Source: Eledone cirrhosa
Taxonomy: Eukaryota
Assembly: GCA_964016885.1 (NCBI GenBank)
Contig: OZ024763.1
Coordinates: 19,964,001 to 20,028,000 of the forward strand
Direction of reading: 5' to 3'
Length of the DNA: 64,000 nt
Shown here one piece after another: positions 1 to 64,000 of the stretch. The notes below the pieces were generated by a model that did no database searches, was not told where the DNA came from, and saw only the letters and a program-made list of their open reading frames with translations. The position numbers and the translations under genes are program-made. Numbering within the stretch: position 1 is the first letter of the stretch; each line of letters begins with the position of its first letter.

Positions 1-215
1 ACTTTGATAAACTATATATATGTGTTTGTGTCTATATTGTATCTGTATTATTTTTGACCGTTGGTCAGTCAATGACAACATTGAGGACCGAATAAATTAG
101 ATTACCGATATAAAAGATACAGAAGCGAAAAGCGAAAACCAACCAAACAGTGAGTGTGTTCTGTTATAAATTCTGGCAATATTACACAAATATGACCCTC
201 CCCAAGTATAACAAT
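1..215 (+). mobile_element. Short non-autonomous PLE-related element (ATGGCGTAGAC family), cut by the window edge
   Basis: Matches the copies at 28714-29053, 49564-49858 and 59198-59492. Ends gaccctccccaagtataacaata in (TA)n. Confidence 0.7.
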
Positions 216-377
216 ATATATACACACACACACATATATATATATATATATTAGGGTAAACATTGATGCAATTCAATTCAAGCACTCAACGTACTTTTTC
301 CACATAGGAGTGACGGAGTAAATATCGAATAAGTAAAAGCGAAGTAGTTTCAGATGTTCAAGTCCTGTAATAATAAT

Positions 378-451
378 GCTGTGATATATATTTCAATGAC
401 GACACTGGTCACACTGTTCTGTGTGCGAGTGTCGTGACATCATCAGACAGC
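378..451 (-). ncRNA. Type I hammerhead ribozyme
   Basis: GCTGT-CTGATGA-stemII(TGTCACGACAC..GTGTCGTCATT)-GAAA-TATATA-TC-ACAGC. Confidence 0.75.
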
Positions 452-1652
452 TTGTTACATAATAAGGTGGTTTCCGAGGCAATCCAAATTGAATCGACAT
501 GGGAACGGATGAAGTTCGTGCTTTTGGGTTTTTCATCCGTTCCCTTGTGAGTACCAATTCACCCCCACCGGTCTGCGCAAGCGCATGTCCGAAGGAAGTT
601 GACCATTAGCACCGCAGATTTCAATGAAATTCGCTGTCAGTGGCCCACCTATGCCTTGCTAAAGTTTACTGCTACCCATCGCTACTGTGGCAGTCAGCCG
701 AAAGCCAGAGGGGATGGGAGGGTGTTAGTTTTTATAGGTCATAATACTACCTTTCACTAGGCGTTGACAGTAAGACTGACCATCAACTCATAAGGGAAAA
801 TAAACTTAATTCTAGGTACTATGGTTTTACATAGTAAGTTAAGAGTGAGAGGTGGGAATAAAAATTAAAATTAAAAGTTAAAATCCTAAATCAAATATCA
901 GAGATTATAAATTAAACAATAAAGAATTCAAAAATTCTAAATTTTAAAATTTTTTTCAAGTGATAATTCGGATTAAGTAAAGATATAGATTGAAGTGAGT
1001 AAATAATATGGAGAGAGATGTTTAAGTAATATGTTCTGGGAGGGATTCTAGTGTTACAGATATTGAACGGCAGTGTCGTACATTATAACGTAGGGCAAAC
1101 CACATGGTTCAAGGCATTAGTCAATCCGTTACACGGTCATACTTTCCATCACATGGAACAGAGTCAAAGAAAAACAGATATACAGTACACAAAAGAAAAG
1201 AAAAGGACAGAGACGATAGTGAATAAATGCAAAAACTCAGAGTACATATATGTAAAATGATCCATATGATTGTCCCTCTGTCCGTGTATAGATTGAATTG
1301 AGGGGGCCTCTGTTCAAAAGCGATTTGGTGCAGGAAAATAGGGGTTTATCTTATTTTTTGTTTCCGCGTATTTATCCTGCCGAAAGATACTATTACGCCC
1401 GTCCAGTGTCAGGGGTTTTTCATCCCCATGGTAGAGGGGATTTCCGGGGTAGCTCTTGGTTGGTTCCTCTCTTCTCCACCATATCGGTTACATCATAGAG
1501 CGCTCAACTAATCGGAGCTTAATTATTAGGGTAAACATTGATGCAATTCAATTCAAGCACTCAACGTACTTTTTCCACATAGGAGTGACGGAGTAAATAT
1601 CAAATAAGTAAAAGCGAAGTAGTTTCAGATGTTCAAGTCCTTTAATAATAAT

Positions 1653-1726
1653 GCTGTGATATATATTTCAATGACGACACTGGCCACACTGTTCTGTGTG
1701 CGAGTGTCGTGACATCATCAGACAGC
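1653..1726 (-). ncRNA. Type I hammerhead ribozyme (second direct copy)
   Basis: Same motif as 378-451. Confidence 0.75.
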
Positions 1727-1910
1727 TTGTTACATAATAAGGTTGTTTCCGAGGCAATCCAAATTGAATCGACACGGGAACGGATGAAGTTCGTGCTTTT
1801 GGGTTTTTCATCCGTTCTCTTGTGAGTACCAATTCACCCCCACCGGTCTTCATCCGTTCCCATGTCGATTCAATTTGGATTGCCTCGGAAACAACCTTAT
1901 TATGTAACAA

Positions 1911-1984
1911 GCTGTCTGATGATGTCACGACACTCGCACACAGAACAGTGTGGCCACTGTCGTCATTGAAATATATATCACAGC
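1911..1984 (+). ncRNA. Type I hammerhead ribozyme (inverted copy)
   Basis: gctgt ctgatga tgtcacgacac...tgtcgtcatt gaaa tatata tc acagc. Confidence 0.75.
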
Positions 1985-2100
1985 ATTATTATTAAAGGAC
2001 TTGAACATCTGAAACTACTTCGCTTTTACTTATTCTATATATATATATGTATATATATACACACACAAATATATATAAATATATTTATATATATATACAC

Positions 2101-2134
<34 letters not shown>

Positions 2135-2161
2135 GTGTGTGGTATATATATATATATGTGG

Positions 2162-2200
<39 letters not shown>

Positions 2201-2205
<5 letters not shown>

Positions 2206-2442
2206 ATAATAATAAATTTGAAGACTAAAATCCAAAGAGGGCTCGATAAGGATAAATATATATCAAATATATAAGAACCGTAGAGCAAATATTTATTAAA
2301 ATAACAGATTAAAGTTTAAGCATAGAATCGCTGCTTTCACCCTTAACAGGATCTTCTGAAACTAACAAATTAGTTAGTTTCAGAAGATCCCGTTAAGGGT
2401 GAAAGCAGCGATTCTTTGCTTAAACTTTAATCTGTTATTTTA

Positions 2443-2450
<8 letters not shown>
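2201..2450. mobile_element. PLE pLTR remnant with fold-back arms and a variant HHR (2376-2426 +, inverted copy ~2313-2363)
   Basis: AGTTT-CAGAAGA-TCCCgttaaGGGT-GAAA-GCA..TGC-TT-AAACT. Arms ~2290-2368 and 2372-2448 are reverse complements. Related copy at 17646-17975. Confidence 0.6.
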
Positions 2451-2490
<40 letters not shown>

Positions 2491-2496
2491 ATATAA

Positions 2497-5405
2497 GGCT
2501 CCAGAATCCTGGAATTCTGTGACGCAAATAACCTAACTATCTGTAACACTAACTTCAAAAAAGGAGACAATCGCTTGATCACCTATAGATCGGGGGAACA
2601 CACAAGCCAGGTAGATTAAATCCTTACCAGGAGACGTGACAGAGTGTCTGTTGTAAACACTAAATCCCTCCCCCATGAAGAATGCATGTGTCAACATAGA
2701 CTCATAATTAGCGACCTCATAGTCAGGACGAGACGTATTCGACAACAGAAGAGGACTATCCTCAGGAGAAAAATATGGAAATTAAAGGACCCCACAGCCA
2801 GTCATAAATTTAAAAGCATATTACTTGATGCTTTTGATAGTAAGGAAGAGCAGTTAGAGTCGTACAATATAGAGGAACAGTGGGAATTCCTGAAAGTTAA
2901 CCTGCTGAAGGCGACAGATGAAACCTGTGGCTGGAGCAGGCCTATAAGCAGGAGGAGAGTAACTTGGTGGTGGAACAGTAAGGTGGAGAGGTCAATCAAG
3001 GCCAAAAAGCAGGCTTGGAAAGTATGGCGGGATGGGGGAAGTAGAGAAGACTATCAAGTGGCCAGGAGGGAAGCTAGGAGACAAGTGTACTTCGCAAGAA
3101 GGGAAGCAGAGGAAAGAAAGTTCAAGCATGTTCTACAACGCGAGGACCAAAAACGTGAGGTGTTCAGGATTGCTCGGCAATGTGTCAAGGAAAACAGTGA
3201 TATTGTCGGGTAGAAGTGTGTCCTAAATGATGATGGTGTACTTGCCATCACTGATGCTGATAAGAAGGTAGCTTGGAAGTGTCACTACGAAAGGCTACTA
3301 AATGAGGAGAATAATTGGGAGAAAGACAGTCTCCCCCACATCGACCCAATAGAGGGACCAGCAGTGTTAGTCGAAGGTAGTATAATAAGTAAGGCGACCA
3401 AAGACATGAAGACGGGCAAGGCGGCCGGGCCTTCGGAAATAGTTGCCGAAATGCTGAAAGCATCTGGAACGGTGGGACACACTATGGTCACCCGGATAGT
3501 AAACCAAGTCATACAGAATGGGGTCGTTCCGAAGGACTGGCACAGCAGCATCATCATTAACTGCCACAAGGGTAAAGGTGATGCCCTAGATAGGGAAAAC
3601 TATAGAGGCATTAAATTAATTGACCAGGTCATGAAGGTCACAGAAAAAGTAATAGCGCAACTAATCAGAGAGCGAATTGATCTAGACGAAATGCAGTTCG
3701 GGTTTGTGTCAGGTAAAAGTACAACAGACGCTCTTTTCATTGTACGACAACTACAGGAGAAGTACCTAGCTAAAAGTAAACCCCTATACTTAGCTTTTGT
3801 TGACTTGGAGAAAGCCTTTGACAGAGTACCCGCTCGATTATCTGGTGGGCCCTTAGAAAACTAGGTGTTGATGAATGGCTTGTGAGAGCTATACAAGCCA
3901 TGTATAAAGAAACAGTCAGCAACGTTAGAATTAACAACGAATATAGTGAAGAGTTTAGCGTAAAAGTTGGTGTTCATCAGGGCTCCGTCCTTAGCCCCCT
4001 ACTATTTATCATTGCCCTTCAGGCTATAAAATAGGAGTTCAAGACCGGCTGCTCATGGGAATTCCTATATGCAGATGATCTAACGCTCATAGCTAAATCA
4101 ATGGCTGAACTAGAGAAGAAATTCCAAACATGGAAGCATGGCCTAGAATCAAAAGGCCTTAAAGTTAACTTGTCTAAGACTAAAGTTCTAGTTTGTAGGA
4201 AGGAAAATAGGGCACCGGTCCCATCTGGGAAATGGCCATGCTCAGTGTGTAGGAAAGGAGTAGGTAGAAACTCCATTTTATGTCCTAAATGCAAAGTATG
4301 GGTACATAAAAGATGTAGTGGGATCACAGGTAAGCTAACTAAGAATATAGATTTTATATGTGGCCCGTGCTCTGGTGCAATAAGTAGCAGCAAGTGCCCA
4401 CAAAATACTAACTCATTCCATGGCACAGATGGTTCTATAGAAATAGTGGACAGCTTCCGTTACATGGGTGACAAAATCAGCAGTGGGGGAGGGTGCTCTG
4501 AAAGTACAGTAGCTAGAGTCAGAACGGGATGGAAAAAGTCCAGAGAACTTATACCACTATTGGCCGCTAAAGGGTTCTCTCTAAAAATGAAAGGCAGGCT
4601 GTATGATGCCTGCATACGAACAGCAATGTTACATGGCAGTGAGACCTGGGCATTGTGTGCAGAGGATATACGCAGACTGGAGAGAAACGAAGCTTGCATG
4701 CTCCGCTGGATGTGTAATAGTAATATACGTGAACGGCAAAGCAAAAACAAACTAAGGGAGAAATTAGAAATAAGAGGGATCAGATGTTGTTTACTCGAGA
4801 GAAGACTACGTTGGTATGGTCACGTGATGCGCATGAAAGACGACAGCTGTATAAAAAAGTGCAGGGCAATAAAACTAGACGGTAGCCACGGAGTAGGCAG
4901 ACCCAGAAAAACCTGGGACGACTTGATAAATTCCAACCACACACACACTTACACCTCTCCAAGACAATGTCACTGGACCGAGATCTTTGGCGCTACACAG
5001 TAATAGAGAAGACCCGCCTTACCTAAGTGCAAAGTGAAACCTACTACAGTCAGTAGGCACCTCTAACAAAATACACCCCATCCCACTACCCCCACTTCAT
5101 CCACACCACCCCTTTCAATGTAAAGTTATGTTGGTACCACAACATCCAGCCCGAAACAAACGAGGTAGTGTAGTGTCACGACAAAAAAACACACAGTCCA
5201 CGCTGTAATGTGGCCATGTAGGTAACACGGTAAAAACCTCCCAGTTCCACACTGTAAATGTGGTTGCTGTTAGGAAGGGCATCCAGCTGTAGAAAACCCG
5301 CCAGACAGTCCTATGCGAGCAAGACAACCACTCTTGCCTCAAGTGGGAAAACTCCCGTCCAAACCCATGCGAGCGTGGAATATGGACATTAAATGATGAT
5401 GATGA
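2497..5405 (+). mobile_element. RTE-clade LINE, 5' truncated and degenerate
   Basis: APE C-terminus (QHRLII), WWWN, RT motifs (KAAGPSEI, QFGFVSGKST, FVDLEKAFDRVP, YADDL), PHD-like CxxC insert, RLRWYGHV..GRPRKTW, (GAT)n tail. Contains stops and frameshifts. Confidence 0.93.
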
Positions 5406-5436
5406 TATATATATATATATATTCACATATATATAT

Positions 5437-5878
5437 ATCATCATCATCGTTTAACGTCCGTGTTCCACGCTTGCATGGGTTTGGACGGGAGTTTTCCCAC
5501 TTGAGGCAAGAGTGATTGTCTTGCTCGCATAGGACTGTCTGGCGGGTTTTCTACAGCTGGATGCCCTTCCTAACACCAACCACATTTACAGTGTGGGGCT
5601 GGGAGGTTTTTACCGTGTTGCCTACACGGCCACATTACAGCGTGGACTGTGTGTTTTTTTGTCGTGCCACCTACACGATCTCATTTGTGTCGGCCTGGAT
5701 GTTGTGGCACCAACATAACTTTACATTGAAAGGGGCGGTGGTTTACGGGGGTGTATTTTGTTAGAGATGCCTACTGACTGTAGTAGGTTTTACTTTGTAT
5801 TTAGGTAAGGCGGGTCTTCTCTATTACTGAGTACCGCCAAAGGTCTCGGTCCAGTGACATTGTCTTGGAAAGGTGTAA

Positions 5879-5885
<7 letters not shown>
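5437..5885 (-). mobile_element. RTE 3' end, inverted relative to the adjacent copy
   Basis: Reverse complement of ~4945-5405 including the (GAT)n tail. Confidence 0.85.
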
Positions 5886-5917
<32 letters not shown>

Positions 5918-5920
<3 letters not shown>

Positions 5921-6780
5921 TGTTATACTTTGGGAGGGTCATGTTGCCAATAAGAAACACACGCACCAGTTGCTTTCACTTCAATTTATTATAATAAATT
6001 TATAAATTTAGGAATTTATAAATTTCTGGTTGGTTGGTTGGTTCCACAACCAGATAGTTGTTTATATATAGTCAAAGTTCTTTCGTCACACAATCTGTGA
6101 CCTCTTCAGTGACTGGGGATTCTTTTCTTTGTTTTTGTGCCTCTCCTTTGTTCTGTCCTACGCCATTTTGTTTCTGTGTGTGTGTTGTTTGCTCAGTCTG
6201 CGCATGCGCCACATCCGGGTGTCTGTGTGTGTTTATGTTCATTTATTTATTTGTTTATTTACATGTTACTGGTTGGTTGTTTGTTCTATGTGTGTGTGTG
6301 TTTTCATTTTGTCCTTAATTGTAAGTTGTGATGTTGCTGTTCCACTCATATTTTCTATTTAATTTTGGTTGTAATTCTTTTATGTTTATTGCCTCTGTGA
6401 TTTGTCTAAACATTGCGTCTTTTCTGTGTGTAGATTCTATTTTTATTTCTATGTTCTCTAATTTACCCTTGTGTTCTATTTTAGCATGTTGGTAGAGTAC
6501 AGATGATTCTTTACTATCTTGAAGGTCTCGCCCCCCTACACTACGAGCTGTCTCACCTATGTACATTATATTTTTGTCTCTACATTGTCCTTCAGTACAT
6601 CTTATGCTATACACTACATTTCTAGTTTTACAGTTAATATGGGGGCTTATTTTACAGGTTATACATTTCTTATCTATACATGAGGGTCTTTGAACATGAC
6701 CCTCCCAAAGTATAACAATATCTGTTTCAACACACGATTTCAGATAAAGAATCTTGCTAAACAAATTCAGAAACGAAATA
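5918..6780 (-). mobile_element. Penelope-like element 3' fragment (GIY-YIG endonuclease) with pLTR and inverted tail
   Basis: CITC..NCKTRNVVYSIRC..MYIGETARS..R..EAINI..PKLNRK. HHR at 6070-6114. Tail gaccctcccaaagtataacaata at both ends in inverted orientation, in (TA)n. Confidence 0.85.
6070..6114 (-). ncRNA. Minimal type I hammerhead ribozyme
   Basis: AGTCA-CTGAAGA-GGTCACAgattgTGTGAC-GAAA-GAAC-TT-TGACT. Confidence 0.85.
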
Positions 6781-6789
6781 TATATATAC

Positions 6790-6892
<103 letters not shown>

Positions 6893-7384
6893 ATACAATA
6901 ACAGAGATAGTTTAAAGCTAAACTCTGACTGGTAACCATCTCACTCAACAAACATTAGGTTATATTAAAATATAAACCCAATTTAAGTGTTTGGGGTGCT
7001 AACAATATGTATAATGTGGAAAAACCAGTTGTATTATTTTATGAGATATAATTAAAGTTAAAGTATATCTCTCTTTCCAAACAATTGTTTCATTATAAGT
7101 TTTCTACAAGTTTGGGAGAAAGTTTCCAGTTTATGTAGAAGCCTAATATATATATTCATGTAAGAATATATTTAGGTGGGCACTTATAAATCATCAGTGT
7201 AAGCCCATTAAACATTGATATAAGAAAACAATTTCTTACCGCTGTCAAAAATCATGTCCGTAAAGTAGCTCTCTCTAGCCTCGAATGACCGCCAAATTTG
7301 AAATTCCAGCAGTTTTTGACTGAGGAAGTATCATAACGACACGAAGCGGGAAGGGGAGACAACTCACGAAATGAGGAAAAAAAT

Positions 7385-7904
7385 AATATACACACGGGTT
7401 AATTAGTTTTTTTGAAAACATTATCAATCCAACGTGTTTAAGAACTCAATTGAAAATAAAAAAATAAATATATGCTTGTATAAATTACACACGCATATAG
7501 ATATTTTCTTAGGCTAAATCAGAAGTTGTACCCGAATAAGAACCGCTTCTCATAACCGCAGTAAATGCAGAAAGTTATGCTATAAAGGGCAAATGGGAAT
7601 ATAATTCTCCGGCCGAATTATTAAGAGTAAAATATAAAACACACGCGGGTTAATTAGTTATTTCAAAACCAATATTAATTCCTCGTGTAAAGAACTCAAT
7701 TAATAAAAGAAAATAAATACATATATGCATGTAATTATATATGTAGGCATATATATATATTTTCCTAGGCTAAAAAACAGAGAAGTTACAACCCAAAAAA
7801 GCCACAATATTTCACAACAGTAATAAATACAGAAAGTCAAATTCATAAGGTACCTGGAAATATACACCTCTGGCCAATCAAGAGTAAATATTTAATACAA
7901 TAAC

Positions 7905-7905
<1 letters not shown>
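7385..7905. repeat. Diverged ~255-bp tandem duplication
   Basis: The block gggttaattagtt..agaactcaatt..taggctaaa..agaagtt..aagagtaaa occurs twice (from ~7391 and ~7641). Confidence 0.65.
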
Positions 7906-7949
<44 letters not shown>

Positions 7950-8020
7950 TATTGAAATTTCCGTTGGAAACAGAAAAGGTCATAGAAGTGAAGAGTGCTC
8001 TATGTAAGTATCAGAGCAAA

Positions 8021-8095
8021 ATGCCTCGTCTGACGAACGAATGAAGACGTTTCTTTCGTATTCGCCTCATTCGGGAAACCTCTGGCAATGAGGTA
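8021..8095 (+). ncRNA. Degenerate hammerhead-like motif
   Basis: TGCCTCGT-CTGACGA-aCGAATGA..TCATTCGg-GAAA-CCtctGG-CA-ATGAGGTA. U16.1 is replaced by C. Confidence 0.45.
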
Positions 8096-8129
8096 ATTAT
8101 ATTGTATTGATTTTTATACATTATATATA

Positions 8130-8172
<43 letters not shown>

Positions 8173-8176
<4 letters not shown>

Positions 8177-8445
8177 CGGGTGATGTGTTGTTTCCTTGAG
8201 CAAGACACTTTATTTCACATTGCTCCAGTTTACTCAGCTGTAGAAATGAGATGATAGGGACTGGGGTCCATATCATTCCACTGCAAAGAAGTGGTCGTGT
8301 AGGTGCCACGACAAAAAAGCACCCAGCACTCACTGTAAATGAGGTTGGTGTTAGGAAGGGCATCGAGCTGTAGAAATCAAGCCAGAAACAGTTCCCGTCC
8401 CACCTTGCAAGCAGGGAAAAGCAGACGTAAAAATGATGATGATGA
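8173..8445 (+). mobile_element. tRNA-derived SINE family B (RTE-tailed), 5' truncated
   Basis: Body ccttgagcaagacactttatttcac..ttaggaagggcatc.. and tail ..aaaagcagacgtaaaaatgatgatg, as in the full copy at 22512-22845. Confidence 0.8.
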
Positions 8446-8454
8446 TATATATAT

Positions 8455-8794
8455 AATGTAATATCTAGAAATAAACATAGAAAGAAGTGTGTTTAGAATT
8501 ACAAGGGCTGAAAAACCACTTTGGTGCGATGTATATAATCTATGAACAAACAGAAAATATATTATTGAAACAGTTAGTCCATTTTAATTCATATTATGTT
8601 TTTTCTGTTTGTTCATAGATTATATACATCACACCAAAGTGGTTTTTCAGGCCTGTTTATTCTAAACACAAAGAAGCGTGTTTATTTCTATATATTATAT
8701 TATAAAGAGCCCAGTTTTTATACTTTGGGCTCATCAATTACAGGGTTTTAACACAAGTCTTTAACTCCGCTTCTTTTTATTCCTATATATATAC

Positions 8795-8841
<47 letters not shown>

Positions 8842-8860
8842 TAAAAAGAAGCAGAGTTAT
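8455..8860. mobile_element. Fold-back element in (TA)n, probable PLE pLTR remnant
   Basis: Inverted arms ~8466-8560 and 8600-8690. Degenerate HHR-like TGATGA-GCCCA..TGGGC..GAAA-TAAACAC..GTGTTTA on the minus strand. Confidence 0.5.
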
Positions 8861-9004
8861 AAGAAGCATCTATATGTATGTATGTATGTATGTATCTATG
8901 TATGTATGTGTATATTGGGAAGGGCGTCCGGCTGTAGAAATCAAGCCAGAATCAGTTCCCGTCCCACCCTTGCGGGCAGGGAAAAGTGGACATAAAATGA
9001 AAGG

Positions 9005-9722
9005 ATGATATATGTATGTGTACGTATGTATGTATGTGTATATATATGTATATATATGTATGTGTACATATGTATGTGTGTATGTGGTGTATATATGTAT
9101 ATATGTGTATATATATATATGTGCATATGTATGTATGTGTATATATGTATATGTATGTATATATATATGTACATGTGTATGTATGTATATATATATGTGT
9201 GTATATATGTGCATATGTATGTGTGTATGTGTGTATATATATATATATATGTGTGTATATATGTGCATATGTATGTGTGTATGTATGTATATATATATAT
9301 GTATATGTATGCATGTGTATGTGTGTATATATATATATATATATGTGTGTGTATGTGTGTATATATATATATATGCATGTGTGTATGTATGTGTATATAT
9401 ACATATGTATGTATATGTATGTATATATGTATATATGTAAGTGAATGTATGTGTATGTATATATGTATATATGTATGTGTATATATGTGTATATATATAT
9501 ATATACATATGTATGTATGTATATGTATGTATGTATATATATATATATATATGCATATGTATATATATACATATGTATGTATGTATATGTATATGTATAT
9601 ATATACATATGTACATGTGTATATGTATATATATATGCATATGTGTGTATGTATATGTATATATATATGTATATATATACATATGTATGTGTGTATATGT
9701 ATATATATATATATATATATAG

Positions 9723-9762
<40 letters not shown>

Positions 9763-9768
9763 ATACAT
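9005..9768. repeat. Degenerate (TA)/(TG)/(TATG) microsatellite field. Similar fields at 10659-11205, 40135-40620, 50485-50980, 54945-55660 and 56367-56728.
   Basis: Directly visible simple repeats. These produce the I/Y/H/T-rich spurious ORFs. Confidence 0.95.
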
Positions 9769-9793
9769 CTAATTCGAATGGAAGGAGCTGGGA

Positions 9794-9864
9794 TGTGTAT
9801 TGGTGTAATGGTAGCACAGTGGTCTGGATAACCAAAGATGTGGGTTCGACTCCCATGTACGGCA
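9794..9864 (+). pseudogene. tRNA-like sequence (SINE head or tRNA pseudogene)
   Basis: A box TGGTGTAATGGTAGC, anticodon arm TGGT-CTGGATA-ACCA, T arm GTGGG-TTCGACT-CCCAT. Acceptor stem is mismatched. Confidence 0.6.
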
Positions 9865-10065
9865 ACACTCATCTTTTTCCATTTCTCCCAGGGTTATAAA
9901 CCCCACTATCAGGCTAGAAATTTCTCTAGTCTAAAATACGGTGAAAGCTTATAATTTCTAATTTCTAATTTCAAACTCGCACACCGTTTCAAAAACATAC
10001 ATGTTTACGTTTATAATTTGCTTGTATATATATATATATCTTTATACATATGTATGTATATATAT

Positions 10066-10660
10066 GGTGCTACTGGTAACATGTATCCCAGTACAACCTG
10101 TCCCATGGTCGGGTCGTTGGTGACTAAACTGGCAACCCCACCAAGGTTTCTTGGTGAGGAGGGTGACTTTGGACATCCTGCAGGACTAAATACAAAACCT
10201 GTCAAAGGGCAAGGGAGCTCTTAAGAGTCAATAGCCATCCAAAATCACCGGGAGAGATGACCCCTTAGCCTTTGTCAAGGCAGAATTCTAGGAGAAGGAA
10301 AACTCTGATATAACACCTGCAACTCTCATGGTATCCAATGATGTTGACTTGTTCTTTTTTTTGGTAAATATCATCTTGGTTAAGAGAGTGGGACTGGCTT
10401 TGTGCAGTGCCTTTACTGACTATAAAAGCTTCACGGCACAGGCATTGCTTTATATCTGGAGATCTCTCTGCACTTGTCGTCACATGGTACCATGGGCCCA
10501 GCACTATGTGTCAATAATTGTCACAAGTGTAGTGTTTGTACCAAAGCTTTCAAGTCACTGGCTGGACTAAAAAGTCACACTCGTTCAGCGCATCAGTAGG
10601 GGTTCTCCTACATGGATATAAAGTAGTGGCCGTACTCGAAAACGAGTTGGCAGCCACCAT
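10066..10660 (+). mobile_element. Non-autonomous RTE-derived element, copy 1
   Basis: RTE-type 5' UTR motif ctaggagaaggaaaactctga, a 3' C2H2-like remnant ([19 protein letters not shown]) and a (TATG)n-like tail. Near-identical to 13039-13643. Confidence 0.7.
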
Positions 10661-10678
10661 ATATGTATGTATATATGT

Positions 10679-10709
<31 letters not shown>

Positions 10710-11206
10710 TGTGTATATATATATGTATGTATATATATATGTATATGTATATGTATATATATATGTATATGTATATGTGTATATATATATATATGTATGT
10801 GTATATATATATGTATGTATATGTATATATATATGTATGTATATATATGTATATGTATATATATATGTATGTATATATATATGTATGTATATATATATGT
10901 GTATATATATATGTGTATATATATATGTATATATATATATGTATATATATATGTATGTATATATATATGTGTATATATATATGTATGTATATATATATAT
11001 GTATATATATGTGTATATGTATATATATATGTATATATATATGTATATATATATGTATATGTATGTATATATATATGTATATATATATATGTATGTGTAT
11101 ATGTATATATATGTATATATATATGTATATATATGTATATATATATGTATATATGTATGTATATATGTATGTATATATATATGTATAGATGTATGTATAT
11201 ATGTAT

Positions 11207-11617
11207 GGGAGAGATGACCCCTTAGCCTTTGTCAAGGCAGAGTTCTAGGAGAAGGAAAACTCTGATATAACACCTGCAACCCTGATGGTATCCAATGATG
11301 TTGACGTGTTCTTCTTTTTGGTAAATATCATCTTGGTTAAGAGAGTGGGACTGGCTTTGTGCAGTACCTTTGCTCACTATAAAAGCTTCACGGCACAGGC
11401 ATTGCTTTATATCTGGAGATCTCTCTGCACTTGTCGTCACATGGTACAATGGGCTCAGCACTATGTGTCAGTAATTGTCACAAGTGTAGTGTTTGTACCA
11501 AAGTTTTCAAGTCGCTGGCTGGATTAAAAAGTCACACTTGTTCAGCGCATCAGTAGGGGTTCTCCTACATGGATATAAAGTAGTGGCCATACTCGAAAAC
11601 GAGTTGGCAGCCACCAT
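11207..11617 (+). mobile_element. Non-autonomous RTE-derived element, copy 2 (5' truncated)
   Basis: Same sequence from gggagagatgacccc to gcagccaccatgtatgtatg. Confidence 0.7.
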
Positions 11618-11638
11618 GTATGTATGTATGTATGTATG

Positions 11639-12990
11639 TTTTCTCTTTCTCTTAATTTCGAGTATATTCTTTTGACCGGCCACCTTCCTGGTGGCAAGGT
11701 TGTAAAAGAAAAGAAATTGTCATCCCTTGAATCGCAAGAATGTTTTGCAAATTTTGAAGGTGCCAGCTATCGCAGCCATTTGTAGACTATGAATTAGGGA
11801 GCTGCTCTTTTTGTCCGCAAATCCAAGTTCAGTCATACTTTGGTCCAAGCGGGTTGGTATATAAGCCGTAGCTGCAATAATGATGGGTATGAAGCTAAAG
11901 GTGTATCTTGGATACTGGATTTGTAAACTCCTCATCAATGGTCCGTAGATGTCCTCCTTCTCCTATATTTTTCTGACAACGTTTACATCAAGTGGGCAGC
12001 TGATCTCCACAACAGAACACGTTTTCAATGTGTGGTCCCAAACAACAATATCAGGCCGGTTGTGCTTTAATTTGGTGGCAGTTTTTATTTTCAGGTTCCA
12101 CCAGTATTCCTTAGTGCCATCTGTCTCAATATATTCTTCCTCGTTTGTTGTTAATTTTGTTTTCCGAAGTGTGTTCCAGATGGTTCTAGCTATCCCATCG
12201 TGTCTCATGGGGAGGTAGTAGCGAGATGACATTCTTTCGCAGCTGGCAACAATGTGGCTTACATCCTCGATCTTTGTTTTACATAGCCTACATTTATTGT
12301 CAGCTGCTGGCCCTCCCCTTTTGTGCAGCAGATATTTGGTAGGGAGTTCTTGTTCCTGTATTGCATAGAGATATCCCTCAAGGTGTGATGTCATAAACTT
12401 GTCGGAACTCCATGCCAGGCTTTTTGAGTGGTTTATCCCCTCTATGGTCTGTGTTTTACGTCTCAAGTATCCATGCACAACTTTTTCTGTAAATTGGTCA
12501 ATTTTTTCATCTTGTTTGAACATTGAATAGAATCTTCCGATTTCTCTGGGTGAGAGATTTATATCAGGCTTTATTCCATATCTCTCCTCCAGATCAGTGG
12601 CTATTCTAATGATATTTTTTTTTTCATGCTCATAAACCTGGGCAAGATGGTTGCCAACCTTTTTCCTCTGTTGAAGGTGTTGCTTCAGTGTTACTATCCA
12701 GGTCTCATATGTTGTTAATATGGATTTTAGACCCCGGCCACCTTCCTTGCATGAGAAGTATAGCCTATCCACATCACCATTGATGTTAAAGTTCCCAGTA
12801 ACACTGAGAAGTTTGCGAGTTCTAACATCCATCTCACTTAGTTCTTGCAATGACCAGTTCAGCAGGCCAAATGTTGGCGTTAGAATTGGCACAGCATAAG
12901 TATTGTGGGCAATGTATTTGTTGTACGCTGACAGTTCTGATGACCATATTTTCTTTACTCTTCTGAGGTATTCAGTTCTGGTTCTCTCCT
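11639..12990 (-). mobile_element. R4/Dong-like non-LTR retrotransposon 3' part (restriction-like endonuclease)
   Basis: RLY..KEGGRGL, HG.., AIQEQ, CCHC CRLC..ED.SHIVASC, RHD, RPDIVV..VEISCP. Both ends abut (TATG)n. Confidence 0.9.
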
Positions 12991-13038
12991 TATTTATGGG
13001 TATGTATGTATGTATGTATGTATGTATGTATGTATGTC

Positions 13039-13643
13039 AGGTCACCAGTTGGTGCTACTGGTAACATGTATCCCAGTACAACCTGTCTCATGGTCGGGTC
13101 GTTGGCGACTAAACTGGCAACCCCACCAAGGTTTCTTGGTGAGGAGGGTGACTTTGGACATCCTGCAGGACTAAAAACAAAACCTGTCAAAGGGCAAGGG
13201 AGCTCTTAAGAGTCAATAGCCATCCAAAATCACCGGGAGAGATGACCCCTTAGCCTTTGTCAAGGCAGAATTCTAGGAGAAGGAAAACTCTGATATAACA
13301 CCTGCAATCCTGATGGTATCCAATGATGTTGACCTGTTCTTCTTTTTGGTAAATATCATCTTGGTTAAGAGAGTGGGACTGGCTTTGTGCAGTGCCTTTG
13401 CTCACTATAAAAGCTTCACAGCACAGGCATTGCTTTATATCTGGAGATCTCTCTGCACTTGTCATCACATGGTACCATGGGCCCTGCACTATGTGTCAAT
13501 AATGGTCACAAGTGTAGTCTTTGTACCAGAGTTTTCAAGTCGCTGGCTGGACTAAAGTCACATTCGTTCAGCGCATCGGTAGGGGTTCTCCTACATGGAT
13601 ATAAAGTAGTGGCCGTACTCGAAAACGAGTTGGCAGCCACCAT
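13039..13643 (+). mobile_element. Non-autonomous RTE-derived element, copy 3 (longest)
   Basis: As copy 1. [17 protein letters not shown] remnant, flanked by (TATG)n. Confidence 0.7.
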
Positions 13644-13774
13644 GTATGTATGTATGTATTGCCAGAAATAATAATAAAACACCCACTGTTTGGTTTGGAT
13701 TGGTTTATATATATATATATATATATCACACACTACCTGTGTGAGAGAGTTTGTGTGTCTGTTGAGTTATATAT

Positions 13775-14205
13775 GATGATGATCATCATCATTGTTTAAC
13801 GTCCATTTTCCATGCTAGCATGAGTTAGATGGGTTGTCCCATTTGAGGCAATTTGGGTCAGGTGACCGTATCTCGTTCATATAGGACTGTTTTTTTTTTT
13901 GCTAGGTTTCTATGGCTGGATGCCCTTCCTAACGCCAACCACATTTACACTGTGGGCTGGGTGCTTTTAGTCATGATACCCACACGACCACTTTATAGTG
14001 TGGGCTGGGTGCTTTTAGTCATGACACCCACACGACCACTTTATAGTGTGGGCTGGATGCTTTTAGTCATGACACCCACACGACGACTCTACAGTGCGGG
14101 TTGGATGCTTTTAGTCATGACACCCACACGACCACTTTACAGTGTGGGCTGGATGCTTTTAGTCATGACACCCACACGACCACTCTACAGTGTGAGCTGG
14201 ATGGT
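13775..14205 (-). mobile_element. RTE 3' UTR with internal 48-bp tandem repeat (~5 units, 13950-14203)
   Basis: (CAT)n..tttaacgtccattttccatgctagcatg tail. Unit acagtgtgggctggatgcttttagtcatgacacccacacgaccacttt. Confidence 0.75.
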
Positions 14206-14924
14206 ATATATAAATAAATTCTCAACACAAATACATTCTACCTAAGATTTCAAACTTTAACTAGCATAGCACATGGACATTCTATATCTGTTAGTGTATT
14301 TAAATGGAAGGTGAGAGTGGAGAGAGAGGTGCTACACCTCAGTAAATTCGCTGAAAGGTGGGTGAATGTGTTGAAAATGGCCTGAATGAATCGACCTTCT
14401 CTATATATAAACCTGTAAGTTGAAGAAGACAAAAGAGAGAAGACGGGAGTACTTACAAAACATGCTCCTGGTGTTGAGGGTTTTTCTATCTACGGGGGTG
14501 TAAAACAACCCCGCAGTAACGCCCCCCCCCCCCTCCACTATTAGGGGATTTCGATTGTTTATTTATAATTGTTAAATTTGTTTACACAATTTTTTTGTAA
14601 ACTCCCACTGTCACGTCCTGCAATGTCCCATTTCTTGTGCGCCCTTGTGACCAATAAAGAAATATATGTTAGTGTATGCAGAACAGTTACATCACCCTGC
14701 GAGCATCTCGGACAGGCATGGCTGACAGCACTTCCATACCTGTAGAGTTAATCTCTGGCCTGGCAAAGCACCCTGTTAGCTCTGCCAGACCAGAGACTTC
14801 TGGAAGACATCCATGGGCCTGGGGCCAAAAGCCCACAGCAACAACATCAACAGTAACAACAACAACAACAAAAACATCAGCAACAACAACAACATCAGCA
14901 ACAACCACAACAACATCAGCAGTA

Positions 14925-15112
14925 ATAATTGTTTCTACTTTTGGCACAAGGCCAGCAATTATCCCAGTGTATTACTGGTACTTTATTTTAACGACCCCGT
15001 AAGGATGAAAGGCAAAGTTAACCTCGGCGGTATTTGAACTCAGAATGTAAAAGGCCGTACCTCTATGCTGCAAAGCATGGCGTCCGACCTTCTACTGATA
15101 CTGCCAATCCAT
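14925..15112 (-). mobile_element. tRNA-derived SINE family A (Deu/Nin-like core)
   Basis: Reverse complement of ggattggcagtatc..gagttcaaat..aactttgcctttcatccttacggggtcg..agtaccag..gtagaaacaattatt. Flanked by the duplicated catcagcagtaataa. Confidence 0.8.
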
Positions 15113-15339
15113 CAGCAGTAATAAGAACAACAATAATAGCAACAACAGCAGTAACAACAACAACATCAGTAACACTTGCCAACCCAAATGTCACACCAAC
15201 AAAATTACCCTCATTGTAATTTCCTATACACCCACTGCAAATATGTGCATATGTCCACCCCACCCCACCCCCTCCCCACACACACATGCACACAGATACA
15301 CACATATAATCAATATATATATACATGTACATATGTATT

Positions 15340-15675
15340 GGAGGCACATGGCTTAGTGGTTAGAGCCTTGCAATCGAAAGGTTGTGAGTTCAATTCTCAG
15401 ACTGGGTGATGTGTTGTTTCCTTGAGCAAGACACTTTATTTCACATTGCTCCAGTTTACTCAGCTGTAGAAATGAGATGATAGGGACTGGGGTCCCTATT
15501 ATTCCACTGCAAAGTGTTTGTGGAGGTGCCACGGCAAAAAAAGCACCCAGCACTCACTGTAAATGAGGTTGGTGTTAGGTAGAGCATCCAGCTGTAGAAA
15601 TCAAGCCAGAATCAGTTCCCGTCCCACCCTTGCAAGTAGGGAAAAAGCGGACATAAAATGGAATGATGATGAATG
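15340..15675 (+). mobile_element. SINE family B, near full length
   Basis: tRNA head TGGCTTAGTGGTTAGAGC..GAGTTCAATTC plus RTE-like tail. Confidence 0.85.
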
Positions 15676-15980
15676 ATGTATATATATATTGATATATATG
15701 TGTGTACATATCTGTATATTTATATATCATCATCATTTTAAATGGTGATGATATATATTTATACATAGAAATACATGTATTTATGTGTGTATGCATGTAT
15801 ATGTGTTATGTATGTGTGTGTGAACATACATGTCTATATATATATGTATATATATATATATATGTGTATGTGAACACATATTTCTGTGTGTGTGTGTGTG
15901 AACATACATATATATATATATACACATATATATATACCTATATGTCTAAAGTGTAGTTATTATTCTACATCTATCTACAT

Positions 15981-16012
<32 letters not shown>

Positions 16013-16406
16013 TCATCATTATTAATATTATATTATTAATAAAGACACCATTACCCCATACCATACTGCAACAAGACGACATACAACATTTACCAAGGTC
16101 CTTCCATACTTTTCCCAGTGGTGTCACTTAGACAACTTAGATGGAGTTTGTTAAAATGTTCAAACCCTTGATAATTAAGATCCGGTACAGGTTAACTGCC
16201 ATTTCGTGAAAGGTAAAGGTCGTTATGTGGTTGTCTAGGCTTTTAACTCTATACCATACTGGATATAACATTCTAACACACTGTTGCTCTCAAAGGACAT
16301 ATTTACTCAGCTACTTATAATAATTGTTCATACTTGAAATAAAAGCATTTTTGTACAGACGACTCCCATGTTATTCTTCAATCTTTCATTATAGATATAT
16401 ATGTAA

Positions 16407-16479
<73 letters not shown>

Positions 16480-16527
16480 ATTACATCTGTCTGTCTGTCC
16501 ATACATTTATCTATGTCTCTCTCTATA

Positions 16528-16805
16528 TCATCATCATCATCATTTTACGTCCGCTTTTCCCTGCTTGCAAGGTCGGGGGGGGGGGGGGAACTGATTCTGG
16601 CTTGATTTCTACAGCTGGATGCCCTTCCTAACACCAACCTCATTTACAGTGAGTGCTGGGTGCTTTTTTGTCGTGGCACCTACACGACCACTTCTTTGCA
16701 GTGGAATGATATGGACCCCAGTCCCTATCTTCTCATTTCTACAGCTGAGTAAACTGGAGCAATGTGAAATAAAGTGTCTTGCTCAAGGAAACAACACATC
16801 ACCCG
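16528..16805 (-). mobile_element. SINE family B, truncated
   Basis: Reverse complement of the family B body and tail. Confidence 0.8.
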
Positions 16806-16828
16806 CTCTGGATGTTAAACAATGATGA

Positions 16829-16887
<59 letters not shown>

Positions 16888-17063
16888 TACACACATATAT
16901 ATATATACATATATATATATATCAATCATCATCATTGTTTAACATCCATCTTCCACGCTAGCTTGGGTTAAGTGCAGGAATGGTTGGGAGACCATGCCTC
17001 GCTCACACGGAAGCGTCTCTGGCAGGTTTTTTACGGCTGGATGCCCTTCCTAACACTAACCAC

Positions 17064-17092
<29 letters not shown>

Positions 17093-17094
<2 letters not shown>

Positions 17095-17468
17095 ATGTAG
17101 GAGGTGAGTTTTATTGTAGTACAATAAAGCAATGCAGATATCAGATAAGAAGCACTCTACAGTTTGTAGGACTGGAGTATACATAATATATAAGATCTAA
17201 AGATGGTTAAAGGAGTTCCATGTATTTTATTATGCGCATTTCAAAAACAAACATCATCATGCAATAATATTTGTGTTTTCATCAGATAAAACAGGAGAAT
17301 ATGTTGATTTAAAACTGCACTATCCACAAGTGTTTTTTAGCCTTCATATCATGTTCTCCTGTTTTATCTGATGAAAACACAAATATTATTGCATGATGAT
17401 GTTTGTTTTTGAAATGCGCATAATAAAATACATGGAACTCCTTTAACCATCTTTAGATCTTATATATT
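17093..17468 (+). mobile_element. Solo fold-back pLTR of the PLE family at 51622-54946
   Basis: 17093-17195 matches 51622-51726 and 17300-17465 matches 54783-54946. Arms 17186-17300 and 17352-17468 are inverted. Confidence 0.85.
17362..17428 (+). ncRNA. Type I hammerhead with palindromic stem III (inverted copy 17225-17291)
   Basis: TTTTAT-CTGATGA-AAACACAAATATT..GATGTTTGTTTTT-GAAA-TGCGCA-TA-ATAAAA. Confidence 0.8.
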
Positions 17469-17645
17469 ATATATATATATATAAGAAAGAAAATATGGTA
17501 AGGAACCAGGTGGACCATAACGCACCAGAGTACTCAATACTTAAGGTAGTAGAGTGGGTAATAGGAAAATAGCCAGGACCCTGATAGCTGAGCTCCGGCC
17601 ATTTCGACAGCTGCCCTGACTCTTTTCCTATATATATATATATAT

Positions 17646-17969
17646 AGTAATAATAATAAATTTGAAGACTAAAATCCAAAGAGGGCTCGATAAGGATAAA
17701 TATATATCAAATATATAAGAACCGTGGTTCTGTCTTTGCACGTAATAGTTTTTCACCGCTCCTATTAATGACGTATTATATTCGTTTTTTCCCGTTCTTT
17801 GCCAGCAAACGTTTCCACGAACCAAAGTATCGTCTTCCTGTCTTCCTCCGGTTGCAACGTTTTTTGAAATATTTACTTCTGCGTTTACAGATCAACTTTG
17901 TTAGTTTCAGAAGATCCCGTTAAGGGTGAAAGCAGCGATTCTTTGCTTAAACTTTAATCTGTTATTTTA

Positions 17970-17975
<6 letters not shown>
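17646..17975 (+). mobile_element. PLE pLTR remnant with variant HHR (17903-17953), same family as 2201-2450
   Basis: Identical inverted tail gtaataataataaatttgaagac..aagaaccgt and identical CAGAAGA..GAAAGCAGCG motif. Confidence 0.65.
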
Positions 17976-18011
<36 letters not shown>

Positions 18012-18351
18012 GTCTCTCTATCTATTTATATATATATACACATATTTATCTATCTATCTACCTACTTATGTACAATATATATATCTATCTATCCATCCAT
18101 CCGTCTGTCTGTCTATCTAGCTACCTTCAGGGTGTGTACAACCCCTGTGTAACGCCTCCCCCCTATTGGGGATTTCAATTGTTATTTGTTGTTTTATTAA
18201 TAGTTTTATTTCCATATACCTGTGTGTAAACTCCCCATTTGTATTTGTCCCCTTCTTCTGTGCCCTTGTGGCTAATAAAGAAATTTATCTACCTACCTAC
18301 CTATCTACCTACCTACCTATCTACCTATCTATCTATCTATCTACCCACCTA

Positions 18352-19520
18352 CGTTTCAATTTCTTTGGAAGAAGCGCCCTCCTATGGTGAGAAGATCCAT
18401 CTGCTGCCAACAACCTTTGAAAGGAAGGCTGGGGATGCCGTGGTTGATGATGCGTAGGCACGAATTAAGGCTACGGCACCTACAGGTATTCCTCACTGGT
18501 CAACCGGTGTGGGCTCCGTTCGTGAAACGAGCCTTTCCGAGACTCGTCTCGCTCACCGAGCTGCAGTCCTGGGTCAAGCAAAGATCCGGAAAACTGGGAG
18601 ACTGGCACACTGAGTGTGCCCAGGCGCTCAGGGCTCTCTGGCAAGCAGACCCGGCCATCGGTGGAGAATCCACCTCATCATTCTATAGAGGGCTGGTGGC
18701 TAGCAGGGGCGATGACACCCTTGGAGAGTCGCTGGACATGGAAGAGGACGAGCTGGCCAGCCTGTTCGGTAGGACTTTCGGCCCGGGACCAATGGACAAC
18801 TTCTAGAAGTCACTAGCCTGGCAGTGCTACCGGGGGGATCTCTACCCGTTCGAGAGAGGCTCTACAGACACGGGCGCCCGGGCAGGGATCCCTCAAAAAA
18901 GATTTGCCCTAGATGCGTGCGTCACGAAGAAACCGTTGCGCACGCATTGGTGCAATGTCCGGGCGTGGCTGATCTGTGGGGCTACGCCGAACGACTGTTG
19001 TCGCGGGTGGCGCCGATTCGATTGACCGCCGAGTCCGTGATGACAATCAAGCCGCCTCCCCTCTTCACAAAGGAAGCAAAGGTGGTTTTTCTGTGCGTAA
19101 TAGCCATGTTGAAAGAGGTTGTTTGGTGGACACGATTGAAAGGTCTGAGGTCAGGCAACTTCCTCTCTGGCCATAGTCTGGTCTACTTCTTCCGATATCA
19201 CTTCGGAAGAAGGATAAGAATGGAGAGAGAGGTGCTTGGCCACAGGCAGTTTTATGAAAGGTGGGTGATAGTGGCGAGAATGGCTCGTGTAAATGGGCCT
19301 TCTCTGTATACCATCCTGTAGGTAAAGAAGTGAAGGAGAGGGGAACACCTTCTCCATGTGCTCCCCGGGCAAAGGATTGCACACTTTTTCGGGTGTGTGT
19401 GCAACCCCCATTACGTCCCCTCCCTTTTGAGGTTGTTTTCGATTATTTTCATTTTATACCCTTTTTACTCGGTTTTATGTAAACTCCCCCTTTGTATTTG
19501 TCCCTTCTTTTTATGCCTTT
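18352..19520 (+). mobile_element. Tx1/L1-clade non-LTR retrotransposon 3' fragment
   Basis: LAWQCY.G.LPVRERL..CPRCVRHEETVAHALVQC (CCHC zinc knuckle)..VVWWTR. The 3' UTR ends in a (CTAT/CTAC)n field. Confidence 0.8.
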
Positions 19521-19599
19521 ACCCACCTACGTACCTATCTATCTATCTATCCATTTGTTTGTCTAGCTATTTATCTATTTATCTACCTACCTACCTTCC

Positions 19600-20620
19600 C
19601 ACGACTCATATCGCTGACCGAGCTGCAGTCCTGGGTCAAGCAAAGACCGAGGAAAATGGGCGACTGGCACATCGAATGTGCTCAGGCGCTCGCAGCTCTC
19701 TAGCCGGCGGACCCGGCGATCAGTGGAGACTCCACTTCGTCATTCTATAGAGGGTTGATCCACAGCAAGTGCGACAACACGCTCGGAGAAACTCTAGGCG
19801 TAGAGGAAGATGAACTGGCCAGTCCGTTCGGTAGGACCTTCCACCCGGGACCGATGGACAACTTCCAAAAGTCCCTGGCCTGGCAGTGCTACCGAGGAGC
19901 TCAACCAGTTCAAGACAAGCTCTACAGACATGGGCGCCCGGGCAGGGACTCTTTGAAAAAGATCTGTCCAAGATGCGTGCGAGACGAAGAAACCGTCGCG
20001 CATGCATTTATACACTGCCCGGGCGTTACCGACCTGTGGGGCTATGTAGAACGACTATTGTCGCGGGTGGGACCAATCCGGTTGACCACCGAGTCTATTG
20101 TCAGGATCAAACCGCCACTCTCCTTCAAAAACGAAGGAGAGGTGGTTTTCCTTTGTGTGATAGCTATGGCGAAAGAAGTTATATGGTGGACGAGGTTAAA
20201 AGGGCTGGGGTCAGACACCTTTCTCTCCGGCCAACAACTGATTCTTTTTTTCAAATACCACTTTGGAAGAAGAATCCGGATGGAGAGAGAGGTGCTGTAC
20301 CCCAGCAAGTTTTGTGAAAGGTGGGTGAAAGTGGCGAGAATGGCCCGAGTGAATGGGCCTTCTCTCTATATCAGCCTGTAGGTTGAGGAAAAAGAGGAAG
20401 AGAGGAAAGGGGTACTCACTCTTCGTACTCCTGGAGATGAGGGTTGCACATTTTTTTCGGGGGTATGTGTTACTCATATGTAATGTCTCCCCCTATTGGG
20501 GAAAATCGATTAATTTTTAAATTGCATTTGTGATAGTATTTTACACATTTTTATTGTATGTAAACTTCCCCTTTTGTATTTGTCCCCTTCTTTTGTGCCC
20601 CTGTGGCTAATAAAGAAACA
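19600..20620 (+). mobile_element. Second tandem Tx1/L1 3' fragment
   Basis: KSLAWQCYRGAQPV..CPRCVRDEETVAHAFIHC, paralogous to the previous copy. Ends gtggctaataaagaaa. Confidence 0.8.
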
Positions 20621-20624
20621 TATC

Positions 20625-21175
20625 CACCTACCTACTTACTTACCTATCCACCCATCCATCCACCCATCAATCAGTCTATCCATCTATCTATATATCCACC
20701 CATCCACCCATCTATCAGTCTATCCATCTATATATCCAGCCCTCCACCCATCAATCAGTCTATCCATCTATCTATATATCCATCCATCCACCCATATATC
20801 AGTCTATCCATCTATCTATATATCCATCCATCCACCCATCAATCAGTCTATCCATCTATATATCCACCCATCCACCCATCTATCAGTCTATCCATCTATC
20901 TATATATCCACCCATCCACCCATCTATCAGTCTATCCATCTATCTATATATCCATCCATCCACCCATCAATCAATCTATCCATCTATCTATATATCCATC
21001 CATCCACCCATCAATCAATCTATCCATCTATCTATATATCCACCCATCCATCCACCCATATATCAGTCTATCCATCTATCTATATATCCATCCATCCACC
21101 CATCAATCAATCTATCCATCTATCTATATATCCACCCATCCACCCGTCTATCAGTCTATCCATCCATCTATCTAT
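20625..21175. repeat. Compound (CCAT)/(CTAT) minisatellite, ~40-44-bp higher-order unit
   Basis: Repeating tcagtctatccatctatctatatatccacccatccacccatc. Confidence 0.85.
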
Positions 21176-21539
21176 TGTTGGTGCAGTTGATGTCTGTGTA
21201 GTCTACACGCCATCCACAATGTCGTGATTAATTCTGTGACATTTAAGCTGCGTATTTACACATCGCGTCTCCTAGAATGTGTCCCATGGGTGTATATGGT
21301 GTATATAATGCATATAATAGCTGGGTTCACTTTATAGCTTATTATATAAAAGTCAATTTATGTATGTATGTGAGTATAAACAGATATGTATGCATGTATG
21401 TACATACATGTATGTGTGTGTATGTAAATATATGCATATGTGTTTGTGAGTATGTACGTGTGTGTGTGTGTATATATGTATACATATGTCTACATATAAA
21501 TATACATATATATATTTACATATAAATTTATACACATAC

Positions 21540-21624
<85 letters not shown>

Positions 21625-21632
<8 letters not shown>

Positions 21633-22492
21633 TATACACGGGTGTGTATGATTGTGTATAGAAGATTATATTAATAAGAGGAACTCCAACTTTGTCTGAT
21701 TTACTCGTTTTATTTACAATCCTTTAAAATTTATATAATATGGTATTATAATGAAATAGTATGATAGAATATTAAATGTTAAGTGTTAATTGAACAAGTA
21801 CTTTCATGCTTTCGCAATCTTCAGGTTCATAATGTGTGGTGACAGTCAAGTTTGGAATTTTCAACTGTAATGAGATGGGTAAATTTTGTACCTTATATAC
21901 AGTGAAAAGTGGCTCCAGAATGCTAAATCTTGCAAACTGTATTTCGACCAATCAGTGTGTAGTTTCACTGAATTACTAAAGCTGATTGGTTTAGGCGTCA
22001 CGGTTGGTTAAGCATGTCTAACGACCACTAATTGATCCTATCCAAAGCATCAATTGTTTTGCTATTTTTAGAAATGATGAAAATATCATTTTCTAGTAAT
22101 CATCACCATCACTTTTATTATTATTATTATTATTGTTGTTGTTGTTGTTAGTGGTCGTAGTCATAGTGGTAGTAGAAGTAATACCCCTAAGCGTTATTAT
22201 TGTTCATTTAGCTTGGGTTTCAATTTATCAATAAAATTCTTTTCTTTGATTTTTCTCTTGATTTCACTTGGGCTGTGTAATTTGTAGAATGGGAATATTA
22301 TAAATATTCGCTGACCACATGTTGCTAGATGGTTACTTAGGGGTATCTGACGGATATTTGGGTCTCTGATTTGCTGACGGTGTACCCGTGCACGTTCTGA
22401 TAGTGCATTTCCAGTTTGACCGACATATAGTTCTTCACAATTCAGGCATTTAATGCAGTAAATTAGATTTCTGCTTTTGCAGTTCAGATTGT
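21625..22492 (-). mobile_element. Inverted 3' copy (GIY-YIG end plus pLTR) of the adjacent PLE
   Basis: NCKSRNLIYCIKC..YVGQTG..PKLNEQ is nearly identical to 24995-25282. It extends further 3' than the direct copy and carries an HHR. Confidence 0.9.
21791..21829 (-). ncRNA. Minimal type I hammerhead ribozyme
   Basis: TGAAC-CTGAAGA-tTGCgaaaGCAt-GAAA-GTAC-TT-GTTCA. Confidence 0.85.
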
Positions 22493-22511
22493 GAAAAATA
22501 ATGCTAACAAG

Positions 22512-22845
22512 AAGGCACATGGCTTAGTGGTTAGAGCATTGGCCTTGCAATCGAAAGGTTGTGAGTTCAATTCTCAGACCGGGTGATGTGTTGTTTCCTT
22601 GAGCAAGACACTTTATTTCACATTGCTCCAGTTTACTCAGCTGTAGAAATGAGATGATAGGGACTGGGGTCCCTATTATTCCACTGCAAAGTGGTTGTGG
22701 AGGTGCCACGGCAAAAAAAGCACCCAGCACTCACTGTAAATGAGGTTGGTGTTAGGAAGGGCATCCAGCTGTAGAAATAAAGCCAGAATCAGTTCCCGTC
22801 CCATCCTTGCAAGCAGGGAAAAGCGGATGTAAAATGATGATGATG
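22512..22845 (+). mobile_element. SINE family B, full length
   Basis: tRNA A and B boxes, core, RTE-type tail and (GAT)n. Confidence 0.88.
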
Positions 22846-25548
22846 AAGAAATGGAAAAATAATATACATAATACCAAAAATAGGACTAAATACATAACGA
22901 AACCAAATATAATATCACGACTAAAAGTTCATCAAGCGAACACCGACAGGAATATAAATCCTGAACAGAGAAAAATCCATTTTTTAACGTCAGGACAACA
23001 AAAACCGGAAAAAGAAAAACTCCAGGAGGAAACATACCCAAAACAACTGTACACGTAGATCCTAAAATAATTAATTTATCCAAAAGAGATCTTGACAATG
23101 ATGAAATGCAAATTCTGTCAAAAGGACTGAAATTCACACCGACTCCAACAGTCAACCACCAAGAACTGAAGGAGGATACCCAAGAATTCTGTCGAAAATT
23201 ACGTCTTGTAGAATTCTTCGCTGATAAAAGTAATGAGAGTGATGAATCACTAGTAAAGAATAAATCAAATTTCACTCCGCCAAAAGGAAGAAATATCTAT
23301 CTCGACCAATACATTGACATCCTGTCTAAATTTCCTCTTAGACGTAATACTAATGTTAGGCCAAACATTAACAAATCAGAAATGTCTGCACTTAAACGTA
23401 TACAAAATGATAAAACAATAATAAATAAACAAGCAGATAAAGGGGGTGCAGTTGTTATAATGGATGCTGAATACTACAAGGATTTGGTTGAGGAACAACT
23501 GAAAGACACAACATTCTATCATGAAATACCGTCAAATATAGACCACAACATCATGAAGAAGATCAACAACCTGGCTTCAAAATACCACAACTCACCTACT
23601 GATAAGGAAATAGACTACATCACCAATTTTGAGCCGAAACCCAGCAACCTGTATGGCCTACCGAAAGTTCATAAGTCAAAAGAAATACAACTGGCAGTAA
23701 GAGAACAAAACAGTGAGTACATTAAATTACTACACCCAAAAGACTTAAAACTTAGACCTATTATAGCTGGTCCAACATGCCCCACCCACCGTCTAAGCAA
23801 TTTTGTTGACATTATTTTGAAACCACTATGTATTCACATACCCAGTTTCATCCGGGATGATATCGACTTCCTGTCCCATCTTCCCAAAACCACGGAAACG
23901 AATTCACTTCTACTTAGTTTTGATGTGGTAAGCCTTTACACCAACATTACACATGATTTACGAATAAAGGCGGTTAAATACTGGGTGGAAAAACATAGAG
24001 AAGTGATTCCCATCAGATTCACAGCGCCATTTATATTAGACGCAGTTAAACTTATTCTGGACACTGTCTTCTTCAATGAAAAGAATTACATCCAAATTAG
24101 AGGCACAGCGATGGGAACGAAGTTTGCTCCCGTTTACGTGAACTCTGTAATGGGATACTTAGAACAACAAATCTACCAAGAAATAGAGGGAAAATATAGT
24201 ACTGACTTTAGAAAGTACATTGAAAAATCTTGGAAGAGATACCTTGACGACTGTTTCATCATCTGGACAGAATCTCTAGATACTCTGGATGAGTTCAATA
24301 TCCTCCTGAATAACCTACACCCATCTCTCCAATTCACAAAAGAGATGAGTAGGATCAAATTACCATTCCTAGATATAATGATAATCAAAAACGACACCAC
24401 CATTACCACGGATATATATTATAAACATACAGACACCCATCAATATCTGAATTTTAAGTCGTGCCATCCACCTCATACAAAACGCAACATCCCATACTAG
24501 CCAGAAGAATTTGTACCACTGTAGAAGATACGAATACCAGGTACAAACGCCTAACAGAACTAAGAGAATTTTTGCTCAAACAAAAATACCCATCTCTACT
24601 TATAGAAAATGGCATACAGCGGGCTATAAAAATACCTATACAACAACTTAGGACAACCCAAAGAAGAAGAAACCAAGAACTGGTCATACCATTTATAATG
24701 ACACACAACCCATGTCACCAGAATATCTTCAACACTGCCAAAGCAAACCTACCGATCATTGCTCAAAGTAATGAATTAAAAGACTTAATCACAGATCGAT
24801 CTTTGACTCTTAGTAAAAGACAGCCAAAAAATTTGAAGCAATTACTAACAAAATCAAAGTTTGACTTTAACAACAAAGACCAATCATTCACTGTATCTAA
24901 ATGCAATGATAGGCGATGCGGCACATGTCAATCCATACACGCCGGTCAATATATGAAAACAAAAACTGGAAAAATATTCCCAAATGCAAATATGAACTGC
25001 AAAAGCAGAAATCTAATTTACTGCATTAAATGCCCGAATTGTGAAGAACTATATGTCGGTCAAACTGGAAATGCACTATCAGAACGTGCACGGGTACACC
25101 GTCAGCAAATCAGAGACCCAAATGTCCGTCAGATACCCCTAAGTAACCATCTAGCAACATGTGGTCAGGAAATATTTATAATATTCCCATTCTACAAATT
25201 ACACAGCTCAAGTGAAATCAAGAGAAAAATCAAAGAAAATAATTTTTTCGATAAATTCAAACCCAAGCTAAATGAACAATAATAATTGTTTCTACTTTAG
25301 GCACAAGGCCAACAATTACCCAGTGCATTACTGGTACTTTATTTTATCGACCCCGTAAATGCTTAGGGGTATTACTTCTACTATGACTATGACTACGACC
25401 ATGTCGACTACGAGCACTAACAACAACAACAACAATAATAATAATAATAAAAGTGATGTTGATGATGATGATTACTAGAAAATGCTATTTTCACCATTTC
25501 TAAAAATAGCAAAACAATTGATGCTTTGGATAGGATCAATTAGTGGTC
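22846..25548 (+). mobile_element. Penelope-like retroelement (Neptune/Naiad-like), RT plus GIY-YIG, frameshifted
   Basis: KGLKFTPTP, ADKGGAVV, YGLPKVHK, RPII, SFDVVSLYTNI, GTAMGT, RYLDD, SCHPPH, CxxRRCxxC linker, IYCI..YVGQT..R..H. ORFs 23106-24500 and 24461-25282. Confidence 0.93.
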
Positions 25549-26568
25549 GGATACACGCATCATACAGTCTGCCTTTCATTTTGAGGGAGAAGCCTTTTGC
25601 AGCTAGCAGTGGTAGTAGTTCCCTAAACTTCTTCCATCCCGTCCTTACCCTAGTTATTGTACTTTCTGAACACCCACCTCCGCTGCTAATTCGGTCACCT
25701 AGGTAGCAGAAGCTGTCTACTGTTTCTACAGAGCCCTCCCAGAGATTGGTGGTACTTGTTTTCATTGGCTGTTTGCTGCTTGCTGTCCCAGCACAGCTGC
25801 TGCATGTGAAGCCTACATTCTTAATTAAGCTTCCTGAGATCCCGCTACATCTCTTGTGTACCCATTGTTTGCATTTGGGGCAGAGAATCGAGTTCCTACC
25901 TACACCTTTCCTACATACTGAGCAAGGCCATTTCCCTGAGGGGATCTGGGTTCTGTTTTCTCGTCTACTTACAAGGACCTTAGTCTTTGTCATGTTGACT
26001 TTGAGACCCTTTCTTTCTAGTCCCTGCTTCCAAGTTTGGAATTTCTTCTCTAGTTCTACCTTAGATTCAGCTATAAGTGCGAGGTCATCAGCATACAGGA
26101 GTTCCCATGGGCATCCGGTCTTAAACTCCTCCGTTATTGCCTGCAGGACTATGATGAACAGGAGGAGGCTAAGAACAGAGCCCTGGTGGACCCCAACCTG
26201 TACGCTAAATTCCTCGCTATACTCATTGCTAATCCTAACTTTGCTGACTGCTCCCCTATACATGGCTTGTAGCGCTTTCACAAGCCATTCATCTACTCCT
26301 AGTTTTCTAAGAGCCCACCAGATTACAGCATGTGGAACTCTGTCAAAGGCTTTCTAGAGATTGACGAATGCCAGGTAGAGTGGCTTACTTTTAGCTAGGT
26401 ACTTTTCCTGTAACTGCCTGACAAAGAAGAGGGCATCAGTGGTGCCTCTTCCTGGTACAAACCCAAATTGCATTTCGTCTAGTTTTACCCGGTCCCTAAT
26501 CAACTGTGCTATAACTCTTTCTGTTACTTTCATGACCTGGTCCATCAGCTTTATACCTCTATAGTTTC
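25549..26568 (-). mobile_element. RTE LINE RT fragment
   Basis: QFGFVPGRGTTDA, GVHQGSVLS, YADDL, PHD-like insert. Confidence 0.9.
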
Positions 26569-26605
26569 TATGTTTCCTCCTATATATATATATATATATA
26601 TATAT

Positions 26606-28680
26606 AGGAGGAATAATTGTAACTGTAGAAATAAATATATAAATCGAATAATTGTAACTGTAGAAATAAATCCAAATGTCCGTTAAATAACAACTGCTTA
26701 GCTAAAAATGTAGTTTATAATTGTAATGTTAAAACGAATTTAAATTCATTTAATTATGTCGGTTCCACCTCCACAGAGTTTAAATCCCGCTTCAATAATC
26801 ATAAAAATTCTTTTACAGATCCAAACAAAAAAATCTTCAACTTCGCTATCTAGCCTATTATGGGACCTAAAACGAGATAATGTTGAATATTCGCTGATTT
26901 GGAATATTATTTCAAAAGCTACTCCTTTTAATTCCTCTTCAGAAAATTGCGATCTTTGTATAGAGGAAATATTCTTTATATTAAAGACCAAAAATTCCCT
27001 TAATTTAAGGAATAATTTATTCAGTTGCTGCAGACATAGATTGAACTCAACGTTTAAATACAAATATAAATTTAAAATGTAGTATAATTAATTAAGTAAT
27101 TTGGTTAATATATGAAACCTGTCGATAAATCATTAGATTCCTTCACCTTTTTCATTTTCTTTGGTTAAGTACTCAAGTATAAATAAATTTTCTTCCTAAA
27201 TATAAATATAAATATAAATATAATAAACTATTCTAGAAAAGTTTATCCTTTCAATATCTTGAGTAAAATATACGTAAGATAAATTTCTATACTAAATATA
27301 TTAAACATATTATTTTAACTTAAAATATTCTATAATATTTTAAAATATTTTAATATTTTGATATTTGTAGAATTCATTTGTTTTTAGGTTATATTGATAT
27401 AATTATATTTCCAATATATAATCCTTTTGTATTTTATATACTCAATTGTACTATGTAATATATTGATGTATACTTATCTCTATACGACTAAGTATGTATG
27501 TATGTGTATTAACATACATATGCATGTGTTGTATGCATTTTTATGAATATATGTCTGTCTGTGTATATGCATGAGTGACGCGTGTTTACCAATTGGGTGA
27601 AGATGCACACACATGTTTATATATGTATATGTAAGAATTGTGTGTGTACATGTACATGTGTACCCATGCAATTTGATTGCAGATATGCATAATTTAACAG
27701 CCATAATTTAACAGCCATAAATGCATGAAAGTTAATCCTATATATTTATATATATATACTAAAAAATTTTATTTAATAACACAAGGAATATATAGCAGTA
27801 ATAATAAAAAAAATCATTTATCCTTTGTACGTATATATTATATGCCGAAGTAGATATAGTGTGTATTTTCTGAGTGTGTGTGTATATATATATATTTATG
27901 TATTTTTGCGTATATGTACGTGCTATATGATAGGTAATTTCTCTAGCAATATATATATTTCGTAATGTTTAAATTCCAATTTTTAATATATTGATCTCAA
28001 TTTTTAAACTAAATATCTAATCATAACTAAACAATGATTAATTTCTCATATTATATATGTATATTCCATTCATGAATATTAATATTTCTAATTTTATTTA
28101 TTCATTTCATCTCAATTGTTAGCTCAACTTAATATGACATGCCTTAAGGTTTTCGTTCTCTCCCCTCTCTCTATCTCTATATTTCTCTCTCTCGATTTTT
28201 TCTCTCTGTCTGGTGGTTTGATATCTCTCTGTTGTTTTTTCTCTGTTTTCTTGTTTTCTTTTTTCTTTCTTCTTTTTCTTTATTTATCTCTCCCTTTCTT
28301 TTCTCCACTTTTTCTCCACTTTTATCTCTCTCGGTTTCTCTCTCTCTCCGTCTTTTTCCTTCTCCTTAACACAACAACTTACTAAAATAAACAAACCACT
28401 ATCCTGATGTCTTCCAAAAGTAACGGTCGCATTTTCAAAAGGGTACGTCAATGTTTATTTATAAAACTGGTATATATTGTATTTTGTCTGATGAAGGCAT
28501 ACCATAATTTAACATGGTATCCTTGAAATATGTATAATGAAATAAATATGGTTTTATAAATATAGTTTCCATATATTAATATCGTATATTTACTCCAAAT
28601 ACTTGTCGAGTGCTTTATATCAGTTATAAAAATATTTGCTTGTTGTATCCCAACAATTTAAATAGAACTTTTGCATATAG

Positions 28681-28682
<2 letters not shown>
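26606..28682 (+). mobile_element. PLE 3' fragment (GIY-YIG C-terminus plus long 3' UTR/pLTR)
   Basis: TSLSSLLWDLK..IWNIISKATPF..CDLCIEE..LNLR..CCRH is homologous to 53640-53896. HHR at 28480-28544. Related inverted end at 55660-55950. Confidence 0.8.
28480..28544 (+). ncRNA. Type I hammerhead ribozyme
   Basis: TATTTTGT-CTGATGA-AGGcATACCAT..ATGGTATCCTT-GAAA-TATGTA-TA-ATGAAATA. Confidence 0.75.
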
Positions 28683-28713
<31 letters not shown>

Positions 28714-28719
<6 letters not shown>

Positions 28720-28798
28720 GTAGACATTACAATACAATGGGAGGAAACATAACAGTACCACTGATGATGTCACAGGTGTGTGATGAAAGAACTTTGAT

Positions 28799-28877
<79 letters not shown>

Positions 28878-29053
28878 TTATATCTATATTTTTAACCGTT
28901 GGTCAATCAATGATAGACTTTGATTGCCAGATAAATTAATTATAGGGATATAAAAGATACAGAAACAAAACCAATCCAAACCAAACGGTGAGTGTGTTTT
29001 ATTATTATTTCTGGCAATATTATAACAATATGACCCTCCCCAGATATAACAAT
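28714..29053 (+). mobile_element. Short non-autonomous PLE-related element (ATGGCGTAGAC family) with HHR at 28756-28799
   Basis: TACCA-CTGATGA-tGTCACAggtgTGTGAT-GAAA-GAAC-TT-TGATA. Tail shared with the PLE at 5918-6780. Confidence 0.7.
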
Positions 29054-29055
29054 AT

Positions 29056-29115
<60 letters not shown>

Positions 29116-29119
<4 letters not shown>

Positions 29120-29390
29120 GACGTAAAATAAGAAAATTTTAAAATTAACTTACTTACTAAGATTTTCACTCCAACTAATTAGTTTCTGTAAGGGAATAAA
29201 TATAGTTACGTAACGTAACCATAGTGAAATCCTTACGTCATCAGGGAGTCTATTCTCAGCTAAGTTAGTTGGAGTGAAAATCTTAGTAAGTAAGTTAATT
29301 TTAAAATTTTCTTATTTTACGTCTTTCATATAATTGTTCTGCATCCCTGTGCATAGAACCACAAAGGTACTAGGACATAACTTATATATT
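29116..29390. mobile_element. Fold-back PLE pLTR remnant with HHR (29168-29249, minus)
   Basis: Arms 29113-29178 and 29265-29330 are inverted. ACTCC-CTGATGA-cGTAAGG..CCTTACa-GAAA-CTAATTAG-TT-GGAGT. Confidence 0.75.
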
Positions 29391-29436
29391 TGCTAGCATG
29401 GGTATACATCTGTATACATATGTTGGTAGATATACT

Positions 29437-29536
<100 letters not shown>

Positions 29537-29940
29537 ATATATGTGTGTGTAAGTGTTTTTGTATGTGGCTGTGAGTATGTAAATATATTTTATTCTTTCC
29601 ATCCTACAAAAACACTCTGGCCACCTGTGGCTTGTATGTTAACTTGACCACTCACCCCAGTCTGTGCCATGATTCGGTCTTGTTAAATGTTTAATCTCTA
29701 TTACCAACCCACCTAAATTTCCCTACTATATATCTGTTGAATTACTATTCTTGGGGTTTTTATTTATTTATTTTTATTCATTTATTTTTTATTTATTTAT
29801 TTATTCTTTTATCTATTTATTTATTTATTTACTTATTTATTTATTTCAAAAAAGCACTCTGGCTAATTGACCACTCCCCAAAGAAAAAACGGCCTGTGCC
29901 ATGAAGTGGTCCTGTGTACCTAAATACCCCCCCCCCCCCC

Positions 29941-30394
29941 CAACCTGGGACGACTTGATAAATTCCGACCTCACACACTTACACCTCTCCAAGACAATGT
30001 CACTGGACGGAGATCTTTGGCGCTACACAGTAATACAGAAGACCCGCCTTACCTAAGTACAAAGTGAAACCTACTACAGTCAGTAGGCACCTCTAACAAA
30101 ATACACCCCCGTCCCACTACCCCCACCCCATCCACACCACCCCTTTCAATGTAAAGTTATGTTGGTACCACAACATCCAGTCCGAAACAAATGAGGTCGT
30201 GTAGGTGTCACAACAAAAAAACACACAGTCCACGCTGTAATGTGGCCGTGTAGGTAACACGGTAAAAACCTCCCAGTCCACACTGTAAACGTGGTTGGTG
30301 TTAGGAAGGGCATCCAGCCGTAGAAAACCCGCCAGACAGTCCTATGCGAGCAAGACAACTACTCTTGCCTCAAGTGGGAAAACTCCCGTCCAAA
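29941..30394 (+). mobile_element. RTE 3' fragment
   Basis: Nearly identical to ~4910-5363. Confidence 0.88.
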
Positions 30395-30840
30395 CTGCAT
30401 CAGTTGTTAGCTGCCGAGACACTGCATCCTTTAAAGCCTCCATGGAACAAATTAACCTGCATCAGTTGTAAGCTGTCGAGACACTACATCCTTTAAAACC
30501 TCCATGCCTCCCGAAATTCGCCAACACGACACCTGATATTCCCCCTGCATACACACGCACACATGCATCTGTGTCAACCAATAAACGTACTGAAGGCTTA
30601 ACCATTCATCATTGTATTATACGAGGATAATCCCAAAAGTAAGGTCTCCAAAGCGATGGGGACGCAGAGAAACTGTTCGTACGGCTGTTGGCAACACTGT
30701 TGTGATTGGTGCTCGGTTTGGAAGAAACAATTGTAAGTGAATAAATGGTTTCTGACATTTGAACATTATTCTATGTACTAGACATGCACCTTTAACGAGT
30801 TGTAGTGGGCCTGAGCACTGTGCACAATAATTTCATTATT
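30395..30840 (+). mobile_element. CR1/L2-like LINE 3' end interrupted by a mariner-type TIR fragment (~30619-30750)
   Basis: WNKL.ASVVSCRDTTSFK remnant. Tail ..gagcactgtgcacaataatttcattatt also occurs at 32563-32652, 44350-44640 and 44718-44800. TA-CGAGGATAATCCCAAAAGTAAGGTCTCC resembles a mariner TIR. Confidence 0.65.
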
Positions 30841-30949
30841 ATATATATATGTGTGTATGTATGTAAAAGGTAAACAGAAGTAACAACACAATCGCTACAG
30901 TATATGGAAGAGATATATTAGGTTAACGCTTGATATAGCAGGAAGAGGA

Positions 30950-30985
30950 TCTTAACGTTTCAGACACTAGTCCTTCATCAGAAGA
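30950..30985 (-). ncRNA. Minimal type I hammerhead ribozyme
   Basis: TCTT-CTGATGA-aGGACtagtGTCT-GAAA-CG-TT-AAGA. Confidence 0.8.
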
Positions 30986-31945
30986 AAGAATAAGAAATAA
31001 AATAGATTGAAGGGACGGGCGGGATGAAATTGGAAAAAATGTCTCTAGAGAAATATAACAGGTCCATTCATGTTGACATCTCTTGCAAAACTGTTGGTGC
31101 TGGCGTTTTGTGTATGATTTATTTTTAGAAAAGTGGATGATGGAGCGCGTCTACCTGAAATGAAAAAAAAAAACGTTTTGTAAAAAGAGCTATACTTGTG
31201 CATGTGCGTAAGCATGTGTGTGTGTATGTGTTATTATACGTCCGGGTGAAGCTAAGAAGAAATGTGTGTGTATATGTAAGTAAAAGAGCGTGCGTGCATG
31301 TAAGTATGAAGTTATGAGCAAAAGTATGATATATATATATATGTATATATATATATATCTTAGGTAATCACCTATATAACTCACCCACACACACACACCC
31401 AAAAAATGTTTTTCTCGACACGCCACCCACACCCACAACACGCTTAAACCCCACACACACGTGCTTCCCACCACATATCTACACCCTCAGCCTCCTGATT
31501 CCTCTCCCCCCCACCCCACCCCCTATCCACACACGCACAGACACTCCGACCCACAAAAACACCCCCCCACACACCTCTTCCTGAACATGCAACCCCGTTC
31601 TTCCCCCAACCCTCACTTTCACACACACACACACACACACACACCTAACCACACACACCACCTTCAGCCCTCCCCGCTCGGACACCCCGTCTCCCTCTCC
31701 CCACTCCACCCGCCACCACCCTACACACCCCACACCCTTCCACCACCTGTTTACCCCCCTTTTAATTTCAGTTTATTTTGATCATGCCTTTATTTTTAAA
31801 TTTTCTCATTCCTTGTATTTTGATCATGCTTTATTTTTATTTTTTATCTTTATTTGTTATTTTTTCATTCGCACCGTTTCCTTTCGCTATATGTCTCTCC
31901 ACCACTCCCCTACACACCTTTTGAACTCTGTTCCCACACACTTCT

Positions 31946-31979
31946 CACCTGAGGAAGGGCTTATGCCCGAAACGTCGTC
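31946..31979 (+). ncRNA. Minimal type I hammerhead ribozyme (weak stem I)
   Basis: AC-CTGAGGA-aGGGCttatGCCC-GAAA-CG-TC-GT. Confidence 0.65.
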
Positions 31980-32091
31980 CCCCACCTACCCCCCACTCTC
32001 CTGAGCGTGAAATTAATAAACATTTATTGTACTGCCTCTCTGTTTTGTCCCTGTTCAAATTTTTCCATTATATATATATATATATATATAT

Positions 32092-32326
32092 ATAACGAAG
32101 GAAATGTGGTAAGGAACCAGGTGGACCATAACGCACCAAAGTACTCAATACTTGGGGTAGTAGAGTGGGTAATAGGAACCAGTAAGACCCCGACGGCTGA
32201 GCTCAAGCCGTTTCGACGGCTAATTCCGTCGGCTAATTTCGACGGCTAATTCCGACGGCTAATTCCGTCCAGAATTAGCCGTCGAAACGGCTTGAGCTCA
32301 GCCGTCGGGGTCTTACTGGTTCCTAT
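32092..32326. mobile_element. Fold-back PLE tail with the 3' half of an HHR (relative at 17482-17630)
   Basis: Arms 32172-32226 and 32272-32326 are inverted. GAAA-CGGCT..AGCCG-TC. A 13-14-nt stutter sits at the junction. Confidence 0.65.
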
Positions 32327-32357
32327 ATATATATATATATGTATACTTTTTCCACAG

Positions 32358-32522
32358 AGCCACGAAAGCCACTGAACTGCGACGGTACCGATTATTAGAA
32401 CACATCTACAACGACGTGAGGTACATCAACTCAGCTGAAGTGCAGAAGTTTGGTTATAACAACATAACTACGGAGGAACTTTACACATCTGTGGCCCACC
32501 AGAAGGAGGATATGATTATATC
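32358..32522 (+). CDS. DEG/ENaC (ASIC-like) channel, internal exon A (finger region)
   Basis: Acceptor ttttccacag and donor gtgagt. Phase 2-2 open frame (R)ATKATELRRYRLLEHIYNDVRYINSAEVQKFGYNNITTEELYTSVAHQKEDMII(S). The HxxEDMxxSC motif is completed by the next exon. Confidence 0.85.
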
Positions 32523-32654
32523 GTGAGTATCTACATTCTTTGGCTACATCATGTATTTCATGACATTTGTACATTATTCTATGTACTATACATGCACCTT
32601 TGATGAGTTGTAGTGCACCTGAGCACTGTACACAATAAGTTCATTATTATTATT

Positions 32655-32845
32655 TGGATTGGCAGTACCGGTAGAGGGTCGGACGCCATGCTTTCCAGCA
32701 TAGTTACGTCCCTTTACGATCTGAGTTCAAATCCCGCCGAGGTTGACTTTGCCTTTCATCCTTACGGGGTCGATAAAATAAAGTACCAGTAATGCACTGG
32801 GTAATTGCTGGCCTTGTGCCTAAAGTAGAAACAATTATTATTATT
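32655..32845 (+). mobile_element. SINE family A
   Basis: ggattggcagtaccggtagag..gagttcaaatccc..gcctttcatccttacggggtcgataaaataaagtaccag..agaaacaattattatt. Confidence 0.85.
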
Positions 32846-33389
32846 ATCAGAGGTTCTCAAACTTTTAGGGGCCACTCTTCCTCCTTTCTCATGACCAAGT
32901 AATACCATCAGCGCCGTCCTCCACCAATCCTATTTCTAGTGAGACCTGCCTTCATGAAAATTGTAAATAATACATCTATCTATGTACCATTAGAACTCTG
33001 TGACTGCTTGCTTGTTTGTCTGTAATTTAATACAGTTAAAATGGTGCATAATGGGAAAATACTTTGACGCAACGACACACCTCTCACCTGTCGCCGATCC
33101 AGGGAATCGAACTCACGGTCTTGCTATTGTGTGACGAGGACTATCTATATACTACTAAAACTCTGTGATTGCTTGCTTGCTTGCTTGCTTGCCTGTAATT
33201 TAATACAGCCAAAAGAGTGCATAATGGGAAAATACTTGGAAAAGGAAGTTGACCCTGAAATGGGAATACAAATGGAATAAAACAAGTTTCACGTAAATCG
33301 GTATGTGGGTTCCCGAGATATGGGGTTTTTCTGGGTACCTTCATAAATAGAGAGAGCGAGAGAGAGAGAGAGAGACAGAGAGAGAGAGA

Positions 33390-33449
<60 letters not shown>

Positions 33450-33607
33450 ACAGAGAACGAGAATGGAAGAAAGAGAGAGCTGGTGGTGCTGTGTATATAT
33501 ATATGTGAGTGTGTGTGTATATATATATGTGTGTGTGTATATCTGTTTGTGTCTATGACCAGTGTATATAAATCAGACACACACATATATATACACACAC
33601 CCACATG

Positions 33608-33640
<33 letters not shown>

Positions 33641-33910
33641 GTATACACACACATTTATATATATACATACACACACACACACATATATAAATGTATACAC
33701 ACACACATTTATATATATATACATACACACACGTATATATATGGCCTTCCAGTTTCATTTCACATTATATACATGTCTGTGTATATTTTAATTATTTAGA
33801 AATTATTTTTAAGTGAAAGTGACCCAACGGGCTTCAAGTGGTCTCGTATCTATATAAAATCGTTAATTTATATATAATAAATAATATAATATATACTATG
33901 TATATATAAA

Positions 33911-34326
33911 TCTCTATATATAAAACTGAGGAGTACCCAACCGATTGTTTTGAAACTTTACATGTGTATTACTTATGTTTCAGGGAGTGTTATGCACATA
34001 AAAATTTCAACTTTTTCATCCCCGCATTAGGTGAAAAAATGCGTTTTTTCAGCTTTTTAGGGGTATTTTGAGGCGTTAATGTCTAGCCAATTATCCCAAA
34101 ATTTCAAGGCATATTATGCACATAAAAAAAAAATTATTTTCTTGATCCCCTAGGGCCCGCATTTTTCTTGCTTCATCGAGGAAAATCTTAGATTATCCAG
34201 CCATGAGAGTATTCGGTTTATTTTCTTTACATATTGTCCAGGCATGCAGTTTTTCCACGATTAGGTCTGTTGGCGGCCTGTATTCCAAAGTACCTTATCC
34301 CGTGCAACGCCGGGTACCACTGCTAG
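33911..34326 (+). mobile_element. Non-autonomous Helitron
   Basis: 5' a|TCTCTATATATAAAA. 3' hairpin CCCGtgcaacgcCGGG followed by CTAG. Confidence 0.7.
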
Positions 34327-34479
34327 CATTATATATTTTTTATTTTACTATATTTATATATAATATGTATCATTTGATATTTAATATACTATTATATCAT
34401 CTCATTGCTTCCCTGGGGGACGGTAGCGTCCACTTTGAGAACATCATCATCATCATTAGTGCCATGCCCACCATAATTA

Positions 34480-34860
34480 CTTACCATCACCCCCACTGCT
34501 ACTGCCATCACCACCACCACCACCATCACTGCCATCACCACACCACCACCATCACCACCACGACCATCACTGCCATCACCACACCATCACCAACACCACC
34601 ATCACCACCACCACCACTACCACCATCACCAACACCACCATCACTACCACCATCACCACCACCACCATCACATACACCGCCACTACCATCATCACCACCA
34701 CCACCACCAACACGACCACTACCATCATCACCACCACCATCACCAGCACCACCTCCATTACCACGATCACTATTACCACCACCATCACCAGCACTGCCAC
34801 TGTCATGCATGACTATCATCACCAGCACCACCACCAACACTAACACTGTTACAACTATCA
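34480..34860. repeat. (CAC/CAT)n low-complexity tract
   Basis: Directly visible. Confidence 0.9.
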
Positions 34861-34861
34861 T

Positions 34862-35365
34862 CAGTGAAGTAACTGAGAGTACAAAACTCCCTTGGATAGG
34901 ACACCAGTCCATCACAGGGTTAAAGTCTGTCTCAAGACCAGAGGTTCATCAGGCTAGTTCTTATCCCAGTTTCTGTGGCATTAAGCAACTGAGAGTACAT
35001 GACTCTCCCCCTGGACAGGATGCCAGTCCCTCTCAGAGTTAAACCCTCAGCTATTGCTGGTACTCATTTTCAGCTGAGTATACTGGAGCAATGTGAAATG
35101 AAGTGTTTTGTTCCATAACACAACACACAACCCAGTCCAGGAATCGAACCCACGGCATCAGTGTCAGCTTTAGGGCAACTGAGGCCCTGTGCTAGCTAGG
35201 TTATGAGGCCCCTTACTTGGGCCCTGGAGGAGGTAGGCCCTGTAGGTCTACACAGGCAGTCAGGCCAATGAAGCCCTGTGCTTAAGCACACCCAAGCACA
35301 AAGGTAAATCGGGCAGTGCATGGCATTATGATTGTAAGTCCAACACCTTTACCACTGAGCTATAC
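34862..35365 (-). mobile_element. tRNA-derived SINE family C (plus-strand relative at ~63560-63840)
   Basis: tRNA head (ctcagtggtaaagg..ggttcgattcctgg) and core cacttcatttcacattgctccagtatactcagctg. Confidence 0.7.
35159..35318. mobile_element. hAT-type MITE inside SINE C
   Basis: 8-bp TSD cacggcat/catggcat. Imperfect TIRs CAGTGTCAGCTTTA / TAAATCGGGCAGTG. Confidence 0.65.
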
Positions 35366-35624
35366 AAAGAGAGAGAGAAATACTATGCTATCATGGCACT
35401 AACACTAGAGAGGTTGTCATGTCACTGACGCTACTGAAGGGCTCTCACTGCTCTTCCTTGGTTGGTTTTGTCATAGTTTGACCCCTGCATGGCCCAGTAT
35501 GACCTCAGATAGAAAACAGTGGAGGTCAACAAGGGAGGGGTTCCTCTAACAGGAGTGAGAAAGTCCTAGATTTGGATTTGGGTTGTCTCCAATGTCTTGG
35601 GCCCTTGTGACCAATAAAAGAAAT

Positions 35625-36026
35625 GTTAGCAGTATCGGTAGAGCATCAAACAACATGCTTTATGGCATATAGTTATGGCCCTTTACATTCTGAGTTCAAA
35701 TCCCATCGAGGTTAACTTTGCCTTTCATCCTTACAGGGGTCGATAAAATAAAGTACCAGTCACGCACTGGGTCCGATTTAATCGACTTTCCCCGCTCCCA
35801 AAATTGCTGGCCTTGTGCCTATATAAGAAACCATTATTGTGGATTGGCAGTATCGGTAGAGGGTCGGACGCCATGCTTTCCAGCATAGTTACGTCCCTTT
35901 ACGATCTGAGTTCAAATCCCGCCGAGGTTAATTTTGCCTTTCATCCTTACGGGGTCGATAAAATAAAGTACCAGTAATGCACTGGGTAATTGCTGGCCTT
36001 GTGCCAAAAGTAGAAACAATTATTAT
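35625..36026 (+). mobile_element. Two stacked SINE family A copies
   Basis: Two consecutive bodies, the second ending agaaacaattattat ~40 nt before exon B. Confidence 0.85.
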
Positions 36027-36064
36027 CATTATTCCCATTTCTCTCTTCCCACCCTCTTCCTCAG

Positions 36065-36189
36065 GTGTATGTGGGGTTCAGAGGTATGTAGTGACAAGAA
36101 CTTCAAGCAAACCTACACAGACCATGGCGTTTGTTATACCTACAGCCAACGACACGAGGAACATGGTTACAGAAAAGTTCTTTCAACAG
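36065..36189 (+). CDS. DEG/ENaC channel exon B
   Basis: Acceptor ctcttcctcag and donor gtatgt. (S)CMWGSEVCSDKNFKQTYTDHGVCYTYSQRHEEHGYRKVLST(G) matches the CxWxGxxC...FxxxxTxxGxCYTFN signature. Phase-compatible with exons A and C. Confidence 0.92.
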
Positions 36190-36190
36190 G

Positions 36191-37395
36191 TATGTAACAA
36201 TGTTTATTTAATATGTAACAATGTTTATTTAATATGTAACAATGTTTATTTAATATGTAACAATCATTATTTAATATGTAACAATGTTTATTTAATATGT
36301 AACAATCATTATTTAATATGTAACAATGTTTATTTAATATGTAACAATCATTATTTAATATGTAACAATGTTTATTTAATATGTAACAATGTTTATTTAA
36401 TATGTAACAATGTTTATTTAATATGTAACAATCATTATTTAATATGTAACAATGTTTATTTAATATGTAACAATGTTTATTTAATATGTAACAATCATTA
36501 TTTAATATGTAACAATGTTTATTTAATATGTAACAATCATTATTTAATATGTAACAATGTTTATTTAATATGTAACAATCATTATTTAATATGTAACAAT
36601 CTTTATTTAATATGTAACAATCTTTATTTAATATGTAACACTGTTTATTTAATATGTAACAATGTTTATTTAATATGTAACAATGTTTATTTAATATGTA
36701 ACGATGATTATTTAATATGTAACGATGATTATTTAATATGTAACGATGATTATTTAATATGTAACGATGATTATTTAATATGTAACAATGTTTATTTAAT
36801 ATGTAACGATGATTATTTAATATGTAACAATGTTTATTTAATATGTAACAATATTTATTTAATATGTAACAATATTTATTTAACCCTTTAGCATTTAAAC
36901 TGGCTGTATCCAGCCAGAATTCTCTCACCCCTTTCTGTTCGAACCAGCCATAAATGGCTGCTTATACTTATGTTAAAGTATTGTTCTCAAAATAAATAAT
37001 ATCAAAATCTCATAGATTCGATATTATGTGAAATAATTATGTAAGATAAAGCCTTTACCGTGAAAATATAATAGTAAATATAGAGTAATGTAAATGCTAA
37101 GGGGTTCATATGTAACAAATGTTTATTTAATATGTAACAATTTTTATTTAATATGTTACAATGTTTATTTAATGTTATGATGTTATTTAATATGTAACAA
37201 TGTTTATTTAATATGTAATAACGCTTACATAATATGTAATGATGTTTATTTAATACGTAACAAACCTTATTTGATATGTAACAAAGCTGACATAATATGT
37301 AACAATGCTTTTTAAATATGTAATGAGGCTTATATAATTTATAATATATCTTGCATAATATGTAACACTGTTTTCTTTAATATGTAACAAAGCTT
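36191..37395. repeat. 21-bp minisatellite (tatgtaacaatgtttatttaa): ~33 conserved units, then degenerate
   Basis: Directly visible. Starts within the exon B donor and is interrupted by a MITE at 36884-37104. Confidence 0.95.
36884..37104. mobile_element. piggyBac-like MITE (second copy ~42420-42836, with a SINE A insert)
   Basis: ttaa|CCCTTTAGCATTTA ... TAAATGCTAAGGGG|ttca, inserted at a TTAA of the minisatellite unit. Confidence 0.65.
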
Positions 37396-37663
37396 ATCGA
37401 ACCTCTGAAGTCATCACCACTACAGAGATCCGACAAGCTTTTGATTCCAGAGTCGGGCTAAATCGATACAGATCGAACCTTGAACTGATCAATAGCAAAA
37501 TGCGCGTCACTACTCAATAAACGTAATGGAGGCATAACATATCGTGCTTTTTATTATTATTACACTCTGTTTAATACTACACCTCTATACTTAGTGGAAA
37601 CTACACATGGAGTGCTCTCTCTGGTCAACATACAGTAACTGGAGATTGTAATTGCTATATACA

Positions 37664-38534
37664 CAGAGTGAGGACGATATTTGTTCGCAATTTTCAACTG
37701 CTAATTTTATGCAAATTTTTTTTACGTCCGTTGTCACTCTTGTCTTCACAAAAACAGTGACTATATTTCCATTATTTATTTTCAGAATAATTGATTATGA
37801 ATAATTTTGAACCTCCAAATTTGGGGAAGAGACACGGAGTTCTTCTTGGAATCCACGTCGAGAGGACAAATAAGGAAATATCAGACTTTCTCAGCGTCAG
37901 CAGGAGAATGGTGTCTCATCCAAAGACGTGCCCAGAGTCATGCAGACAAAGTTTCCAACGACAACATTGGTCTTAGGTGTCGTCAGTAGTCAAGGTGACG
38001 TCATGCCACCTCAAGCTGAACACCGATGGCTACATCCGCGTTCTGAGCGAGGTAGTAAAGCCCTAGATCAACCAGGTAGCTACAGGTAGGCCGTACGTGT
38101 GGCAGCAAGACTCAGCGCCCTGCCATATCAACCGAAAGACCCAAGCCTGGCTGTCAGAGAACTTTGTCGACCACACTTCACCTGACATCTGGCCTCCCAG
38201 CTCGCCTGACTGCAACCCCCTCGACTTCTTTGTGTGGGGCGCAGTGGAATGAGACACCAACAGATCTAGCTGCAATACGAAAGACGATCTGAAGGCCAGG
38301 ATCACAAGTGCCTTTAGGGGCCTAAGTCAGGGGACAGTGACGAAGGCCTGTAGCCGGTTCCGAGGCCGCATTGAAGCCGTCATCAAAGCCAATGGCGTGT
38401 TTATCGAGTGAGATTGAAAGAACAAGTCATGAAGACAAACTGACCCAAGTTTGATAAATATATCTTAAAAAATAAAACTACTGTGTTATTTTTCCTAGAC
38501 AGTAATCTTGCAAACAAATATCGTCCACACCCTG
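37664..38534 (+). mobile_element. maT (DD37D) Tc1/mariner transposon, internally deleted
   Basis: TIRs CAGAGTGAGGACGATATTTGTTCGCAA / TTGCAAACAAATATCGTCCACACCCTG-TA. WQQDSAPCH..WPPSSPDCNPLDF, with 37 residues between the last two Asp. Confidence 0.88.
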
Positions 38535-38551
38535 TATATATGTATATATAT

Positions 38552-38890
38552 ATCATCATCATCATCATCATTTTTACGTCTGCTTTTCCCTGCTTGCAAG
38601 GCTGGGACGGGAACTGATTCTGGCTTGATTTCTACAGCTGGATGCCCTTCCTAACATCAACCTCATTTACAGTGAGTGCTGGGTGCTTTTTTCCGTGGCG
38701 CCTACACGTCCACTTTACAGTGGAATGATAGGGACCCCAGTCCCTATCATCTCATTTCTACAGCTGAGTAAACTGGAGCAAGGTGAAATAAAATGTCTTG
38801 CTCAAGGAAACAACACATCACCCGGTCTGAGAATTGAACTCACAACCTTTCGATTGCAAGGCCAACAATGCTCTAACCACTAAGCCATGT
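38552..38890 (-). mobile_element. SINE family B
   Basis: Reverse complement of a full family B copy. Confidence 0.85.
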
Positions 38891-38904
38891 ATATACTATA
38901 CCCC

Positions 38905-38936
<32 letters not shown>

Positions 38937-38989
38937 AAATGGGGAGAAGAATACTGCAGGTAGCACATGGATGACATGTAATAAAATAA

Positions 38990-39090
38990 GTCCCTCATCA
39001 GTGATTTGCCGACGATCATAGATATTTCATTGCATTAAAAATCATATACCTCACGTCGGTGCAATAATAACTAAATTAAGTTATTAGGAC
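38990..39090 (-). ncRNA. Candidate non-circularly permuted hammerhead, copy B
   Basis: GTCC-TAATAACT taattt AGTTATTA-TTGCA-CCGACG-tg-AGGTA-TA-TGATTT-ttaa-TGCAA-t-GAAA-TATCT-atgat-CGTCGG-c-AAATCA-CTGATGA-gGGAC. Confidence 0.7.
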
Positions 39091-39770
39091 AATTAAAAAC
39101 GCGTAAAGCGAGTGAGACAAGAAAACAACAAAGAGGAGAGCTAACCGTAGAAGGAAGGAAACAAGCTTCATAGTTATTCTGTTAGCATAAGCAAGGTGAA
39201 TATACGAGCGCTTAGAAAAAAGACCTTTCGTGAACGAATCCAATGTGAGAAAGAGAGAAATTGTTTTCGTCGCGAACGGGGTGAAGTGACAAGAGGAGAA
39301 ACAGTGAGTGAGTGAGTGGAAGTGTGAGGAAGAGTTAACTGACATGGCAGAGGGGGCGAAAGAAAGTAGGAGAAACAGAGAGAATGAGGGAGCAGTAAGA
39401 GAGAGAGAGAGAGAAAAAAAACAGAATCGCAGTTTAGGTAAATATATGTGAAAAAAGACCATCAAACCTGGTTGAAATGTGAGCAAGGAAGGAATTTCGC
39501 ACAGGTCTAACGGGAGGAAGAAAGGGTCTGGTCTGCGAATTCGGTAAACATAAGTTCTGTGAAGTCGCAGACGAGAGAGAGAGAAAAAAAATTCATACCG
39601 GATTCCTTCCTTGCTCACATTTCAATCAGGTTTGATGGTCTTTATTCTCTCGTTCACGATTCCACCGAATTTATATTCATAGAAATCTGGGACTTGTTTC
39701 TTTCTTCTTCATCACTTTCTGTTGCTTAAACCATTTTGTTTGTTTACCCTAGCGTCCCCTTTATTTACGT

Positions 39771-39871
39771 GTCCCAACGACTTTTTTTAGCCGTTGCTCG
39801 CACCAACCGGAGATATATGGCCTTTAAAGCGACGAAATGCCTACGACGGTTGGAAGGCCACTGATGAGGAC
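39771..39871 (+). ncRNA. Candidate non-circularly permuted hammerhead, copy A
   Basis: GTCC-CAACGACT tttttt AGCCGTTG-c-TCGC-a-CCAACCG-g-AGATA-TA-TGGCCTT-taaa-GCGA-c-GAAA-TGCCT-acga-CGGTTGG-AAGGCCA-CTGATGA-GGAC. Confidence 0.7.
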
Positions 39872-39918
39872 AAACTTTTTCATATGTAACCCATTTGCAG
39901 CGCCGCAGCTCCATTATT

Positions 39919-39982
<64 letters not shown>

Positions 39983-40161
39983 GTGTATGTATTTTCTCGA
40001 AAACTGTAGAAAATAAAGAAAAGAGCAATTAATCCATTAAATAGAGTAGTTTGGCAGTATATAACTGAGAGGTTCATTACTGTGTGTTGTGAGGACACAC
40101 TGGCACGTGGCTGACTCTTCAGGTTGCCACTGATATACACATGCATATATATATACATACA

Positions 40162-40197
<36 letters not shown>

Positions 40198-40253
40198 CAC
40201 ACACGCATACATATATATATATACATACATACCTATATATATATATATACATA

Positions 40254-40307
<54 letters not shown>

Positions 40308-40311
40308 CATA

Positions 40312-40353
<42 letters not shown>

Positions 40354-40357
40354 CATA

Positions 40358-40411
<54 letters not shown>

Positions 40412-40559
40412 CACACATACATATATATATATATACATACATACCTATATATATATATAAACATACCTATATGTATATAGGCTTCATATATACATACATA
40501 CATGCATACATATACATATATATACACACACACATACATATATATATATGTATATATAT

Positions 40560-40594
<35 letters not shown>

Positions 40595-40894
40595 CACACA
40601 CATATACACACATATACATCACATAACCCTCCCACACACACAAACTCACACACATATTACACCTTCCACATACACTACTATGACGTCCCCCTCACCCATC
40701 CTCCTACCACTACCTCCACCACCTCCACTACTACTACCAGCACCTTCACCATCTCCACTACTACTACTACTACCACCCTTCCTTCTCCGAATATCAGACT
40801 TGTTACCATCTAATACCAAATTCCAATGCCATGACCAATAGTTTTTCTCTAGTATTTCAGTTTCCCATTGACATTTAGTGTAGTAATGACCTAT

Positions 40895-41365
40895 ATAAGA
40901 GGGTCGGCTGAAAACTTCATAGGTTGACCAAGATACTCTCATGGAATGTGACCAAATGGGGTGTATTTCTCAACATGGTCCCCCTTGCGGTCCATGCACT
41001 TCTTCAATCGGTGTTGCAGTGTTTGGATCTCATTGGTGAAGAAGCTTTCATCCTGTTGCTAAAAAAAAAAAAGGGGTCATCAACTGCAGATATGGCATCA
41101 TCATCATCACTGCGATACTGTGGTTCCTAGCCGAGTGTGTTTTTTTTTTTTCACGTTGAGGAACAGATGATAGTCAGATGGGGCCAAATCAGGAGATTAG
41201 GGAGGGTGATCAACCAATTCAAAGCCACAGTCATGTGCAGTATCTATTGAAACCAAGGACTTGTGTGCTGGAGCATTGTTCTGATGAAACAAGACCCTTT
41301 TCATCAATTTTTCTTGTTCTTGATAGCCTTTCATAACTGCCTCACCAAGTTGCCATAGTACTTGT
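40895..41365 (-). mobile_element. mariner transposase 3' remnant
   Basis: Minus strand ends QHRLKKCMDRKGDHVEK, with PxSPDLAPSDY-like coding (cctgatttggccccatctgacta). TIR-like gagggtcggctgaaaacttc. Confidence 0.7.
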
Positions 41366-41971
41366 GGTTAGAAAAAGCTACCTCACTTACCGCTTTCGCA
41401 GGCGCCGCCGCTAAATCCAAATGGCCGGTTTCTCCTCTCCCACGTGCGTACCATCCAACTCGTTAACCGGGAGCTGCAAAGCTGACGTCCACCACGTTCG
41501 CTGATCATCGTAGAGAGGGCGACCTGCTGGCCCTTCCGGTCAAGCACCCTTCCGGTCGAGCACTCCCCTTCCTCCGGCCACCACACACCACACCATACCC
41601 ACAGTACTCTTATTTGATCTTGTGTCCTTCTGAAGAGAGTCAACAAACACAATGCCTTTTGCTCTCCCTGAATTAAAATCCTGCCAAGTTTAACTTTGCC
41701 TTTCATCCTTTTGAAGTAAAATAAAAAATACCAGTCCAATACTGCGTTGGGTCCCCTCCCCCTCTCTCCCCCCTCTCTCTCCCCCTCTCTCTCTCCCTCT
41801 CTCTCCCCCTCTCTCTCTCTCCCCCTCTCTCCCCCTCTCTCTCTCTCTCCCCCTCTCTCTCTCCCCTCTCTCTCTTCCTCTCTCTCTCCCCTCTATCTTC
41901 CTCTCTCTCTCCCTCCCCCTCTCTCTCCCCTCTCTCTCTCCCTATCTCCCCCTCTCTATCTCTCTCATATG

Positions 41972-42004
<33 letters not shown>

Positions 42005-42320
42005 ATTTCTTTCGTTAACTACTTTTCCCATCTTGACATTATAGTCGCATATATGTTATAGAATGCTGTTAGCTTCTTGCTAAAACAATCTCTATACCTC
42101 TCATTTATATATGTATATATATATATATGCGTGTGTGTGTATGTATAGACAGGGTGTCCCCCCCCCCAAAAAAAAATGTATACACATGTTGATTACCTGT
42201 ACATTACCTTGTGTATATATGTGTGCGTATGTATATATATGTGTGTAATAAAAATAAGCATGTGTGTATATCGTCCTGTATGTGTGTATACACACACATC
42301 TAATAACATATATCTATATT

Positions 42321-42363
<43 letters not shown>

Positions 42364-42831
42364 GGAAGAAATCAGCTGTGTTCAAACCAAGAGAGGAAAG
42401 GAAATGGGCTCCACCAGGTTTTAGCCTTTAAACTGACCATATCTGGCCAGAATTCTTTCACCACTTTCTGTTCAAACCAGCCATAACTGGCTGTCCAAAC
42501 TTATGTTAAGGTATTGTTCTCAAAATAAATAATATCAAAATCTTGCAGATTTGATATTATGTGAGATAATAATTGTTTCTACTTTAGGCACAAGGGAGCA
42601 ATTACCCAGTACATTACTGGTACTTTATTTTATCGACCCCGTAAGGATGAAAGGCAAAGTTAACCTCAGCGGGATTTGAACTCAGACTGTAAAGGGACGT
42701 AACTATGCTAGAAAGCATGGCGTCCAACCCTCTACCGATACTGCCAATTCCCCGCCCTATTATGTGTGATAATAATGTGAGATAAAGTGTTTACCATGAA
42801 AATATGATAGTAAATATGGAGTAAATGCACC

Positions 42832-43236
42832 AGGGTTAAAGTACCCAAGACACACTATATACCACAATGGTGTGGACTCTACCAAGTTTAAAGTACCCGA
42901 GATACACTATATACCACAACGGTGTGGACTCTACCAAGTTTAAAGTACCCAAGACACACTATATACCACAACGGTGTGGACTCTACCAGGTTTAAAGTAC
43001 CCGAGATACACTATATACCACAACGGTGTGGACTCTACCAAGTTTAAATTACCCAAGATACACTATATACCACAACGGTGTGGACTCTACCAGGTTTAAA
43101 TTACCCAAGATACACTATATACCACAACGGTGTGGACTCTACCAAGTTTAAAGTACCCAAGGCACATCATATACCACAATGATGTGGACTCTACCAGGTT
43201 TAAAGTACCCAAGATACACTATATACCACAATGGTG
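42832..43236. repeat. 52-bp minisatellite, ~7.8 units
   Basis: Unit gtttaaagtacccgagatacactatataccacaacggtgtggactctaccaa. Ends ~65 nt before exon C. Confidence 0.95.
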
Positions 43237-43300
43237 CCCCTACAACTTCATCAAATAGTTATGGCGTCCATACATTGTCTCAAAATTTCTTCTCTTTCAG

Positions 43301-43482
43301 GAGCTGAAAATGGTTTGCGTTTAATCCTGAATGTTGAACAATATGAATACATGCCAGGCCCTAACAATGCTGCGGGTATCAAAATTTTGATGCACAATGA
43401 AGATGAGTTTCCAAGAGTTCATGAACTCGGCCTAGCCACTCCGACAGGAGCCCATGCTTTTGTGGGCTTAAAAATAATTTCT
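43301..43482 (+). CDS. DEG/ENaC channel exon C (beta-ball/palm)
   Basis: Acceptor tctctttcag and donor gtaagt. GAENGLRLILNVEQYEYMPGPNNAAGIKILMHNEDEFPRVHELGLATPTGAHAFVGLKIIS parallels ASIC GxGNGLEIMLDIQQDEYLP...AGIKVQIHSQDEPP..DQLGFGVAPGFQTFV. Confidence 0.95.
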
Positions 43483-43819
43483 GTAAGTCAACAGAGATCT
43501 CAATTTTACTGGTTTCGGTTTTCATTTTGTTATATAAATCTAAACAAATTTTATTTTATTAAATTTTTGTGATTCTCATGATGGTCGAAGGTCAAAACTG
43601 TTAAAATGTCAGGCAAGATACTAAGTGCCAGTTGCTAGTATGTGTATTCAGAGACAGATTTCATAGGTCATTTTGCTATAATCACTTTATAATTACTGAA
43701 AGCATCTGATATTCTAAAAACCAAACTTATTAAGCATACATACATATATACATTTGATTTTTATCCTTTCAAGGTTGATAACAAATGTACCAGTCTAATA
43801 CTGGGTCGATTCTTTCTCT

Positions 43820-44135
43820 ATATCTCTTTTTCATTTCCATTCTGTGTGTAAGAAGGATAAGTTGTAGTGTACGGGAGAGAAGACTGCATTGGTATGGACA
43901 TGTGATGCGCAAAGAGGATAATTGCTGGGTAAAGAAATGCCAAGAAATCCCAGTGGAAGGAAGGCGCAGTCGAGGAAGACCATGAAAATATGGGCGGAGG
44001 TGGTGAGAGCAGACCTCAGATCGCTGAAGCTCACGGCAGAGATAACAAAGGACTGTGACGAATGGAGAGATGGCGTGCTGAATACGACCCGTCCCACCCT
44101 TGCAAGCAAGGAAAATCGGACGTAAAATGATGATG
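43820..44135 (+). mobile_element. RTE 3' end (partner of SINE B)
   Basis: RRLHWYGHV..GRRSRGRP. Tail cccacccttgcaagcaaggaaaatcggacgtaaaatgatgatg. Confidence 0.85.
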
Positions 44136-44426
44136 ATTATGATGATGATTCTCTCACTCTCTATCCTTCTCTGGAAGAAATCCACTGTATTCAGACCTGG
44201 AGGAGAAGATGGGTTCTGCCAGGTTTAAAAAAAGCCATAGAAACACTGTATGTCAGTATGGCACCCATGTTGACATAAAGGAGTTATGGCACCTAAGATA
44301 CATATAAATATAATACCAGTCTAGTACTGAGGTTGATTCTTCCTTTATGAAATAATGAAATTATTGTGTACAGTGCTCAGGTGCACTACAACTCATCAAA
44401 GGTTCATGTATAGTACATAGAATAAT

Positions 44427-44610
44427 TGTTTCTACTTTTGGCACAAGGCCAGCAATTATCTCAGTGTATTATGGGTGCTTTATTTTATTGACCCCGTAAG
44501 GATGAAAGGCAAAGTTAACCTCAGCGGGATTTGAACTCAGATCATAAAGGGCCGTAACTTTTTGCTGCAAAACATGGCGTCCAACCCTCTACTGATACTA
44601 CCACCACCCT
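44427..44610 (-). mobile_element. SINE A inserted into a CR1 tail
   Basis: 16-bp TSD tagtacatagaataat (44411-44426 and 44611-44626). Confidence 0.85.
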
Positions 44611-44671
44611 TAGTACATAGAATAATGTACAAATATCAGGAGTGATGATATACACACAGATACATGCGCTC

Positions 44672-44722
<51 letters not shown>

Positions 44723-44883
44723 GAAATTATTGTGTACAGTGCTCAGGTGCACAACAACTCATCAAAGGTACATGTATAGTACACAGAATAATGTACAAAA
44801 ATGAACAGTATATGAGTCATGATATACATGTGTGCGTGTACCAAAAGTAGAAGCAATTATTATTATTATTAAGGTTAATTTTA

Positions 44884-45288
44884 GGGCGGTGGATTGGCAG
44901 TATCGGTAGAGGGTCGGACGCCATGCTTTGCAACATAGAGTTACGGCTCTTTATGATCTGAGCTCAAATCCCGCCGAGGTTAACTTTGCCTTTCATCCTT
45001 ATGGCGTCGATAAAATAAAGTACCAGTCACGCACTGGGGTCAATTTAATCGACTTTCCCCTCCCCCAAAATTACTGGCCTTGTGCCTATATAAAAAAACA
45101 TTATTACGGTTAACTTTGCCTTTCATCCTTATGGGATCGATAAAATAAAGTGCACTGGGATAATTGCTGGCCTTGTGCCAAAAGTAGAAACAATTATTAT
45201 TATTATTATTATGGGGTCGATAAAATAAAGTACCAGTAATGTACTGGGTATTTGCTGGCCTTGTGCCAAAAGTAGAAACAATTATTAT
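44884..45288 (+). mobile_element. Stack of one full and two partial SINE A copies
   Basis: Repeated gcctttcatcc..gataaaataaag..gtagaaacaattatt. Ends ~30 nt before exon D. Confidence 0.85.
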
Positions 45289-45318
45289 ACTTGATGATAT
45301 TTTTCTTCTCTTATCTAG

Positions 45319-45472
45319 CTAAGCAATCTCCCCAAACCAAGAGGACTTTGCAGTACACGACAATTAGAATATTTTTCAACATACACCCCAGAAAATTGCG
45401 ATATTGATTGTTTCACAATTAGATTGAATGAAAAATGTCACTGTCGGCTGTTTTACATGCCTCATAAAAACG
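45319..45472 (+). CDS. DEG/ENaC channel exon D (thumb, Cys-rich)
   Basis: Acceptor tctcttatctag and donor gtaagc. LSNLPKPRGLCSTRQLEYFSTYTPENCDIDCFTIRLNEKCHCRLFYMPHKN(G) follows the LPxPxGxC...YxxxxCxIDC...CxCR..MP pattern. Confidence 0.95.
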
Positions 45473-46142
45473 GTAAGCACACGTATATATTTTTTTGTAT
45501 TCTTTTACTGGTTTCAGCCATTAGACGACTGCCATGCTTTAACTTTCTGAGGTCGATTACTAGTACTAACCTATTACACACAAAAGTTAATATTTTCACT
45601 AGTTTGGTTGATTTAAAATTAAGTGTAGTGGATGGTTATTTTCATGAATATCTAAATATTTAAAAACTCCATTTATTTAAACGTTTTATCTCTTATTGCC
45701 CCATTTCCTTATCTAATTAATCAGAAAGATTTAGAGATGTTTAGCATTCCGGTCGCTTCATGTTTGAGACTAAATGAGAGACTTTGGATAAGGAATTAAG
45801 ATGTATTAGAAAAATGGCTACCGTGACGAAATGTAAATAATAAATGGCGTTTAACTAAATATTTAAAGCAAAATATAAAGGTTAGCAAAGAACAAGTGTA
45901 GTTATTTTTTTTTTTTTAATTACAAGGAAATTGTCCCCTGTAAATAGCATTCAGCTTTGGGGAAAATTACTATAACGTTTCATGATTTTCTTATCTTTAA
46001 GCTGATTATATTGACCAATACATTTTTTTGTTGATCTATATTTGTCCAACTGCAACCAACTAGAAATTTATTATAAATTGAAGTGAAAACCAACAGGTCA
46101 TGTGTTTTTATTAGCAGCATGACCCTCCCAAAGTATAACAAT

Positions 46143-47357
46143 CATCATCATCATCATCATCGTTTAACGTCCATATTCCACGCTTGCATGGGTTTGGGCG
46201 GGAGTTTTCCCACTTGAGGCAAGAGTGGTTGTCTTGCTCGCATAGGACTGTCTGGCGGGTTTTCTACGGCTGGATGCCCTTCCTAACACCAACCACGTTT
46301 ACAGTGTGGACTGGGAGGTTTTTACCGTGTTACCTACACGGCCACATTACAGCGTGGACTGTATGTTTTTTTGTTGTGACACCTACACGACCTCATTTGT
46401 TTCGGGCTGGATGTTGTGGTACCAACATAACTTTACATTGAAAGGGTGGATGGGGTGGGGGTAGTGGGACGGGGGTGTATTTTGTTAGAGATGCCTACTG
46501 ACTGTAGTAGGTTTCACTTTGTACTTAGGTAAGGCGGGTCTTCTCTATTACTGTGTAGCACCAAAGATCTCGGTCCAGTGACATTGTTTTGGAGAGGTGT
46601 AAGTGTGTGAGGTCGGAATTTATCAAGTCGTCCCAGGTTTTTCTGGGTCTGCCTACTCCGTGGCTACCGTCTAGTTTTATTGCCCTGCAGTTTTTTAAAC
46701 AGCTGTTGTCTTTCATGCGCATCACGTGACCATACCAACGTAGTCTTCTCTCGAGTAAACAACATCTGATCCCTCTTATTTCTAATTTTTCCCTTAGTTC
46801 GTTTATGCTTTGCCGTTCACGTATATTACTATTACATATCCAGCGGAGCATGCAAGCTTCGTTCCTCTCCAGTCTGCGTATATCCTCTGCACACAATGCC
46901 CAGGTCTCACTGCCATGCAACATTGATGTTCGTATGCAGGCATCATACAGCCTGCCTTTCATTTTTAGGGAGAACCCTTTAGCGGCTAATAGTGGTATAA
47001 GCTCTCTGAACCTTTTCCATCCAGTTCTGACTCTAGCTACTGTACTTTCAGAGCACCCTCCCACACTGCTGATTTTGTCACCCAGGTAACGGAAGCTGTC
47101 CACTATTTCTATAGAACCATCTGTGCTAGTATTCTGCGTGCACTTGCTGCTACTTATTGCACCAGAGCACCGGCCACATATAAAATCTATGTTCTTAGTT
47201 AGCTTACCTGTGATCCACTACATCTTTTATGCACCCATACTTTGCATTTGGGACATAAAATGGAGTTTCTACCTACTCCTTTCCTACACACTGAGCATGG
47301 CCATTTCCCGGGTGGGACCGGTGCCCTATTTTCCTTCCTACAAACTAGAACTTTAGT

Positions 47358-47359
<2 letters not shown>
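46143..47359 (-). mobile_element. RTE LINE 3' part, same subfamily as 2497-5405
   Basis: ORF 46525-47103 is nearly identical to 4445-5020. (GAT)n tail. Confidence 0.92.
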
Positions 47360-47415
<56 letters not shown>

Positions 47416-47751
47416 TTGCAAGGTTTTTGATATGAAATTGTGTGTTGAAACAAATATTGTTATATTTGGAGAGGGTCATATCTAAACTATAATAAAGTAA
47501 GGAGTGTGGGACTGCGTACGGTTTATAATTTTTTATCCCCTTAGTAAAATAAGTTGGATTACTTTGAATAAATAATGAATGAATATTACATAATTTATCT
47601 ACTAAATTTCGTGGGTGTTCATTAAATATATTTTATTACTTATTTAATGATTCACTTCTTTAAAACTTTCAAATGTCAACACTTCCGGTTAGCGATCACT
47701 TAAATAAATATTCATATATTTCTGTCACTAACTTTCTCCTAATGCAGTTTA

Positions 47752-48288
47752 TATATAATATCGTCTATTTTTAATGTATCGTGGATTACGTTACTGATTA
47801 CATAAGACAGTGTAACGCAGTCTTCATTCAATTTCTGTGTATATTGTCAATTACGATTTTATTTGATCATATCTACATGCATATATACTTGCGTATAATA
47901 TCAATATACACACTACACATGCTAGCAGATATATAATATTGTCTATTTTTAATGTATCGTGGATTACGTTACTGATTACATAAGACAGTGTAACACAGTC
48001 TTCATTCAATTTCTGTGTATATTGTCAATTACGATTTTATTTGATCATATCTACATGCATATATACTTGCGTATAATATCAATATACACACTACACATGC
48101 TAGCAGATATATAATATTGTCTATTTTTAATGTATCGTGGATTACGTTACTGATTACATAAGACAGTGTAACATAGTCTTCGTTCAATTTCTGTGTATAT
48201 TGTCAATTACAATTTTATTTGATGTATCATATCTACATGCATGTATACTTGCGTATAATATCAATATACACACTACACATGCTAGCAG
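47752..48288. repeat. 178-bp tandem repeat x3
   Basis: gtctatttttaatgtatcgtggattacg recurs at 47763, 47941 and 48119. Confidence 0.92.
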
Positions 48289-48435
48289 AAAACCACCAGA
48301 GATAATAATAATATATATATATTTAGAAATATTAAAACAATGAAATTAAACACAAAACTGTTAATTCATAGTAAAACACATTATTTTACGATCGTTTCTG
48401 GGGGTAGTTCCCCGTATGTTCATTCAATTATTGAT

Positions 48436-48573
48436 CATTATTTCTGAAGATGGCAGGTAGGGAAGACGTATGTATCTTTTTCTTACTATGATATTTTGTA
48501 ATATGTTTTACATAGATCAATAATTGAATGGACATACAGGGAACTACCCCCCAGAAACAATCGTAAAATAATG
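48436..48573 (+). ncRNA. Type I hammerhead with long stem II insert, inside a fold-back pLTR (~48322-48770)
   Basis: CATTATTT-CTGAAGA-TGGcaGGTAG..~85 nt..CTACCcccCA-GAAA-CAATCG-TA-AAATAATG. Arms 48323-48436 and 48515-48628 are inverted. Confidence 0.7.
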
Positions 48574-48766
48574 TGTTTTACTATGAATTAACCGTTTTTT
48601 GTTTAATTTCATTGTTTTAATATTTCTATTTTGACTCTGTATCCAATTGAATTATATCGTTGATAAGAATTTTTGTATTTTAAACTTTGCTTCACGACAT
48701 CTTCTACATACGGATTACATTGAGTTCTTTATACAGTTTAGACCCTACCATTGAGTGGTAAATTTA

Positions 48767-48809
<43 letters not shown>

Positions 48810-48976
48810 TCGACTTTCCCACCCCCAAAAATTGCTGGCCTTGTGCCTATATAAGAAACCATTATTTATATATTTGTATATTTATTATAAGTACCAGTAA
48901 TGCACTGGGTAATTGCTGGCCTTGTGCCTAAAAGTAGAAACAATTATTTATATATTTGTATATTTATTCCCGTTAG

Positions 48977-49033
48977 GTTACCCATCAGTCTGTACACTAG
49001 AACAACATCAAGATTGTTATGTACCACAGAAAG
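48977..49033 (+). CDS. DEG/ENaC channel exon E (thumb, 57 bp)
   Basis: Acceptor attcccgttag and donor gtatgt. GYPSVCTLEQHQDCYVPQK resembles ASIC PYCTPEQYKEC. Phase 1-1. Confidence 0.9.
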
Positions 49034-49321
49034 GTATGTATGTCTATTTTTCAACTGATAACCTACCAAATGCACATTATTTAAATGTGTACACACACAC
49101 ACACCACATACACAAAAGGACAGAGTTCACACTGTAAATGTAGTTGGCGTTAGGAAGACCATCCAGCCATAGAAGCCAGGCCAGAAACAGTTCTGTATGA
49201 GCATAACACAGTCACCTGATCTGACATGTCTCCCAACAGGAAAACTCATATATATATATGTGTGTGTGTGTGTGTGTATATATATATACATACACACACA
49301 TATATATATATATATAAATAT

Positions 49322-49858
49322 ATAGTTTTGCGAGGTTTTTTATATGAAATCGTGTGTCGAAACAGATATTGTTATATTTGGGGAGGGTCATATTTGCGTA
49401 ATATTGCCAGAATTAATAACAGAACACACTCACTGTTTGGTTGGTTTTCGCTTCTCGCTGTCTTTTATATATATATATCTGCGATCTAGCTTACTCGGTC
49501 CTCAATGTTGCCATTGACTGACCGGCGGTCAAAAAAAAAAAAAACAAAAAAAAAAAAAAAAAAATGGCGTAGACATACAACACAACAGGAGGAACAATGA
49601 ATATAACACCACTGACGATGTTGCAGATGTGCAACGAAAGATTTATGTAAACTATATATATATGTGTTTGTCTATATTGTATCTGTATTATTTTTGACCG
49701 CCGGTCAGTCAATGGCAACATTGAGGACCGAGTAAGCTAGATCGCAGATATATATATATAAAAGACAGCGAGAAGCGAAAACCAACCAAACAGTGAGTGT
49801 GTTCTGTTATTAATTCTGGCAATATTACGCAAATATGACCCTCCCCAAATATAACAAT
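49322..49858 (+). mobile_element. ATGGCGTAGAC-family element with inverted 5' arm and A-tract junction
   Basis: 49367-49535 is the reverse complement of 49690-49858. CTGACGA-tGTTGCAgatgTGCAAC-GAAA at 49612-49639. Confidence 0.8.
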
Positions 49859-49924
49859 ATAAATATATATATATATATAAATTCAAAATATTAACAAAAA
49901 TAGAACTTCTTGTGACCAAGTATA

Positions 49925-49987
49925 TTTTATTATACATATTTCAGAGGTACTGAGCTAACTTCAACAGTACGTCCTCATCAGATAAAA
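49925..49987 (-). ncRNA. Type I hammerhead ribozyme
   Basis: TTTTAT-CTGATGA-GGAcGTACTG..CAGTACcTCT-GAAA-TATGTA-TA-ATAAAA. Confidence 0.8.
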
Positions 49988-50188
49988 CAAGATGATGCAT
50001 GACATACCCTGACATAATAGATGGTTAAGATTCAGTCATGGTAGTGAGTAAGATATGACAAAACTCAATATTTATATACCTTAAGATTGATACATGAAAA
50101 AACTTACATATAATACAGAGGGTGCGTGTAAGAAAGCTTAAAAATACATAACGCCCTCTGGTGATGTCCAGCAGAGGCAAGGGAGACA

Positions 50189-50232
50189 ACCGTCTATGCA
50201 TTTCAGGCTTAACTGGCCTTCGTCAGGACGGT
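50189..50232 (-). ncRNA. Minimal type I hammerhead ribozyme
   Basis: ACCGTC-CTGACGA-AGGCcagttaaGCCT-GAAA-TGCA-TA-GACGGT. Confidence 0.85.
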
Positions 50233-50480
50233 CCCTCCCACCGCTTGCTACTGCTGGACTACAAGACAGCTGAGAATATATAGTTTTCTCGTCTGTGTAA
50301 ATGAGGTGATTAATCTCATTTGCATATGAAGCTGCATAAGTTGGCTCAACTTATAATAAAAAAGAAATAGGATTTCGCTTCAAGCATAGCTTTATACAAT
50401 ATGTATAAATATTTCGTATCTCCAAGTGGAACAATTCCAGACCCATGCTAGCGTGGAAAATGGACGTTAAACGATGATGA

Positions 50481-50548
<68 letters not shown>

Positions 50549-50712
50549 GTATATATGTATATATATATATATGTATATATGTATATATATGTATATGTAT
50601 ATATGTATATATATGTATATGTATATATGTATATATATGTATATATATATATGTATATATATATATGTATATATATATATGTATATATATGTATATATAT
50701 ATATGTATATAT

Positions 50713-50794
<82 letters not shown>

Positions 50795-50806
50795 GTTATA
50801 TATATG

Positions 50807-50921
<115 letters not shown>

Positions 50922-50979
50922 TTGTATATATATATATCTATATGTATATATATATATATGTATATATATGTATATATCT

Positions 50980-51320
50980 ATCATCATCATCATTTCATTT
51001 AACGTCCGCTTTTCCCTGCTTGCAAGGGTGTGACGGGAACTGGTTCTGGCTTGATTTCTACAGCTGGATGCCCTTCCTAACACCAACCTCATTTACAGTG
51101 AGTGCTGGGTGCTTTTTTGCCGTGGCACCTCCACGACCAGTTTGTAGTGGAATGATAGGGACCCCAGTCCCTATCATCTCATTTCTACAGCTGAGTAAAC
51201 TGGAGCAACGTGAAATAAAGTGTCTTGCTCAAGAAAACAACACATCACCTGGTCTGAGAATTGAACTCACAAATTTTCGATTGCAAGGCCAATGCTCTAA
51301 CCACTAAGCCATGTGCCTCC
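50980..51320 (-). mobile_element. SINE family B, full length
   Basis: Reverse complement of family B from the tRNA head to the (GAT)n tail. Confidence 0.87.
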
Positions 51321-51413
<93 letters not shown>

Positions 51414-51414
51414 G

Positions 51415-51445
<31 letters not shown>

Positions 51446-51621
51446 GTATATATATATACAGACAGTCCTATGCGAGCAAGACAACCACTCTTGCCTCAAG
51501 TGGGAAAACTCCCGTCCAAACCCATGCAAGCGTGGAACATGGACGTTAAACGATGATGATGATATATGTATATATATATATGTATATGTATATATGTATA
51601 TATATATATATATATGTATAT

Positions 51622-54600
51622 ATAATGTAGGAGGTGAGTTTTATTGTAGTACAATAAAGCAATGCAGATATCGGATAAGAAGCACTCTACAGTTTGTAGG
51701 ACTGGAGTATACATAATATATATAAGAACAAAAATTATAAATTAACTAAAATTATAAAAAATCTTAAATTCAAGAGATACCCTTACAAAGGACAAGAGCA
51801 CCTTGTAAATCTCAAGAACACAATTTCAAACCTAAATTCCTCAAAAAATGTTTTAGTCCACTCTGACAAAACCAATAACTTATATGGTATTTCCAAGGAT
51901 AATTATAACAACCTTATCCTAAAGGAACTTAGGAAAAAATATCGTAAAATCAACCATGATAATTTAGAATACATAAACTTTGAAGCCTCTGAGATTATGT
52001 CAAAACTTGGCATTGAAAAAAAGACCGAACCATTCCTCCCAAGAACTCCGAGTATAAATCTCAAGGATCACAAAAACAATTTTCGCACTGAACTACCTGT
52101 TAGATTAATCGCCCCCTCTAAATCAGATCTGGGGGTTGTTAGTAAAGCCATCTTGGATAGAATTATCCCACAGGTTCGTTCTAATTGCTCTTCTTTGAAC
52201 CTAAATTTATGGTTTGGTACTTCTGAAGTGATTAGCTGGTTCAACAAATTGAATAATAAAAACAAACTAAAATTTGTTCAATTTGATATTGCCAGCTACT
52301 ATTCCTCCATTTCGCCTTCACTTCTCAATAATGCTCTATCTTTCGCACTTAAATATTCTGACATCACCACAGATGAACTTCACATCATTCTCACCGCACG
52401 TAAAACCATCCTAGAGTTCAACAACGAATATTGGACCAGAGCCGATACCTCTAACAACTTCGACATCACAATGGGAGCATCCGATTCATCCCAATTGACA
52501 GATTTAATTGGTATCTTTATTTTGAACTCTTTGAGTCGGAAAATTCCTCAACTTCGCGGTGGAATTTATCGTGACGATGGACTCTTTACTATCTTAAATT
52601 GCAACATAGTTAACCTTAATATTATTAAGAACAATATACGTAATCTCTTTAACCAACATAACCTAAAAATTGAATTTGATAACAGCATCAAACTAGCTAA
52701 TTTCTTGGATGTATCTCTTAATCTTGACACTGGCCTATTCCCCTTACCCTAAAAACAATGAGAACCTAAATTATGTTAACTTTAAATCTAACCATCCTAC
52801 TAATATTAAGAATGCTATAGTTAGTAATATTGGAAAAAGAATATCTAGCCTATCTTCTAATAAAAATATCTTTGATGCTAACGCCAATTACTATAATAAC
52901 GCGCTTTCTAAAGCCGGCTATCCTGATAAAATCAAATATAGTAAAGAAACAAATTCTAGAAGAACTTACAGTAGAATAATTAATCATGATCATTCCAATA
53001 ACTTTAATAAAAGACCTAGATACAAAAACATAATCTGGTATAATGCTCCTTTCTCCATCTCTATTAATAACAATATTCCTAAATTATTCTTTAGTGCCTT
53101 AAATAAATGCTTCCCTCCCTCACATATCTATAGTAAAATATTTAACAAACACACCATAAAATTTTCCTATTCGACATCAACCAACATTTCCAACATTATC
53201 TCTAAACACAACAATAAAATACTAAATACTAAATCTCTTCCTTCCAACACTGAATATCATAATAATAGTAATAGTACTCCCGACGTCATTGTTAACTCTA
53301 GGCTAATTTCTGCAAACCCAAATACAACGTCAAACACAACTTCGCTAAATGTTCTTAATCCCATTCTAAATCAAGAAACTATTATTCCTATCGCAAATAA
53401 CTTCTCCAATCCAATTCCTTCTATAGATAACACTAGGTCACTCGTTAATAATCTCTCTAATCGCAATTGCAATTGCCCTGTTAAAAATAAATGTCCTCTC
53501 AACAACCATTGTCTTGATAAAAACTTAATCTACGAATGTAAAGTTATAACTGACACCAATTCCTTCACCTATTTTGGCTCCACTTCCACCTCTTTTAAAG
53601 CTCGTCTTTATAACCATCATTCGTCTTTTAAATACAAACTTAAAAGAACCAACACGGCTCTCTCAGAACTCATATGGTTCTTCAAAGACAAAAATATTAA
53701 ATATAGCATCTTTTGGAAGAAGGTTTCTTCTGCGTCTCCATACTTGAACAGTTCTCTATCCAAAATTTGCAATCTCTGTCTAAATGAAAAATTTACCATT
53801 ATCTCTAATTTAGATTCTATAATAAATAGACGCACTGACTTGTTTTCCATCTGCTTGCATAAATTCCACAAAACATTCCACAAAGTATACAGCTAATATC
53901 CAAATCTTTATCAATTTAGAATCTTTTTCTCAAAGGCACATATATATATATATACACTTCTTTAAAAATATACCCATCTTTCTACCTTATTTCAAAGGTT
54001 ATTATACATTCTATAATACTTGTTACTCATTCTATATCGCTCCTATTTATCACTTCCCTTTCTTCTCTTTTTCTTTTAATGTCTAACCCCTAATCTGTAC
54101 CTTTTCTCACTGTTGCCTAACATAGAATCAATTATTACATAATACAATACATTCTTACTCTATATCACCTTGTAAAAATCCTTCGTAAACAAACATTTTT
54201 TTGACGTTAGATTATTCATCCTCAATTCATTATTTTTTTCTCCCTTTCATCTAACTCATTCATGCTCATCTCACAATATATCCTTACTTAAATTACCTGT
54301 TGTTCTTTTTAATAATACATATCAACATTTTCTTTCCATCGCACATATTATTAAACCCTTAAACATCATTCTTAATACATATTAACTTTTTCTTTTCCAT
54401 CGCACATGTTATTAAACCCTTAAATATTATTCTTAATACATATTAACATTTTCTTTTCATCGCACATATTATTAAACCCCTCAATATACAAACCTTAACT
54501 TTACATTATTTTTCTCTTCGTTAATTTTCAAATTCTTTTAATTTATACATTATCTTCCAACGGTTTTCGACCTCTCTATGTAAAACAATATATCTTTCTC

Positions 54601-54946
54601 AGTTATAAAAGCTATCTCTCTCTCTCTATCACCCATCTCTCCTCCTATCTCATCCTTCCTCATTATACTCCTCCTTCTCCACTTTTTACTCTCATCTCCT
54701 CCTCTTTTTCGTCCCCCCCCCCCCCCGCCTCAAAATAAAATATTTTTCCCAATATCACACATCAATCTAAAACTACTTTTCATATGTTGATTTAAAACTG
54801 CACTATCCACAAGTGTTTTTTAACCTTCATATCATGTCTTCCTGTTTTATCTGATGAAAACACAAATATTATTGCATGATGATGTTTGTTTTTGAAATGC
54901 GCATAATAAAATACATGGAACTCTTTTAACCATCTTTTGTTCTTAT
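51622..54946 (+). mobile_element. Penelope-like retroelement (second clade, possibly Nematis-like), 5' truncated with inverted tail
   Basis: HSDKT, LKDHKNNF..RLIAPSKS, QFDIASYYSSI, FDITMG, IYRDDGL, FLDVSLNL, SNHP, IIWYNAPFS, CNC..CPL..CL, IYEC..YFGST..FKARLYNH. One frameshift near 52740. HHR in the 3' pLTR. Inserted in (TA)n. Confidence 0.93.
54845..54911 (+). ncRNA. Type I hammerhead ribozyme in PLE pLTR
   Basis: Identical to 17362-17428. Confidence 0.8.
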
Positions 54947-55259
54947 ATATATGTATATATATATATGTATATGTATATATGTATATATATATGTATATAT
55001 ATATATATATGTATATATATCTATATGTATATATTTATATATATATATGTATATATATATGTATATATATGTATATATATATATATGTATATATATATGT
55101 ATATATATATATATGTATATATGTATATATATATATATATGTATATATGTATATATATATATATATATGTAGATATATATGTATATATATATGTATATAT
55201 ATATATGTATATATATATGTATATGTATAAATGTATATATATATATATATGTATAAATG

Positions 55260-55290
<31 letters not shown>

Positions 55291-55359
55291 GTATATATAT
55301 ATATATATAAATATGTATATATATATGTATATATATATATGTATATATATATATATGTG

Positions 55360-55392
<33 letters not shown>

Positions 55393-55443
55393 TTGTATAT
55401 ATATATATTTGTATATATATATATTTGTATATATATATATATG

Positions 55444-55515
<72 letters not shown>

Positions 55516-55533
55516 TATATGTATATGTATATA

Positions 55534-55574
<41 letters not shown>

Positions 55575-55599
55575 ATATATATATATGTATATATATATG

Positions 55600-55630
<31 letters not shown>

Positions 55631-55791
55631 GCATATATATATATATATATGTATATATACATGGAAAGTTATATTTAAATTATTGGGTTACAACTAGTAA
55701 ATATTTATAACTGATATAAAAGCACTCAACAAGTATTTGGAGTATATTTACGATATTAAATAAATGGAAACTATATTTATAAAACCATATT

Positions 55792-55857
55792 TATTTCGTT
55801 ATATATATTTCAGGGATATCATATTAACAATATGTTATGCCTTCTTCAGACAAAATA
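55792..55857 (-). ncRNA. Type I hammerhead ribozyme (relative of 28480-28544)
   Basis: TATTTTGT-CTGAAGA-AGGcATAACATATT..AATATGATATCCCT-GAAA-TATATA-TA-ACGAAATA. Confidence 0.7.
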
Positions 55858-55951
55858 CAATATAGACAGTTTTATAGATAAATAGATTTGACATACCGTT
55901 CAACATCGACTTGTATTTGAAAAAGTTGATTTGGCACTGCCAAATCAACTT

Positions 55952-56188
55952 TTCATGGACATGTGATACGCATGGAGGATGACCGATGGGTGAAGAAGTG
56001 CCAGGAATTGCCAGTTGAAGGAAGACGTGGTAGAGGTAGACCACGAAAAACATGGGCGGAGGTGGTGAGAACAGACCTCAGATCATTGAAGCTCACGGTG
56101 GAGATGACGAGGGACCGTGACGAGTGGAGAGATGCTGTGCTGAATAAGACCCGCCCCACCCTTGCAAGCAGGGAAAAGCGGACGTAAA

Positions 56189-56218
<30 letters not shown>
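55952..56218 (+). mobile_element. RTE 3' end
   Basis: GHVIRMEDDRWVKKC..GRGRPRKTW. Tail cccacccttgcaagcagggaaaagcggacgtaaaa(TGA)n. Confidence 0.88.
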
Positions 56219-56219
<1 letters not shown>

Positions 56220-56368
56220 CAAGTAAAAATTAACGAGAATTGAATTTCAGCTCAGGAATTCACGAGAATCACTTCCGAGTTGTGTGGCAAGCGTTCGATA
56301 ATTCATATGAATTAGAGCTTACAACTTACGTTAAAGGCCAAACACACTGAGATGGTGGTTAAACTATG

Positions 56369-56429
<61 letters not shown>

Positions 56430-56440
56430 CTATATATATG

Positions 56441-56493
<53 letters not shown>

Positions 56494-56506
56494 GTATATA
56501 TATATG

Positions 56507-56671
<165 letters not shown>

Positions 56672-56672
56672 G

Positions 56673-56717
<45 letters not shown>

Positions 56718-56728
56718 GTATATATATA

Positions 56729-58347
56729 CAGTGGCCCGCAAAAGTTTACAACACATTAGGAAAAATGCGGTTTCAGGTATTTATAATAAAGTTAGGGTAA
56801 TGAAAATTTAACTACTGTTAGAACATATAATGAGGCATTTAATGATACAATCATATTCTTAAAAAAGATAACAAGGAAATAACTCATGAAGAAAAATCAA
56901 TATTTTTATAACGCAAAAGTTTACAACACATTTATTAAATCATCTCTTAATATTTCGTAGCGTAACCTTTGTTGCTAATTACAGCCTGTGGGCGTTTGGA
57001 GTAGCCTCCTACAAACTTCTTGCATGTTTCTTGGCTAATATTTTTCTATTCTTCACAACAAATTTTCTTTAGTTCAGGGATATTTTGGGGTTTCCTTTTT
57101 TGATTTCTGAGTTTCAGTTCTCTCCACAAATTTTAGATCGGGTTCAGATCTGGACACTGACTTGTCCATTTTAGAACATTTATTCCATTCGTACTTAACC
57201 AAGATTGTGTTAGCTTTGCAGTATGCTCTGGATCATTATCTTGTTGAAAAAACCAACCTGGCTTTAAGCTGAGAGAATGTGCACTTTGATGTAAATTCCT
57301 TTGCAAAATACCTCTATAATAAGCGCCATCCATTCTTCCTTCTATTATTTTAATATTTCCTACTCCTGTGGCACTAAAGCAACCCAAGACAATGATTGAT
57401 CCACCTCCAAATATTACAGTTGGAATAGTATTCTTTGGCGAATATACAGTACCTTTCTTTCTCCAGACTTTTGCCACAGCATTTCGACCAAAAAGTTCAA
57501 TTTTTGTTTCGTCCGACCAAAATACATCTTCCCACAATGACGCAGGTTTGATGAGATGCTCATTTACAAAGTTTAATCAACGAACAACTTGTTTCCTCGT
57601 AAGAAGTGGTGTTTTCCTTGGAGATCTCGAGAAGATATCATATCGACGAAGTGAACGACTAATTGTATCTGTGCTCACTTTTACTCCACTTCCTTCTAGG
57701 TCATCCTGAAGATTTTTAAGAATACACCGGGGTTCGTTGCCAACCTTTCTCATCAATAACCGAGCTGCACATTCCGTTATCTTTCTAGGACGACCAGAAC
57801 TAATTAGAGGACAGATGGAATGATGAGATTTCCAGTGACGAATTATAGTACCTACTGAACTCAAAGGCACATTTAACTGACAAGATATTTTTCTATAACC
57901 AACACCATTTGTATGAAGGTCTACAATGTGTTTACGGACGTCTTGATCAATCAGTTTATTTTTCCCCATATTGTCCATGTTTACAGGACGGTTGTCAATG
58001 TTTACAGGAGGGTTGTCAGACAAATAATGACGTAATGTTTTTAATAGTCCTTAGAAGTTACCTTAAACCTAATCTAGAACATTCTACTGAAATTTAAATC
58101 TGAAATTTTAAGAATTTTCTTGAAAAAAAAGCGATAAATATAGAATGTGTTGTAAACTTTTGCGTTATAAAAATATTGATTTTTCTTCATGAGTTATTTC
58201 CTTGTTATCTTTTTTAAGAATATGATTGTATCATTAAATGCCTCATTATATGTTCTATCAGTAGTTAAATTTTCATTACCCAAACTTTATTAAAAATACC
58301 TAAAACCGCATTTTTCCTAATGTGTTGTAAACTTTTGCGGGGCACTG
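56729..58347 (-). mobile_element. Tc1-family DNA transposon with ~204-bp IR/DR-type TIRs, degenerate transposase
   Basis: TA|CAGTGGCCCGCAAAAGTTTACAACACATT ... AATGTGTTGTAAACTTTTGCGGGGCACTG|TA. Inner repeat cgcaaaagtttacaacacatt. GRPRK, WSDETK, FQQDNDP, PDLNPI motifs with frameshifts and stops. Confidence 0.95.
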
Positions 58348-58408
58348 TATATATATATATATAGTGACGAAACATAAGTCAATTGCATGAACTCATAATC
58401 CTTTATTT

Positions 58409-58464
58409 ACTGCTATATATATTTCGATGATAGCCATTGAATGGCTATGACCTCATCAGGCAGT
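58409..58464 (-). ncRNA. Type I hammerhead ribozyme
   Basis: ACTGC-CTGATGA-GGTcATAGCCATtcaATGGCTATcATC-GAAA-TATATA-TA-GCAGT, next to (TA)n. Confidence 0.85.
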
Positions 58465-59105
58465 TAGTCAGTTCTTAGATATGCCAGCTCTGTGTGTATA
58501 GTGTTGATGGTATCAGAGCCTTGGGACATATGAGCTTGTTAGGAATATTTTGATGTCAGCAGGAATAGTCTTGATTCTCATTGGTCAGTTTGTAGATGGT
58601 AGTAGGTTGGTATTTGACCTCAAAGAGGCAGGTGGTTCTGTGAGGTTCAAACCGTCAGGCAAGATGACAATAGTTCCACATGACTGATTTTCACAAAAGG
58701 CATTCTTGGTCAGATATATTTTCAAATAAGGATAATAGTATGAAATAGATACTACAGGTCATTCTTAAATTGAGGGTTTATGTGGAGTGGTGCTACTGAA
58801 AATTATGGTTGGAGTAGAAAGTTTACAAATAAAAGGCTTATGTAGGTTGGCTTGCACTACACTCACACACACCTCCACAGACACACACACACTTCCACAC
58901 ATACAAAATGTGGGGTGGTAACACTTAAAATAATGGTTAGAGTCCAATACTTAGATAGTTTAGAAAATTTAGAAATAAAGGGTTTATGCTGGTTCCCTTG
59001 TACATACACTCACACCTACCCCCTCAAACATTCACACATCTACACACACAAATCCATACAGGTGTGTATATATACATATGCATGCATGTATGTACGCACA
59101 AGTAT

Positions 59106-59164
<59 letters not shown>

Positions 59165-59168
<4 letters not shown>

Positions 59169-59492
59169 TTTTGCGAGGTTTTTTAAAAAAAAAAAAAATG
59201 GCGTAGACATACAACACAACAGGAGGAACAATGAATATAACACCACTGACGATGTTGCAGATGTGCAACGAAAGATTTATGTAAACTATATATATATGTG
59301 TTTGTCTATATTGTATCTGTATTATTTTTGACCGCCGGTCAGTCAATGGCAACATTGAGGACCGAGTAAGTTAGATCGCAGATATATATATATAAAAGAC
59401 AGCGAGAAGCGAAAACCAACCAAACAGTGAGTGTGTTCTGTTATTAATTCTGGCAATATTACGCAAATATGACCCTCCCCAAATATAACAAT
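59165..59492 (+). mobile_element. ATGGCGTAGAC-family element, near-identical to 49564-49858
   Basis: Short inverted tail tagttttgcgaggttttt, then an A-tract, then the same ~295-bp body. Confidence 0.82.
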
Positions 59493-59809
59493 ATATATAT
59501 ATATATATATATAAAATATATATATATACACAGAACATATATATATATATATAAAAATACACACACACATACACACATATATATATAAAATATATACATA
59601 CAGATACGCACACACATATAAAAAAAAATACGCATACATACACATATAAAATACAGATATATATACACATGATACATATATACATATATATATATAAAAT
59701 CAGGTTCAATAAAACATAGTTTAGATGACTCCTAACCAGTAGAGAATCCAGTGGACCATCCACCATAGGGACCACAAACTATGGGTGGTTGTTGTTGTCC
59801 ATTGGTCAT

Positions 59810-59833
59810 TGGTACGGGGTGTAGGGGACCTAC

Positions 59834-59864
<31 letters not shown>

Positions 59865-59915
59865 TATATATATATGTATATATATATATATGTAGGTCCC
59901 CTACACCCCGTACCA
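59810..59915. repeat. Perfect 25-bp inverted repeat around (TA)n
   Basis: tggtacggggtgtaggggacctaca ... tgtaggtcccctacaccccgtacca. Confidence 0.9.
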
Positions 59916-59955
<40 letters not shown>

Positions 59956-59977
59956 TATCTTTTGTTTTATTTTCTAG

Positions 59978-61499
59978 CCAAAATATTGGATTATGTGCGC
60001 AAGTCCTGCGTTTGTCCCGTTCCTTGCAAATCTTTACTGTTTGAGCCAACAGTTTCATATGCCAGCACCTCAACGTACGCCATTGAGACTCTGTTGTCTC
60101 GTATCCTGAGCAGTGGGATCAAGAAGAAGTTTATTCACGCCAAAGAAGTGACCAGTCGTATGCAACTTAAAGTCTTCAACAAAACCAGAGATCTGTTGAA
60201 CAACCTAAAAAACAGCTTTCGCCCGATCAAGAACTTATTCGACGTTGATCTTTCGAATAGAATAGTGGGCCAAATAGATATAATTCATCAGTTGCATAAC
60301 GAAACGAAGACCCATTGGGAAGTGAAACAAAACCTGAATAAATACCAGATATACGTGACTGATAAAAATTTCATCCGTGGTAGAGAAGCTATGGAAGAGA
60401 GGACGCTGAAGTATTTGGGTTTTGATCATATAAGTTTCACTTTCCGAATCGTGGATCAGATTCGAAGCCTTGTTAAACCGGAGATCATTGAGAAAAATCT
60501 GACAGATATTATTTACTTCCTGATCAACAGGGATTGCCAGGAGCATATAGAGAGAAGCGAGAAAGCCCTTAGCAATTACACTCAGTTATTTGAATCCTTT
60601 GTGAATGGAACACCAATTTTTAGATACAGATATATGAAAATTCCCCGTGAACATAACAACCACATTGTACCACGACTGCTCTTCAACAGGTCACTTACTT
60701 ATTCCAGTTATTCAAAAAAATATAGCAGCAAGGTTCCAGTTCATATCAATCAGATTATGTCATTTCTCACTGCATTCATGGAATTGGCAAATTACACCTA
60801 CACCACAGGTAAACTGAATTCAAGTAGATTAGATGAAGTGTCTTTCTTATATAACAAGGCCTGTAAGAACTACAATTTTGCCAAAAGTGCATTCTATTAT
60901 TACTGTGTTGATTGGGCTCTAGAGGAGGTGAAGAAAAAAGAAATTCACTTCCAACAGCTATGGAATAATTATGAAAATGTAGTGAGTGATATAAAGTTAA
61001 ACCTATACAATGTTTATACCTTACTCACTACTCTTCAAAGTAATATAATCACAGATCTGGATGATGGCATTAGGTTAGCTGACAATTATCTCAATAATTT
61101 AATTACAAAGGAACATTTAGCCAGCAAGCTGAATTCACAGAGAACTCATGAAGGTGTGAACAACTTACAGTCCTTCTTTAGTGAAGTACGGTCTCGCGGA
61201 ACTCTACTTTATGACAACTGGAAGAAACTCGCGCAAGCTTCTACTGCTATTTGGAAGTCTATCTTTGACGACAAAGACTGTTTTGCATATTATGAATTCA
61301 CTAACTTGACAGAGTTCTTGCAAGATCCTGATGAAAAAATATTGGACATAGACAGAACCCACGAGGAAATTAGAATGGGGTATGATTTTCGTAATCTCAT
61401 TGGAAACAAGGATCGGATTTTATTTTATGACTTGAAAACCATTCTTCAAGAGATGCAAAACTACCAGAAATCTTTGAAAATAAACAATAATTTTATGAG
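59978..61499 (+). CDS. DEG/ENaC channel exon F (end of thumb, beta10, plus ~460-aa insertion)
   Basis: Acceptor ttttattttctag and donor gtaagt at 61500. 1522-bp stop-free frame starting AKILDYVRKSCVCPVPCKSLLFEPTVSYAS (CxCPxPC...S motif) and ending NNNFM(R), just before the expected beta11/TM2 exon. Confidence 0.92.
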
Positions 61500-61589
61500 G
61501 TAAGTCACCTTTGATTTGTAGCTCCTTAACAAGCAATTATTCTAATAATGTTTATATATATTGATTATAATGTATATTTATAATGTATA

Positions 61590-62185
61590 AACGAACTGAG
61601 AGAGAGACTGAGCATAAAAGGAATAAAATGCTGTGTGCAGGAGGGGAGGATGTGTTGGTATGAACATGTGATGCGTATGAAGGATGACAGCTGCAAAAAA
61701 AGGTGCAGAGCACTAGAAATTGATGGAAGCCATGGAGTGGGGAGACCCAAGAAGACCTGGGATGAGGTGATAAAAGCGGACCTTACCCAATTGCACCTCT
61801 CAAGGGTGATAACACACAACCGTGACCTCTGGCGTCATGCAGTAATTACAGAAGATCTGACTTCCCACGGGAACAAGCCGAAGCTGAAGCATATAGACAA
61901 TATGGCCCCATCCCCTCCCTTTGCAAAGTGGTCATGGAGGTGTCACAACAAAAAAGCACCCAGTCCACACTGTAAAGTGGTCGTGTAGGCGCCACAGTAA
62001 AAAAGCACCCAGCACTCACTGTAAATGAGGTTGGTGTTAGGAAGGGCATCCAGCTGTAGAAATCAAGCCAAAACCAGTTCCCATATGAGCAAGACAAGGT
62101 CAGCCGACCTAACATTGCCCACAACAGGACAACCTGTCTAACCCATGCTAGCGTGGAAGAATGGACGTAAAACAGTGATGATGAT
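61590..62185 (+). mobile_element. RTE 3' fragment
   Basis: WYEHVMRMKDDSC..GRPKKTW followed by the RTE 3' UTR and (GAT)n. Confidence 0.82.
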
Positions 62186-62369
62186 GATATATTGTATATA
62201 TTGTATAAATATTGTGCATATATTGTATATATATGTTATGTCGATATGTTATATAGTGTATATATATTGTATATATATAATGTATATATAGTAGGATAGC
62301 AGGAAAACTACGTATGCAGTAGATGTTCAGGGAAATTTGACAGTAGAAGTCGCAATGATAGACACATTT

Positions 62370-62950
62370 TTCAAATGCAGGTAGGATCTATAGAGGTGGT
62401 TGATAGCTTCCGATACCTGGGTGATCAGATTAGCAAGGGAGGAGGGTCCTCCGAGGCCATAATATCTAGGATAAGGATGGGTTGGAAGAAGTTTAGGGAG
62501 CTGCTTCCTCTGTTGACAAAGAAGGGTTTCTCCCTACGAATGAAAGCCTGGTTATATGATGCCTATGTGAGATGTGCGATGCTGCATGGTAATGAGACAT
62601 GGGCAGCAACTGTGGAGAATATGTGACAGATGGAGAGAAATGAAGCAAGCATGCTCCATTGGATGTGCAATGTCAATGTTCGTGAACGACCAAGCATATA
62701 CGAGTTGAGAGAGAAACTGTGTATAAGAGAGATAAGCTGTAGTGTGCAGGAGGGAAGACTGTGATGGTATGGACATGTGATGTGCATGGAGGATAACCGC
62801 TGAGTAAAGAAGTGCCAAGAAATGACCTAAGATCGCTGAAGCTCACGGAGGAGATGATGAAGGACCGTGACAAATGGAGAGATGCTGTGCTGAATAGGAC
62901 CAGTCCCACCCTTGCAAGCAGGGAAAAGCGGACGTAAAATGATGATGATG
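62370..62950 (+). mobile_element. RTE 3' fragment
   Basis: IEVVDSFRYLGDQIS..GWKKFRELLPLL..HGNETW, with a SINE-B-like tail. Confidence 0.85.
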
Positions 62951-64000
62951 TATGTTATATATTGTGTATATATTGTATATATATATATGTTATCATCATA
63001 TCATCATATGTATGTTATATATTGTATATATATTGTGTATATATGTTATATATTGTATATATTGTGTAAATATTTTATATATATTGTGCATATATTGTAT
63101 CTAGATGTTAAATATTGTATATATATATATATTGTGTATATATTGTATATATATATATTTTATCATCATATCATCATATGTATGTTATATATTGTATATA
63201 TTGTGTAAATATTTTATATATATTGTGCATATATTGTATATAGATGTTAAATATTGTATATATATATATATATATATATATTGTGTATATATGTTATTTA
63301 TATGTTAAATATTGTATATATATTCTACATATAACTTTAATAGGTTTTAGCCAGTATTGGCCCAGCCATGTCTAACTTAGTAGCTTCACTTAACGAAGCC
63401 TTTTAAATCAGGATTTGGGCACCATGGTCCACACAAATAGAGAGCTATTGGTTACAGAGACGTATCCGAGTGGAAGAGATTTGTCCGGGATTTCTTACAG
63501 AAATTTGTCCAAAAATTTTTTTTATTTAATGGGATCTGTTTCTGTTTTTTATGTGATTTGGTGTAATGGCCCAGTGGTAAGGGTTTGGTCTTACAATCAT
63601 AATGTCATGGGTTTGATTCCTGGACTGGGTTGTGTGTTGTGTTCTTGAGCAAAACACTTCATTTCATTTTGCTCCAGTATACTCAGCTGTAAATGAGTAT
63701 CAGTAATAGCTGGTGGTTTAACTCTGTGATGGACTGATGTCCTGTCCAAGGAGGTAGGGGGGGGGGGGCAGTTTTGTACTCTCAGTTGCCTCACACCATG
63801 AAACCAGTATAAGCACCGGCCAAATGAGCCTTCTGGCATGAGAAAGACTTTAAATACAGGTATATGTCCACCCATATCCCATCCATATCCGGTTGTTCCG
63901 GACTCTGAGGTAGGCAACACCAGGCAATGTCTGACAGCCGCTCTCCATGAATTTCTGTCCATAGTATCGACATTGGCCAAGTTCCATTTATACAAGTCAC

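Follow-up and report, generated by a model that had tools for sequence, protein, structure and literature searches.

Can a hammerhead ribozyme keep its complete core when the elements of that core follow one another in reversed order and one strand of stem II is moved to the front of the molecule? The question is raised by two motifs of 101 nt each, A (39771-39871, + strand) and B (38990-39090, - strand), in the window, by which we mean the whole stretch of 64,000 nt that was analysed. An earlier note on this DNA had described both as carrying the full core in the order UH, GAAA, CUGAUGA, and they are present as described: each of the helices that it listed lies at its place in A and B, and H17 occupies 39817 in A and 39045 in B, the positions after which a cut had been predicted. 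On the basis of the analyses below, we think it likely that A and B are self-cleaving hammerheads of reversed order, with a stem II strand supplied from upstream and the ends closed by an extra helix, and that they reside in short non-coding units copied by a Penelope-like (Naiad-type) enzyme. The two motifs are laid out as follows.

39771..39871, + strand: motif A, ribozyme-like
39771-74/39868-71, + strand: helix X of motif A
39775-96, + strand: hairpin H of motif A
39798-802, + strand: 5' strand of stem II of motif A, which pairs with 39828-32
39803-08/39848-53, + strand: helix Z of motif A
39811-16/39837-42, + strand: stem III of motif A
39818-24/39854-60, + strand: stem I of motif A
39817, 39834-37 and 39861-67, + strand: H17, GAAA and CUGAUGA of the core of motif A
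39817..39818, + strand: predicted scissile bond of A at the AUA triplet, by analogy with hammerheads
38990..39090, - strand: motif B, ribozyme-like, architecture as in A
39045, 39028-25 and 39001-38995, - strand: H17, GAAA and CUGAUGA of the core of motif B
39044..39045, - strand: predicted scissile bond of B at the AUA triplet, by analogy with hammerheads

Inverted and simple repeats abound in the window, and the motifs could in principle be chance matches or an artefact of palindromic AT-rich repeats. First, a pattern for the core matched twice in the window (A and B) versus not once in each of 100 shuffles. Second, the pseudoknot-aware descriptor that the earlier note had proposed, built here from six helices, retrieved only A and B from the window and nothing from 19.2 Mb of Markov-resampled window sequence, and a relaxed descriptor had no match in 12.8 Mb of control sequence. 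Third, the likewise proposed search for homologs in the genome from which the window comes (G000, 3.0 Gb) returned thousands of matches, with next to none for reversed patterns: 1069 versus 0 for the exact pattern of family A, 5489 versus 2 for subfamilies resembling B (close copies of B itself number 7) and 896 versus 0 for a second lineage (lineage 2). The resampled-sequence and reversed-pattern controls refute a chance origin, to which we assign a negligible probability. Comparison with Rfam gave no relevant match in window positions 36000-43000 up to an E value of 10, and no match to any family at the gathering threshold for eight loci.

Read from 5' to 3', the first part of the motif comprises a strand of helix X, hairpin H, the 5' strand of stem II, a strand of helix Z, a strand of stem III, UH and a strand of stem I; after a linker of 3-5 nt follow the 3' strand of stem II, GAAA, stem III, a further linker, the second strands of Z and stem I, CUGAnGA and finally the second strand of X. 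The hammerhead core (CUGAnGA, GAAA and UH) is complete in A, B and the families compared, and stems I and III adjoin it with the A15.1-U16.1 pair. The strand 3' of CUGAnGA closes the separate helix X and not stem II: in 110 of 123 distinct descriptor matches, and in all eight families, no more than 1 bp joins it to the strand that precedes GAAA. Together, X and H (the GTCC/GGAC helix plus the hairpin) constitute a domain inserted between A9 and position 10.1. As judged from the sequence, stem II is supplied by an upstream 5' strand that has moved to the front of the motif; what the earlier note took for a pseudoknot is this stem II, with its 5' strand upstream of the cut site, and its proposal that a multi-helix junction replaces stem II would then have to be given up. 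The strand order suggests that the topology is a circular permutation of the cycle underlying the published types SGC and CSG (see below), opened inside block C between A9 and 10.1. Minimum-energy folds of A depart from this model; the folding program is unable to draw pseudoknots or crossed helices. From 26 relatives, RNAalifold recovered the nested helices independently, including U16.1-A15.1.

All helices are fully paired in copy B; in copy A, stem III contains one mismatch and one G-U pair, and the 5' hairpin a single mismatch. Two changes, at 39809 and 39813, are private to copy A with respect to its own family and create both the stem III mismatch and a seventh pair in helix Z, whose usual family form has 6 bp. 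The stem III extension recorded in the earlier note thus exists as helix Z, but its seventh pair belongs to copy A alone. Position 39828 is T in most copies of family A, which yields a 5-bp pseudoknot helix, and the family variants are visible in contigs from four of six sequencing runs. The window copy of A may be weakened by its private changes.

The structure is real and conserved across families. In eight diverged families, whose helix sequences are unrelated and show up to five pair types per position, own-family pairing amounted to 32/32 for X, 40/40 for stem II, 40/40 for Z, 31/32 for stem III and 39/40 for stem I; 182 of these 184 pairs form, versus 41-63% when strands are swapped between families, in registers that were set by us and that favour the model. 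Covariation, a further check put forward in the earlier note, was borne out overall in lineage 1 (26 hand-picked subfamily examples, comprising A, B and relatives), where 94.1% of cells are paired and 15 of 35 pairs are double-changed, a count reached by 1 of 500 shuffles, and where slid controls pair at 25-42%; for stem II it amounts to a single double-changed pair. Helix X is invariant in this lineage, and helix Z, which joins stems I and II, covaries at five of its six pairs. An alignment of 28 lineage 2 sequences is 88.6% paired, with X covarying at two of four pairs; its six double-changed pairs were matched by 228 of 500 shuffles, and helix Z is poorly aligned. At position 17, A, C and U occur but G never does, position 7 accepts U, C or A, and the other core letters are fixed, a conservation that is partly built in as the patterns and the descriptor demanded the core.

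How stem II begins next to the core bears on a different register, that of the earlier note, in which lineage 1 forms a stem II of 1 bp from the first base after CUGAnGA and then opens into a four-way junction. The stem II end pair directly before GAAA is G10.1-C11.1 in six of eight families, A-U in B and ambiguous in family A, and the ambiguity makes the register possible for family A; across lineage 1, C, U and A all occur at position 11.1, and its pair with 10.1 frequently departs from the canonical kind. Position 11.1 could pair with the base that immediately follows CUGAnGA, by G-C in A, by G-U in B and by A-U in a third subfamily, and the outer pair of the hairpin covaries (C-G 18, U-A 8). 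Other lineage 1 copies have A-C, C-A or A-A there, however, and the base following CUGAnGA belongs to helix X, and covaries with an upstream partner, both in lineage 2 and in the LINEs and the coral type described below, so that we regard the 1-bp register as conceivable but doubtful and retain the upstream strand as the source of stem II.

Non-circular hammerheads, which the earlier note attributed to the Weinberg group, were reported by Eckert et al. 2023 (PMC10085705), who, in the accessible sections of the paper, distinguish three blocks of the hammerhead (S, G and C) and found that natural type-SGC and type-CSG RNAs cleave. The core order of A and B is S, G, C, that of type SGC, and so the permutation is indeed non-circular, and the order by itself is not new. 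The cyclic order of types I-III (C, G, S) is absent, and A and B are not type I retrozymes, as their core order fails type I. With type SGC (HRIMA-1 and a variant) and type CSG, as presented in these sections, they have in common the order S, G, C, the 3-5 nt linker between stems I and II, stems I, II and III that mutually cross and an extra helix beside the 3' strand of stem I. Unlike in SGC and CSG, both the 5' strand of stem II and the strand that completes the extra helix are found upstream, and X plus the hairpin stand between A9 and 10.1, a place at which insertions reach at most 1-2 nt in the accessible text of PMC10085705. Stem II of the published SGC and CSG forms is contiguous with CUGAnGA, as their descriptor demands, whereas none of four sequences here matches it. 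By their sequence, A and B are outside type SGC as defined, although the block order matches, and the separation of CUGAnGA from the stem II strand would break the premise of the six-type scheme, stated in the same sections, that CUGAnGA is inseparable from its adjacent stem strands. Among described hammerheads, we found none with a whole domain between A9 and 10.1, and we found no full-text account that places SGC or CSG hammerheads in Naiads or in any animal genome, in a search that reached few subscription papers or Repbase notes. The permuted hammerheads in the accessible part of PMC10085705 come from metatranscriptomes and metagenomes, with one weak GCS candidate as the only one from the genome of a known organism and two metagenome sequences as the only examples of type CSG; here, thousands of copies lie in an animal genome, and non-circular hammerheads would thus be abundant in animal genomes, with an assignable job.

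We then asked what carries the motifs. The earlier note had placed them at the ends of a ~1-kb block set in (TA)n. The block and its surroundings stand, but it is not one element with two ends; it consists of a B unit, an inverted A piece and a second A piece:

38905..38932: (TA)n target, left
38933..39456, - strand: full B-family unit (515 nt) plus tail, 98.9% identical to a tandem copy elsewhere
39450..39601, - strand: inverted internal A-family piece (unit positions ~299-452), joining the B unit at a T-rich microhomology
39602..39921, + strand: 5'-truncated A-family unit (3' part of the 622-nt unit) with a long tail
39922..39979: (TA)n target, right

The junction between the B unit and the inverted A piece is likely a template switch, and the chimeric block suggests a single copying event in which the same enzyme used both RNAs as templates. 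The end of a degenerate DDE transposase-like sequence, seen by eye, lies beside the block at 38000-38536. The units are 497-791 nt long (622 nt in the A family, 515 nt in the B family) and non-coding, with a longest ATG frame of 75 aa in the A unit and 152 aa in the B unit; each contains one ribozyme-like motif, and they are arranged in tandem or inverted in (TA)n. An array of the B type extends over ~90 kb on C1 (G000 81.55-81.64 Mb; L077-L097, L343), with 515-nt units of alternating variants.

Several features of the units are those of Penelope-like elements (PLEs): partial tandems, inverted copies, a tail at a single end and a (TA)n target. The TA-targeting retroelement context proposed in the earlier note is upheld by 71 of 80 complete 3' ends of family A, which adjoin (TA)n at ~+67 or +105 to +119 from the cut. 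Of 91 distinct family A segments, taken from the first 100 listed sites, 24 are longer than one unit, and each of 17 inverted A pairs (17/17) combines one short with one long 3' end. PLE insertions with tandems, inversions and a tail at one end are described in the available portion of Craig et al. 2021 (PMC8557442), and Frangieh et al. (PMC11167929) explained the PLE tail by two internal initiation sites and found that insertion in vitro did not require hammerhead cleavage; the two-ended tail signature of the A units agrees with both that tail and the two initiation sites. Animal non-LTR retrozymes (PMC7229834; preprint 10.64898/2026.07.22.740005), as far as these sources are accessible, likewise consist of non-coding units, each with a single hammerhead, that occur as anything from monomers to long tandem arrays, and have been proposed to be non-autonomous PLE derivatives (Cervera & de la Pena 2020, PMC7229834; Li, Clavereau & Pollet 2026). 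The A and B units are, in our judgement, probably PLE-mobilised and retrozyme-like. They differ from the retrozymes of those accounts in length (497-791 nt versus 170-400 nt in PMC7229834) and in their non-circular form, whereas retrozymes are defined and searched by type I descriptors; searches with such descriptors miss units of this form, and retrozymes would be undercounted.

Which PLE could be involved? According to the available part of Craig, Yushenova, Rodriguez & Arkhipova 2021 (PMC8557442), Naiads target (TA)n and lack canonical hammerheads, and eight of them are marked 'HHR_half_core', with no structure given and a second half 35-50 nt away. A and B share with this Naiad clade the (TA)n target, insertions that are tandem or inverted and a tail confined to one end; unlike Naiads, they encode no protein and have no sequence homology to the Naiad remnants of G000. 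We read by eye the last 280-350 nt of 43 of the ~53 Naiad consensi in the accessible supplement of PMC8557442 (names by file order), and the six-helix split form was seen in eight of the 43 3' ends (Obim, Ovul, Esco, Amil, Aacu, Anas, Bfor and 2_Movir), from ctenophores, corals, jellyfish and cephalopods. Flaws in this reading are one stem II mismatch in Esco, a short stem I in Bfor and an X partner out of view in 2_Movir. The nematode Naiads 2_Nbra, 3_Nbra, Hcon, Hpol and Asuum (File S5) have, by eye, a complete type CSG with contiguous stem II; an ordinary SGC form whose stem II is weak is apparent in Ptep, the order is partly visible in Smim and 4_Dst, and no such core was seen in the 3' part of the remaining consensi read. 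Twister-like motifs are discernible by eye in the same supplement in the 3' ends of Naiad-1_Movir and bivalve Naiads, where other Naiads hold the permuted hammerhead.

An intact Naiad was not found in G000, where 61 of 111 candidates matched and the longest open frame was 321 aa. The remnants have an N-terminal GIY-YIG motif and DKA, and their protein resembles the published Octopus Naiad by eye, which makes an octopod the probable source of G000; Pfam did not recognise the remnant piece submitted to it, and a Naiad RT motif pattern gave nine matches versus eight in the control, four of which proved to be remnants. Compared with 20 Naiad remnant loci and with the LINE introduced below, the A, B and lineage 2 units have no genuine similarity in sequence. 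In four of these 20 remnants (L183, L184, L185 and L198), an S-G-C core that is not clearly of the split type was seen by eye in the 3' UTR, with stems I and III intact and a different outer architecture; CUGAUGA is intact only in L198. Naiads were found in G000 only as dead remnants, and no intact partner element of A and B was found among them. A pattern for the Octopus-Naiad-type ribozyme had a single match in G000, which is not the motif.

The split fold also accompanies R2-like LINEs. In L352 (Ga0224510_10014921), it lies at 760-890 on the minus strand, directly behind an ORF of 994 aa whose product has RVT_1 and zf-RVT domains and also a motif of the RLE (restriction-like endonuclease) type, and relatives of L352 in G000 (L465-L494, L495) have the same fold directly behind the stop codon, in 22 of 30 loci by eye (the descriptor passes 9 of 30). 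These RLE-type LINEs form 3.6-kb tandems and in G000 are inserted into (TA)n; judging from their motifs, the L352 and L465-L494 elements may belong to the HERO clade. A ribozyme at the boundary of tandem or co-transcribed units could define the RNA 5' end, as in the R2-superfamily LINEs with 5' HDV-like ribozymes described in the accessible text of PMC6765202, but unlike in those the RLE elements here place a rearranged hammerhead directly behind the ORF. Could A and B, as true ribozymes, be mobilised by the LINE of G000 and not by a PLE? Besides the shared six-helix fold, the (TA)n at its end and its tandems, the LINE resembles lineage 1 in stem I and linker, and no intact Naiad was found in G000. 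We nevertheless consider LINE mobilisation improbable: the inverted A pairs with their two different 3' ends bear the PLE signature, whereas the LINE copies seen (few, with 14 exact matches) have one 3' end; the LINE tail is without homology to A or B; and other PLE clades with ORFs are present in the window. Mobilisation of A and B by a PLE accordingly stays our preferred reading.

A pattern scan of metagenomes returned at least 119 matches, among them ~69 of a coral-type family and three from two further true families; most of the other matches listed look like chance matches in bacterial DNA. The coral-type family is close to the Acropora form and has compensatory changes relative to it, and the descriptor passes 19 of 121 loci among the matches listed. 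In viral contigs, two pattern matches were found, both inside genes and neither passing the descriptor, and no relative of the RLE protein was found there.

If the motifs cleave, their copies should tend to begin at the predicted cut. Among the matches listed, the coral-type family comprises 69 loci, mostly from one assembly, and with six at contig edges left out, 37 of 63 copies have their 5' end 0-7 nt before the pattern, a range that starts at the predicted cut and lies downstream of it, in a search to which ends 3' of the pattern are invisible. In these matches, four 5' ends fall in the next 8 nt upstream and at most two in each later bin up to 111 nt, and nine copies span the full 120 nt tested. 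The flanks of coral-type copies are not TA repeats, and a folding stall at the cut site is unlikely, since the partner strands would already have been copied. Lineage 2 has 11 of 29 breakpoints in the first 12 of 72 nt (p 0.005), two of the breakpoints being fold-back inversions and others including internal deletions. In family A, 10 of 91 5' ends lie at -6 to +17 versus one at -30 to -7, and 79 of the 91 segments cross the cut site; this pile-up is weak because further peaks (14 ends at -80 to -109 and 11 at -290 to -319) are equally high and the site has TATA microhomology to the target. One of 14 copies of the G000 LINE starts near the cut, too few copies to tell. The piling up of 5' ends at the predicted cut may be taken as indirect evidence of cleavage in vivo.

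Could the fold instead be a conserved, non-catalytic recognition structure for the reverse transcriptase (RT), with hammerhead-like letters and a stem II strand locked in another helix? The near absence of pairing between the strands after CUGAnGA and before GAAA (110 of 123 matches, eight of eight families) would fit such a structure, and the motif sits where 3' recognition signals sit. Yet the upstream strand provides a stem II, with G10.1-C11.1 in six of eight families; positions 7 and 17 vary by hammerhead rules; coral-type 5' ends, among the matches listed, drop sharply at the predicted bond; the core accompanies enzymes as unrelated as those of Naiads and of RLE-type elements, a sharing that a signal for protein binding would not require; and the nematode Naiads, by eye and in the accessible supplement, keep the same cyclic order with a contiguous stem II. 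We rate a purely structural role as improbable, and the conserved structure, on this analysis, as likely an active ribozyme.

On the basis that A and B cleave, we hypothesize that read-through transcripts of tandem units would be cut once per unit, which would give unit-length RNA headed by the ribozyme's 3' half and by the tail. Nicked (TA)n DNA would then prime reverse transcription at CAUAU, ~67 or ~105-115 nt downstream of the cut. On cut linear RNA, reverse transcription would fall off the template at its cut end and yield short copies of the tail only, whereas on uncut multimers or ligated circles read-through would generate copies longer than one unit.

Beyond this locus, we lean towards a wider interpretation, in which the split form is an active seventh topology that makes up, together with ordinary SGC and CSG, a widespread and overlooked family of reversed-order hammerheads in animal retroelements (Naiads from ctenophores to cephalopods and nematodes, R2-like LINEs and thousands of retrozyme-like units), and in which the pile-ups of insertion ends record cleavage in vivo. 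If this is true, the hammerhead thought to be missing from Naiads is there in permuted form, a candidate answer to the puzzle that Naiads, dominant in many invertebrate genomes, seemed hammerhead-less but for 'half cores'.

Several observations were made on the side. The coral-type unit of L360 runs on into a Naiad-like 5' start, by eye against the published consensus. On the minus strand of L360, ~4000-4500 from the 5' end, an insertion begins at the predicted cut, runs for one unit and passes over the second ribozyme between its two X strands, as though the RT had jumped across helix X. L442 (JGI24022J15233_10065588) represents a further split-core family with helix sequences of its own. The window itself contains a Penelope-like ORF in two pieces at 22965-25279 on the + strand (RT, then GIY-YIG; Pfam) and a second broken Penelope-like ORF at 51700-53893 on the + strand, seen by eye and without a Pfam match. 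It also contains hammerhead-like cores in canonical order at 28761 (+), 49612 (+), 59246 (+), 6109 (-), 28488 (+) and 58459 (-). The first four lie ~50-90 nt downstream of a common ATGGCG start, three of them beside a TA/A run, and the last two pass a simple three-stem test.

Follow-up and report, generated by a model that had tools for sequence, protein, structure and literature searches.

A DEG/ENaC sodium-channel gene of the octopod Eledone cirrhosa encodes an insert of about 456 residues in the knuckle of its extracellular domain, between helices α6 and α7. The insert is contained in one 1522-bp exon, and we regard it as nearly certain that the gene, its splicing, its family and the position of the insert are all real. 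In the AlphaFold2 models the insert very probably forms two stacked four-helix bundles linked by long helices within one chain, giving a predicted tower on the channel. The preliminary description had proposed a helical, extracellular knuckle insert of this kind; splicing, alignment and models agree with that proposal and predict a long stalk. We refer throughout to the window, the 64,000-nucleotide stretch of contig OZ024763.1 that was analyzed.

The gene and its giant exon

The gene has 10 exons (Table 1). A scripted join gives a coding sequence of 2910 nt that encodes 969 aa with zero internal stops. Six exons lie in the window, all with AG/GT borders, and they join in frame. Five of them were located by tblastn with the Octopus vulgaris protein P0001, the closest named relative, which is 72% identical over exon 8. 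Exon 8 has an AG acceptor and a GTAAGT donor and lies within a 535-codon stop-free frame; 478 codons follow the YAS motif. The 969-aa protein has the HG motif at aa 93, TM1, ten thumb cysteines at aa 331 to 407, and TM2 with DIGGSMG at 930 followed by the GAS belt. The insert has four further cysteines. In a Pfam scan, PF00858 (ASC) was above the cut-off on two exons. The in-frame exons with a full 10-Cys thumb and the long open frame past YAS, both noticed earlier, were thus recovered.

Table 1. Features of the channel gene and its insert (window positions unless contig C24 is named; aa numbers count from the start of exon 8)
Feature	Position	Strand	Evidence or location
Coding exon 1	contig C24 near 19,890,800		upstream of window
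Coding exon 2	contig C24 near 19,954,400		upstream of window
Coding exon 3 (finger region)	32358..32522	+	tblastn with O. vulgaris P0001; AG/GT borders and frame
Coding exon 4	36065..36189	+	tblastn with P0001; AG/GT borders and frame
Coding exon 5 (β-ball/palm)	43301..43482	+	Pfam ASC E 8e-12; tblastn with P0001; borders and frame
Coding exon 6 (thumb)	45319..45472	+	Pfam ASC E 6e-8; tblastn with P0001; borders and frame
Coding exon 7 (thumb, 57 bp)	48977..49033	+	tblastn with P0001; 3' end matches the loose end spliced to exon 8 in the X3 contig
Coding exon 8 (1522 bp): thumb end, β10, knuckle α6, whole insert, α7 start	59978..61499	+	frame, X3 contig, alignment, models
Helical insert, about 456 aa (aa 45-500), between knuckle α6 and α7	60112..61479, borders approximate	+	split alignment to ASIC1/2; models
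First stalk helix (aa 47-61), conserved A54 89%, E56 84%, R60 83%	60118..60162	+	column frequencies, model
Predicted long helix A (85 aa, ~128 Å), ascending (direction inferred)	60166..60420	+	model
Predicted distal four-helix bundle (about aa 120-320)	60337..60939	+	structure-alignment ranges, spacings
Most conserved insert motif KNF-x-R-x-x-x-AMEERT (F131 96%, R133 85%, E140 92%, R141 90%)	60364..60405	+	alignment
Conserved N-glycosylation sequon N199-Y-T201	60574..60582	+	sequon within 3 columns in 105/124 rows
Predicted long helix B (91 aa, ~136 Å), descending (direction inferred)	60820..61092	+	model
Helices C and D, which close the predicted basal bundle and lead back to α7; include W425, Y438	61138..61473	+	model, alignment
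β11 exon (exon 9)	contig C24 20,038,607-698		downstream of window
TM2 exon (exon 10)	contig C24 20,040,402-526		downstream of window

Exon 8 is spliced whole, from exon 7 through the β11 exon to the TM2 exon. Contig 17 of run X3 (2851 nt) spans 59976 to 61499, and its loose ends are the flanking exon 7 and the β11 exon. In the X3 contig with this length (2851 nt) and depth, the β11 exon is joined GT..AG to the TM2 exon, so that one contig carries the splices from exon 7 to the TM2 exon. Positions 1 to 117, 118 to 211 and 210 to 1733 of the X3 record tile without gaps, and within exon 8 the reads differ from the window at three letters, all synonymous. The X3 contig contains the 1522-bp exon joined to its neighbors, and in these contigs an internal donor that skips most of the exon, a possibility raised in the preliminary description, was not used. 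Five donor-like motifs lie inside the exon. Runs X1, X2 and X4 are unspliced and read through its intron flanks. X1 to X4 come from one study, the library type of X3 is not on record, and contigs lose rare splice forms; a minor isoform that skips exon 8 would be compatible with these contigs.

The end of exon 8 also left a trace in the protein databases. Fifty-four of 90 fragments of at least 400 aa without TM2 terminate at F-x-R/K, where read-through of the exon 8 donor gives a stop, which suggests that the 3' border of the giant exon is conserved. The public O. vulgaris model P0001 stops exactly at this donor, without β11 or TM2. Because read-through there gives a stop, P0001 is probably a truncated annotation.

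Repeats lie close to several of these exons. Just past the window end is a 10.2-kb tandem array with a 79-bp unit, 129 acceptor-like copies and 95% matches (G000:C24:20028447-20038640; L004:447-10000 plus L005:1-640). The unit consists of a splice acceptor and the first ~33 bases of the β11 exon. The last copy alone is followed by a donor. A single copy is used in the X3 contig, so that roughly 128 decoy acceptors are skipped, probably through exon definition. An inverted repeat at 59809-59917, with arms of ~30 bp flanking a (TA)n tract, lies some 60 bp upstream of the exon 8 acceptor. A tandem repeat of ~21 bp at 35962-36888 begins soon after exon 4, and one of its frames reads as repeated ICNNVYL. 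The introns hold broken mobile-element frames (2620-3861, 11966-13036, 24458-26701, 46528-47217, 51700-52749 and 57136-58050), which we take to resemble LINE reverse transcriptases, Penelope-type elements and a Tc1/mariner transposase.

Conservation and predicted structure of the insert

Alignment to solved structures breaks after knuckle α6 and resumes at α7 and β11. The stretch between the last thumb Cys and the TM2 Asp measures 523 aa here versus 67 in the ASIC2 chain 6l6p, which gives the size of the insert. The same distance is 517 to 536 aa in 31 proteins matched by a motif pattern. Spacing inside the insert is also regular: R60 to Y438 measures 369 to 391 aa in all 87 rows having both positions, and F131 to F324 has a median of 192 aa. 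The Y438-F505 spacing is bimodal, at 65 to 79 aa in 71 of 121 rows and 100 to 124 aa in 50 of 121, the latter with about 45 extra residues in the basal tier.

AlphaFold2 modeled exon 8, using 128 sequences, with a pLDDT of 93.7 and a pTM of 0.83. The predicted helices include one of 85 residues (aa 63 to 147), one of 91 residues (aa 281 to 371), and shorter ones. An 850-aa Argonauta orthologue, P0005, gave the ASC core and the insert in one model (pLDDT 91.2, pTM 0.74). Its core has the palm, thumb and finger fold and matched ASIC1 in Foldseek (E 2.4e-24, TM ~0.6 by target). VIA-align ranges on the insert model form two groups, at about aa 120 to 320 and from about 60-75 through 480-505, and each matches four-helix bundles, for example 8gl3 (Z 13.4, rmsd 3.5, 177 aligned) and 9u78 (Z 9.9, rmsd 2.2, 117 aligned). 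The best match, 8gl3, is a designed bundle, and all the bundle matches are generic. The 506-residue model was aligned whole, undivided into domains, and the absence of a specific match does not show a new fold. The earlier expectation of a coiled-coil-like helical insert was therefore right about the helices, but the prediction is of two stacked four-helix bundles and not of a simple coiled coil. The length, direction and packing of the tower are putative; at 1.5 Å per residue it would be 13 to 15 nm long.

Other searches with the insert returned little. Foldseek against the PDB gave no match at E≤0.001, a profile search of PDB sequences returned only ASC cores and weak helical matches, and the ESM Atlas had nothing at or above 0.9 for the insert alone. 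A three-copy prediction of aa 62 to 374 scored 0.00, with the alignment unused and the chain's own fold uncertain, and has no bearing either way on trimer packing. No Pfam family passes for exon 8 (best E 0.09). Exon 8 has no membrane-like stretch (best 19-residue hydropathy, 1.1), and we rejected an extra membrane helix. It also has no furin-type R-x-x-R site, only KK pairs.

Conservation is uneven along the exon. Mean top-residue frequency peaks at aa 128 to 147 (0.54), 47 to 61 (0.47) and 210 to 250 (0.42), versus 0.24 to 0.25 in the lower long helices. In the alignment of insert homologues, F131, R133, E140, R141, A196, N199 and G210 are conserved at 80% or more. Identity to non-cephalopod molluscs and nemerteans is 22 to 32% for the insert versus 44 to 53% for the core, so the insert diverges faster. 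All nine N-x-S/T sequons and four cysteines counted in the preliminary description are present, but only one sequon is strongly conserved (105/124; the next two, 66/127 and 53/125). Three of the cysteines are poorly conserved (6/124, 10/128 and 5/125), and the fourth is found in 55/128 rows. A disulfide-stapled insert was rejected because the cysteines are mostly unconserved. By helix register, the conserved residues and the conserved sequon would probably meet near the base of the distal bundle.

Family spread and the nematode channel DEL-10

A genome search gave three matches, each beside ASC exons: the C24 copy studied here and further copies on C3 (74%) and C4 (27%). The giant exons of both paralogues are intact (G000:C3:72047325-72048851, minus strand; C4:177181225-177182718, minus strand); for the C3 paralogue, downstream exons were not found within 20 kb. 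In a FastTree tree of 124 of 128 rows (four with fewer than 280 aligned residues were dropped), the C3 and C24 copies pair with each other (support 0.99) to the exclusion of O. vulgaris P0001. For the C4 copy, the nearest sequence is O. bimaculoides P0047 (65%). The insert is under purifying selection: against the C3 paralogue, dN/dS is 0.18 (Nei-Gojobori, 474 codons, dS 0.86; 0.14 to 0.26 by quarter). Stops in the homologues or a dN/dS near 1, which would have spoken against a functional insert, did not occur. A transposon origin was rejected because no Pfam family passed, the only three genome matches lie by ASC exons, and dN/dS is low; the earlier statement that the insert has no transposable-element motifs holds. 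Elsewhere in the genome, ASC-like matches in single long open frames (G000:C23:268850-269773, plus strand, 639 aa; C17:43820214-43820831, minus strand, 268 aa) suggest intron-poor DEG/ENaC genes.

An exhaustive search with the insert found 148 homologous clusters at E≤0.001. All 20 long clusters that were looked up came from cephalopods, gastropods, bivalves, nemerteans (Lineus, Tubulanus) or Capitella. Of the 26 matches of at least 600 aa, 25 show an ASC core motif; the other, P0030, carries the cysteines of the thumb end. A further profile search returned eight proteins, five of them named molluscan, and probed the range outside Lophotrochozoa poorly; one for longer relatives, covering 1680 to 4795 aa only, found none. 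Ten shorter fragments branch deeply in the tree, and the annelid-like label for their branch rests on Capitella alone. The alignments indicate that the insert is an old feature of an orphan subfamily of molluscs, nemerteans and one annelid. A cephalopod-specific or purely local novelty was rejected on the same homologues.

Members of this family are public and already in a phylogeny. In the alignment of PMC10507113, the Aplysia member P0004 and the O. bimaculoides member P0047 appear with their inserts cut away. Several Platynereis and Owenia sequences of similar type are trimmed there in the same way, so that the insert status of these annelid sequences is not visible. The four Platynereis channels (508 to 614 aa) cloned in bioRxiv 261990 are FaNaC relatives and fall outside the insert family. 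The supplements of PMC9949801 gave no match in a motif search. In the literature searched, whose coverage left out most subscription papers, we found no description of a knuckle insert and no account of the tower, so the concern that it was an already characterized subfamily feature did not materialize.

A shorter version is probably present in C. elegans DEL-10 (T28D9.7, NP_495302.3, 1069 aa), which also has a large insert between the last thumb Cys and β11. By hand count in the PMC9822975 supplement, Cys412 is 415 aa from the TM2 Asp827, corresponding to an insert of about 350 aa versus 456 here. By eye, A489, E491 and R495 fit A54, E56 and R60 (positions conserved at 83 to 89%) and the hydrophobic rhythm of the stalk helix; a D-x5-YY motif, a return helix and a Cys just before the TM2 Asp serve as further anchors. 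The YY-to-F spacing of 112 aa falls in the family class of 110 to 119, found in 43 of 121 rows and commonest among the longer members. However, R495 to Y681 is 186 aa versus 369 to 391 (about 378) here, a deficit of about 190 aa, or about the distal bundle (192 aa). The KNF..EERT motif is not visible in DEL-10, and its acidic pre-stalk linker is about 39 aa longer.

The two ESM Atlas clusters nearest to a full-length relative (0.96 and 0.95) consist of long, mostly nematode ASC proteins, one of them auto-named del-10, and several mollusc and nemertean members carry the same automatic name in databases. No nematode protein was recognized among the sequence matches of the insert searches. The comparison thus combines anchors read by eye against column frequencies, automatic names and a language-model neighbor list. 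On this reading DEL-10 would keep the basal tier without the distal tier of about 190 aa. Because the deficit equals the distal bundle, we suggest that the tower has one tier in nematodes but two in lophotrochozoans. The two inserts probably share a common origin. A basal tier shared with DEL-10 would date to the protostome ancestor, which we consider its likely age.

Possible functions and comparison with known systems

We tentatively suggest, at somewhat less than even confidence, that the tower is a tether that grips an extracellular-matrix or neighboring-cell partner and transmits the tension to the channel gate. Since the knuckle forms the apex in solved DEG/ENaC relatives, the tower would point away from the membrane. 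R133, E140, R141, N199, T201 and R223 may make up a single putative binding patch close to the base of the distal bundle. Binding or load at this patch would shift α6 and α7, which are continuous with the palm strands β10 and β11-12 leading to TM2. The near-constant R60-Y438 and Cys-to-Asp lengths, the conserved glycosylated polar patch, the α6/α7 continuity and the absence of the proton residues are all consistent with a tether. N-glycans in the palm and knuckle of α-ENaC are proposed to act as shear-force tethers (PMC6955349), which offers a precedent by analogy. On this view the channel might give no current until its partner is bound, and this would agree with the lack of DEL-10 activation in oocytes: PMC10424705 reports no pH-dependent current, though a figure legend lists amiloride block at pH 7.4, and the stimulus of DEL-10 is called unknown (PMC9822975).

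Several points stand against the tether. A constant length is expected of any long helical bundle, and the length is not fixed throughout, given the extra basal-tier residues in 50 of 121 rows and the shorter insert of DEL-10. The FaNaC1 knuckle helix α6 is relatively static during gating (PMC11026163), which by analogy would speak against a simple piston from knuckle to gate. The faster divergence of the insert than of the core also counts against the tether. A soluble-ligand site would account for the conserved polar patch equally well.

Such a site is the basis of the main rival reading, in which the tower is a receptor whose patch binds a soluble ligand, be it a peptide, a small molecule or a secreted protein, and signals to the pore in a manner convergent with bacterial four-helix and helical-bimodular (HBM) chemoreceptor domains; we consider it rather unlikely, but worth weighing. 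The conserved Arg, Glu and Asn residues are concentrated in one region, HBM domains have two ligand-binding modules (PMC5126104), and peptide gating arose in FaNaC/WaNaC and HyNaC channels (PMC10507113). Chemoreceptor sensor domains appear among the generic matches (4k0d, Z 10.9, rmsd 2.8, 143 aligned; 6s18, Z 10.2, rmsd 3.1, 143 aligned), and the McpZ sensor domain is the top Foldseek row (E 0.008, TM 0.15 to 0.20). However, such Z-scores are typical of any helical bundle and lie below those of designed bundles, and identities are 4 to 9%. The known ligands of DEG/ENaC channels bind to the normal ectodomain and need no tower, and a conserved glycan beside the patch would fit a tether better than a small pocket.

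That the tower merely positions or adheres the channel, for example across a synaptic or epithelial cleft, with gating through the usual finger and thumb sites, appears improbable. Together with the ectodomain, the tower would extend about 20 nm or further, close to the width of a synaptic cleft at common values for ectodomain height and cleft width. A fixed tower length would suit this role, as would a static knuckle as a good anchor point (PMC11026163). Nevertheless, the DEL-10 insert is about 190 aa shorter, and the Pfam, PDB profile and Foldseek searches recognized no known adhesion fold. We find it very doubtful that the insert is an assembly or auto-inhibitory cap, acting in subunit choice, trafficking or block until cleavage: the three insert-bearing paralogues could form heteromers, and ENaC is opened through cleavage of inhibitory tracts (PMC8791634), but exon 8 lacks a furin-type site and a 14-nm two-tier structure would exceed the needs of such roles. 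An artefact, whether an intron that is read through, a transposon that was exapted or a neutral insertion that is usually spliced out via an internal donor, is almost certainly not the explanation, since the internal donor-like motifs and the early stop of P0001 are outweighed by whole-exon splicing in a contig that also holds TM2, the low dN/dS, the 148 homologous clusters, the lack of a Pfam pass and the confident fold.

The tether reading can be extended, though the extended version as a whole is unlikely. It would describe a protostome-wide DEG/ENaC class with a built-in tether, one tier in DEL-10 and two in lophotrochozoans, with a reach of about 20 nm, a conserved glycosylated patch that binds matrix or an opposing cell, and a pore gated by force. 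If true, this would be a force-from-filament channel carrying its own filament, and it would explain the orphan status of DEL-10. A tethered gating mechanism for DEG/ENaCs was proposed long ago and has proved difficult to demonstrate in heterologous cells (PMC10148893). A single exon encodes nearly all of the tower, which can therefore be removed, reduced by a tier or exchanged, and this makes the tether question directly testable; C. elegans genetics could be used as well if the DEL-10 link holds.

The bundles themselves resemble many others. Up-down four-helix bundles of bacterial 4HB/HBM sensors, talin, vinculin and apoE superpose on either tier (Z 9 to 11, rmsd ~3 Å, 120 to 165 aligned), but at 4 to 12% identity and no better than designed bundles; the arrangement is alike, and these scores give no sign of homology. 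For the HBM/4HB sensor domains alone the values against the insert model are Z 9 to 11, rmsd 2.8 to 4.0 and 143 to 164 aligned, generic for bundles, and for McpZ they are Z 9.1, rmsd 11.7 and 242 aligned.

The channel core, in contrast, has clear relatives. Among solved structures, ASIC1/2 match best (E ~1e-68; ASIC2 4e-68), followed by BASIC (7e-60), Aplysia FaNaC (6e-35) and ENaC β (9e-34). With ASIC1/2 (PDB 2qts, 6l6p) the octopod channel shares the HG motif, the ten thumb cysteines and the GAS belt (best sequence E 4e-68, fold E 2e-24), but its knuckle is longer by the 456 residues of the insert. The ASIC proton-gating wrist His and palm Lys are named in PMC10507113. Here the His73/74 position is Val and the Lys211/212 position is Ser or Thr, and the acidic loop before β7 is shorter. 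The YPH of chicken ASIC1, whose His we take to be H73 of mouse ASIC1, aligns to WPV in the relative P0002, and the Eledone gene also has WPV; K211 of mouse ASIC1 is Thr in P0002 and Ser or Thr in the Eledone gene. Because the wrist His and palm Lys are replaced, the alignment identifies the channel as a clade-A relative that is not an ASIC by these two residues. The earlier label "ASIC-like" is thus apt for the clade only, in which ASIC1/2 are the closest core match. The residue just before the TM2 Asp, at the TM2 exon border (L005:2402), is Gly in ASIC1 but Cys here, as it is in DEL-10 and in the full-length relatives inspected; this is presumably the degenerin site.

Sampled molluscs are reported to be without ASICs (PMC9949801), and the insert-bearing genes are candidate sensory or synaptic channels in these animals. 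FaNaC/WaNaC membership does not fit, with E values of 6e-35 and 1e-11 to FaNaCs versus 4e-68 to ASIC2. BASIC/ASIC5, FaNaC and ENaC share the superfamily fold, but the insert region is unmatched by any solved chain, and FaNaC and ENaC belong to clade B and are far more distant. DEG/ENaC subunits are described as having one ectodomain plan, with variation mostly in the finger, and the ectodomain is about 300 residues in ASICs (PMC9949801). Against that plan, a conserved knuckle module that more than doubles the ectodomain is a new architecture for DEG/ENaC channels; it occurs in molluscs, nemerteans and at least one annelid, and probably also in nematodes.
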